Shown: one piece after another, positions 1 to 64,000 of the stretch
Layout: each line of letters starts with the position of its first letter
Position numbering within the stretch: the first letter of the stretch is position 1
Source of the DNA: Utricularia gibba
Lineage: Eukaryota > Plantae > Magnoliophyta
DNA length: 64,000 bases
Assembly (NCBI GenBank): GCA_002189035.1
Contig: NEEC01000009.1
Coordinates: forward strand, 868,001-932,000
Reading direction: 5' to 3'
Notes under the pieces: generated by a model
Seen by the model: the letters and a program-made list of their open reading frames with translations, nothing else
Database searches by the model: none
Told to the model about the DNA's origin: nothing
Translations under genes and position numbers: made by a program

Positions 1-177
1 TGCCGCATTTCTATTCTTGTAACTGAATGCTGCTTCTCACTCCCCCTGCAAAAGCTCTCTGTCGTTTCTTCAGAAACCCAAACCAGAAGAATCTTCATTC
101 TTCTTCTCCTCTCTCTTTCTTCTCCCAATAAATCCCCCCGAGAGAGCGTTTGTTTTCTTCAAGCTTATCTCAGCAAA

Positions 178-858
178 ATGGCTACCGAGTCCGTTGAGAG
201 AAAACCCATGAAGCATTCGCAGCCGCCGGAGCCAGAGCATCTCCCCTGCCCCCGCTGCGATTCCACCAACACCAAGTTCTGTTACTACAACAACTATAAC
301 TTCTCGCAGCCACGCCATTTCTGCAAATCGTGCCGCCGGTACTGGACGCATGGGGGCACTCTCCGGGATATTCCGATTGGTGGGGGTAGCCGGAAAAACG
401 CGAAACGCTCGAGGAACGGGAGTGTTTCGTCTGTGTCTGCCTCTTCTTCTTCTTGCTCGTCGAGCGCCGCTGCCGTAGCCCATTTTGGGATCCCCGCCGA
501 GGTCGCGTCGCAGTTCATCGCGCCTTTCGCGGCGGATCACACGCCGTGTTTCCGGGATACCTTTACGTCTTTGCTGAATACCCAGGGCGCAGGGATGTGG
601 GCACTGGGTGGATTCGGTTTTGGGTCGAGGTTCGGGTTTGAAGATATGGGGTTTGGGCATGCGAGAGGTAGCTGGCCCATCACAGATGTTGCTGCGCCTG
701 CTGTTTTCACGACGACGTCTCCCGCCGGAGTAACTTCTGGGCCGTACACGTGGCAGGTGGAGGGCGGCGACGGTGCATTTTCAGGGGTAGGCGGTGACTG
801 TTTCACCCTCCCGGAACTGGCAATCTCGTCCACATACTGCGGAAGCGTGTGCAAGTGA
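178..858 (+). CDS. Dof zinc-finger transcription factor (intronless, 226 aa)
   Basis: Canonical Dof domain [50 protein letters not shown], followed by a Ser-rich linker. Confidence 0.95.
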
Positions 859-1080
859 AATAACGCATTTGCCCTTTTGTGTTCTGGGGAGTATTCTCGA
901 CTTTTAGCCTTGTTGATTTATTAGGTGCTAATTACCGTTTAAAAGACAATTATGCCTGTTTTGTTAACCTCTTACTATCTTTCAAATAAATTAATTACTT
1001 TGAAAAAAATGCGTAATTAATTTAATTACGTCATTATAATCCTCAAAAGCTTGGGTAGAAATGTAAAATTGGCATTTTTA

Positions 1081-1520
1081 CAGCCAAAGAAACTGGGCTT
1101 CTATGTAATGAAAAAGGTGGCCCCAGAGTGGGTGGAAGTGGGGTTTCAAAATTTTGCATTTTTCACCAAGGGTAACTGGGCCTCCATGTAATAAAAAGAA
1201 AATGTGTCCCAAGGATAGAGGAAGTAGGGTTACAAGAATTTTGCATGACTGGGGCCTCTATGTAATAAAAAGAAAGTGTGTCCCAGAGTGGAAGCAGGGT
1301 TTCATTTTTCATCAAGGAAAACTGGGGCTTCTATGTAATAAAAAGAAGGTGTGTCCCAAACTGGAAGCAGGGATTCAAGAATTTTGCAATTTTCGTCAGG
1401 GGAAACTGGGGCTTCTATGTAATAAAAAGAAAGTGGTCCCAGGGTGGAGGTGGGGTTTCAATGTAAAATCAGGAAAGTGGTCCGAGGGTTCTGCAAAGCT
1501 TAAAAGTGGTCCGGGGTCAA
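1081..1520. repeat. Degenerate tandem repeat, five copies of 73-84 bp plus a partial sixth; possible DNA-transposon subterminal remnant
   Basis: Core ACTGGG(G)C(T/C)TC(T/C)ATGTAAT.AAAAG recurs with the ATGTAAT core at ~1101, 1184, 1258, 1331 and 1415; each is followed by GTG(T)GTCCC..GGAAG..GGG-like blocks. Confidence 0.85.
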
Positions 1521-2072
1521 AGTAATATAAAGAAAAACAGCTCTCATTAATACCCTTTGGTGCTTACTCTAGTTTCAGTTAAATCACTTGAACTCCAGCT
1601 TCAGTACCCGCTATGTGTTCGCCGAAATCCCGCCGTGGGCGTATGCAATGGGAAATCACGATGACGAAGAGTGGGAATCAGGGGATGTTGTTGAGTGTGA
1701 TGATATGGGTTCATCTCGTTCTTTTACTACTTACTATCAACAGTTTCAGGTTCAAATTGGACACGCAGATGGTACAGATGACATGAGAGTGGCTGGGATT
1801 TGTCGTGTTTGAAGGAGTGGTTGAGATATTGCCTCACTTTTTTAGTGGGTATGGATAAATCCATGGAGATAAGTAGTGTTCATGTGATGGTGGAAGAAGA
1901 TCCAAAATCCGTGACTTTCAGAGAGAGGGAAGAGCGAACAACACCATTGGTTTTCATGGTTTGCACCAGAATAAGTGAGTGGTCTTCTTATGGGACAAAG
2001 CTCATGAATTTATTGCACGATCACCGGAATTGCACTGATGGGGATGACATCTGAAGATACATTGAAAGAGGG

Positions 2073-3017
2073 TCAAGCGTATTTGTCTGCGATCTCGGAC
2101 AAGGCCTTGGCGAGAGCATCAGGCTGAGTGAACATGGGCATATGGTCAGCACCTTTGATCTCTTTCACCTCCACCACCGGATAATTCTCGATCTGCCACC
2201 GCTGGAAATCCGCCGGGATCGTCTTGTCGTCGGCTGCAATAACGTAGACACGTGGGACGGACCCGTATTTCTCATCGGAGAAGTTGGGGAGAGTGGCCAG
2301 GTCCTCCAGGAATAGCGATCCCGGCCGCACGGACAAATGTCCCAGTGCTTGATCCTGTCCAATTTGCACGATCAGTAGTCTGTTCGCTTTGTTCAGTACT
2401 GATTGTAATGAAATGTGACAACCTCAGCGGGAGACAGATTGTATAGCGACTCAGAGATGAACTTGGGGCCGACGACCAGTGCGGTGATCGGAGGGTCTCC
2501 GTAGCTCGGAAATTGAGTGTCCAGCCATGCTTCCATCGGAGTCCTCTTCATATACTGTGAAGAACAGTCAAATGAAAGGCAGCAAGCTGATGAAGATGAA
2601 ATACAAGGGCCAAACAGAAAGTTCCAAGTAGTCAACATTTTAACTAAGTACCTCGTCAATGACAAACGACGGCCTATTCTTAGTATCAGGCATCAGGGCG
2701 TTGAGAAAAACGGCGACGGCGATCTTCTCCGGGTACTGCTCAATTGCATACGCCGCCGCGTAGCCTCCTCCACTATGCCCGATGAGAACCACTTTCTCTC
2801 CCTCCGGCACAGCAGCTAGTGCCTCCAGCAACGGCGTGGTGTAATCATGCAATGATCGAACCTCCTCCAATTTCTTCCCATTGTTACCCGCCGCCGCGAG
2901 GCTAATCGGCGAGAACCGGTAACCGGCGGCCTCCATTCGGGGCTTCAGCTTGTAGTACACCCAGGCCCCGTGGCCGACGCCGTGCACGGCGAGGAAATGC
3001 TTCGGTTCCCCCGCCAT
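2073..3017 (-). CDS. MES: Methylesterase (MES/SABP2/PNAE)-family alpha/beta-hydrolase, 259 aa, 3 exons; candidate iridoid cyclase-type
   Basis: Exons 3017-2652, 2554-2423 and 2354-2073 with GT-AG phase-0 introns of 97 and 68 nt. Motifs HFLAVHGVGHGAWVYYK, GHSGGG (nucleophile Ser), DDKTIP (Asp) and GADHMPM (His); the triad is intact. Confidence 0.93.
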
Positions 3018-3647
3018 AGTTGATCTGAACTGATTTAGTGAGGAATTGGGTGCGACTACATTCTCCCATGAAGCCCGAATTTATAACGGGAACGTCGAAC
3101 GTGAAACCAGAATATATTTTCCAATTTAAGCATCCTTTATTTATAAATATTGCAAGTTAAATATTCTTCGAAAATCTTCACGTGAGTTTATTAATAATAT
3201 AATTAATTACATTATATTATTTAAATCTTTTAAACCATATTTATTTATTATTTAATATAATTTAAATAATAATGTGACAAATAATTTTGGTCGTACAACA
3301 ACCCTAATTCCCCTCGAGGAGCACGAGACGAAGGAAATACTATTATTTTTTTGCTCCAAATAAATTAATAAAATAATATTTGAAAAAAAAAAGGTCTAAT
3401 GTTGTAATTGTGGCCATACACCCACTCCTCCGTTGTCCCTTCCGTTGCCACGATTATCGTTTGACCTAATTTCCGATAGACGGTGGCCACCGACTCCCCG
3501 TCTGTGAGGTAGTAGAGAAAAGACCAGAAAGGGATGCTGCCAAAATCTGCATTTTATAATAAGGCTCTCGCGTGCCACGAGTTTGAGTTTGTCTGGTATT
3601 TAAGATCACCGCCGGGGTGAACAGAGGGATCCCTATCCGACGCCGGT
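3018..3647. promoter_or_regulatory. 630-bp divergent (bidirectional) promoter shared by MES and CYP76B
   Basis: Head-to-head ATGs at 3017(-) and 3648(+). TATAAAT on minus at 3085-3079; AACGTG at 3098-3103; G-box CACGTG at 3179-3184; CACGAG at ~3323 and ~3577; TATTTAA on plus at ~3597; AT-rich core. Confidence 0.7.
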
Positions 3648-5207
3648 ATGGATTTCCTCACGGTTGTGCTCGGAATCCTCTTCGTTGTCACCCTTGTTCA
3701 CGCGCTCCAAGCGCTTCCCACTAGAGGGAAGAAGCTGCCTCCTGGGCCGACTCCTTTACCGCTGATAGGAAGCCTCCACCTGCTGGGAGATCAACCCCAT
3801 CAGTCTCTGGCGAGGCTGGCCAAGATCCATGGACCTTTGATGTGCATCCGTCTTGGATTCATCAACACGGTGGTGGCAACGTCGAATGAAATGGCCAGAG
3901 AGCTGCTGCAGAAGCAGGACTTGGTGTTTTCAAGTCGGACAGTACCGAATGCCATCCATGCGCACGACCAGTTTAAGTACTCCGTTGTGTGGTTACCGGT
4001 GGCGGCGCGGTGGAGAGGTCTCCGGAAGGCGTTGAACTCGAATATCTTTGCGGGGAGCCGGCTGGATGCGAATCAGCATCTTAGGGTGAGGAAGGTGCAG
4101 GAGCTGATTGCGTACTGTAAAAAGAGTAGTCAGAGCGGGACCCCGGTGGATGTCGGAAGAGCGGCGTTCCGGACGTCGTTGAATCTGCTTTCCAACACCA
4201 TCTTCTCCAAGGACTTGACGGACCCATTTTCCGATTCGGCCAAGGAGTTCAAGGAGCTGGTGTGGGGCGTCATGGTGGAAGCTGGGAAACCCAATCTTGT
4301 GGATTTTTTCCCCTTACTTGAAAAAGTTGACCCACAGGGAATCAGAAAGCGCATGACGCAGCATTTCTCCAAAATCATCGATCTTTTCCATGGATTGATC
4401 GATGAGAGGATGAAGAAGAAAGCCCAGAGTGATGAGGATTTTGGCGATGTCATCGACGGCTTGCTTGCGGTCAGTAAAGAAAGCCCTGATGAAATGGATC
4501 GGACTCACATAGAGCGCATGTGTCTGGTAAAGGAAAATGAATTCTCACAGAAGTTGGGGTACGAATTTAGTCGAATACCTGATGAGCGTCGTTTCCTGCA
4601 GGATCTGTTCGTCGCCGGGACCGACACAACCTCGAGCACGCTCGAGTGGGCGATGGCGGAGATGCTCAAGAATCCTGAAGCAATGAAGAAAGCGAAGGAA
4701 GAGCTCGCGAATGTCATCGGAAAAGGGAAAGCCCTCGAGGAAGCAGACATCCCGCGACTACCTTACATCCGGAGCATCATCAAGGAGACTCTCCGTATCC
4801 ATCCGCCGGTGCCGTTCTTGATCCCCCGCCGCGTGGAACAGGACGTGGAAGTCTCCGGCTACACTGTACCTAAAGACTCGCAAGTGTTCGTGAACGTGTG
4901 GGCAATCGGGAGAGACCCCACTATCTGGCCAAATCCGCTGGAATTCAAACCGGAAAGGTTTCTCGAATCCGCGATCGACATGCGCGGCCGCGACTTCGAG
5001 CTGATCCCGTTCGGCGCGGGCCGGAGAATCTGCCCAGGGTTGCCGCTTGCGATCAGAATGGTGCCGGTGATGTTGGGCTCCCTGCTGAACTCGTTCGACT
5101 GGAAACTAGAAAACGGAATGACGAGTAATGATTTAGATATGGAGGAGAAGTTCGGAATCACCCTGCAGAAAGCTCACCCTCTCCGCGCCATTCCCATCCC
5201 CCTGTAA
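3648..5207 (+). CDS. G8H: Cytochrome P450 CYP76B, geraniol 8-hydroxylase (G8H/G10H)-like, 494 aa after removing one intron
   Basis: Exons 3648-4526 and 4602-5207 with a 75-nt GT-AG intron. PPGP hinge, I-helix DLFVAGTDTTS, ETLR, KPERF and heme motif PFGAGRRICPG. Long stretches recalled as nearly identical to Catharanthus CYP76B6 (LHLLGDQPH, RLDANQHLR..KVQELIAYC, DVGRAAFRTSLNLLSN, MVEAGKPNLVDFFPLLEKVDPQGIR, HIERMCLDLF, MEEKFGITLQKAHPLRA). Confidence 0.92.
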   Translation: MDFLTVVLGILFVVTLVHALQALPTRGKKLPPGPTPLPLIGSLHLLGDQPHQSLARLAKIHGPLMCIRLGFINTVVATSNEMARELLQKQDLVFSSRTVPNAIHAHDQFKYSVVWLPVAARWRGLRKALNSNIFAGSRLDANQHLRVRKVQELIAYCKKSSQSGTPVDVGRAAFRTSLNLLSNTIFSKDLTDPFSDSAKEFKELVWGVMVEAGKPNLVDFFPLLEKVDPQGIRKRMTQHFSKIIDLFHGLIDERMKKKAQSDEDFGDVIDGLLAVSKESPDEMDRTHIERMCLVKENEFSQKLGYEFSRIPDERRFLQDLFVAGTDTTSSTLEWAMAEMLKNPEAMKKAKEELANVIGKGKALEEADIPRLPYIRSIIKETLRIHPPVPFLIPRRVEQDVEVSGYTVPKDSQVFVNVWAIGRDPTIWPNPLEFKPERFLESAIDMRGRDFELIPFGAGRRICPGLPLAIRMVPVMLGSLLNSFDWKLENGMTSNDLDMEEKFGITLQKAHPLRAIPIPL

Positions 5208-5263
5208 CCGCCATACCCAAAGAAATAAACACACGCAGCACAACGTGAATTCCCGGCCCCCAG

Positions 5264-5376
5264 CATCTGCGTTATGCTTCACGTTGTTGAACTGCTTGCT
5301 TCATGAATGGGAGTTTCCGCTTACTTTTTCAATCACGCGACCTTATCGCAGCACAACGTGAAGCATAACGCCGATG
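5264..5376. repeat. Inverted repeat / hairpin downstream of G8H
   Basis: 19-bp perfect arms 5269-5287 (GCGTTATGCTTCACGTTGT) and 5353-5371 (ACAACGTGAAGCATAACGC), extended by CATC/GATG; partial third copy at 5235-5249. Confidence 0.8.
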
Positions 5377-5558
5377 AATGTGCCAAAGGAAACATGATCG
5401 GAAAAACTACGTCACCGTTTTAAGGATGGTGTACGGAGGAAAAAGGCAACCAGTGAAAAATCAATTCTGGTATCACAGTTTACAAAATCGCAAGGTTATC
5501 CCATTTGAGAGACAACCATGAAGAAACCACTGTATCTCTTTAAGGTCAGATGATCGGT

Positions 5559-7844
5559 CTATGGATGATTCCGTCCCGCAGCTTTTCCGCAGAGAAGCAC
5601 ATTCGTCGGAATATCGTATTCGTTGGCAAGACTGGGCGTCGGATTGTAGACCCTGAGGTAGAGCTCTTGCCCCAGGTATCGTCTTCCCCACATTGCTGAT
5701 CTTAAATTCCACATGCCCTGATTGTCTAGAGAGACCAGGATCGTGGTCCATGAATTGGGGTATACCTGCAGAGCAAGATGAAAGTGGCGTGGGTGAATCA
5801 TTCATTCACTGTCTGAAACTGATCAGCGGTTGCAGAAGGTTAGAAGCTCAAGAGTTACCTGAGCGGTATGCCTTGTCAATGCATCAACAAGATTGTAAGA
5901 CTTTCTGCTGTCTGTTGTCCACTGCCCTGCTCCGTATCTGCTCAACAAGCAGGAACCAGATTAGCGCACATTGGCAGGATTTTGGAAGAGAGAAAGGAGA
6001 TGATGATGTAATCGTGGCTCCTACCCGACAACCCAGAAATCGTAGCCATCAAGATGCCATGACTGAACGCTGTCCTCGTTGTTCTGGAAGACAACTTCAA
6101 GAAACTCATGAAGAGAAGCCCCAAGGACAGATGTGCCAAAGCCTGCACCATTTCCATTGGGAGAACTCTGGATGGAGTTTACACTAAAAACACCAGGAAT
6201 GTTGAAGTAGTCTGCGAGCTTTAATGGAGTATCCGGATTGATATATGAGATCCCATTAACTGCATATCTCTGCTTGCCACCAAGGACAGGTGCTGAGTTC
6301 GCCAGCACAATGGTCCTCGATGGTGTTATTGTTCCGTAATGGAACGAGCCCTGTGGATTCGGCCTTGCAGCATTTGAGGTAAGATTCCATCTGAGATGCA
6401 ACCAGACATAAACTTAGAAGAACCCCATGTCTGAAAACTGAGGATGCATGAGCATCACGGGAGCTAGATAAGAACCTCCATCTAGTTCATACCTGAGGGA
6501 TCTGGCTTGGTCGATTGACCAATCAATTTCCGTTGTCGGACCGGCGGGAGAGGACCAGACACAGGAACCGTTGATTGGGAGTAGTGCAGGATTCCAGAAC
6601 CAGAGAGGACGGTAGGGGTGAACCTTGAGGATGCAACAATGTAGTAGTCGCGAGCAGGCTGATCCATGGTGACTAAAATTGTTGCAGTTTGGCCAACATG
6701 AATATCTAGAGAATCATAGACATTCTGGAGAACATTAGATCCTTCCACCTCAACGAGCTTCAGTTTATGCCCCTGAATTCTGAAGTTGAACGATGTGGAC
6801 AAGCCGACATTCGAAACCCTGAACATGTAAGTTCTCCCTGCAAAACCATGACAAGATTTGAGCATGAGGCCAAGAAATAAAAGAAAATCTGGAACTGGAA
6901 TTTGTTCAATGCAGCAAAAACGCATGTGTTGTAAGAAACACAGAACCTTGATTACAAGTGAACGTAGACCCCCGTTGGCCGTTGATAAGAATTCCATCAG
7001 GGAAGGGCAGTGGGCGCCCTGAATCCAAAGCTTGCTGCAACATCTGTCAGAGCAAATATGCATGATCACCCATCAAGCTTTTCTGCAAGTTTTCATCACA
7101 AGGTGCAACTAGCAAGTTGTTACCTTATGAGTAGAACTGTGCCAATCACCAATGAGCAAGCTAAAGTCTCCATCAGGCTTCGCGTACGGAACCGGAATGA
7201 CAGACCGTGCATAGATATTCAGAGCTCCAAAACCTCCAGCTGCTCTATGCATCTGAGTTGATGGGAAGTATGTGTAGCTCCCAATTTGATCCTTTGTTTG
7301 GAACTTATACGTGTAGTTTGAATTTGGTGGTACAGGACAGTTAGTTCCCAAAACACCATCTTGCCAGCTATTTTTCCTCTGCTTGATTCCATTCCTATCA
7401 TAGAACACAAATACAAATAAAAACAACTATTGGAGACATGACAGCAGCAATTTCAGACAAAGATCCTGTCTTTCCTCAAACAGCTTGAATCCAAATGTGT
7501 GGAAAATCGACTCACCAAGTTAAAAGAAAAGGCTGGTCTAATTTGTTCACTAAATTGAGAATTATGTTGTCATTGGTTACAGTATCAAGAGTAGGACCAG
7601 GGAACCGCCCGTTGATAAGAATGACCTGCAGATGATCCAACAACCAAACACTTTTCAGTACAAAAACTACTGAAAACACACAAAATAACTGAACATTGCA
7701 AACCTGCTGAGGAGTACCGAGTGGATAAGCAAATCCGTAGGTTACTGTCCAAGTATAGTACTTGTAAGCATCTTCAGCTCGGGCATCAGGGATACCCCAG
7801 AGAGCTAGAAGCGTGAGGAAAGACAGCAGCGTCCCCTGCTTCAT
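5559..7844 (-). CDS. SKU5-similar (SKS) L-ascorbate oxidase homolog, multi-exon; apparent 1-bp frameshift near 6546
   Basis: Signal peptide + AEDAYKYYTWTVTYG, ILINGRFPGP, NGIKQRKNSWQDGV.GTNCP, KDQIGSYTYFPS, FRVSNVGLSTSFNFRIQGH, RPNPQGSFHYG, WHLDGYDFWVVG, SLDNQGMWNLRS, NVLLCGKA*. Confidence 0.9.
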
Positions 7845-9357
7845 TTTCTGCAAGATTTCAACTTTATTCAGTAATCGAACTGTGGAACAGATTTAGGAAA
7901 ATGGGAGTTGCAAGCAAACATTTTTAAGCTACTGACAGATCTGATGAGGAGCACACACCCAGATCTGAACCGGCCGTCTATTAGCCAAGGAGACGGGAAC
8001 CCAATGAGGAACTAATGCTCAACCACAAAGGCAAGAAAATGGTGAGAACGCGGACAAGCGTGTTGCTTCAACACAGCTTGCATTAAATAGACAGGGATTC
8101 CCACTGCCCAATAGTGGTGGCCAAAAACTTCAACTAATTTAGCAAAGCAGCACAAGAAAGAAAAGACGAAAAAGAAAAGCAATTCTTTGAATACACTCCG
8201 CCGCTTCACTGATCCACGCGTTTCCGCGTTGCCTTGAACTTAATGGCTACACTTTTCGCACCGCTAGTCTCCTTCACTGTCGCCATGCCCGGTTCCTACT
8301 ACACTTATTTTAGAACACGAGACCCCACAGAATGGAACAACCGCTCACAGCTAAAAAAAACATTGTAGGACAAAATTATCAAAGCATGTAATAGTATCCT
8401 CGCAATTCATCTTCATTGGGATCCAAAGATTGCTCCTTTTAATCATGTTGTCTCTTTTCTCCACAAAACTTCATCAGACTAACTGCCCTATACACTCAAT
8501 GGATCTAACCCAAGTCAGAAAAAATGGTAACAGTTGGTAATGATGCAAACTCCATGATCGGAATCAGTCCTACACTAACACACTAGAGCTGCTCATTAAC
8601 TTCCCAATTCCCCAACTCTCCAGAAATAAATGAATCCCACCATAACGAAAATCAGTGTTGTAAAGATGAGTTTGAAAAAATACTATGTTATTTTTAAAAT
8701 ATTTGAAAAAAAATAAAAATTATTACATATATATATTGAATGTATTATTTGATTTATGTATAGATTTATTTTAATAAAAAGATGCCGCGTGAACGAATTA
8801 TTCGTCGCCAGCTGGGGATACGTGGTCCCACTTTTTGTTATTTTCTTTATGGATTTTTTTTCTTCCATATTTACGTTTCTGTAAATTGGGGTTTTTGATG
8901 CCTTCGAAGGCCGGGAAATTGGATCACCTGAACTCCATGGCGTGGGAGAGCGTTTTTCCTTAGGAATGGGGCGGGAGAGAGTGGCAAACGGTCAGGTGGT
9001 CGGAGAAACGGCTAACTTGGGATATGATGATTTCCCGATAGTTCAACTGGAAATGCCAATTATGGAGTGGACTAGGCTTTCCTGTAATTCAGGTGCGCCG
9101 GAATATGTTTTTGTGCTTATTTGATTTGAGGGTTGGATGCTAAAAATAGAAAGTCAAAGCGAAGCTTCCTTCCCTGGGTAGGAATGGAGGGAAAAGGTGT
9201 CTTGGAGGGAGTGTTATCAGAATTCGTCGGCCGTATTTTCCGGTGACAACCGGGCTCCGGCCGTCGGGGTTCTCTTTCTCCGTTCGCCATGTCTTTATTG
9301 AATCTATACTCTTGAATGGAAACAAAGATCACAGCTTGGTGGGGGTGTATGTAAACC

Positions 9358-11802
9358 ATGCCTTGGTGGCAGGGTGGGTCGAAATTGCATTCCTCCGATG
9401 ACAGCATCATCGTAGGAAAACCGGGTTTCATTGCCTCGCGGCGAAATCAATTCTTCAATAGGGCTAAGAAGTTGAGGCAATGTAACGGGAATGAGCCGGA
9501 ATTGTGGCGGTTAACGGGAATTGTTCAGGGTTCTCCGGGAAGGAGTGCGCCTGCGTCGCCTCAGCCTCTGCCGCACCCAGAATTGTTGCGTGATCCGAAA
9601 TTTTCCGACTCAGGATCATCGTTGCCTCTTCCATCTCCTGATAATCTTCAGAATCTGAGAGGCGATGGGGATAACAGAGAGGCGGCTGAGGCTGTTGAAG
9701 TCACTGACATGAGCAACAGCCTTGAGAGGTAAAAAGGGCTTACTCCAGTTTCTCCGTTGTCCCGATTCCCTGGGGAGTTTGATAGTATCTAGGTATTTTT
9801 TTTGTACATGGAAGCTCTTTATGTGCTACTTTATTTGTGTTCTCATGAGCAGACCCGTAAGGCAAGATGGAAGGACCAATTTAGATCATTTCGAAGAACG
9901 GATATCTCGGAAAGTGCCTGAGAGGCAAAAGGAAAAGGAGAAGGTCTCTAGCGACATTAATATTTCACTTGGTTTTCCAAATGCTCATCTTTCTAGCTTT
10001 GGGCTGAGCCCCCCAAGGAATACTATTTGGCCAAGTTATTACCTGGATCCACGAGGTGCTTTACAAGTCTTGTCTGCTCCAGGCTTCGGTTAGGAATCGA
10101 TGTCCAAGTTTATGCTGCCAAGTGCCTTTTGAGAAAAGCTCTAGTATTGATGTTTCTATTGAAATAAGTCCCAGAAATGTTGCCTATATATCTTCCACAA
10201 GTCCTCCACTGCCTGCATCTCCATTGACCTACAAGGTGTCTTCTGATTCTCCACTGGCACGGTGGGATAATGTTACTTCTCAGGCTGCAGTTCATCCCCT
10301 GCCTTTGCCACCAGTGCTTGCTGCTTCGCCTCAGCCCCCTCTGATGTCCAAAGTGGGATGTAAATCCGAGACTTCGGGAATTAGCAATCCCTCACAGACG
10401 TATCCAATTTCTATGGCGAGATTTCAACCTGGAAAAAATGAATGGCAGAAGGGAAAACTTATAGGAAGGGGAACTTTTGGAAATGTTTATGTAGCTACCA
10501 ACAGGTATCTGCTGTCAACTATTAAATTTGAAACTTGTTTTGTCCATAAACACATTTATATCATTAGGGTGACAGGAGCATTGTGTGCTATGAAAGAAGC
10601 TGATATTTTACAAGATGATCCTAAATCTGCAGAATGTATTCGACAATTGCAGCAGGTTGTTTATTTACCTCACCTTCTTTTCATAATGCATTTTCACAAA
10701 AAGGTGTTCGTCACTTCTGTTTCTTTCGTCTCAGGAGATTAAGGTCCTTAGCCATCTAAAGCATCCCAACATTGTGCAGTATTATGGTAGTGAAATCGTA
10801 TGTAGTTCTCTTTGGCTGAGATTAACTCTATCTTGCATCATGATACCGTATAAAGAATCTTGTTGTTCCATGATGATGCAGGTTGGTGATAAGTTTCATA
10901 TATATTTGGAATATTTGCATCCTGGTTCAATCAACAAGTTCGTCCAAGACCACTTTGGAGCAATTACGGAGTCTGTTGTTCAAAGTTTTACCCGCCATAT
11001 TCTTTCTGGGCTGGCTTATTTGCACAGTAAAAAGACAATACACAGGTGATAACAACCTCTTAATGTCTGTTTTGAATTTCTGGTACCAGCTGACATGTTT
11101 TAGCCATCTCTGCTGAAAGGGACATCAAAGGCGCTAACTTGCTTGTCAATGCTTCCGGTGTAGTCAAATTAGCTGATTTTGGAATGGCAAAGCATGTAAT
11201 GATGTTGAGCCTTCTTTGGTTGAAAGTGCATTTCTTATCACAAGAGCTTACATTCTTTGATTTACAGCTGACAAGCCAAACGGCATGCTTGTCAATGAAG
11301 GGAAGTCCATACTGGATGGCACCCGAAGTAAGAGACCATTACAGAAATGTTTTCTACCTTTTAACTATTCACCAAACGAAATCCTGATGACCGGATTTAT
11401 CCAATCAGCTGTTGCAGTCACCAGCTCAGACAGATAATACTTCAGATGTTGCTTTAGCAGTTGATATATGGAGCCTGGGATGCACAATTATTGAGATGAT
11501 GAACGGGAAGCCCCCTTGGAGTGAGTACGAAGGCGTAAGTAGCCATGTGTTCACTTGTACACTGTTCGGTTGGTTTGCTGTGTATCATCAGTTCTTGACC
11601 CTTTGGATTCCAGGCCGCTGCCATGTTCAAGGTTCTACAAGAGACTCCACCATTTCCTGAAACCATGTCGCCCAATGGCAAAGATTTCCTGCGATGTTGC
11701 TTTCAGAGAAATCCCAAGGACCGGCCAAGTGCAAGTCAGCTACTAGATCACCCATTTCTGAGCCATTCCCACCAGCCAGAACCTTCAAAAAATTCTTGGT
11801 AG
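9358..11802 (+). CDS. MAPKKK5: MAP kinase kinase kinase, MAPKKK5-like (MEKK subfamily), multi-exon
   Basis: N-terminal MPWWQ..., [90 protein letters not shown]. End inferred from TAG 11800-11802; an unresolved frame change near 10088. Confidence 0.85.
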
Positions 11803-12676
11803 ATAATTTTGATACTTGATGCTTGAGCGTCCTCTGAGGTTCGACAAGGACTTCCAACAAACCAAACTCGAGAATGGCCAGATGATCAGTTGCCACAACC
11901 ATTGGACTTAGGCATCAGAAATGGAAGATTCAGCTCAGCAACATCGAAAAACTACATCCAGATATTGTGTTACATGTAACAACATTATTTACTGAGGCCC
12001 TGAATCATATTTAGCCGAAATGAAATGTGCTTTTTCAGCAAGATGGCCGAAATGAAATGTGTAGATTTCTTCTTTATGGAGGTGAAGAAGTTTAGCTTCA
12101 GCCAGTGACAGAGGAATGTTAGATCTAAGAACTAAACAATTATAGTATTCATTCTGTTAACCAATCAATGGTGGATGGCGGTTGTCATGTGTTCGTGTGA
12201 ACATTCCGAACTTGTTCCCCAATGCTCCACCACTGCAAAAGTATTCTTCCCCAACTGCTCCACCATTACAAAAGCTTCTTGTGTTAGAATTTTCAACCCA
12301 ACATAACACTCAATCTGCTCCAGCAAAGATTTTGTCTGTTCTGAAAGCCTCGCGATTTTCAAATGAAGTGCCGTTTTTAGATCCACAAAGCATATTTCAT
12401 CAAGACAGCAAGCAAACGAAGATAGTGGAAGAGGGAAGCTTCATCCCATGTTCATAAGATAGTCCAAGCATGTAAAGTTCAATTTACATCATCTTTTGTC
12501 CTGTTGCCCCTCCGTGATTTTATCCAATTCCAAAATTCCGCAAGTTTCCACTTTGTAATGGGATGCACCTTGTTTCCCCACTCCTAGTCTTCGTGTGACT
12601 CTGCCCAACTTTCAGTGACCCTTATCGTTTTTCTGGATATGCGAAGTCCAAGATGGCTGCTTGGATTCCCTTATAA

Positions 12677-13925
<1,249 letters not shown>

Positions 13926-14716
13926 GAAGGTTCATAACCGTAATCGGAGTCACTCAGAATAGTGTATTCCGCTTAGCTTGCAGACCGAAAGATGGTGATA
14001 AAATGGGACGTGTGCTTGTATTACCTTATGTTCAGCATGTTGCATGGAGTACAGCCACGGCGTTTCCGTTCATCGGAAAAGCTAAGACTTCGGCCGGAAC
14101 CGACTCCGGCTGGCCGGAATCATCGACTTCATCCTCAAAAAGGAGCTAACATCCAAATTAACTAAGTAAATCCACTACATAATTACAATTCCGGAGTGCC
14201 ACGTAGGCTTCAGCAGTTGGAGAAAGGACCACCGGTTGCTTGCTTGCTTACATTCATGATCTTTAATTATTGCTCTGAAGTCTGAACTTTCTTTCTGGAA
14301 GTTTTCTTTTTCTTTTCCTTTTCTTTTTTAGACTGGTCTGGTCTTGGCGACAGCATCCCATCGTCAAATTGTCAATTGCTTTTTATTACCTTCGACGTGG
14401 ATTCCTGCTCTCCCGGCCCTCCCTCCCTCTTTCACTTTCTCTCCTTTCTCAACCCAGGAATTCGATTTTGAAGAGGGAGCCCACTGAGGGCTCTTCTGAA
14501 GCTCTTCTGAAGCTGGCAGATTTGGGGGGCTTGGCATCCGGTGCTGTGAGTAGGTTAGTGGGTTGATTGTTATTGAGGAGGAGGGGGAAGAGAAGGTTAG
14601 CGGTTGATTGTTGGGGTTGGCTTCCTGCTCAGATGTATTGATTGATTCTTGGTTTCCGGTGCGAGGAGCAGTGGTGTGTTCAGAAGGTGTACGGACTGAT
14701 CCGTGGTGAGACGAGA

Positions 14717-17509
14717 ATGGGTGCTTGTACTTCGAAACCCAAGGCCAAAGAAAGATCTTCTCTTGAGCCCGTTTCTCGGTTATCAGGCGAGATCGCAGTT
14801 CGATCGCAGGTGGAGCAGGAGGACAGTTCTTTCGCTTCGGAGAATGAAGATGCTAATGGGAGGAAGACTCCGCGTAATTTTGAATCGAAGAAGAGAATTG
14901 GGGAGCATCCTGAATCGGGTAAAAAGTCGCCGTTTTTCCCCTTCTACAGCCCCAGCCCAGCTCACTATCTTTTCTCAATAAAATCACCGGCAAGATCTCC
15001 TTTTGGTACGCCGAAGAAACTTTTCAAGCTTCCGCCGCCGTCTCCGGCGAAGCATATAAAGGCGCTGTTGGCACGGCGCCACGGCTCCGTGAAGCCGAAT
15101 GAAGCGGCTATACCTGAGGGAAAGGAGGTCAACGAGGGGGCCGGATTGGATAAAAGCTTTGGGTTCTCAAAGAAGTTTTACGATAAGTATGATTTGGGAG
15201 AGGAAGTTGGGAGGGGGCATTTTGGTTATACGTGTAAGGCGAAATTCAAGAAGGGGGAGCTTAAGGGGCAAGAAGTTGCAGTCAAAGTCATTCCAAAAGC
15301 GAAGGTGTGAATGATGGTTATGCGCCTCTTTTCTGCAGCAACTCATTGTTTCTAAATGGACTGATGCTTAGCTCTGATCTTTTACTTTTCCTCAGATCTG
15401 ATCTTTATTCATTTCTCTGTGATTTACTTGTCAGATGACCACTGCTATTGCAATTGAAGATGTAAGGAAGGAGGTGAAAATATTGAGAGCTTTGACTGGT
15501 CACATCAATCTTATACAGTTCTATGATGCTTATGAAGACCATGAAAATGTCTACATTGTTATGGAGTAAGCTTTGATTCTGGCTTTCTTGCCTTTGCGTT
15601 CAATATATTATCAGGAATCATGAAGGCTTCGTACAATGATAAACCTCAATCATGTGCATCTTGTGTGAAATGATTCAGAGACTTGCTCCTGATACCATTT
15701 TTCTTTTTTAATATTTCAGGTTATGCATTGGAGGAGAGCTTCTAGATAGGATTCTTTCTCGGTAATTATTCGATGCTTTACAAGATCTAAATAAATTGGG
15801 CTGATTCTATGAATTAAGTATAGTGACATTAGAGCACTCTCTTTCATGTTATGCCAGTGGAGGGAAATACATGGAAGAAGATGCCAAGAGTGTGATGATA
15901 CAAATTCTGAATGTCGTGTCATTTTGCCATCTCCAAGGTGTTGTGCACCGTGATCTCAAACCTGAGGTAAGGTTTCATAGGGAGAGATTCTATTTGTGAA
16001 TTTGAATTGCATCACTGTGAAGAGATTGGATATTCCATAACGCTCTCCCTAACACTCATCTTTGATTGTTAATGGATCAGAATTTCTTGTTCACATCCAA
16101 AGAAGACACCTCATTATTGAAAGCTATAGATTTTGGTTTATCAGATTTCGTGAAACCAGGTTTGATTTATTGCTCATTGGTTGACTTCAGCCAACACAGC
16201 TTCTTACCCTGAACTACTTGCAGATGAAAGACTCAATGATATAGTTGGAAGTGCCTATTATGTAGCTCCAGAAGTTTTGCATAGAGCATATAGTACAGAG
16301 GCTGATGTTTGGAGTATTGGGGTGATATCATATATCCTTCTTTGTGGAAGTCGTCCATTTTGGGCTCGAACAGAGTCCGGCATCTTTCGAGCTGTTGTAA
16401 AAGCTGAGCCAAGTTACAATGAAGACCCATGGCCTACTTTGTCTGCTGAGGCAAAAGACTTTGTAAGGCGGCTTCTAAATAAGGATCCAAGGAAAAGAAT
16501 GACTGCAGCGCAGGCTATGTGTAAGTGTGTTTGTGCACCAAGGGAAGTAATTCTTTTACCTGAAAATCCTTCTCAATTTTTATTGCAGGCCATCCATGGA
16601 TTAAAGACACTCATGACATAAAAGTGCCATTGGACATTCTTATTTTTAAGCTTATGAAAGTTTACTTGCGGTCATCCCCTCTGCGCAAGGCGGCATTAAG
16701 GGTACTGATTTTTCTTTTGTTTTGGCTCCTCTTTGCTCTTCACATTTCTTCCCTCCTTGAACTGCTGCCATTGGTACCACACAGGCTTTGTCAAAAACTC
16801 TCACGGTTGATGAGCTCTACTATTTGAAGCAACAGTTTGCTCACTTGGAGCCAAACAACAATGGCACCATAAATTTGGATAGTATCAAAGCGGTTTGTTT
16901 TTGCTGTATTACTAGTATCAGCAAAAAAAAGTTGAAAGTTAATAACAGACTGGTTTTTTGGCCAGGCCTTGAAGAAGAATGCGACTGATGCAATGAAGGA
17001 GGCTCGCATATTTGATTTCGTCAGTTCAGTAAGTTTCCATTTGTTGGCCAGTGACAGCAAATATTCTGCTGTTTGCAGTATCTTAAGGATGCCAACTTTA
17101 TTTTTTTCTCTCATTGCAGCTGAGTGCACTCCAGTACAGAAGGATGGATTTTGAAGAATTTTGTGCTGCAGCATTAAGCGTTTATCAGCTAGAGGCTCTT
17201 GACAGATGGGAGCAACATGCTCGTTGTGCGTATGAACTCTTTGAGAAAGAGGGCAATCGAACCATCATGATTGAGGAGTTGGCATCCGTAAGAATGTCCA
17301 ATCTACATTTCCTTTATGCTTATCAGCGAGAGGATTCCTTCTCACCATATTTTTTTTTCTTTCATTAGGAGCTTGGACTTGGCCCTTCTCTCCCTGTTCA
17401 TGCAGTCCTCCATGACTGGATCCGGCATACTGATGGAAAACTCAGCTTCCTTGGATTTGTAAAACTGCTACATGGTGTCTCCAGCCGATCTCTAGCTAAA
17501 GCCCATTGA
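14717..17509 (+). CDS. CRK: CDPK-related kinase (CRK), multi-exon
   Basis: MGACTSKP N-myristoylation/palmitoylation start, [58 protein letters not shown], degenerate EF-hand region, C-terminal [22 protein letters not shown]. Confidence 0.93.
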
Positions 17510-17932
17510 TGCTCCTCAAATGGGATCAAACTTCAACACCCCTTGTCCTCACGTGTGATGAAAACCAAGATCGGTACCAACTCAGAATACATGGAGAACT
17601 GCCAAGATGCTGAAATACAAGCTCCCATCTGCAACATTTTCAAATCAAAATCTTCCGGGGTGGGGTGATTTCTTATAGAGAATCTGAGCTTGTGTCGGTT
17701 TTCCAATGCTGGCTACAGCAGTTTAAACCGATGGCTGAGCTTGGATTCTAGAGAGGATAGCATTCTTTTAAGGTCATCTCTGGCAATGGTCCTTGTATCA
17801 TTACTGTATACATGTGTAATCCCCACCTTCTAAATGTAACGACATTTGTGATGAAGTATATTATAATTTTCCCCTACTAGTACGATTGAGTGTAGACAGC
17901 AGAAGCGATTGTGCAAGAATTGCTAACCGTGG

Positions 17933-20173
17933 TTAACACTGAGTTAGTATTTGAGCACCATCGTTGGTTATCAAAATGGTATGTTCAAACTGCGCCGAGA
18001 GGCTGCCATCCTCGGTAAGCACAGTCCAGTTATCGCTCCATACTACAGGGTGGATGCTGCCCATCGTCAACATTGGCTCTGCAGAAAAATGAATTTGAAA
18101 ACTCTTCAATATTTTGATGGAGGTAACATGGAGAGCACATGCAGGAGCGACTTCAGGTTTGGGAAGGATGATTACCAATGGTGAAAGTTTGGTTAAGGAC
18201 CATTCTTCCACGTCCATTGTTTCCTGAAAGAAAAGTATTCTTATGAACTAGAGATCGAAAAGGAATGTGATTCCCACGTAGGTGCAGTCAGCAGATGTGT
18301 TAAAAAGTTTGAGCCAAAAGAATTACTGTAATGAAGGATCACAGGATCACTGTGGAATAGTTGCCCGACTCCATGTCCAACGAAATGCTGCACGACTCCA
18401 TACCTGTATTTATCTGCATGATCACTACACACAGAGATCAGTTTTTACAAGGCATACTCTCAGTAGTGGTGAATGGTGCCTGGTACAAGGTTCTGAACAA
18501 AAAAAAAAAAAAGAGCACGAGATGCGGTAAATGGCTCACTGTATTGTCCGGCCAATCTTGTTAAATTCGACTCCAGGTGCACATATTGCAATTGCTTTAT
18601 CAAGGCATTCTTTGGTGACCTAAAGCAAGGAGCAAGTCTTGATGAGAAAACCATCCTGGCCATGGTTTGATAAACAGGTGGCTCGGATCATGCTGAAAGT
18701 TTGTCTTTTAGATGCACAGAAACTGCAACAGCGAAGGAATACCTTTACTAAGTTTCTGGAATCCTCATCGACATCCCGACAAAAAACGTTGCTGATGTGT
18801 CACCATGGTAACCCTGTAGGCCATATATGCCAGTTTACTGAAGCTAAGCGATTAGGGAATGGCTGCTAAGGTTTCAATAAGCACAACAGATGCCTCGTTA
18901 AAAGAATCAAAAAATGCTTCAGAGAACAAGAATTTTCATGGAGCATGTGCACTGAAAGATAGATCACTTACATTCAGATAAACTGTAACATCAATGTTGA
19001 TGATATCACCGTCCTGAAATGAGAGAGAGCTCATGAACCAGAAAGATGAATCCATGCAATCACAGAAAGTGAAGTGCCAACCTCGAGGGAACGGGAATCT
19101 GGAATTCCATGGCAAATACACTCATTCACTGATGTACACACACTCTTTGGAAATCCTCCATAACCAAGTGGAGATGGATATGCTCCATTGTCGATAATCA
19201 TTTGATGCACTGCCTCATCGATTTCATCAGTTGTGATGCCTGGCTGAACAAGAAAATGGAATTTCTATCTACATCAACTTCTCAATGCTAGCAGCCAAGA
19301 ACAAGATTTAAATAAGCCAAGCAGAAAAGAAAATTCATTAATGCATGAGAAGAATCAGTCCATTTGCATAGACGAAACAGAGCTGCTTTGAGAATCACCT
19401 TTACTAAAGTTCCAGCATACTGAAGAACCTGGGCAGCAAGATATCCCGAAGCTCTCATGAGCTCCACCCCTTTCTCGTCATGTATTTCAGGCTTAGTTGC
19501 AATTCCAGGTAGCTTCTTGGTTTTGACATACGGAGGCCTCTGTATGTGTAATGGCACGGGCCGTGGTGGAGATACTTTACCAGGCTTTAGTGGCTTCCTT
19601 TTACTCCCTACCGTGTTATCCATACTTCTTAAAAAACAATTACAGAGAGTTGAGGACAAGAATAAAAGAGCAATCAGACACTCATTCACAAGTAATAAAA
19701 CGAGTTAAATATCCAAATTTCCTGAAAAATGCAACATGGCATACCTTCTGTTGAATAATGAATTAGCTAACCCCGACAAATTCCTGGGCAGCTGCATATA
19801 CACAAGGCCTCTTCCTAATCAGAAAAATACAGCATTAAGCCTTAGAAAGAGTGTTTGGAGCAACTGCCATGAATTTAAAAAATCTATCACCAATGCCATC
19901 ATTGTGATTCAATGAACTTTTTTCACACACATAAAGCCAGCAAATTCTCGATCCTTTTTTCCAAACCAGAGATTCCCATATTCCACACAACGAATATAAA
20001 TAAAGAAAACATTCATACGGGCACAACAGCATCCGGGGCTGAGAAAAAGGGAACCAACCGTGGCTGACTTTGATGTAACGATTAAGTGAATTGCGGGAAA
20101 CGGAGGGAAGAAATCGGCAGTCCCCCATAAAAGTGGAGATCAAACGAGGATGAATTGAACCAGCGGCCACCAT
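17933..20173 (-). CDS. MAP1D: Methionine aminopeptidase 1D (organellar), multi-exon
   Basis: RKPLKPGKVSPPRPVPLHIQRPPYV, SVNECICHGIPD, DGDIINIDVTVYLN, FVGHGVG..FH, EPMLTMG, DGSLSAQFEHTILIT; N-terminal transit-like peptide. Confidence 0.9.
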
Positions 20174-20725
20174 TTTCTTCCCGCCTCACTTCCACACCAC
20201 TCCCAGACCTTCCACTGCAACCTGACTCAAACAATGGATACCCAGAAGCTACACCTTGTCAGCTTCAATTCCAAGGTCCTCCCTATCTTCAGGAACTGGT
20301 GGCTGCTGATTTTGGTGGTGGCGGCCATGGGTGTAAAGTCAAATCTATCCCTTCACCGTTCACATTGGTTGGAAGGTTCCCGACGCTGGGGGGTGGCATT
20401 TTCGGAACTACACACCAAACTGCGCCTGCAATAAAAGTTCCGGTCCGTGGTGTGAATTACGGTTAAATTTCAAGAGACGATTTTGGAAAAAAAAAAGAAA
20501 AAAATGCAAAACGACGCCATGCGTTGTCGTTTTAACCCCAGCGCCAAACCCGTCGGGCGTGTGCTCCCCGATTCCTGAAATTCTCGCCCTTTGGTTCCCC
20601 TGTTTCTTCTCAGCTGCTTCAATTCGCTGCTCTTTCTTTGCTTTTTCTGGAGTGCTTAGAGCTAGCTAACAGACCCTGTCCCGGTGTAACTCTACTGGAT
20701 CATTTACGGGTGACTGAATTCCCAA

Positions 20726-23198
20726 ATGAAGCTGAAATTTGTACACCAGCATCCGGAAACTCGCCCTGGCGACGACCAGGAGGCTGCGCCGGAGGAATTG
20801 GAAGTGAAGGAAATGGAAGTGGCTCAGATTCCCGTTCCTTCCGAGGATGATCCCGTCAAAGAGAGCTCTTCGCCCCTGGATGCGACTCCTGTTTCCGCTT
20901 CTGACTCCCTGCTTGTCTCCGTGAGTTATCGGTTTTGATTTGATGCTTGTGTTGCTGTTTATGGCCGTGTTGGAGAGGTATCAGATCTGGGTTTTGGGTT
21001 ATAGGGGAAGAGAAAGAGGAAGCCGAAAGAGGTTGTCGACGAGTTTCCGCCTGTTTTTCGGAAAAAGAAGAAAAAACCATCTTCCTCCAAGCAACGAGTT
21101 AGTTCCTTCGCTTCTTTCGATTGGTTAATGTCTCTGGTAACTTCGATACTGTTTCCCAAGGATCTGGTTTTCCCAGATCGCGATCATTTCCGGCGGTGAT
21201 CGCCATGACTTCTCTTTTTCTGTTTGCTTACTTCCAACTTCCAAGACTTTGACTTTCCCTTCTCCAGTTTGGGTAGACGAATATTTTCCGATTCCTGTTG
21301 CATGCATGCCCATCTTCTCAGGTTTTGCTTGCTTCAGATTCCTCTAGCTTGCAGTTTTCTAAGAAAATAGGGCATGCTGTTAGGTTTACTGCGGAACGTG
21401 CTGTTTGACATGCAACACAACTTCCCAAGTTACTTCAGTTCAGCTTCATCTTGTGAAGCAAATAATCTAATTTCATTGTAATTGGGATGAACAATTTTGG
21501 TGTAACCTTGCTGTTTCAGTAATATCTTTTCTTGAGCAATAATGTGAAGTCTTTCTGAACAGGGTATGCATGACAGTGGAGGATCATGGACGAGGTTAGT
21601 TTGTCAGATCGAACTCTATGACCACAATGACAAAGAAGCCATATCCATAATGAGAATTTTCTAATTTTATGGACAGTTCTATGGGCGGGTCAAGCGTTTC
21701 TGCTCAGTTCAAGTCACCAACTGTGGTTCGAGCGGAGGAAGTCCAATCAAGCTTAGGCAATGGTCAGCCCACATTTTTGAAACCATTGGTTAGATCACAC
21801 GTTGGCAGTTGTTTCTGGATGGTATGTCCTTATGATTTCTTGAAATTTTCTCATCACTGTGGTCATTTGAGTTTTTCTCACTGTCTGTTATGCAGGGTCT
21901 TCCGGTGCCCTTCTGCCGGCTTCATTTGCCCAGCAAGGACACCACCGTCATTCTTGAAAATGAAAGTGGTGAAGAATTTCCGATTAAGTATATTGCACAT
22001 AAGACAGGCCTAAGCGCTGGATGGAGGAAATTTGTTGCTGGAAACAAACTGCTTGAAGGGGATGTTCTGATCTTTCAATTAACTAAACCTTGCAGGCTTA
22101 AGGTGACTAATTTCATCTTCCAGCAATGTAAACTGTTCATATGGGGCATTCATTGACAGAGAGAGCCATAGCTGTTTGCAGATAACACATTTTTCACTTC
22201 ATATTGCATGCACGGCTTTGTTCATTTGCAGTACAAGTTTTCCTCACTGTGGTTCATCTCTAGGTGTACATAATAAGAGCGAATGATTTGAATGAAGTCG
22301 ATGGCGCCCTTAGCCTTCTAAATCTGGATTCTCGTATAAAGAAAAATGAAGCTGGTTAGTTTTCTGGGTAACTTTTTTCTTTTCTTCATGATGTCAACGA
22401 TCAATTGCAGTCCACTGATTTATTTTCTTGTACTTGCTATACTCAAACCATGTTACAGAAGCAAACCTGGATGCAGTTAGTGAGGAGAGGAAGCATAAAA
22501 AACCCCTTACCTTGGCAGCTGCAGAGAGAAAAAATCATACAGGCTCAGTTGACCCCCAACACTTGCATGTAGATGAGCAGCTCGGAAATGACAGCGATGA
22601 GGTTGCTTCTGAAGTCCTAGAGTCCATCAAAGCCCCGGGATCCTCTTGTAATCTGAAGGATATCAAAAGCTTTGAGGAATTCCACATAGTGGTGAACGGA
22701 GTGTGCATTGACTCTGATCTCCCAGAACAAATTCGAAAGCAGTATTACGATCTGTGCTACAGCAGGAACGCGCTTCTTCATGACCGTCTTCTTCCCGGGC
22801 TGTACAGGAAGCTAGCTTCTAGTATGATCGTTGAGACTGTTAACATTGCTGATTCCATACGGGGTTGTACACTCATGACCCCAAGGAAGGATTTTGAGGT
22901 GTGGGAGAAATCTCTGAGGTCTTTCGAACTTCTGGGACTTGATGTTGGCTTTCTACGAGCTCGTCTGCATCAGCTAGTAAAACTGGCATTCGATTCAGAA
23001 GGTGCGTCCTATATCAGAGGCTACTTTGAAGCTCGGGATGAGCAAAGACGTGTTGAAGATGAAATCCACCATCTTGAAGAAAAGCTTGCTGCACTGAAAG
23101 AATTGTCTCTTAAATACGAGCGAGAGACAGAAAGTTCAAAGACAACGGTGGACAGGTTATCCATGAAGTTCAAAGAAGCTGTGAGTGATCCATGGTGA
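20726..23198 (+). CDS. B3-domain protein (REM-like, with C-terminal coiled-coil region), multi-exon
   Basis: RAEEVQSSL...FLKPLVRSHVGSCFWM/GLPVPFC.LHLP.KDTTVILE.ESGEEF.IKY...KTGLSAGWRKF...LLEGDVLIFQL; NLS GKRKRKPK; C-terminal WEKSLRSFELLGLDVGFLRARL...PW*. Confidence 0.88.
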
Positions 23199-23573
23199 AG
23201 CTCTCCTTAAAAACGGGTATGATTTCTGCTTGAGTTTCTAGATAGAACAAGTACAGAGAATACTTTCACTGAGTTCGTACTAAACATAGGAATTCTACTA
23301 CTCTTCAACTGATTTACATCATTTGCTTCGGTTTTCGCGCTCCAATGGAGATATCATTAGTGTTTTGTCGAGAACTGTGCAACCAGTTGATATTCTTCCT
23401 TCCCTTTAAGGGAGTCTTTAGAGTAAAGAGACTTGATGCAAAAAATACAATGGTGCTAAGTACAGAAATTAAAATTTGAAACCACTTCTTGGCAGCTTCA
23501 AGACCATCAATTTCATAGCATTCAAGATCAGGTTTCATACACCTCAGTTCTCAGACACTAAGGGCCCTCATCT

Positions 23574-24996
23574 TCACATCATCTCGAAAATCTACACCAG
23601 TAGACAATTCATCAGCTTGAGAACATTGCGAGGCATTTCATCTATTAAGCAGCAATGGCAATGTAACAATGTATGTCACTGTGAACCAGACTCATTCAAT
23701 TGCAACAAATCCCCCAACAAAATGGAGAAGACTTGGGAGTAATAAGCTTACATGCATAGGCATTTCATCTATGATGAGACCACTGGATTCTTCGAGGCTT
23801 TTGAGGGTAACCACTTCTCCCCAACAACCATGTTAATGACTAGTCCATCTTTAAACAACAAGAGAAAATAGAATAATGACATTAGACATCAAATGCAAAT
23901 CATAAGAAGGTGAAGAAAGACTAATGTCATTTCCTTTTACTTCTTAGTGTACTACTACCAATAGAAGCCAAACCATTTTCAAGGCAATATAGGTCTCCAT
24001 AAAGTGAGTATTATACTTCATGAAGGGCGAGTATATAATTTTCAATCTTCTTGCAAAAAAACATGCCTGCTGATAAGCATGTTGACATACGCCTCATGTA
24101 CGTTTCCTAAATAAGAAAGTGAATCATCAGTAAAAGATGCCCCAACAACAACAAACATAAGTCTAAGAGCCATGAGATCAAGCCTTCCTGCATCTGATGT
24201 TCAAAAATGAAGAGAATCATTCCTATGAGAAACAAGATTCAGTAACATTTGTTCCACTTGGCATCTCTTGAGAGTTTCTTGTAATACCTTCTTTGCAGGG
24301 AGTTCATAATTGATTAGAAGCCGAGCACCAAGAGGGAGTTCCCCTGAGCCCACGAGAGGGAGGCAGGCATCCGTGACAACAACCAAATGCGACTTTAGTT
24401 TATCCTCCGTATCTGAGTCTCCATTTGTTTCCATTCCTCCATGCCTATTCCATCTCTGAGTTGCCTGCCTAAATTTCCCAACAACCTGGGCTCTATCTCC
24501 TTCCGAAAGGTCGCTATACTAGAACATCATCGTTGAAATTACACAGCCGCATATGCACAGGATATGTACTTCAGTGATGTAGCTAAAGGGCAGTAGATAC
24601 CAATGATGAAACACAAATGCATGAAGACAGATTTGATAAATTTAAGTACACAGCATCAAGCTCGTCCCTTGAGTTGCAACAAACAACCATCGGCAGGGAA
24701 GGGCGCCGACCGGCCATTCCCAAAAGATCCACTAGCGTCTCCTGTTTTCCATTTCCATCAGTTTCAGTGCTAAAAACAGCGTACAAAATCGATCAACAAA
24801 CCATTTTGAACTGGAGTCTATCCACAGCGAGGTAAAAATGGCGTTGCGGGCTGGAAAAAAAACAAATGAACGCTAAATTCATTCATGACAAATAAAACGT
24901 GAAATTCGGGATCAATACAATCAAGGGAAGAAAAGGCAACCTGAAAGAAGCGGACTGCGAGGGAGAAGTTGAGAGAGTAGATTCGCTGGCGTCCAT
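23574..24996 (-). CDS. Short eIF4A-like protein consisting only of a helicase C-terminal (RecA2)-like domain
   Basis: Spliced reading MDASES.../RHFYLAVDRLQFKM/ETLVDLLGMAGRRPSLPMVVCCNSRDELDAV/...HLVVVTDACLP..GELPLGARLLINYELPAKK/...INMVVGGEVVTLKSLEESSGLII.EMPMH/IFEMM*; canonical splice sites. Confidence 0.8.
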
Positions 24997-25336
24997 TTTT
25001 TCCTGGGAGATTTGCTGTCAAAAGTTTCCGATTTTATACATGTTTGGAACACGACGGATGGAAAAATAAATAAGAGCTGCAGAATCTTCGAATGTGCCAT
25101 TGAATCCCTCCCTCAACGGACTTGTGAAAATTCGGAGTTGCCCATCTGGAACTCACCAGCTAAACCATGACCCGAAAATGGGTTGTGCCACTGTGCTGCA
25201 GTTGCAGTTTCTTGGTTGCGCTACGGAGAAGAAACGCTATTGATTTCGAAAAGTGAACATTTTTAACTTCAGCAGACTCATCTCTCCTCAACCAGTCTCA
25301 AGCTGTTTCTTCCCAGATTCATAAGCGGAAGCCGGC

Positions 25337-28300
25337 ATGGCTTCACGCTTCGGTTCCAGAGGAAGCTCATATTGTTATATTTCACGAAGGAAATTTTCAA
25401 AAACGAGAGCTACTCCTAGTTTTGTTATTTGTAGAGATTTGCGGCAAAAACCCAGAAATACTGAGGATTTGGCAGGCCCGAGTGGTTCACGATCAGAAGG
25501 TAAGCATCTATCTTTTCTTCAGGATAGCCTATGTTCTTTGACCCTCGACAGGAAAGATTATTTTTTTTATCTGCTGGTGGGCAGATGAAATGGTTAACAG
25601 TGTCTTTGCAATTCTCACTATTGACCGGTGGGATTCGTTGAACGGGATGAAGTATAAAACTGCATCACTGAGGCCTGTGCACGGGGGTTGGCTATGAAGT
25701 TCTTAAAGTGGGTTTTGAAGCACCCAGGTTTGGATCCTACTCATATAATATACTTGTACTGCATTACAACTCACATTCTTGTGAGAGCAAGAATGAATGA
25801 TTGTGCGAGTTTAAATTTGAAGCGATTATGTGAAATTGGTAGCGGATCAAGCTCCATTTTACAAGTACTTATGGATACATATCGTCTCTGTAATTCAAAC
25901 CCTGCTGTTTTTGACCTGTTGATACGGGTTTATTTAAGAAAGGGAGCAACTAAAGAAGCTTCTGAGGCTTTCCGTTTTATGTGTAGTAGGGGATTTTTGC
26001 CGTCGGTTGGTACCTGCAATATGATCCTAGGGACACTAGCAAAGAAAGGAGAGTTTGAGTTACTATGGTTGGTTTTTGGAGAAATGCTGGACAATGGCGT
26101 AAGTGTAAATGTTGGAACATTTAACATACTATTGAATGTACTTTGCCGAGGAGGTGAATTGAGCAAGGCAAGATATTTGCTTAGGAAAATGGAGGAGAGT
26201 GGCTATGCTCCTACCTTGGTTAGTTACAATACTGTACTCAATTGGTACTGCAAGAAGGGGATGTATAGAGCGGCTTTTCAGCTGGTGGATCACATGTGTT
26301 GCAAGGGTGTCAAGGCAGATGTATGTACGTATAATGTTCTTATAGATGATTTGTGCAAGAGTAACAGAAGTTCTAAAGGATATTTACTCTTGAAAAAAAT
26401 GAGAAGTAGGTTGGTGATTCCTAATGAAGTCACCTATAATACTCTCATCTGGGGATTTGCTAAAGAGGGCAAAATTGCAGCTGCAAAAAAACTTTTTGAT
26501 GAGATGAGCAGGGTTAATGTTTCACAAAACGCTGTCACTTATAATGGTCTAATTGATGGCCACTGCCAGGCAGGAAATTTTGTTGACGCTTTTACGGTTC
26601 TTAGAGAGATGGAAACCATGGGAATATTACCCAATGAAGTTACTTATGGAGTCATTTTGAATGGACTATGTAAACACTGCAATCTAGAATCTGCTAAAAT
26701 TCTACTTGATAGGATGAAGCTCGATGGATGCAACATTAATCATGTAATGTATACTATGCTCATTGATGGACACTGTAGAAGTGGTGCACTAACAGATACT
26801 TTACATTTGCTAGATCAAATGAGGAATGATAATGTATATCCTGATCTTATTACATTTTCTGTTCTTGTCAATGGTTTTTGTAGACTTGGGAAGCTTGATT
26901 CTGTGAAAGAAATAATTTGTAAGATGTTCAGACATGAACTCAGACTGAACAAGATTGTGTATTCAACTTTAGTTTACAATTTATGTAGACTTGGAGATAT
27001 TGATAAAGCAATAAATATGTACATTTTCATGCTTAGAGATGGTCATTTTCCCGATCATTTCATCTTTAACGTTCTTATATCTAGTCTCTGCAAAAGGGGA
27101 GATGTTGAAGAGGCAATGGCTTTGTTGAATGATATGATTAGAATTGGCCTTACTCCAAATTCTGTTACATTTGATGCTGTTATCAGTGGCTATGGAAATG
27201 CTGGACATGTATCAAAGGCATGTGAGCTATTGGATGAAATGGTTGCATTTGGTTTTCAACCTACCTTCTACACATATGGAAGTCTGCTTAAAGGGTTGTG
27301 CAATGGAGGAAATCTTGGGGCAGCAGTAGAAATTTTTAATAAACTTCGAAAAGTTCATGGTGCTTTGGATGTCTTTTTCTACAACATAATGATATCTGAG
27401 ATGTGTAAGCAAGGCCATTTTACGTCAGCTCTGTCACTTGCATCTGAGATGGTGCATAGTAATGTTATTCCGGACAGTCATACTTATGGAGGCCTTATCT
27501 CTGGTTTATGTCGAACTGGGAGGGTTGTAGCAGCTATTCTCTTGCTGGAGAGGGGCCTGCAAAGAGGAACTTTTACCCCAAACCAGTTCATGTATTCCAG
27601 TATCATTAGTGGGCTTACAAGGATCGGGCGGCCGCAAGATGCGATTTTTTTCTTTGGTGATATCATGAAACATTGTCCAGATCCTGATATAGTGACACTG
27701 AATGCAGTCATAGATGCATGTTCTAGAGCAGGTAAACTGGAGAAGTTATATCAGATTATTGAATTCATTGACGCCAAGGGCTTGTCTCCCAATTTGGCTA
27801 CATACAACATTCTGTTACATGGACAATCAGCAAGAAGAAATATTTCAGGGTGCTTTGCTTCATACAGAGCTCTCCTGAGCAAAGGCTTTGTTCCTGATAA
27901 ATATACATGTCATTCTCTGATCCTTGGCGTCTGTAACTCTGATATGCGGGATATTGCCATTAAGTTTCTGAAAATGATGATAATCAAAGGGGCTCTTCCA
28001 GACGAGTTAACATTTGATATGCTGATCAGTTGTTATTGTCACAGAGGTGATATCCTGAAAGCCTGGGATGCGTTCAATATCATGGAGTCCGTAGGCTTCT
28101 TACCAACAGAAGAAACCTTCTGCTCTCTTTTCTATGGACTTAAGAGGATATCTCGTTTTCGAGAGTGCCATGGACTACTTCATGTAATGATGAAACATGG
28201 TGTCGTTCCTACAACCAGACAGTGCAGCGATTTAGTAACAAGCATGTGCAAAAATGGTGATGTAAGAGGTGCAATGCAGGTAAGGGATGAGATCGTGGAA

Positions 28301-28861
28301 CTTGGAATTACCTCCGGTGATGTGGTCGATAGCGCACTGGTTAGAGGGTTTGTGAAGCAGGGGAAAACAGACAAGGCCTCGCTGTTACTGGAGTTCATGC
28401 TTCGGACCAGAATAACTCCGACGCGTCCAACTTTTACAACACTGATTCATGGGTTTTGCAAAGAATCTAACCTGTCTGCTGCGTTGGACTGTAAGCATTT
28501 GATGGAACGGAATGGAACAAACCCTGATGTGATCACTTATAATGTTATCATAACTGGGCTGTGCAGAGTTGGTGATCTTGATACTGCCTTCTCACTTTAT
28601 GAGGAAATGAAGGAGAGGCTTGTTTCCCCGAATGCTACCACCTTTGCCGTTCTGATCAATGCGATTCTGTCGACGCCTGACAACCAGAAGGGTTCTAACA
28701 TTGTGGCTGACTTGGAGAAGAGAGGATTTGTGAGTGAAAACTCCAAGGGTCAAGATTGGCATGGGAAGTTGGCTGAAGCTGTAGCAAATATAGACCTCAT
28801 AAGGCATAAAACTAAGAAACATGGCTACAGAAAGCCCAGGGAAATACCTGGTGCGCGCTAG
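25337..28861 (+). CDS. P-class PPR protein (At5g55840-like); short first exon, apparent 1-bp frameshift at 25683-25687
   Basis: Exon 1 25337-~25499, then DEMVNSVFAILTIDRWDSLN..LRPVHG|LAMKFLKWV. Many tandem 35-aa PPR motifs (e.g. VTYNTLIWGFAKEG, ITYNVIITGLCRVG). Confidence 0.9.
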
Positions 28862-30794
28862 AACTGGCTTCTGTGGCTTCATCAGAGGTCAAAGATGTGC
28901 GCGTCCAACTCTTATCAGGATCATGGTAAAACTCTTCGATGCTGTTGACACCGGGAGTAGCCAGAGGCCTCATATGCAGGCTTAAAACCTGTGTAGGTTA
29001 TCAGGATCTGGAGTTCAGTTATTATGGAGGGGTTGCTCATGTGCTCTGGTCTTGAATGCACATGATGCTTTCCATGCAAATTCCAAGGACAAGTTAGCTT
29101 CTAGGAAATTGCTCACCACTCATTCAAGGCCTCTGTGGCTCCATTCGCCACTTTACCTTGGGAAGCACTAAAAAGCTCATCATCGACCGTGCTCTTCCTA
29201 AGCATGATCCATATACACTCTTTCGGCCTCGTCAGTGTTCCCATCGGCAGAGGCGAAGGTCTCCATCCAAATATCAGCATCTCCTAAGTATAGAATAGGC
29301 TCAACATCCACAGGAAGTATCGCATTCATACTGTCTTATCTCCCCAGTTCCAGCATCAATGTTGTGGCCAGGACTCAGGAATACAGACGGAGAAATGTAC
29401 GGCTTTACACTCAAATGAGCCTGAAGTTGTTGCCTATACTTACCCAGGTTCGTTTCTTCGCTGTAAGCTTTGACGGTATTATGTTGAGGACTCCATAGAT
29501 GAAATTTTGCAATGAATCAAATCAATCTGAACTTCAATATAACTTGCAATCAGTACATCACAAGAAAGATACCAGCCTTGGTCTCCTCATTCAACATCCC
29601 CAGAACCAAATTCACTTTGAAACTCATGCAGATTCCACCACGTAACTTACAGGAGTAAAAATTCTTGGGGAACAACAAAATTGCTTTCAAAACACGCTCA
29701 TCACTTCAAACGCTGAATCAAATCAACACGAAGAACTTCCCACAAGAAACAAATGCGTATTCGAAACGAGAGAGATCAAGAGCACCTAAGAAGAGGGAGC
29801 TCCATGTCTCAATCGAAAGGAAGCCATGGCAGTGAAATACGCGGGAAAACATTCAACCAAAAGACTAGCCCCAAGTCATGTTTCTCCGAGCGGCAGACGC
29901 GTGGGAGTATTTTTTTTATTAGATTTATTCAAAAACATTTTTAATTAAAATAAAAATTAAAATTTATAATTATTATAAATAATAAATATTTTTTAAACCA
30001 GGTTATTTTAAAAATAAAAATCAGTCGTATTTAATAACAACATTATTTATTAAACATTTTTCCGTAACCATAAAAATTGTTACAAAAAGAATTTTAATTT
30101 TATTAAAAATTAGTTTTGGAATTAATTCTTATCCACCTAATTAGTTTTATAAGGAAAATATGAAATAAGCTAATTATATATCTTTACTCTGCTCAAGAAA
30201 ACCAACAAAATGAGGCTTAAATCACTCTCATTTATATGCAAAACAATCCTACTCAAATTTTTAACACAACTAAATTAAAATATTTAAACTACCTATGACA
30301 GTTTAATAGAATCGGGATCATTTACAAATTTGATCATACTTTATTTCTATTTTAGGTAAGAATATTTTTTCACATTCATATCATTACCAAATTTTTAGAT
30401 ATCCCTAGGTGAGCTTCAAACATAACGCGTATGCTCCGAGTTCAGATGAATGCAAGCGTGTGCTTCTACATGGCACGCCTGAATAAAAGTAAACATGGAC
30501 TCCAGCACGGAGCAATGGTGAGGCAAGAAGAGGTGTCGAGCAGATGAAGTGAAATGAAGGGAATCAATCTTATGATCACAATGGGAACGATGTATTATCA
30601 TACAGAGAAGATACTTGACATATTTGTAGGCATTCAATAGGTGTAGAGGAGAAGGATACCATATCAGACATCGGACTGGGGAGTAGGTAACTGGGTAACC
30701 AACCTTGTGATCCACGGCGCCGCACACCCTGTGACAATGGAGAATTGAGAATTTGCTCTGTTTTCAAGGGATAAATGATGATCGCGAACCTGGA

Positions 30795-31390
30795 TCAGCT
30801 TGGGGATTGCCGCACGGCGCAGGCGACCACTTGCGCCCATTGCTTCAATCTCGTCTTCGCCGCCTGTGGATTTTCGCCTGAAGGCATCAAAACAAGTGTA
30901 CCAAAACATTTCGATCAGGAGGAGAAATGGATGAACCATACACGGATTTGTAATTTGGAAGGATTGTTCTAGAACAGACTGTAGGGTTTTGGATTGGGAT
31001 GAAAGGATAATTACCGGAAGCGAAAATTGTGAGGGGTGACGGAGTCTCGCAGTCGGATAAGGTAGGCGAGATCGGCAGCGGAGGCTTGGACGCGGTGTCG
31101 CTGTGGTGTTTATTCACAGCGTAGTACAGGCCATACGCTGGCACAGTGTCGGAGAGACGCGGATCCATTTCCGGCGAGTCGAATCCGAATCCGAGCTCGA
31201 TGCAGGCCTTCAACTCCTCTATGTCGTCCTCTGTGACGCTTTTAGTACGCCGGTTACGACGGTCACGCCGCCGCTGCCAAGCCTCGTCACGGTATAGATC
31301 CGGAGACCATGATTTGTGCTTGTAGAGCGAGGGAACCGCCGGCAGGTGTGCATCCAACTTCTTCAGCGGATTCGGCGGTGGAAGTGACAT
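30795..31390 (-). CDS. DUF1685-family protein, 2 exons
   Basis: LYKHKSWSPDLYRDEAW.RR, KSVTEDDIEELKACIELGFGF, L.DT.PA..LYYAVNK; exon 2 KTRLKQWAQVVACAVRQ. Confidence 0.9.
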
Positions 31391-32093
31391 CAACCGGCGG
31401 CCGACCCCTGCGGCAGGGGGTAGACGGCTCGTGAAAATAATTGAGATGCCTCTCACACAGATCCCGTCCTTAGGCGGATCATTCCCCTTTGTCTGCGGTC
31501 TTCATTTTACTTGATTTGTATTCGTGGGCCCGACACGGGGCAACGGGACGCGGTGTCCCCGATTCTTCGCCGCAGCTTCTCCATCGCTGACTCCACCGAG
31601 TCTTCAAATAGTTACCGTTCCGATCAGTTTCGAATTATCGGTTCGAAATCCAACGATTTTTTTGAACCGTTGATTCATAAATTGTGGTTCAGTGTCGATT
31701 TCGAATCCTAGACCTGATTTTTAAGTATAATTTTGATTTAAAATCATAATTAAAAATATTGAATCCAATTGGAATCAAAACCATACGAACACTTATATTC
31801 TCGAATCAAATCGGAATTGCAATCGTGGTTTCGGTTCAAACTGATTACAAATCTAAAAATATTATATTCTTATTTATCGAGAAAAAAATATATTAGGGAT
31901 CGAATAATTACAATTCTACGCTTGAATTTTTTTAAAAATATTTTACGGGGAATTCAAATTGAATTCAGTGGTGCTCATCTCCATTGCTTATTAAAATTTT
32001 GTTTTAAAAAGGAATTGCGTGAAGGGGGCTCTAGGGTTTTCGTTTGGGGAATTGGGAATCAGTCAATCGCAGGTTTTGCGAAATCGGAGAAAA

Positions 32094-35000
32094 ATGTGGC
32101 ACGAGGCTCGTCGGTCGGAGAGGAAGGTGCACGATATGATGGACGCAGCACGGAAACGGGCGCAGCGCCGGGCCATTTACCTGGCGAAGCGACGTGGCGA
32201 TCCTCAGCAATCAATTCAGGCGGTTGGATCTCGCTGCCGTATCCAGCGAGATGATGCCCTGTACCAAGCGACTCAGGATCAGGAGACCTTGTAAATTTGA
32301 GCTTGCACTAATCTTGATTTTTGTTATGGAGACTACTATAGCAACCTCAGCCAATCTGATCGTTTCATACTTCGTTTGAATCCTTTCAGGATACCTTGGA
32401 ACGGGAAAGAAGATGTTTTGATTGACAGGTATTTCAGTTCCAAGGTTTTCTTGCCATGTATATGGAAGACAAGGATGGTCATTTATTGATATAATCTTAA
32501 CCGCAGATTTGATGGCCGAGCCCTTCTTGATTTCATTCGTGACACTAGCTCTCGTCGTGTCCGAGCTCCTAAAAAGACCGAGGAAGAGGAAGAGTTAGAG
32601 GAGTTTGTTAATTTTGAGCGTTACCGGGATTTAATTAAGCATCGCCGTAGAGGATGTCGGTACTTCTTTGTTTTTTGCATGCCATTATTTTCCTTCATTA
32701 TATTGTGGAAGCTTCAATTGTGCTCACAGTTATTCGAAAATGTCTTTATGTTTTTAATATTGCTGAACTGGTTTGCAGTTACTGATGAGGATGGTCTACA
32801 TCATGTTAACCAAGAAATAGAAGCTAAGATCACTGCTGCCATTGGATCAGACAGGTTCATGAATATTAAATTTTCAAAACATTCAATCCATTCTTTTGTG
32901 TTGGATTCAGGAGTAAGTTCAAACTGGGCTTATTTACTCCTTTGCACCTCTCGAATGCCCTGCTTCTATTGTTCTTTTTTCCAGTCATTGAGTGCGCAAC
33001 CCATTTTTTTGAATTTTGCACATGTGATGTTAGGTCACATGCTACTACTCCTGCAGTCAAGGGAACCTATTCACAAGTAGGTTTTTCATATGATGGTGGA
33101 CAAGATACTTTGCAGTATTCAGATGGCGATGAGGATGAGGAGGATGCCGATGAGGAAGAATTTAATAGTGATGACAGTAATGATGAAGCAATGGAGTCAA
33201 TCGCCAAAGAGTTTGGAGTAAAGAGGTATGGATGGCTCGTATATATGGACAAGAAGGCTAAGGAGGAGGCAAGAAGGCAGAAAGAAATCATCAAGGGAGA
33301 TCCTTCAATTGTAAGCTTGAATAGTGCTTTAAAGGTGCTTCTGTAGAACCATGTTAGAGCGCTGAACATCCTCCAATGTGATAACATTTTCAGAGGAAAC
33401 TTAGTCGAAAGGAGAGAAGAAAAGCATCTCAAATTGAAAGAGAGCGAGAAAGAGAGGCTGGCAGGTTTACTGGAAGTCGAGTACATCATGATCCATATCG
33501 GTAACTATTTGATTTCTTCTTTTACTTTCGAAATTTTACATTGCACATAATTTTTAGCGCGTCTCTCATCAGGGATTCTCGGAGAAGTCCTACTTATGAA
33601 GCTTATGCACGTCACAAAAGGTAGTTTCTTTCATTACCATGCCACAATTTAAACTGGTCTATCTAACAGGTATCATAGGTTCAGGTCAAGGTCCAGGTCT
33701 CCATCTTGCTCTCCCTCTCGATCAATGAGATATTCGTATGGACGTGATAATGATGACAAGACTCGAAGCAAAGACAGTATTCCCAAAATAGAGTACATTA
33801 CTGAGTTTGGAGGCCCAATCAATGGGGAAGGGCCCACTCTTGAAGGATATTCTCCGCCACCCTCTCCCCCATCGCAGGCTGATGTGGTGAATCGGTCGGA
33901 GCACTTGACCTTTAATACTTGCACGATTGATTGGACAGTTTTTACTCTGATGCAGCATCACCATTTTGTTACCTGGCCAAGCCTTTGTGGTTAATACTAA
34001 ATTAAGTCCTAAGTTTCAAGCTCCTTGTTATATTACAAGGGAGGTGAAGAAGGGAGGGAGCTTCTTAGGCGATTTATTCTTGATTCGCCATTTACAAGTT
34101 CATCCGAGCCTGCTGTGAGCATAGCAAGCATGCTTCTAATACTTCTTGTTTCGTGCAGGCCACCCTCAGGCCAGATACTTGAGGCTCTCTATGTGGATCC
34201 TGCATCTGGTGTACCCCTTGATAAGGATAGAGAGAAGCTATTGAAGACATCAACAAGGTTTTTTTTTTTCTTTTCTGCATCAGTCGATGATCTTCTCCCT
34301 GTTTGCATTCATGACTTCTGCTTTTCCAACAGTACCTCGTCTGCACGGGCAAAGCTGAGTAAGACAGCTGTCAGCAAGAATCTCCCCAAGCAACCTGGGA
34401 GAAGAAGGAAACGCCCCAGGAACGTCTTAAGCGGATCATGGAAAAACAACTAAACAAACAAAGTATAATTGCTGATTTTGGCAACGAAGCACTGATTCTA
34501 CTCTGATGTGGCCGCATTTTGCAGAATGCTTACCTGATTTCTTCCTGCTGTTCTTTTACTACCAGCTTTTGTATTTGATGTTTCCTACAATGACGTGCAG
34601 TTAAAAAGGACACGGCAATAGAAATGGCGAAGAAACGAGAACAGGAGCGTCAGAGACAGGAGAAGCTGGCCGAAACCAGTCGCATGAGTCGACACCAGCA
34701 CCGAAGCAGAAGCAGAAGCAGAAGCAGAAGCCGAAGCCGAAGCAGAAGTAGAAGCCGCAGCCCCAGTAGCAGTCGGTCTCCCAGGTACTATTGGTTTAAC
34801 AGTGAGAGGATCACTCCACGCCCACCCTCCTAGATGTTGCTCATTGTCCGTCCGTCCGACCTGTCAGCAGATACAGGCGCAGCCGGAGCCCAGGCAGGAG
34901 AAGCTCCCGAGCATACGCATCACGATCTCCGTCAAGATCCCATTCTCGCTCTCGTTCTTCTCGGAGGTCCCGCCCCTCGCGTCGCTCCTACTCCAGTTCT

Positions 35001-35102
35001 CGGTCCCCCAGGTAGCACACCACACTCGCCATTGGTTTGCTGCTGGAGATACTATGGTTTGGTTTGTACCTACCCTGATCGACCACATTCTCCAGGCACT
35101 GA
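32094..35102 (+). CDS. CLK4-associating serine/arginine-rich protein (CLASRP / SWAP-domain splicing factor), multi-exon
   Basis: MWHEARRSERKVHDMMDAARKRAQRRA.YLAKRRGDP.QS, IPWNGK.D.LIDRFDGRALLDFIR, EFVNFERYRDLIKHRRRG, EFGVKRYGWLVYMDKK, KIEYITEFGG, RS-rich tail. The last micro-exon (35096-35102, RH*) is inferred; the alternative stop is at 35015. Confidence 0.88.
34702..34758 (+). repeat. (CGA/AGA-AGC)n hexanucleotide repeat encoding the RS domain
   Basis: cgaagcagaagcagaagcagaagcagaagccgaagccgaagcagaagtagaagccgc. Confidence 0.85.
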
Positions 35103-36904
35103 AAGCTGGCGCCCTGATCACAGTCTACCGATGCACTCAGTAGCTACCTACCTCCCTACTGCTCCAGAAGACCAATGTTTTGTGGACGATAGAACCTCGC
35201 GTTTTTTTATTATCTATTTTATGGTCAAAGAACCGACAAGAAAAGAACCAGTGCTTTAAATGGTAAAAACTGGGCTCAAAACATAACTCAATTTTATGGT
35301 CGAAATATGATTTTTAAATAGTTTTTAAAATGAATAAATTGATAGCCCGCGCCTAATTGGACCTCCCCCATATCTCGATTTATTATTGATTTTACACATC
35401 TATAACAACCATTATAAAAGTTTAGAAAAACTTTGAAAAAAAAGGTGTGTTTTATATATACCCACAATTGCTTATCTTGGTCTCACTTTGGGTGACTCAG
35501 ATAAATTTTCTATTTTTCAGTATCGTTTCTGACAATCACAACAATTATTCAATTCGATTTCGGTTTCAATTTGGTTTAATATTTTTTGCTTTGGTTTTGA
35601 ACTGAAACTATGTGGGTTTACTCTGGTTTCGCTTCAATTCAAAATTTACCATTCCAATTTCAATTGAAATGGAAATTGAATTTGACATTCAACCATAATT
35701 CATTAACTGCATGGGATACACTACTTTCTACATGGGATATTTTATTAAAATATAATTTAAATTAAAATTTTGGTTTTATGTCAAACTGGAAATGGGGTGG
35801 GAAATGGAACGCACGTGGTGGTTAATTCTGAGTTGGTCGGACAATCTCGGTTGTCCCGTGCGGTGGCTTTTGCTTTTTGTGACTTATTACCGAAGCATGC
35901 ACAGCCGCCGGCCGACAGCATCATCCACTTCGAGCTGTGTGGTGGGGCCCACTCCCCTCGCTCGCCGCCGTAACAAAAAAAAACCTTTTTTGATTTTCTA
36001 CAAGAATAAAAAAAGGGGGTAAAGTGGGCGGGCAGGGCAGTAAAATGATAATGATGAAGTCGCGATGGGGGACACGCATGGTGGGGGGACACGTCCCGTG
36101 GCGGTCGTTGGCTCGGTGGTTCCCCGACAAGCACACGGTGGTTGTCGTCTGGCGCCGTATCGCCGACAACGCATTTATGATTCGTGCCGCCCTCACGTGT
36201 CCATTGCTTAGCAGCACCCTACAAAAAGAAAAAAAAAGGAAACGCCAACGCGAAGACGGATGGCGTGTCGGAGTCGGAGTCGGAGTCGGATCAAGACCGA
36301 TCAATCAATCCCCCGCCCCGAATCCTCCAATCACCCCCTCATCATTAGCCGCCCCCTTGATACTTTCAGACCTCCATTTAATTCATTTCATTTCACCATG
36401 TCATTTTTAAAATTAACCATATTGTCTTTATTTCGTACGAAAATCAATTTTTATACATATAATATTCATTTTTATTACATATTAAAATAAGGATGATTAC
36501 TTTTCAAATTGATATCGAGCATGGGTGATGTGACAAGCAGACCACCCCATCCTGGATCATCCTTTTTCACCAAATTATTCAATAAATACAAAAAACCATG
36601 CATTATTTGCAGGCAGTGCGTGCAATATTCTGTATTATTCTCTTTTTTTAAAAAAAAAGTCACAAATAATTCGGTTTTTTAATATATTGAGTTAATTAAG
36701 TGGAGGTTAATATCACTGAGTTTGACGTCAGTGGATAGATACGATGAAGGAGACGCTCGTTCACAAAATTAACTGTTTAATAACTGCCACCATTTTAATT
36801 AATGTGGGCCCCAGTCCAAAATGGCCGGCTTATAAATAGAAGATACCTTCGGATTGCTTCTGTCTCATCTGTGAAGTTTCTTCTCCCTCCACTTTGGGCC
36901 GAAG

Positions 36905-38065
36905 ATGGTGGACGTGGACCGGAGGATGGCCGGAATGAATCCAGCGCACGTGGCAGGACTGCGGCGGTTATCGGCGAGGGCGTCGGCGTCCGTGCCGTCG
37001 ACTCCGAGGAACAGTCAGTTTTCGTTTGCTTCTCTCGCGGATGGAGTGATCACCCATCTGAAACAGTGTGGCATTACGGTGCAACAGGGGCTGACGGAGG
37101 CGGAGTTCGCGGTGGCGGAGGCCGTTTTCGGATTCGACTTCCCACCGGATCTGCGGGCGGTTTTATCCGCGGGTTTGCCCATCGGAGCGGGTTTCCCCGA
37201 CTGGCGTTCGCGGTTTCACCTACGTGCTCTGATCGACCTTCCGATGGCTTCGGTTTCGTTACAAATCGCTCGGAATTCGTTCTGGGCGAAGTCGTGGGGG
37301 CCAAAGCCGATGGATCCGGAGAGAGCTCTGAAGATTGCGCGGAATGCACTGAAAAGGGCTCCAATTTTGATACCTATTTTCGATCGATTTTACATCCCCT
37401 GCAACCCTTGTCTCGCCGGGAACCCCATCTTCTACGTTGATGAGGAGAAGGTGTACTGCTGTGGCTTCGATTTGTCCAGCTTTTTCGACGGAGAGTTTCG
37501 CAGCCACGGCAAGGACCAATCCCGAAGCTCCGGCGCCTCCCGGGGAAGCCTCGATTCGCACTCCGGCAGAAGCACGACGCGGTGGGTGGAGTTCTGGAGC
37601 GACGCAGCCGTGGATAGCCGCCGGAGAAACTCAAACTCTTCATCCTCAACCTCTACCTCAACCTCCTCCTCTTCCTCCCCTGACCGAGTCGACTACAGAT
37701 CCCACCGTCCCAAATGGGTCGACGACTACGTGGGCCGGATCGGGTCGTTTCTAAGAGAAGGCGGGTGGGCGGAATCCGACGTTTCGGAGATGGTCGACGT
37801 GGCAGCATCTGGACTGTTCAACGACGAGATGGTGATGTTCGACAATCGAACGGCTCTCGACGCTCTTCTCTTGAAAGCGGGTCGGTTATCCGACACGCTC
37901 CGGAAAGCAGGGTGGAGCTCCGAGGAAGTGTCGGACACGCTGGGATTCGATTTCCGCCCCCGGAAAACGAAAACGAAGCCGGCGAAGAAAGTGCCGCCGG
38001 AGCTCGCGGAGAAGCTCGAGAGACTGGCCCAGATCGTAAACGGGTCCGGCATCCCACGTTACTGA
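36905..38065 (+). CDS. Conserved plant protein of unknown function (SMI1/KNR4-like fold suggested), intronless, 386 aa
   Basis: [104 protein letters not shown]. Confidence 0.85.
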
Positions 38066-38770
38066 AACGCGGACCTGTTCAGCACACCGCATCCTGTAAA
38101 GGGCCCCGCTGTATACTCACAATGTTCCCTTGTCTTCTTCCTGAGGATAACATCACACGACGCGCTCTTCTTACCCTCCCTCCCCTGCAAGCTCTAAGAA
38201 ACAACGTTAAGCAATGTCGGATGGTTAAAAACCGTTTACCAGGTCCCCATTCCCGTGTCTTAATCAGACACGGATCCAATTCCAGGCTCGACTAGCTGGA
38301 GTCCATAATTGGTGAATCTTCTCGTCCCGTGACCCAAACTCTACTGCTCCTACCGCCAAGGCGGCTGGGTGTTTCCAGCTTCTTACCATGGTTCACTTCA
38401 AGAGTGCCACCATGGGCAGATCGCCCTGTACATCACATACAAGAAATGCAAGTTACTTAAAAAATATGCTTATCATCGGGTCACATGGGATTATTGACAA
38501 GACCTGCCAACTCCATCTAGACCCCAGTTTCCTCTGGAATTATTCCTTCCCTGGAGTCCTCCTTGTCATCATCTCTCGAGCTATGGCCTCCAGGAGTGTA
38601 ACTCGCAGGGCTTCACCGTAGAATAATCTATAAATGCATTTTGTTGAGGTTGAAGATTAGGTAGGAAACCTGAAAAGTATGGATGAGTGAGGAGAACAGA
38701 GCCTGGCATGCAGCTACCGCAGATATTCCTGGTGCATCAGTCTCGCCAGTGAATCCATTTTCCTCAGACG

Positions 38771-40094
38771 ATGAGGACTTCTGGTTTGCCTTTACATTCC
38801 TGTCCGGGAGCGCAAGATTGTGGGGATAGCAGTGTCTGTGATTCTGCGGTAAAGATGACGAACTGGAGCTCAGATCCAGCGTCATTGCCTGGGAGCAATA
38901 ACAAGAGACACATAAGTGCTGCGGCTTTGATGCCCTTCAGCAGTGGTAGAAGAACATTACCCTCAAAATGGGATGATGCTGAGAGGTGGATTACCAGCCC
39001 TGCTTCCAGTCATGGAGGTTACCGGAAACCGTTGGATCATACACAGAGAAAGGCCAAGTCAAAGAGCGGACCTGTAGGACAGACGGGCTCGTGTACTTCC
39101 CATATTTTTTGGCCCCGGCACTTGCCACCAGTGGGCGCGTATTGAAGAACTCACCTCTTGCCGCTGGCGTTCTGCTGCCTGATCCAAGCTTGGGTCTTCA
39201 TTTCGGGGCTGGCAATGCCACGAATGTCGTCTCGAAGAGTGGGGATTTGCCTGGTTTATTATCCTATTTGGACACTGGAAGCCCAGAATCAGGTAACTCT
39301 TTGCTATCAGATTCATGCCCTGCTTCCTTCTGTAACACCAATGCTGTCACAGATCCACTAAATGGCAAGTTGGTGGAGGAAGAGATTCCTCAACAAGAAA
39401 AGCAGGTTGCCACTCAAATGTGCCCGCATTCACCTTCCAAGGATCAAGTATTGACCTCTATTCAACATTCGTCACCAGCGCCCACAATGGAAGCCACTGT
39501 AAGTGAAGTAATTCGAGATGTTCAAATAAACAAGGACGCAGAAAATACAAGCAAGCAGTCCGATAGGCGAGGTATAAAGAAGAAGATTATGGTAACCAAT
39601 AAAAAAGAGCACTTGCCTTCAAAGTGGAATAGCTCAGAAGTATCACAGAAATTGTCAAAGTACGCTTTTGTTGACTTTGAAGCTGTTGAGATTATGAAGC
39701 ATCACATCTAAGGGTTCGCATCTGATTCATTCCTACAGGTTGCAAAGGGAGGAAGCCAAGATCTCTGCATGGGAAAGCTTGCAGAAGGCAAAAGCAGAGA
39801 CAGCAATGCGCAAACTTGAGGTTTGTACAAAACCTGTATTACATGAAGCAACAGACACAGAAAAAAGCAAGCTCTGAAAAAGTACAACAAAATTGCGTTT
39901 TACAGATGCAGTTGGAGAAGAAGAGGTCTGCATCCATGGACAGAATATCGTTCAAGCTCCGACAGGCACAGACAAAGGCTGAAGCCAAGAGAAACATGCT
40001 TTCAATGGAAGATCCAGCAATGTCTTGGAGGGGCTGTAAACATTTCGCCATTTGTTTCTCTGGGTCGGCTTCTGCAACAAGGGGCAGCCCCTAG
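38771..40094 (+). CDS. Remorin family protein (long N-terminal group), 3 exons; apparent 1-bp frameshift at 39085-39087
   Basis: RHISAAALMPF.SGRRTLPSKWDDAERWITSP, QRKAKSKSGP; Remorin_C LQREEAKISAWESLQKAKAETAMRKLE/MQLEKKRSASMDRI..KLRQAQ.KA. Confidence 0.85.
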
Positions 40095-40299
40095 GATGGA
40101 ACATGGAAGGTTAGAGCATTATGCATCAAAATTTTGTTGTTCCATGCCATTTATCAAATCCAGCCCAGGAATCGGAGATTAAAAATACACCACCACAGGC
40201 ATGAAGAGAAGCATTGTGATGTCAAGTGGCCTTGCTCATTCCATGTTTATTAATTTCGAATGTAAAAGGTCCTCTGGTTTTTGGTTACTCAGCAACAAA

Positions 40300-41600
40300 A
40301 AGAAACTGTAATTTCAAGAGACCATGTCCTTTAAGGTAAATATTGAAGGTCATCAATGAGTAATTTGGCATCTCCAGATAAGGTATACATATGCAGGTTT
40401 ACTACATAATAAGCAACAGCTCATTCCATCAGAACTTTTATGAGCAGGGATATATCTTGTTCAATAGTCCATGAATGATCAATATCTAATTTCAATTCTA
40501 AAAAAAGCCCTACAGCCAAATAGAACCAGACCCGTGAGCCATCAATCACACTCAGGAAGGCCTATACCTGAAATCTGCACGTGAAGGTCTGCCACCAACC
40601 ATACTTCCCCCAACAATATAACCCCACTGCCAACAAAATACCAAATCGCTAAGATGCCATTCAATTACAAGCTGCATGGTATTATCCTGAGTATTAAATG
40701 ATATTAAATGAGAGTAAACACTAGTGAACGCAATCGACCTTAACACCATATCCTGTAATAATGGCACGCAGTGGTCCTTTCGAAAAGCAAAATTGTTCAG
40801 GTTGATTCCTCATGAGATTCCCACTTGGCAGAGGATCATCTAGTGGTGCATCTGAATCAATAGCAACCTGAAGGACACGACAAAAAGAAAATATACAGTT
40901 AGCTCTCAGGATGAATTCAAAATCTCAATGCGGCATCCTAAAAAATAATTTCTTATTCTGGAAGTATACATATTTTCGTATGTAGAATGAATAAATTTCA
41001 GATATCAGCAGACAATCTGCTGCTCACATATTTCATGCGATTCTCGAGCCACACGATCTGCAACATCTCCATCAGTAAAAAGCACCTTATCACACCTACA
41101 TATTTACACTCACAAAGTATGATATTTACACCTGCTGACTTGCATATCGTTATCAAATTAGTAAAACCGCAACGCCTAACTTCAATACAACACAGTCGTC
41201 CAGCCCCCCAAATATGCTCATGTATTCTCGAAGCTCATCGTCTCCACTTCCCAAAGTATTCCTAGAACCATAAAAGAGATATTCAACAAAATTCATCACG
41301 ATTTACAAGAAAACCCCAGAACAGCAAAGGAACTTAAAAAAAATCTTGCAACAAGCTTCCGTTCCGACTTACGATGCAGAAAACAATCGAAAAGCACCAT
41401 GTCTTCACTGTGCCCTCCCTCTCTCTCCCCTCCACCTCGCGACTCGCTAATCACTCATAGCACTCATCCTGCACACCAAAACAATAGGGACACCTCTGTC
41501 TCACAACAAACGCTTACCATCGGCGTAATCCATAACATCTTTGATCAAAACGACAGCATTCTTCCGAAGAATCACACGCATAAACTCACAAAAGAATATA
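40300..41600 (-). other. Possible unrecognised multi-exon transcription unit
   Basis: Series of strong minus-strand donors (GTAAGC ~41516, GTAAGT ~41371, GTGAGC ~41033, GTATAG ~40569) and pyrimidine-rich acceptors; the exon ~40867-40750 is open only as VAIDSDAPLDDPLPSGNLMRNQPEQFCFSKGPLRAIITGY; product not recognised. Confidence 0.3.
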
Positions 41601-43903
41601 AAAGGAAGCAGATGCGTCTCATAACCGACCTTACGTTTCGTATCAAACTGTGGATTTCAAAACCTTGATCGCTCTCCACGCATCCTACCACAACTCACTC
41701 CTATCCCCGCTGGGTTACCTTATCGCGGTCAGATCACAACTGCCAATCGCTGCAATATCGTCGGCGAAAATAGCCGCGCCGATGCACGCTATATTTCATA
41801 TTACAAAATAATATTAAACAATTTATTTTCAATAAAATCTAAAAAAATTACTGTGACATTCTTATATCAATATTTTTTAAATATATATATTTTTAAATGG
41901 TGTTGTATCCACAAAAGTTTACGTGATCATTTTTCAAAACTGCCCTTCCGCCATGGAATTCCTCTTTTGGAAGAACCGGTCGGATGGGTTCGGGTTTCAT
42001 GGGAGCGATTGCCGGTCCGGCCTGAGAAAACTAAGCCGAAAAAGAGGCATGGCGTGTTCGTGTGGACACATATGGTCCATGTAACACCGACCCTAAGAGA
42101 AAGCACATTGCTTGGTTTTCGTTTTCGATGAAAAGGGTGCCGGGTGGGTGTGCGAGCAGCCGCATGTGGCGCTGCTGGTGGAGCCGCATCGCGTGTACTG
42201 CCTGGGAATGTGAGAAGGAAATGGCTTGTTCCTCAATGATGAGGAGGGCACATGGCTGCGCACCCTCTATCTTAACCCCACTCACCGCTCATTACTAGAC
42301 AGATACGCAGTGATTTTTCAAGAACCAGACATATCAGATCCTTAATCCTGCTATCTTGAGCACTCACAGTCCAGAAATCCAAACTCCTCATACACAACTG
42401 AAACATTTTGATTTTACTATTGAAACTAAGTATTTAATGGGTTAAACGAGAATACATGAAATTCAAATGCATAAAAAATTTAAATCATATTAAAAAAGAT
42501 TAGATTCAATTAATTATTAAAAATTTGTAATTTTTTATTACTTGATTATTTTAATTTCAAATCACAATATGTGATTTTTTATTTCTAATATCCATTCTTA
42601 ATCCAACTAATTTTGTCATCTAAGTCTAATATGTTTATTTTCTTTAAAGCAATATAAAATTCATCTTGATCAATCAAACAGTGAAGTAAATTAAATGTTC
42701 TAATATCATGTTAAAATTAAGGATACAATAGATACGACAAATATATGTAAAATCTAAGTATATAATAAACATGAATTATATTAAAAAAATTAGATTAAAC
42801 TAATTACTAAATTTATAATTTGTTATATATATATTTATTTTAATTTAAAAGTTCAAATATGAGATTATTTGTTCTCATATTTACAGCATCATCAATGTGA
42901 ACCGTCTGTGTTACAGATCAATGATGCTTTAGAAATGAGAAAGGAGATGCTGGTGCGGCATCACCACATGGCTCATGGAGTGTTGGGTGCAGAATCCTGT
43001 TCTTGTGTGTTTTTAGGCGGAGAAGTAGAAAAAGAGATACTGTAAATCTATGGGTGTTGGTTCAATTTGGCCCACTTGGGCTGACGTGCAGATACGCTAT
43101 TGGGATATGCTGTTTCTGCCGGGACCGGCCGCCCGCAACAACTGTACCGACAATTTGTCCCCATCTGACTTGGGAGGCGTCGTTACCGGAGAAGCTGCTT
43201 CCCTCCCTACTTCACCTAAGCTTAGAAAACTCCGATCGTGCAGACGGCGTCGTTAATTTTGATGCTAATTCCCCTTGATACCATCGCGCACACAGCAGCT
43301 GCAGTGAATCTAATCTAATTGCTGTATTACATGGGGCTTTGACTCTGACTCTGAGGGAGAAGAAGAAGAGAAGATCAAAATAGGTTACTTGCTGCATGTG
43401 GACTTATGACGTGGGAACTGACATCATCCGCCATGGGCACTGGCCGAGGGAAGCTTCGTTGCGGCTTGCGGGGGCGGAGGCGGCGGCGTGCTGGTGCCGC
43501 CAACGTCCTACTGCGCGCCCACTTGCGGGTCTGAGGACCTGGGGGTGGCCGGACCCTCACCTAGGGGGGAGCCACGCGCGAGCCCCAAAATAATTAGGTT
43601 AAATACGGTAATTATTATTTTTCGAAGGAAGGGGGATGTAATTAATATTTATTTAGGAATATAAAAAATGTAAATTCATGTCATTTACTACATGGTGACA
43701 AATGAACACGTTTCTTTCAAGTTGCCCAATTGAAATACCCGGATAGCATACACGTGATTGTCGGAAAAATCTTTATACCCACGTTTCCTGTTTCTACAGG
43801 ATGCAGTGAACCGATTCGGGTCCTGATTCTGATCCCCCTTTAAATTACGCACACTGCACTTGATTTTTCTCAGTCGTTGAAGAGATTGGTCTTGTTTGCG
43901 GGA

Positions 43904-44930
43904 ATGGAGGCGTGGGTTAGGGGACAGAGATTGGGACAGGGGAGTTTCGCCACCGTCGACTTGGCGGTGGGGATTGGCGGGAGTGCCTTTCTTCCGCCAT
44001 TGATGGCGGTGAAGTCGTGCTCCGCTTCTAGGTTGGAGGCGCTGGGGAACGAGAGGGTCGCGTTGGAGGAATTGAGGGATTGCCCACATGTTATTCGTTG
44101 CTTTGGGGAGAGTTTTTCTTGGGAGAATGGGGAAAGGGTGTATAACTTGTTGTTGGAGTTCGCCGCCGGGGGTCGTTGGTGGAGAAATTGCACAAATCTG
44201 AGGGTCGAAGATTGCCGGAGCCTGAAGTGCGCCGTTACACGAAGGGGTTAGTTGAAGGGATTGGGTATATTCACCGGCAGGGGTATGTTCACTGTGACAT
44301 TAAGCCGCACAACATCCTCCTGTGCCCAGAAAACGGCGTGAAAATCGCCGATTTCGGGCTGGCGAAGCGGGCCGGCAGCGCTGGGGGGAGCTACGGGGGA
44401 CGCCCATGTATATGTCGCCGGAGATGATCTGTGACGGGGAACAGGAAACACCGGCGGACATATGGGCTTTAGGATGCGTGGTAGCCGAGATGGCGTCGGG
44501 ATCCCCAGCGTGGCGGTGCTCCGATGTGGCCACTCTCCTCCCGAGAATCGGCCGCGGCACCGCAGTACCAGAGATCCCCGCCTCCCTCTCCGAACAAGGG
44601 AAAGATTTCGTCCGAAAATGCTTCATCAGAGATCCCGCCGCCAGATGGACGGCTGCGATGCTGTTGAATCACCCGTTCGTGCGAGAAATCGCCGCCGTTG
44701 AAAAACCCACGGCCTCTACTTCTTCCCCTAGGTGCCCCTTCGACATACAGAACTGGTGTTCAATTACATCTTTGCCCTCCTCCCCGGACTCCTCCGACCC
44801 GAATCCACTTTTCTTTCCATCACAAAACGAGTCGTCGGGCTCCCTCTCAGCTTCCAACCGGATCCAACCGCTGGCCGTTGATAAATTGCCCGATTGGTCA
44901 AACTCCACCCGGTGGACCCACATCAGATGA
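43904..44930 (+). CDS. Intronless MAPKKK17/18/20-like kinase, split by two apparent -1 frameshifts
   Basis: [42 protein letters not shown]|[31 protein letters not shown]|[24 protein letters not shown]. Confidence 0.85.
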
Positions 44931-46944
44931 TATATTTATTTCGAGTATCTTTTTCAACGCGCCCGCACAGCCGTTGGATGATGCGAGATTAGTCTCCTTG
45001 TAGGACCCCCATTTTTGTAATTTGTTAACATTTTTCAATTTTTTTCCAAATTTAGACCTCAATTAAAAACAATCAAGAATCCTTATTATAAGCTTGGATC
45101 AAAGCAAATTCGTCAATTTTAACTCGAATCAATTGCGTTTTTTAAACATGGGTAGCATCAACCATGTTATAACCATATAATACTTATATTTTATTAATTA
45201 AAATAATGAGGCAATTACTTTTAAAAAGAAGGGGAATGGCGGGAGGCAGGCAACAAAGCAACAAGGTCGGTCACATGCGCCCGCATCTCAGGGCTGTAAA
45301 ACTGTGCGGCACGAAGCACCGCGCTGGGCTGTAAGAACTCAGACCAGAGTCATGTGCATCTGTCTCTCTGTCTCTCTATCTGTCTTCCCCTTTCGCTTTG
45401 CAATGAACCGCCGGTCAGCACAGCAGCAGAGCTAAAAAGCAAGCTGGTGCTTGTGCTGGGCTGGAGAAGCATCCCAAAGCGAGTAGGATTCGATATGGTC
45501 CACGCAGCATTTACTGTGCACCAGGGGAGGGTTACCCCCCATCCCCCATTTGAGCTCAGCAAGTCAAGCCTGCGATTAATGCGATTCAGATCAGGAGCAT
45601 GAACCCCAACCCAACTTGCGCCACTAACCCCTACTTTCTAACGCACCTCATGTAATAAAAAAGGCATCAATCAGATCCCATCGCACGATCTCAACATAAA
45701 TGTGAAAGATTGGGCATCCATCGCATCGGATTTCGGGTATATGGAGCAGGTCACCGGAAACATGATTCGATAGATACGGGGATGTACATCGTAATTGATG
45801 TGTTTTGTATGGATTTTTAGGGTTTCGAAATTGAGGTTATTTTGTCTTTTTATAGCAGTATGGAGGATATTTATGGTGCGTTGACCTGCTAATATTGAAT
45901 TCGCGTTGACCTGGCATTAGATGTGTAGATTCTTTGAAATTTGTGGTGGGGGTGATGGATTCTGAACAGTTTTGAATTTAAATATAAGCAATTTATGTTC
46001 TAAAAAACTTGAAAATTCAGAGTCATCTCTTATTTTTAAAAAAGTATATAAAAAAACCTTAGCAATTTGTCTTTTTTGTGATTAGTGATGTTATAACGAA
46101 AGAACAATTGATGTTTGAATTATATTCGATTCAATTAACATCGTTTATTTGCATTTAAATACTGTACACAAGCGAATACAAATAAAATCCATACTCAATT
46201 AATTTAATGAATGAATATCAATAAGATTAATGTTCGATTATACTCGATTAGTTTGATTAAATATTAATATCAAATAAGATTTTCAGTTGATATAAAATAA
46301 AAATTGCGGCCTTAATATTCATTTTTTTAGTGTGTTTAGAGATAAAATGAGGATGATGAAATTTGTAATTGACTACATGATTGGATTTATTTTAGTTAAT
46401 TTATTAATGAAATGTGAGGTAAGCATGCATTTCCATTGATGGGCCAGAAGTGGCCCATAGAGTGTTGGGCTTGATATTTGGGCCCTGGAGTGAAACTGAA
46501 AGTGTAAGATATTTGTTTGCCTTCTGCCACCCAACCACCAGATTTGACCCCAAGTTGAAGTAACTAAATGGGGTAAAAAAAACATCAAATCAGAGCAAAC
46601 ATTTAAACCTCTGAAGAGGCAGAAGTGATGGGATTACACACTCCCACGTCTTTTTTACCTTTTTCCTTTTTCTCTCCATTCACCACGGTGAATCCAATAA
46701 TGTGCAAGCTTGTTTGTCCTTGTGGTTTTCACTTTTCCAGTCAGACATTCCGTAGAGGCGTGGGGAGAGAGAGTTAGTTGACTGAAACAAAACTCAGTAA
46801 CATACAGGGAGAAAAGGGAGGGGAAATGGATCAAATGCGCTCTCCATTGGCTCTTGTCTTGTTCTGATTATTTGGGAAAAAGGGGGAGTCTATCTGTCTA
46901 ATCTCCAAGGGAAGGATGGGTTGAAGATGGTGGATCCCATTTTC

Positions 46945-49023
46945 CTACAGCCAATTCTGAGGTGGTCTTATCACAAAAGGGAATCCTGATGATGCTGCAG
47001 CCTTTGCAAAAAATGGGGTTTGATTACTCATTTGATGGTGATGCTGTTGTTGTTGAAGGTGATAGTGTTGCTGTTGCTGTTGTTGTCCATTTATGGGCAT
47101 GGAAATCGGAATCTCTCCCACCTTCCTGTGCTGATGGTGATGACCCTGTGGGAGAGGACAGCACACCGGGATTGCACATCATTTCCTTGTATTGCTTTAG
47201 AATATGCAAAATGCTGCTTACATACATTGTAGCCTTGGAGTGTGAATGGTGGAGATTGCACCATCTGAGCCGTATGGGGCTGGGGCTCAGAACCAGGCTC
47301 AGGCTCAGCTGTTCTCCCATATCTCTGAGCTTCTTTGCTGCTGTTAGTCTTCTCTGAGCTCGGGGACTTCAAGCTGGTTTGGCTCAGAAGCTGCAAGGTT
47401 TCCATTTCCCCGTATCCTTCCCTCAACCGGCGGCCATCTCCACCACCAGGAGAACCAAGATGCTGAAACATGGGAAACTTGATTCAGTTTTGATGATATC
47501 AGAACGAGAACCAGGAACCAGCTTATGTACTCACCCCCTGCCGGAATTCGGATTCTCCTGTGCCATGTTTTGCTACTGAGTTCCCCAAGCTCAGATCCAG
47601 ATTATGATCTGCTACACTGTTTGAAGATTCTGATGCATACAAACACATCATTTGTGTATCAGGATCGTCCCCTTTTTACATGTTTGCTGATGATGGTAAA
47701 AATCCCAGTTACAGCAGTTACCTCCTGTTTTCATCTCCTCATCGTAGATGCTGGGGTCAAAGTTCGTAACAGCTTCTTTCCCATTGCATTTAAGTACAGC
47801 TTTATCATAAGCCCTGAAAAGTACATCGCACGAACAGAAAAGTAATTACTCAGATCATTCATCTCTTTGACAACAAAAGCTAAGCTTGAAACCTACCTCG
47901 CAGCTTCGATTTCTGTATCGAACAGACCCAAGTAGACGTACCTGTTTTCGTAAGAAGATGCAGAGATTTTAGATATGAATCAAAGATTCAAGCTTTCTGA
48001 ATGGGAAATTTGTGGGGATCGTTAGCTCACTTTCTGCCCAGAAACTGACCCATTCGAGCTTCCCATCTCCCGCACTTGTGCAACGTGACTCCTCTGTACT
48101 TGGAGGTTCCTCTGGGGAAAACGCTGCTTTGTCTTCTGAGTGCGTGCACGAATTCTTCTTTGCTCAAATTCGCCATCTGGGAAGAAGGAAATTAAGATCA
48201 AGAAGGTAACAGAAAGGACGAGAAGAGAAAGGGGTAAAAAGATACATGTTTCATATCTTCTGCATAATCTTCAATGCTGAAATTTATATCAGCATCTAGT
48301 CCTCGGAACTTCATGGCAGCTCTATCGTATGCTCTGCAAATTTGGCAGAAAGGAAAGGAAGGAGTCAGGGCATTTGATTGGTTTTGAAGGATATGAACTC
48401 CGGTGCCCGGGGAAATTACCGCGCCGCCGCGTGGGCGGTGTCGAAACCGCCTAAATAAACTTGCTTTCCACAGTCCCTGAGAAAAAGAAGGAGATGAAAC
48501 GGGTGCATGTGAAGGAGATGAAAAGTGGAAAGGGGACCGACGAATTGGACCGTTTGGTTTATGATGATAATTACCATATGTGAGATTCCCACCGGCCGGT
48601 TCTCCGGTAGAACGTGACGCCACGATATTGTGAGCTCCGGGAACGTGGCCCACGGCGGCTCTTCTTCAACGGCTGCGCTACCGGGGTAATTTCGCCACCG
48701 ACAGCTTGGCCGAATTTTGCTCCCATCCAATTTGCTCTCGGGAAGCTGCTGGGCGTTGCTGTCTCTTCCCTGCTGCCGACTGGAAAGAACTGCCGCGTCA
48801 CCGGCGGCGCGTGGTAATCATGATCGACAGGAAACCCAAAGATTTTGTCGGCGCTGCTCCTCTTTCTCCCCCACGCCTTATCCACATCCTCCTCCTCCTC
48901 CTCCGACGCATCCAAAACGACAACCGCCGACGAGCTCGAATTCGAACCAGAGTCAACGCCAACTCCCTTCCTCCTATCATCCCCTGATTCTTCCCCCACC
49001 GGAGAGCCGTTCAGATTCCACAT
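46945..49023 (-). CDS. AP2: APETALA2 (euAP2) transcription factor with two AP2 domains
   Basis: MWNLNGSP start, [60 protein letters not shown], linker [68 protein letters not shown]. Confidence 0.95.
46980..47000 (-). promoter_or_regulatory. miR172 target site in AP2 CDS
   Basis: The minus strand reads CTGCAGCATCATCAGGATTCC, the canonical euAP2 miR172-complementary site encoding AAASSGF. Confidence 0.95.
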
Positions 49024-51735
49024 TATTTCTAAAACAAAAACAGAAACACAGCAAACTACCCGAAACAAACCAGATCCATCTCTCTTCACACCAATCACCA
49101 CCCCTGAAAAAAAAACCACCGGAATGTTTCTCAAAGAACCTAATCAAACCAAAAAAGAATCTTGATCAGATCCCTCACTCGGGAGCTGCTCAGGTCTCCA
49201 TTTTTTCACACAAATTCTACATCCCACACCCCAAAAGCTCCTTCTGAGACAGCCAGCCAGTTAAAGAAGCGATCCCCCACACCCAGAAAGCTATTTCTTT
49301 CGTTGCGCCCGTTGCGGTGAGCTCAGTATTTATGGATGTGGATGTACCCTGCAGCTAACCCATTCATCACTTCGCTTTCAAAAATCTATTTCGGTTCACT
49401 GTTTCTAGGCCACAGTGCATGTTTAAAGTTCCCCCATTTGTTTCTAGTGACTCCTTATCACCCCCTTTTTCAATCATTCAACCACTACTTATTTTACCCC
49501 CTTTTTCTCCCCCACATATCCATATTTTTCTTCATCCTAAATAAAACAAATTCGAAAAATTTCAAACCCATGAATTTAAGAGGTGGTTTAATACTACAGC
49601 TATTAGTATATTTAAATATAATAAATATATATATATTCAATTGTAAAGTATATAACAAATTATATGTTTGATATTCGAGAATAGAGTTATCAGGCATAAC
49701 AATCTAAGATTCACAAGAAAAACACAACTGTACTTGAGAGGAGAAATAATTTTTGAATGATTATAAATGATAAAACATGCGCTAGTACAAATATAATTGA
49801 GTTCAATCTCTTTATACTTCATTTGTATATATCATTCATATATTCAAAAAATGAGAATATAAATAATATAAATATATAAGATTGATATACATAAAATCGT
49901 TAAATCTTGTATATAATATTATCAAATACCCTATAATACGTTTGAATAATTTTTTTTATTCTTTAAAAAATGTAATTAAAAATTATTAAACTCGATGGTT
50001 AAAACCTCGTCTATCCCGCCCAGCCTCCCCCCGGTGATGTTGAAATTTGGGCGATGGTCTACGCCGTGGCGCCGCCGTCAAAAGGCCTCTTATTCAACGA
50101 CACTTTTTACCGTACAAACCTTGACATAAGAAGCAAGTCCAGAAACTGGACTCCAAAAATAGAACAAGAATCAACATAAACCACTTGGTGGCACCCTTCA
50201 TCACACCCTTTGAAATGATTTTTTACTTCCGAAATCATAGAAATTTAGTTCGAATTTGATAACAAAATTATTTCATTTTGTCACACATAGTAGCTAATGT
50301 GTCTGTGTGTCTTTTATTTTATTTTTTTTACATGGGGGAAGAAGGGGGTTGCCCATGAATACCAAAAAAGGAATCTGGCTTCCACATAAAATATTAACAT
50401 TGGACACGAACATGTGGTGTACGAGGTTTCACTTTGAAAGGCGGCGAGGGAGGCCACGTCGCTCCCCAACAATTAAACAAAAAAAAAACAGGTTTTCACA
50501 CACAAACACGTACGGGTGGGTGTGCGTGTCTTTGACTCCGAACCTGATTGGCTCGGAGCCCAAGTTCGGGAATTGCAAATAGGCCACGTGGTCACGCTAC
50601 GGTCAGCATCCCCCCTACCGAATAAAATATCATATCCCTTTTTATTATTTTGTACAACATAATTAATAACGACATCATTATAAAAACATCAACTGTCACA
50701 ATATTTTTATTATTTTCGGTACAATTATTGTCACCACCACCATCCAAAAAATAAAAAATAAAAAATATTCGAGGTAGGGGAGTGCCTACGTGCTTTTATT
50801 TATTCATTTGTTTATTTCAAAAAATAAGACTTTCCATTGAGTTTGATTGTCCAACCGACGTGTTATTCACCATATTTAAAAATCACGATTCACTCATAAA
50901 TTATTAATTATTAAAAAATTCAATTCAATTCGAATCTTTCTAAAATAAAAAAATAATTATAATTTAATAATACTATTGTTGGAAATCAATCTTTAGTGAT
51001 AGTAAGATGTAGTAAGTTGAATATGCTCTTAGTATCAATCAAACTCAGAGAATTGTTTGTGAAATGGTAGAGACAAAAACCTTGCAGTACTTGGGTTAGT
51101 ATGAGTAACAAAATTTTTACTCAAAAATCTCACATATTGGCCTAGTTTATTTTCAGCCCCATTAATTAATATAAGAATAAGCCCAAACTAAAGATTCTGC
51201 AACTTCATGAGAAGATATATTTATTGTTCAATTGCAATCTGTCACATCCTAATGATCATATTTACAAAGATCTATCTTTATGTATTGTATAATTACATTA
51301 ATAGAAATGTAAACAAGTGATAGAAAAACAAGAACTCTTTCTTCAAACCTCAAGCCTCCTTCCCACACCAGAATCTACAAACATACAACCATATCTTCCA
51401 TTAAATATAATTTAATGAGAAAATATGCATATTTTTTCAAAATGAAATTAAGATTTCAACTAGGGGGGAAGCGTTGAAAACGCGAATTATTTATATAAAT
51501 GATTTATTATTTTCTTGGTCATTTAAAAAAATAATTATTTTTTGAAATAATTGGGCTTGACCTGTTTGGAGACAGTAGTGAAGGGCCGGCCCAACATAAT
51601 TAAATTTCACCGGCATTTCACTTTGAGCATCTCTGAAGGCGGATGTGCATGAATATTATCTGTTGGAGCAGCCGGGGGACCCTGGAAACGCATCTCTGCA
51701 ACTGATGCTGAAAGGCATTCACAGTAGGGCTGGAA

Positions 51736-52354
51736 GCTAGAAACCGACTGGGGCCGACGAATACTGCTGTGCCTGGCGACGGACGCTCCTCTGGTATTCG
51801 ACTGGATCCTGCGTTGTTGAGGAATCGTCAGGTGAGGGAACAAGATATGGAGATTTTTACACAGAGGGTATTGAGGAAAGGAAGAGGACATGTAGGAAAA
51901 GACGGCATGCGAATTCTTGGGCAGGACTGTTCGGATTAGGCTGGTCCAACATGTCCTGAATCCCGCGTAAGATTTGCTTTATGGTGATGGCGGGGCGCCA
52001 TCCCTGCGTCAAGGGTGAAGAGAGGGCATTACTGAAATGAATTGCAGAGCAGATAGTTCAGAGGTGGGTGATGGGGTGTGGACTTACTTCTGAGTTGATT
52101 ATGGAAAGGCATACACTGAAAAAGGAACATTTACCCCTGGTTTACCCGGAATGACGCAATTCCAGACCATTAAGTCCACCGTTCCATCCGGCAGAGACTC
52201 CGGTTTCGCCACAAAACCCTACAAAGGAAAAAAAAACCCAATAAACAAACACATAAAACCCAAAAACGAAAACAAAGGATCCAACATGTGGATGAGTCTT
52301 CCTCCAAGACTTGCGCTCCTCCGCCAGTCGTCCCCGCGCAATTCCTCCAGACAT
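51736..52354 (-). pseudogene. SCE1: SUMO-conjugating enzyme (SCE1/UBC9) copy lacking most of exon 3
   Basis: [51 protein letters not shown], then only 20 nt before [48 protein letters not shown]. The TDWEGG...FHPNVYPSG segment is absent and the frame is broken. Confidence 0.7.
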
Positions 52355-53182
52355 CTCATGTCCAAAAAAATCAACGCAGTCGACAGTTCCTTAAAGACAA
52401 TCAACACGACCTTCTACCTTCCAAATTTTGAAAAGTAACAAGTTCATCCACATGATATTCCGCACCTCATTCACTGTATCTGGAAATCCCTTCCTTGTCT
52501 CTTCCTTCCTCCATGCGCCTTTCAAATTTTCCCAATTCGACTGTTTTTTTATTCAGAAAAAACAAATTCTACGTGACGGCCCAATAAAATATGGGCCGGT
52601 CTCGCCTGTTAACCCAAACATATAACTACAGTTCGGCCCAATTTATCTGTACACGTGATGGGCCCACTTCCGGTGTAACGGGTAGTTCAGCATTGATTAC
52701 AGCTGGGCCCGGGAGATCTCCTTTTGAAAAAGGAAGAAGGACATTTGACCTTTGGCTTTACATGGTGTAGTCATGACTCAGAATACATGGCGAAGAGCAT
52801 CTCCATTTTCAACCAAACGGATGTCTTTTGGGAAAGCTTGCTTATCCCTGTCCTCCAAATTGAAAAAAAGAGACGCATTTGGGAAGATGAAGATGGGGAA
52901 AACCAAGTTATAGCACATGACAGACGCAAATACAGATTACTGGTATGATATGGACAGGTGATCAATCACCTTGAATTGCATTCCACAAAACCAAAACTAA
53001 CACAAACAATCACTTCCATATTGGACCTAGGAGTTCAGACTGGGGGGATTACATGGGATGGGACAACAGAGAGAAGTGGCAATCACAATGGTACGGGGAG
53101 AGGATGATGAGATGTACAAAACGAACCTGATCAACCTCTCCTCAGCTTCCCTTCCACCAAAAGAGGACCTCCAACTCCGCAG

Positions 53183-54345
<1,163 letters not shown>

Positions 54346-55805
54346 CGCCGCAGAAGAACCCCTAAAACGCTGCGTTTAAAGACCACCGGACGGGTTGGGG
54401 CAAAGCAGCAAACAGTCGTAGGCGTCCGATGCCACACTTTAATGATACGTCCTCGGCCCGTCAAAAAGGAGGCTTGGGCCCACTAATTCAACGCCTCTGT
54501 TGACCAATCACTTTTTTATTAACACATTATAATAATCATATTATTTCCCGCCGGTCACCCACAAACTTCCATAATTAGCAACATTTCATCATCCCACCCC
54601 ATTTTCAACATGCTTTTAATTTCTCTATTTCCATATATTAATTAAATATTCATCTTTTCTTATTGGTCCGTGGGCTTTTACACAACAGTGTATTGGCCCA
54701 AGTCCAATGCCCTCCTAAGCCCAATGTTCTGATTTGATGGGCCCAACACGAGAAAAAAGGCTTCGGATGCCTGACGTCTTCTCAGTTCTCACTTCTGTTT
54801 GCAGTATTCGGACCGGGTTGGCTGATCAAACCGATGTTCGGACCGTACGATCGGAGATCGGTAGTTAAAAGTGTAGTAATGTGGAGTTAGTTTTGTAACA
54901 GTTTTAAAAGTTGAAGCTGGAGGAATTCCTTTTTTTAGAAAACTGCCATGTTCTTAACCCAAGCTCTATGAAGAAGGGTGTTTCCCAAAAGGGCATTGGG
55001 CTAGCTATGGAGCTTGAAACTCCTGAGTTAGTTGGTTGTAATGGAAGGAGGCAGTTTGGAGCTAAATGGAGTTCACATGAGATGAGCAGAAAAAAATTTA
55101 GGGAATCAAAGGAGGGAGACAGTCAATTTATTAGAGGATGGACAAGGAAAAAACATGAGTTCCCAAGGCACTTTCCACTGTGGTGTTGGGAGTTGACATC
55201 CCTTCCCCTCAGTGGAGAAGGAGGTCTATCAATGGGAAAACATGACTTGGAAATCCCTCCAAGCTCACATCTCCATACAATCCAATGCCCCCTTTTCGAC
55301 TCTACACAGAACCCCAGACGAAGCTTAGTATGATGTCAAATCTGAACATAAATGCTGTTGTCCGGGCTCGCAGCTCTTCCAGTATCTAAAAGAAAAAGTT
55401 TTCCTGTGTGTTCTCCATACCTGCACCAAGGAAGACATCAACTGGGGTCTATTTCACTTCCTCACGCACTATTTCCTCTTACACATTTGTGTGAAAAAGA
55501 GCTTTCAGTTTGTGTGTTTACTGATGCACATCAGTTTGAGTGTTGGGATGTGAGCATTGCTGGTTTTGCGAAAGGGGTGGTAGTAGGCTTGTTTCGTTGG
55601 AGAACATCATTGTGCACAGTTGCCGAGAGAACCCCATGTGTAGAAGCACTGCTTAGGGTTCGAATGCTGGATGACGCTACAAGATTGTGTGTGCAACAGA
55701 AACAAAGAAAGAAAGAAAGAAAGCACTATTTTTTCAGTGTAAGCACACACATACCGACATGGGTGTGTGGAAACGTTGCAGAAGAATTCGTGCGAATGGT
55801 GGATG

Positions 55806-55892
55806 GGGGAATGAAGCCTGGTCCGAGAAGCGTGCTTGCTTTTCATTCATTCTCTGTGATACAGAAGCGCCTCTCGAGCCAGACAACGTTCC
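55806..55892 (-). ncRNA. MIR166: MIR166 hairpin (downstream copy)
   Basis: Mature TCGGACCAGGCTTCATTCCCC at 55826-55806; star GGAACGTTGTCTGGCTCGAGA at 55892-55872. Confidence 0.95.
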
Positions 55893-55979
55893 TCTCAGCC
55901 TCAAACACTCGCGGTATGTGTAATAATCGGGATAAAAGGGACTACCATTCATCCAAAGAACGGAAAGGGTGATTGTTGA

Positions 55980-56072
55980 GGGGAATGAAGCCTGGTCCGA
56001 AGCAATTACCAGCTTGAACAACAAGAAGAAAAAGGGCTAGCTCCAGAGCAGCTTCGAGCCAGACAACATTCC
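55980..56072 (-). ncRNA. MIR166: MIR166 hairpin (upstream copy)
   Basis: Mature TCGGACCAGGCTTCATTCCCC at 56000-55980; star GGAATGTTGTCTGGCTCGAAG at 56072-56052. Confidence 0.95.
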
Positions 56073-56201
56073 CCACAACGCCATTTTCCTCACAAATGGA
56101 GATTGGAGAAGAAGAAACCAAAGAAAAAGTGAGAGAGAAAGAGAGAGGGGAAATGAATTCATTTGATTCAGAGGTGAAAAGGGCTTTTGGGGGTTGTCGG
56201 A

Positions 56202-56208
56202 TTATATA
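56202..56208 (-). promoter_or_regulatory. TATA box of pri-MIR166
   Basis: TATATAA on minus, ~130 nt upstream of the first hairpin, followed by a CT-rich leader. Confidence 0.6.
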
Positions 56209-58735
56209 GACAAACAGCTACGCCTCTTCTCTATCTTCACTCAGACTCCAAGAGAGAAAGAGAGATTCACGCATACCAATACACCACCACTGACTTCCTT
56301 CTCAAAACAAAATAATTTGCTTATGATTCAGATGTTGTTTCATCTTCAATTAATCCCCTGACAAATTCCACTTTTTAACATAAACCACATTCCCTAATTC
56401 CCATGCCCCACCCCATTCATCACCTTGCTCTTATCTCATGAAAAGTCTACCCCAACCCCAAATCCTCTCTTGCTTGGATTGAGCTTGCAGCAAGAGTTGT
56501 ATTATCTCTCATCTCGAGAATAGTTGCAGAGATGGAGCACCGATTTTGCTGTGAAAACAGTAACATAGCATAGCATGTGGAAGAACATTGGATCAAAGAA
56601 GACAAGATGTGTTGTATTGTATTGTATTGATTTGATGGAGAAGGAGGGGAGGAGTTGAATGTGTTAATGTTTTCTCACATTCCCAAGGACATGACAAGAA
56701 GAGTGATGAACGTTGTCCCCAGTCAACACAGCCAGCCCTCTCTTTTCCTTCTGGGGTTTTGCCATTCTACGGGTTTGGGTTTTTAGGGAACTGCAAACTT
56801 GCTAATAGTTTAATACTTTTTCAACTGTTAAAAAGAAGACAGGGGTCGACTGTAAAATCCAGCAAGAGAAGAGAAGACAGTGCCTGGAATGAATTTATTC
56901 ATTTTCTAAAGCAATAACGAAGGGCGATATCTCCCTACCCACATAAATGCGACAGTGTTTTCTCCATCATTACCTTATTATTTCCCACCTTCCCTCTCCT
57001 TAACTTTAATGCCCCCTGTCAGACTCATTCTCCCTCCCCACCGCCTCCTCCTTCAGACCCCCTTGTAATAAAACAATCCAAGGATAGCTCGTCCTGAGTT
57101 GTTTTACAGAGTTGAAAATGCGTATTACAGCAAGCTGTGCAAGAACGCCGTTAAGCAGAAGGAGCCATGCTGTCAAAGCTTGCTCGCTTTTCCCACACTT
57201 TCGGACAATCCCCGTTTCACATCGCACACATCGAAACCTTTTACATGAACATGCAATCAATCATCCAGGCTCCTTTAGTTGCAATAAACATTGTTATTAA
57301 TAACACGGGAGTTGAAAACGAGGCCGGGGACGAGGAACCTTTGCATTTGCAGGGAGCTGCTGCGAGGAACAACAGTGGCTTCCGCAAAACACGTCTCGTA
57401 GAAAGACGGCGATTCCGGAAACGGGACATCTGGGGCGTCGAATTGTTTAATCCGAGGGCCAGAAAACGGTGCCCCCCCTGTCAGCATAGTGTAGCGGGAG
57501 CGGAGGGATCGGGAACCGAGGAGATGAGATGGTGGAGGAGTCGGCCCGCGCAACGAGGGGGAAGACGAACAAGAAGAGGAAAAATTTACTTGCGGTAACA
57601 AAACTGTTTACCCCCACCGCCCCCCTGTAACCTCCTCAAGAATTTCAGGCAACGAAATTAAAAATTCTCTCCTCCGGTAGGCAGCCATGGCAGCAATTAT
57701 TTAATGCCGCAGAACAAAGGTTCAATTTCCTGCATCCTGATTGGATCGTATACTTCCCCACTGTCCAACATTTTTCTTTATTTTTTCCCTTTTTTTTCCT
57801 AATTTTCTTCAATCACAAATTAACCGCGGTAGAAATAAAAAAGGTAATAAACACCGTCCACGTGCTGCTGCTTTTACCCTTCCTAACCACGTGATGGTTA
57901 AGTTAATGCCCCTAATTTTTTTGAAATTGAAAATTGAAACCGGTTCGAGTTACGAAAAATAATAAATAAATAAAATTAGCAAATGTTGCTGTCGCATCAG
58001 CTTTTGCATTTATTATTACATGAGTCACGAGTTTGACCGGCCCTAGTAAATGCACACCATCCATCATCTTATGTTCAAATGCTATGGTGGATTTTGCATT
58101 CCAGATTAAATTCCCCATAAATAATAATTATTAATTAATTAATAAATTGATAAAATAATTATGAATAATGAGAATTTGACTTGGTGAGATTTGAAATTGT
58201 TGTGAAGGGTACAAGAGCACGTGATGGCGGTAAAATGTATTCAGAGGGGAGGGGAGGGACAGCTGGCGCACGTGTCAGTTGGCTATTGCTCACCTGCCTA
58301 GAGAGAAATCATATGGTAATGATGCCATGATGATGATGATGCTGCTGCTTCTGCATGCATGCATGCATCCCGGAAGACTGTAACATACATACCTCATAGT
58401 CGACCGACGGACGCTTTGGGTAATAATAATGACAATAGTAATAATAATAAATTATTTTTTTTTAAAAAAAGGTGATCGGAAATGTGGATTTTGGGCTTGT
58501 TACAAGCGTTTTATTCGTGGGCTACGTGGATTGGGCCGGCCCAGGATTCTTTCCACACTGGAGAGAGGACGTTGTGCATCATGAACCAAATCCTGTGTCG
58601 TGTGGTGGAAGATTGAGTAGAAAGTGATGGAGATGAAGCAGATTGAAGTTTCGGCGTATTGTACACATCTCAATTCATTGGAATGTATCAAGAATGGAAT
58701 CAAACATAAAGGAAAGAAACATGCGTTTGGTGACC

Positions 58736-59350
58736 TCATCGCCAGTGCTCGTCCGTGTCTGGCTTAGGCAACGGAGAAGGTTGGGAGAAAGGCAAGGGGA
58801 AGAGGTGATGATCGTTCGCCATGAAAGAGGACGGATGCGAAACGGAAGAAGAAGAGTAGACACCGCCAGCGCCGCTGCCGCCGAATCCCAAGGTCTGATG
58901 GTTCTGTTGTTGATCGATTTGCTGTTGTTTCGGTGCGTTAAGCTTCTGCCCTTCCATGTCTCTGTATTTGGTGAGATAGATTTTGAGGGGATCGACGTAT
59001 GCTTCAAACCCTAGGGTTATGATCGCCCACAGAATGTCGTCGCCGTTGATCGTCTTCCTCTTTTCTCTTTGGCATTTATCGGATGCTTCGCCGGTGACGA
59101 AGCTGATGAACTCCGATACGCATTCCTGAACGGTTTCTTTCGCTTCCTTGGAGATTTTCCCGTTTCCCGGTATCACTTTCTTCATGATTCTGCCCACGTT
59201 TGCGATTGGCAGGAATCTGTCCTGTTCTTTGTTGTTGTTATTCGTATCGTTGTTGTTGTTAAGGGAGCTGGTGGTGTTGGAGGAGGATGTCTCTGGGCAG
59301 GTGCCGCCATGATCGTCTTCTGCTCTGATATTTTCTCGCTTTCGCTTCAT
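58736..59350 (-). CDS. NF-YB: Nuclear factor Y subunit B (NF-YB7-like), intronless
   Basis: [69 protein letters not shown]...[16 protein letters not shown]. Confidence 0.95.
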
Positions 59351-60406
59351 GTTTCAGGGGAAATGGGAGAACAGGAATTTTTTATGTTTTAATTTTGTTC
59401 TGTTTTTTTGTTCGTTTTTATTACGTTTCGGGTCTTCCGGCCAAATAGGCGGTTAAATAGAAAGGCTTTCTCCATGTATGAACCGGCAAGTACAAGTCAT
59501 GCCCATGTTTCGTTAACTAATTCCTCCTATTAACCGCATTATCGGAGATTAGGTGACTAAATCTGATCACACATATAGCACAGCATGCATTTCTTACTGT
59601 TCTTTGAAAATCCTTCTTCGTCTATTTCTGCAGCAGACTGGGCTGGATTGTGATCCCAACGGGCAGAGAAGGGGAGGAGAGGGAATCATTTCACTTGTAT
59701 AAAATGCGACTCAAGGCTTACCTATAGAGCTGGATATCGGAGATGTCTAGCACCCGTTTCGGATGTAGTAAGGACAGGAATCAAGAGTAGGGCAACAGAG
59801 AGAGGTGACAAGATCTCTTAGTCTTCCACTTAGTTTTCTCAATTGGAAATTGGGTGCACTTGAATTCTTTAGCTCTGAATTCAATTGTTCAATATGAATT
59901 TCTTAATTATGTTATCTTTTCGTAGCACACGATTTCTCTCTGCATTGAAGGATATTGGCTTTGCTAGCAATCGTAAAATGTTTCTTTTACAGGGGGTAGA
60001 AGATAAAAATTCTTTCCTTATATGGGAGCAGAAATGAAGGATCCAACCCAAGTCGCGGGAGCATGGTGGTGCCCGTAGATGAATCTGGACTTCCTTGAGT
60101 CAGCGGCTACCCCAGTAACTCCGTACCATACGAAAGGGATAGCGGAAAGAAGGGAAGGTGCGCGACGGCAATTTCGGTAGAAGCTTGGAACTTTGTGAGA
60201 TTTTTTTCATGGGCTTCCGAATTAGGGTTAGAAATTTCTTTTTTATCGGAAACAAGAATGGGTCAATTGTGGTTGGTCTAATGGGCAGCATATGGGACGT
60301 GTAAGCGAAGTGAAAAATCAGGTCTTGGCTTCGCGGTATAGCTCATCTTTTATATAACTAGGCTGGATTCTGAAGTATTGCGGTGGTTTTTATAAAAAAT
60401 GATGGA

Positions 60407-62470
60407 ATGGCAGGAATTGCATCCTTCATGCTCAGTCAGTCATCTTCCTTTTTTTCCAAACTCTTGGAAAGATGCATCAGATCCAAGTTGTCTGTTGATG
60501 TCCAAGCCATACATGCTTGCATTGTTAAATCACGGTTCTCTTGTGAAATCTTTATCAACAACAGGCTCATTGATGTGTACGGGAAATGTGGGCATGCTGA
60601 CTACTCGTGCAAGGTTTTCAATACAATGCCCAGTAAAAATACGTTCAGTTATAATGCGATTCTCAGCTCATGGATGGTATCGGGTTCGATGGATGAATGT
60701 GAAAGAATTTTCCATTTAATGCATGAGCCTGATCAATGTTCGTGGAATCTAATGGTTTCTGGTTTTGCTAAGCTAGAGATGTTTGATAGGTCATTGGATT
60801 ATTTTACTGAAATGCATAGAGAAGATTTCTTTTTGAATGAGTACAGCTATGGGAGCGCACTGAGCGCTTGTGCTGGATTGCGAGATAGTATAATGGGAAC
60901 CCAGATTCATGGTCTGTTGTCCAAGTCAAGGTGTGGATTGGATGTTTTCGTGGGTTCTGCTCTTATTGATGCATACTCAAAATGTGGGGAAGTGGCCGAT
61001 GCTAAAAGTGTTTTTGATCAGATGACAGAACGGAATATTGTATCATGGAATAGCATGATAGCTTGCTACGAACAAAATGGACCATCTAGTGAAGCACTTC
61101 AGTTATTTCTTAAGATGATGGTTTGTAACGTTGAGCCAGATGAGATGACACTTTCTAGTGTCATTAGTGCTTGTGCAAGCTCTTGTGCCTCTAAGGAAGG
61201 CCGGGCAATTCATGCCCGAGTCGTGAAACTTGAAAGGTTATGCCAAGATGTTGTAATATCTAACTCACTAGTGGATATGTATGCCAAGTGCAACATGATA
61301 AACACGGCTAGGTACATTTTTGATAGTATGCCTTTAAGAAATGTGGTGTCTGAGACATCCATGGTAAGTGGTTATGCCAAGGCAGCTAATGTAAGTACTG
61401 CTAGAACTTTGTTCTCCAACATGATGGAGAGGAACGTTGTTTCCTGGAATGCACTTATTGCTGGATACACACAGACTGCACAGAACGAAGATGCAATTAA
61501 GCTCTTTCTTCTGTTGAAGAAAGAATCAGTATGTCCTACACACTACACATTTGGTAACCTTCTCAATGCATGTGCTAATCTGGCGGATTTGAAGCTTGGC
61601 AGGCAGGCTCATACACATGTTTTGAAGCATGGATTTAAGTTTCAGCATGGGCCAGAATCTGATGTTTTTGTTGGAAATGCTCTTATAGACATGTACATGA
61701 AGTGTGGTTCAGTTGAAGATGGGTGCTCCGTGTTCAAGAACATGCTCGAGAGGGACTGTGTTTCTTTTAATGCCATGATAGTTGGGTTTGCCCAAAATGG
61801 GCAAGCATCTGAAGCTCTTCAGTTATTTCAAGAAATTTTGAACTCTGGGTTGAAGCCTGATCATGTTACTATGATTGGAGTTCTTTGTGCTTGTAGTCAT
61901 GCAGGATTAGTTGAGGAAGGACGTCTACATTTCAATTCTATGAGCAAAAGCCACGGGTTGTCTCCTTTGAAAGATCATTATACATGTATGGTTGACATAT
62001 TAGGTCGAGCTGGTCTACTTACCGAAGCAAAAAATTTGATTCTCTCAATGCCCATGCCTCCTGATAGTGTTGTTTGGGGATCTCTACTCAGTGCTTGTAA
62101 AGTTCATCACGACATCGGCTTGGCAAATTTTGTTGCTGATAAACTCTTTCAGATTGATCCAGAAAACTCTGGACCCTATGTCTTGCTCTCAAACATGTAT
62201 TCGGAGGTTGGAAGATGGAGAGATGCAACACGAGTTCGCAAACTTATGAAGAAAAATGGGGTCATCAAGCAGCCTGGTTGTAGTTGGATTGAGATAGGGA
62301 GCCAGACGCACACATTCATGGCTAAAGATACCAGTCATTCACAGAAAAGGGATATTTATTCGCTTCTGAAAACACTCTCCAAAACGATGGAACTCCTTGG
62401 AGCTGGTGATATTGAGGCTGATTCTGAGCACAACATCTCTCTGTTTATTTTGTTTCAGGAGCTTAGCTAA
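60407..62470 (+). CDS. SLO2: PLS-E class PPR RNA-editing factor, SLO2 (At2g13600)-like
   Basis: F.KLLERCIRSK, IFINNRLIDVYGKCG, DQCSWN.MVSGFA, LNEYSYGSALSAC, QAHTHVLKHGFKFQHGPESDVFVGNALIDMYMKCG, E-domain PYVLLSNMY...KQPGCSWIE; no DYW. Confidence 0.88.
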   Translation: MAGIASFMLSQSSSFFSKLLERCIRSKLSVDVQAIHACIVKSRFSCEIFINNRLIDVYGKCGHADYSCKVFNTMPSKNTFSYNAILSSWMVSGSMDECERIFHLMHEPDQCSWNLMVSGFAKLEMFDRSLDYFTEMHREDFFLNEYSYGSALSACAGLRDSIMGTQIHGLLSKSRCGLDVFVGSALIDAYSKCGEVADAKSVFDQMTERNIVSWNSMIACYEQNGPSSEALQLFLKMMVCNVEPDEMTLSSVISACASSCASKEGRAIHARVVKLERLCQDVVISNSLVDMYAKCNMINTARYIFDSMPLRNVVSETSMVSGYAKAANVSTARTLFSNMMERNVVSWNALIAGYTQTAQNEDAIKLFLLLKKESVCPTHYTFGNLLNACANLADLKLGRQAHTHVLKHGFKFQHGPESDVFVGNALIDMYMKCGSVEDGCSVFKNMLERDCVSFNAMIVGFAQNGQASEALQLFQEILNSGLKPDHVTMIGVLCACSHAGLVEEGRLHFNSMSKSHGLSPLKDHYTCMVDILGRAGLLTEAKNLILSMPMPPDSVVWGSLLSACKVHHDIGLANFVADKLFQIDPENSGPYVLLSNMYSEVGRWRDATRVRKLMKKNGVIKQPGCSWIEIGSQTHTFMAKDTSHSQKRDIYSLLKTLSKTMELLGAGDIEADSEHNISLFILFQELS

Positions 62471-62665
62471 CTTATTTTTCACTCATCTGTGGTTCCTTTT
62501 GAAATTGCTGCACATCAAATATTTGGGTTTTCCTTGGAGCTTCTTGACTGCATGTCAGTTTTGGCAAGATTCTGATCCAGGGAGAAGGAAAACAGAATAT
62601 GCACCTCACTTCACATTTTAATACATACATGATGTTGCATCAGTTTTAAGCTATTACATTGAGAT

Positions 62666-64000
62666 TCAGGGCGTAGGTGGGATTAAGAAAATCCCTCTGA
62701 TTCCAGAGCCAGAGCACTTGCACCTGAGAACGATGTAACCCATGAATCTGTAGACCAAGATGAAGCAAACCATGATCACGTAATTCCTCCATCTTTTGTT
62801 GTCATCTCTAATGAATCCTTGTTCTCTCAGCACATCATCCCCTGTGAAGACGCAATTTCCCATCATGAAATCCAGGCACTTCTTGCCGGCGAACTCATTT
62901 ATCACCAATCCTTCGAATGGGTACTTGAACAGGGATATGTAATGCATGAATATCCAGTAGTCTGGGATGGCCTTCTGGGACACGAAGTAGCCGGAGAAAA
63001 GGAAGAAGCCGCCCATCACTGCTGATATTACTGAGTTTCCAATGATGAAGTTTGGGACTAATGAGCTGAAGCAGATCACCAGAGAGTTAGCTGTGTAGAG
63101 AATGATCCAGATGAGGAGTAGGAAATGCCCGAACGCTGCGAGGCTCGGGTTCAGTCCGACCAGCCAATACAATGGGATGGAGAACAAGGCCGCTTGAATG
63201 AACAAGAAGGGCAGGTAAACGATCCCATTTGCTATTGCATAAGATGACACTCTGTAGCTTCCATTTGATGTTTCCTTCATTAGAATCTCCTTTTCTTGCA
63301 GGAAGATCGGAAGAGCGTCTATGGTACTTGTGAGCAAGAATGTCAAGATGAATGCGAATAGCCCAATTCGCTCTTGAGTTCCTGCTATCCCATCCTTGAG
63401 ATGGTAGAAGATTGAGCCAAGAACTAGCCCAGAAACCAGCATTGCGATCGATCTGCCAGCGAAGAGCTCTTTCGTTCTGCTGATGTTCCTCCAGAACCTG
63501 TGAGTCAGAATAGCGGTTTCACGGATCCTTGAATTGGCGAATGTTTGAGGGGAATCAGGTACGAGTCTAATGGCTCCCTCGTCCACCACTTTAGACTGCT
63601 GAAAGAGTTGTTGCAGAGTGGATCTCCCTGCTCTGTTCAGGCCTTCTTTCTTGTGTGAATATGGCGGACTTTCCCCATCCGTTTGCTGTTGCTGCTTTAT
63701 CGCATCGATTGATTCGATGGCGTGCTCAAGGACATTGACATGATGTGGGATTTCGAGCCCCATCATCGTCATGTTGATGGAGAGAAGATCGACTCCGCCG
63801 TGGTGGAGTACAGCGCCGTCAGCAAGGAGGAGAACCGAGTTGAACAGCTTCACGATTCTGAAACCAGGCTGATGAATACTCAGGACTACAGTCCGGCCCT
63901 TTGTTTCCGCCATTGTTTTCAGCATGTCGATGATCTGAAGGGCGGAGCAGCTATCCAGCCCTGAGGTGGGCTCGTCGAGAATCACCACCTCCGGTGAATG
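62666..64000 (-). CDS. Half-size ABCG transporter (intronless ABCG5/10/23-like), 5' part outside the window
   Basis: Walker B VILDEPTSGLDS..ALQII.MLK.MAE.KGRTVVLSIHQP; TMD with ERIGLFAFILTFLL, FLQEKEILMKETSNGSYRVSSY, YISLFKYPFEGLVINEF. Confidence 0.92.
   Translation of the reverse strand, partial: HSPEVVILDEPTSGLDSCSALQIIDMLKTMAETKGRTVVLSIHQPGFRIVKLFNSVLLLADGAVLHHGGVDLLSINMTMMGLEIPHHVNVLEHAIESIDAIKQQQQTDGESPPYSHKKEGLNRAGRSTLQQLFQQSKVVDEGAIRLVPDSPQTFANSRIRETAILTHRFWRNISRTKELFAGRSIAMLVSGLVLGSIFYHLKDGIAGTQERIGLFAFILTFLLTSTIDALPIFLQEKEILMKETSNGSYRVSSYAIANGIVYLPFLFIQAALFSIPLYWLVGLNPSLAAFGHFLLLIWIILYTANSLVICFSSLVPNFIIGNSVISAVMGGFFLFSGYFVSQKAIPDYWIFMHYISLFKYPFEGLVINEFAGKKCLDFMMGNCVFTGDDVLREQGFIRDDNKRWRNYVIMVCFILVYRFMGYIVLRCKCSGSGIRGIFLIPPTP

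Follow-up and report, generated by a model that had tools for sequence, protein, structure and literature searches.

Iridoid cyclase (ICYC) is an MES-type enzyme (Colinas et al. 2025, Nat Plants, PMC12626888), and assays have been reported for CiICYC, CrICYC, AmICYC, SiICYC, LjICYC, VcICYC and AsICYC. Mutagenesis in the same study showed that the His and Asp residues of the catalytic triad are needed for cyclisation and that a Val and a Trp residue shape the pocket. The ICYC orthologues also keep esterase activity on 4-nitrophenyl acetate, a model substrate (PMC12626888). ICYC was found beside the gene for geraniol 8-hydroxylase (G8H) in all asterid orders that produce iridoids and have a genome available (PMC12626888). 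BIS bHLH regulators act via G-/N-boxes on the iridoid promoters of C. roseus, where the G8H promoter reportedly lacks an N-box (PMC7833464). In family-level character coding, the Lentibulariaceae are scored as having route-II iridoids, and iridoids have been lost in some Lamiales lineages.

The 64-kb stretch of DNA analyzed here (the window) contains the same two genes in adjacent positions as in the two-gene cluster presented in Fig. 1d of PMC12626888. In this compact Lamiales genome, probably of the Lentibulariaceae, the locus is very probably orthologous to the ICYC-G8H mini-cluster conserved among asterids, with the CYP as G8H and the MES as iridoid cyclase. The idea of such a mini-cluster, which an earlier note had put forward from the sequence, is right, yet it had already been published in 2025 (Colinas et al., PMC12626888). 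The locus yields no new enzyme class and no new pathway logic, and its additions to the published picture are small: an extremely compacted intergenic region, a divergent orientation from Cornales to Lamiales, and bHLH-type G-/N-boxes in both proximal promoters.

Gene models and transcription of the divergent pair

The pair consists of an MES-type alpha/beta hydrolase gene on the minus strand (2073-3017) and a CYP76B gene on the plus strand (3648-5207), placed head-to-head with 630 bp between the two ATGs (3018-3647). This arrangement and spacing had been described in the earlier note; the coordinates are exact and the introns have been confirmed by RNA data. The MES protein comprises 259 aa encoded by three exons, and the CYP76B protein comprises 494 aa after splicing of two exons (Table 1). 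The single intron of the CYP gene is in frame and stop-free, so that the unspliced ORF reads 519 aa. RNA contigs from four public runs cover both genes and skip exactly the three modelled introns. Both mRNAs occur in the same RNA libraries, for which contig depth is a poor gauge of expression. The larger ORFs in the 64-kb window included no second MES, no second CYP76 and no other recognisable iridoid-pathway gene.

Table 1. Features of the divergent gene pair, in window positions; the names ICYC (MES) and G8H (CYP76B) denote orthologues with predicted activities.
Feature	Position	Strand	Description and evidence
ICYC exon 3, including stop	2073..2354	-	93 aa; catalytic Asp209 (AADDKTIP) and His237 (GADHMPMF); splice junction RNA-confirmed; Pfam Abhydrolase_6
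ICYC intron 2	2355..2422	-	68 nt, GT..AG; absent from contigs of all four RNA runs
ICYC exon 2	2423..2554	-	44 aa; Trp132, counterpart of CiICYC W133
ICYC intron 1	2555..2651	-	97 nt, GT..AG; absent from contigs of all four RNA runs
ICYC exon 1	2652..3017	-	122 aa; HGVGHG (Val14, His16), AWVYYK (Val20), GHSGGG (Ser82, Gly83)
ICYC 5' UTR	3018..3053	-	end of the X4 RNA contig at 3053, ~30 nt downstream of TATA; leader conserved in Lamiales ICYC genes (alignment A3)
ICYC TATA box TTATAAAT	3079..3086	-	TATAAA core invariant in five aligned Lamiales ICYC upstream regions (A3)
T/G-box-like AACGTG/CACGTT	3098..3103	.	12 nt upstream of ICYC TATA
Palindromic G-box CACGTG	3179..3184	.	~95 nt upstream of ICYC TATA
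N-box CACGAG	3322..3327	+	Mid-intergenic
Conserved G8H proximal element CTCGCG-N3-CACGAG	3567..3581	+	N-box at 3576-3581; ~15 nt upstream of G8H TATA; alignment A1
G8H TATA box TATTTAAG	3597..3604	+	RNA contigs of two runs start at 3633-3635
G8H (CYP76B) exon 1	3648..4526	+	293 aa; sequence, Pfam p450, RNA contigs
G8H intron	4527..4601	+	75 nt, GT..AG; absent from RNA contigs of three runs
G8H exon 2	4602..5207	+	201 aa + stop; AGTDTT, ETLR, PERF, haem-binding FGAGRRICPG

Relationships of the two proteins

Pfam Abhydrolase_1 and Abhydrolase_6 matched exons 1 and 3 of the MES gene. Comparison of exon 1 with known structures gave matches to SABP2, PNAE and hydroxynitrile lyase (HNL) at 1e-33 to 1e-38, which assigns the protein to the MES fold. 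The homology search was made with exon 1 alone, and the named homologues were gathered via a full-length Rhododendron relative. Full-length identities of the window MES are 82.7% (a Buddleja protein), 72% (Forsythia KAL2552085), 69.5% (an Olea protein), 67.7% (C. roseus Protein S) and 67% (gentian W14/15). Between Protein S (P0278) and the assayed CrICYC, 2 of 258 residues differ.

In a maximum-likelihood tree of 66 proteins, the window MES was placed within an ICYC clade of 13 rows with 100/100 support, with the Buddleja protein as its sister and not with the SABP2-like proteins. The clade includes C. roseus Protein S and proteins that PMC12626888 names as orthologues, and its internal branching mirrors the species tree (Ericales and Cornales, then campanulids, Gentianales and Lamiales). 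Every Lamiales SABP2-like MES was placed outside of it. The earlier note had pointed to a likeness to the gentian W14/15 esterase, and this is borne out both by the tree, where a Gentiana W14/15-type protein (P0284) lies within the ICYC clade, and by the supplement of PMC12626888, where Gentiana triflora BAF58164 appears among the ICYC orthologues. Its statement that MES-family proteins are reported as iridoid cyclases matches Colinas et al. 2025 (PMC12626888).

The residues of the active site agree with this placement. All CiICYC residues mutated in published work have counterparts in the window MES, and V14, H16, S82, G83, W132, D209 and H237 correspond to V15, H17, S83, G84, W133, D210 and H238 of CiICYC with identical spacing. 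At the four alignment columns that separate ICYC from other MES proteins, the window MES agrees with ICYC in all four (V20, F35, G83, A88). A glycine at the position of G83 was shared by all 12 ICYC-clade proteins and by none of the 52 other MES proteins, 47 of which have Leu or Phe. The non-SABP2 motifs that the earlier note had pointed out (HGVGHGAWVYYK, GHSGGG and FLNALMP) are all present, and the SABP2 versions that it contrasted with them (HGACHGGWSWYK, GHSLGG and FLAAFMP) are those of tobacco SABP2 in the supplementary table of PMC12626888. The motifs of the window MES agree with those of the Lamiales and Pinguicula ICYC orthologues in that supplement, and among the supplement sequences compared ATLPNFSDEK is common only to the window MES and the Pinguicula caudata ICYC. 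Together with the tiny introns and the high gene density, this sequence points to the Lentibulariaceae as the probable family of the plant.

The window MES resembles the ICYC proteins in fold, length (259 aa), triad, clade, pocket residues (the counterparts of V15, H17, G84 and W133) and position beside G8H, with 67.7% identity to CrICYC. It differs in lacking an upstream ATG in frame, which in many transcripts of Lamiales extends the N-terminus by 25 aa, and in having a longer terminal branch in the tree (0.21, as compared to 0.07 for Buddleja). The dN values against Lamiales orthologues were 0.09-0.14, and are given alone because the synonymous sites are saturated and a dN/dS ratio was not computable. 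Clade support, diagnostic residues and synteny with G8H together mark the window MES as orthologous to iridoid cyclases that have been characterised.

The earlier note had considered, as its alternative, that the MES is an iridoid methyl-ester hydrolase. Such an enzyme would act on iridoid or secoiridoid methyl esters, like the olive methylesterases on oleoside-type esters; MES-family methylesterases of olive acting on secoiridoid esters are described by Volk et al. 2019 (as cited in PMC13084073), and the activity of the ICYC orthologues on 4-nitrophenyl acetate would also be in line with it. The Oleaceae 'methylesterase 1' proteins, however, fall within the SABP2-like lamiid clade, well apart from the window MES, and the assayed members of the clade of the window MES are cyclases. 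For olive, the table of PMC12626888 gives MES MK236352 with the canonical motifs HGACHG and GHSLGG, and a separate gene encodes the olive protein of ICYC type. We therefore consider this reading very unlikely. Since esterase activity on a model substrate persists in the ICYC orthologues, the window MES may nevertheless have a second, hydrolytic role alongside cyclisation.

A related explanation is that the MES is an ordinary esterase of hormone esters (MeSA, MeJA or MeIAA) of the SABP2/AtMES type, which lies beside the CYP76B gene by chance. The SABP2/AtMES/PNAE methylesterases share the MES fold, the Ser-Asp-His triad and ~50-55% identity with the window MES, whose own triad and oxyanion motif are unbroken and which gives strong PDB matches to SABP2 and PNAE. 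Divergent gene pairs are also common in the compact window, and SABP2-type MES genes are near CYP76B genes in other species too, as judged from locus tags. These methylesterases nevertheless form a separate clade and have GHSLGG, AWCWYK and FLxAFMP where the window MES has GHSGGG, AWVYYK and FLNALMP; it contains neither GHSLGG nor HGACHG(A/G)W(C/S)WYK of the SABP2/AtMES type, and differs from other MES proteins at the ICYC-separating columns (Val20, Phe35, Gly83 and Ala88). With the 100/100 placement apart from all Lamiales SABP2-like proteins and a pairing with G8H that is kept from Cornales to Lamiales, an ordinary hormone esterase is extremely improbable. Both esterase alternatives are thus disfavoured by the tree, in which the Lamiales SABP2-like and the Oleaceae 'methylesterase 1' proteins belong to a different, well-separated clade.

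For the CYP76B protein, the Pfam p450 domain matched both exons, and the I-helix AGTDTT, ExxR, PERF and the Cys haem ligand are present. The protein shares 80-82% identity with Lamiales G8H and 77% with Swertia CYP76B10, and it is nested in the core-Lamiales G8H clade (SH-aLRT 99) of a tree that mirrors the species tree. The resemblance to geraniol 8-hydroxylase seen in the earlier note was therefore confirmed. The likeness to G8H of the CYP76B6 type (e.g. Swertia mussotii CYP76B10 and the Lamiales G8Hs) extends to the length of 494 aa, the P450 motifs and the single-intron structure, whereas the intron of the window gene is merely 75 nt, in frame and stop-free. These data identify the CYP76B as an orthologue of G8H.

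Gene order and the shared intergenic region

The same divergent ICYC-G8H pair was identified in four other asterids, with a spacing of 4.9 kb in Sesamum radiatum, 5.9 kb in Forsythia ovata, 7.8 kb in Handroanthus and 27.8 kb in Nyssa, which argues that the adjacency of the MES and CYP genes is not due to chance. The Nyssa pair was recognised by combining the record coordinates of two loci, as the 10-kb flanks alone showed no partner. No partner gene was found within 10 kb of the Buddleja ICYC or the Penstemon G8H, which shows that tight linkage of the two genes is not universal. The pairs in the other genomes examined are thus 5-28 kb apart, as compared to 630 bp between the ATGs in the window. 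Measured from one inferred transcription start to the other, this short spacer is ~580 bp, so that the proximal promoters of the two genes abut.

Exact k-mer footprinting against the upstream regions of Handroanthus, Sesamum, Penstemon, Nyssa and Buddleja returned AT-rich words only, and conserved promoter modules emerged only when the alignments were anchored on G-/N-boxes and TATA boxes. Alignment A1 covered the G8H upstream regions of the window, Sesamum, Handroanthus, Penstemon, Forsythia and Nyssa. A CTCGCG-N3-CACGAG-TATA module upstream of G8H is kept in Lamiales with otherwise diverged promoters, and is looser in Nyssa. On the ICYC side, the five promoters have bHLH-type boxes 95-155 nt upstream of the conserved TATA box. 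The window has a G-box where its relatives have N-boxes; in the four other Lamiales, one or two N-boxes are located ~105-155 nt upstream of the ICYC TATA box, near the position of the G-box in the window. In the Sesamum ICYC promoter, CACGTT was observed just downstream of the N-boxes, well upstream of the TATA box. The 630 bp contain three G-/N-boxes, as compared to 0.2 expected (shuffle P ~0.001), although the boxes are short and the test was chosen post hoc, and 1.3% of the 630-bp tiles of the window contain three such boxes.

The earlier note had described the two genes as a co-regulated mini-cluster of the early iridoid pathway. The gene pair stands, whereas co-regulation is borne out in part, by the shared RNA libraries and the bHLH-type boxes in both promoters, from which we infer that the putative ICYC and G8H genes are co-regulated. 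It is possible, if rather doubtful, that the ~520-580 bp between the transcripts represent a minimal back-to-back promoter pair, on both sides of which the same clade-IVa bHLH (BIS-type) regulators act. The G8H module would then be CTCGCG-N3-N-box-TATA and the ICYC module the G-box, T/G-box and TATA; genome shrinkage would have left these two proximal modules, and the orientation and boxes would go back to early asterids, in which the pathway arose. If true, no smaller cis-regulatory unit would be known to suffice for the coordinated expression of two iridoid genes in the specialised cell type.

Proposed pathway role and retention of the pair

The enzymatic activities of the window G8H and ICYC are proposed by analogy with their characterised orthologues. 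The G8H (CYP76B) would hydroxylate geraniol at C8, the first committed iridoid step, and would be followed by 8HGO and iridoid synthase (ISY), both presumably encoded elsewhere. The ICYC would then take the reactive 8-oxocitronellyl enol from ISY and close the ring to nepetalactol, with 7R-cis-cis nepetalactol as the predicted product in a route-II Lamiales plant. The ~520 bp of untranscribed DNA between the genes would hold just the two proximal promoters, and in each of these a G-/N-box is kept, the type of site through which clade-IVa bHLH (BIS-type) regulators control iridoid genes.

That the pair is instead a relic, kept for another role or decaying in a lineage no longer making iridoids, would fit the strongly reduced genome, the long terminal branch of the MES and the iridoid losses in some Lamiales lineages, but is exceedingly unlikely given that neither reading frame is broken and every catalytic motif is retained, the transcripts of both genes are present and properly spliced, dN is low with dS saturated, the proximal promoter elements are conserved and the Lentibulariaceae are coded for route-II iridoids.

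The locus confirms that the ICYC-G8H pair has been retained whole in a miniature Lamiales genome, where it is expressed and evolves under purifying selection, which supports the published view of the pair as an ancestral core unit in asterid iridoid biosynthesis. Both transcription units and their promoters fit into ~3.4 kb here, which makes this the cluster in its most compact natural form, and the small size is handy for promoter dissection and pathway engineering.

Gene models and transcripts of the divergent pair

The earlier note described a geraniol 8-hydroxylase (G8H) P450 and a non-canonical MES-type hydrolase, here read as an iridoid cyclase (ICYC), as a divergent two-gene iridoid module. 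ORFs and strand reading showed that its coordinates, intergenic distance and quoted motifs were all right. The minus-strand ORF from 3017 encodes the first 122 residues of an alpha/beta hydrolase, and splicing gives a protein of 259 amino acids. The P450 has 494 amino acids after splicing. Since the G8H intron is in frame and stop-free, naive ORF calling yields a 519-residue protein with a spurious 25-residue insert right before the I-helix.

Public RNA runs of the organism contain approximately 70% of the words sampled from 2073-5207, a share close to the exonic fraction of this segment. Contigs of four RNA runs, placed on 1800-5500, leave out precisely 2355-2422, 2555-2651 and 4527-4601. They cover a MES mRNA from approximately 1889 to 3053 and a P450 mRNA that ends at approximately 5320-5332 and has its start at 3633-3635 (two runs) or 3571 (one run); no contig from the four runs covers the segment from approximately 3054 to 3570. 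Thus, both genes are transcribed and properly spliced in the same RNA libraries, although contig depth is an unreliable gauge of expression, and the divergent pair is borne out by both gene models and RNA contigs. In one run (X8), MES exon 1 (2691-2994) was represented by two contig versions with 6-7 differences per approximately 150 nt, which could reflect allelic variation, another accession or a closely related paralogue outside the window.

Features of the ICYC-G8H locus and its surroundings
Feature	Position	Strand	Details
Dof zinc-finger transcription factor gene	178-858	+	immediate neighbour of the pair
Tandem repeat	1248-1462		73-bp unit, 2.8 copies, 75% matches; flanked by the Dof gene and the ICYC transcript 3' end
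MES (ICYC) exons	3017-2652, 2554-2423, 2354-2073	-	from strand reading
MES (ICYC) introns	2651-2555 (97 nt), 2422-2355 (68 nt)	-	GT..AG
Intergenic region, ATG to ATG	3018-3647		630 bp, 36% G+C
T/G-box	3098		
G-box CACGTG	3179		
N-boxes CACGAG	3322, 3576		
G8H ORF before splicing	3648-5207	+	uninterrupted, 519 aa
G8H intron	4527-4601	+	75 nt, GT..AG, in frame, stop-free; sole intron
Multicopper oxidase gene	~5470-7853	-	immediate neighbour of the pair

Identity of the hydrolase and the P450

Alpha/beta-hydrolase domains were detected in the MES (Pfam), and its exon 1 matched the structures of SABP2, polyneuridine aldehyde esterase (PNAE) and hydroxynitrile lyase at 1e-33 to 1e-38. A full HMMER scan of exon 1 against 1.84 billion representatives returned a few close fragments (92%, 86% and 77% identity), followed by a 259-aa Rhododendron protein (59%) and then by ordinary MES at approximately 50%. 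Named homologues were gathered with the Rhododendron protein as query and compared to the spliced window protein, showing identities of 82.7% (Buddleja), 72% (Forsythia KAL2552085), 69.5% (Olea), 67.7% (C. roseus "Protein S"), 67% (gentian W14/15-type) and 64.6% (Lonicera).

ICYC is a MES-type hydrolase of which seven orthologues have been assayed (Colinas et al. 2025, PMC12626888); entries of the supplementary table of that study assign proteins of Forsythia, Olea, Cornus, Nyssa and gentian (BAF58164) and a Pinguicula caudata transcript to this type. Protein S (homologue P0278) differs from the assayed C. roseus protein, CrICYC, at 2 of 258 positions. Among the table entries compared, the motif ATLPNFSDEK is common to the window MES and the P. 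caudata ICYC only; along with short introns and high gene density, this points to Lentibulariaceae as the probable family. In a maximum-likelihood tree of 66 MES proteins (LG+C20, 1000 ultrafast bootstraps and SH-aLRT), the window MES was placed inside a 13-member ICYC clade with 100/100 support. The branching of this clade tracks the species tree (Ericales/Cornales, Escallonia/Lonicera, Catharanthus/Gentiana, Oleaceae, then Buddleja with the window), whereas all Lamiales SABP2-like proteins, the Oleaceae "methylesterase 1" group and PNAE fall outside. The phylogeny thus supports the proposed iridoid-cyclase identity.

Mutants of the assayed CiICYC were made at the triad (S83, D210, H238) and at ICYC-conserved pocket residues (V15, H17, G84, W133; PMC12626888). 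The window protein carries V14, H16, S82, G83, W132, D209 and H237, with the same spacing between consecutive landmarks (68, 50, 77 and 28 residues). Four alignment columns are diagnostic, with the ICYC state in at least 11 of 12 rows of that clade and in at most 15% of the 52 other MES: V20 (others mostly C), F35 (V), G83 (L/F/Y) and A88 (L/I). In each of these columns, the window protein agrees with the ICYC clade; therefore, the differences that the earlier note called active-site-proximal are genuine clade markers.

The top full-length matches of the P450 were Lamiales geraniol 8-/10-hydroxylases. The spliced protein, with all canonical P450 motifs intact, is 80-82% identical to G8H of Handroanthus, Rehmannia, Sesamum, Striga and Phlomoides and 77% identical to Swertia CYP76B10. 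In a 52-protein tree it is nested in the core-Lamiales G8H clade (SH-aLRT 99), which is sister to Oleaceae G8H in a topology that tracks the species tree. Identity and nesting together bear out the suggested resemblance to G8H. Compared to Lamiales orthologues, both genes have dN of 0.09-0.14, with synonymous sites saturated and hence no ratio, which is consistent with strong purifying selection.

Genomic context and conservation of the pair

The Dof and multicopper oxidase neighbours show no sign of belonging to an iridoid module. The products of the larger ORFs elsewhere in the window include PPR proteins, kinases, an NF-YB and an ABC transporter; among these ORFs, no second MES or CYP76 and no further recognisable iridoid enzyme was found. 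Lentibulariaceae have been coded for route-II iridoids (PMC2992528).

DNA around G8H or ICYC of other genomes was searched with both window proteins. The divergent pair was present in four other asterids, with ATG-to-ATG distances of 4.9 kb in Sesamum radiatum, 5.9 kb in Forsythia ovata, 7.8 kb in Handroanthus impetiginosus and 27.8 kb in Nyssa sinensis (Cornales), as compared to 0.63 kb in the window. For Nyssa, the distance was calculated by combining the coordinates given in the records of two loci, which have consecutive tags (F0562_003896 and F0562_003897). No partner gene was found inside 10 kb in Buddleja or Penstemon. Thus, both the pairing and the head-to-head orientation are kept from Cornales to Lamiales. 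ICYC adjoins G8H in every iridoid-producing order with genome data (PMC12626888); the main text of that paper makes no mention of orientation.

The reading of the pair as an iridoid module is supported, and the finding, already published in October 2025, is a rediscovery. What the locus adds is an extreme natural compaction of the ICYC-G8H cluster, evidence for the divergent orientation as ancestral, and candidate conserved cis-elements.

Judged by locus tags, several genomes have MES genes, either SABP2-type or more distant, in the vicinity of G8H or ICYC: Buddleja (MES 0117700, ICYC 0117900), Erythranthe (MES 08G045000-045200, G8H-like 08G045300), Phlomoides (MES 030468, G8H 030463) and Centaurea (MES 000030, CYP76B 000026). 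A third MES lies downstream of G8H in Sesamum (fetched locus L006:14221-16166). This suggests that ICYC was born by tandem duplication within a MES array already beside CYP76B.

Promoter elements and the ICYC leader

Three G-/N-boxes were observed in the intergenic region as compared to 0.2 expected from shuffles (P approximately 0.001), and just 1.3% of 630-bp tiles across the window contain at least three, in a test picked after seeing the sequence. Upstream of G8H, a CTCGCG-N3-CACGAG block followed by a TATA box approximately 15-25 nt on aligns in the window, Sesamum, Handroanthus and Penstemon, with variants of the block in Forsythia and Nyssa; outside it, the promoters compared have diverged. 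Upstream of ICYC, five Lamiales retain a TATAAA core and a portion of the leader. Sesamum, Handroanthus, Forsythia and Buddleja have one or two N-boxes approximately 105-155 nt upstream of this TATA, whereas the window has a G-box approximately 95 nt upstream. The clade-IVa bHLH regulators BIS1-3 of C. roseus activate iridoid promoters partly via G-/N-boxes (PMC7833464). From these conserved boxes and the action of BIS, we hypothesize that, in the window, the two proximal promoters are directly adjacent to each other and may be read by the same regulator class.

Many Lamiales ICYC transcripts in the PMC12626888 table entries begin at an upstream in-frame ATG, as does the closest fragment (P0121), giving an extension of approximately 25 residues (MITIKLPLH...FRTKM). 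The window leader (3018-3090, minus strand) is homologous to it (...NQFRSTM). This leader contains a TAA at 3083-3081 and no upstream ATG, and the mRNA 5' end is near 3053; thus, the extension is absent from the window ICYC.

Forsythia ovata has two G8H copies approximately 1 Mb apart on one chromosome (L008:1283-4071 and L009:3001-6260, both fetched loci), of which just one is head-to-head with ICYC; their proximal promoters are identical for 130 nt before the ATG.
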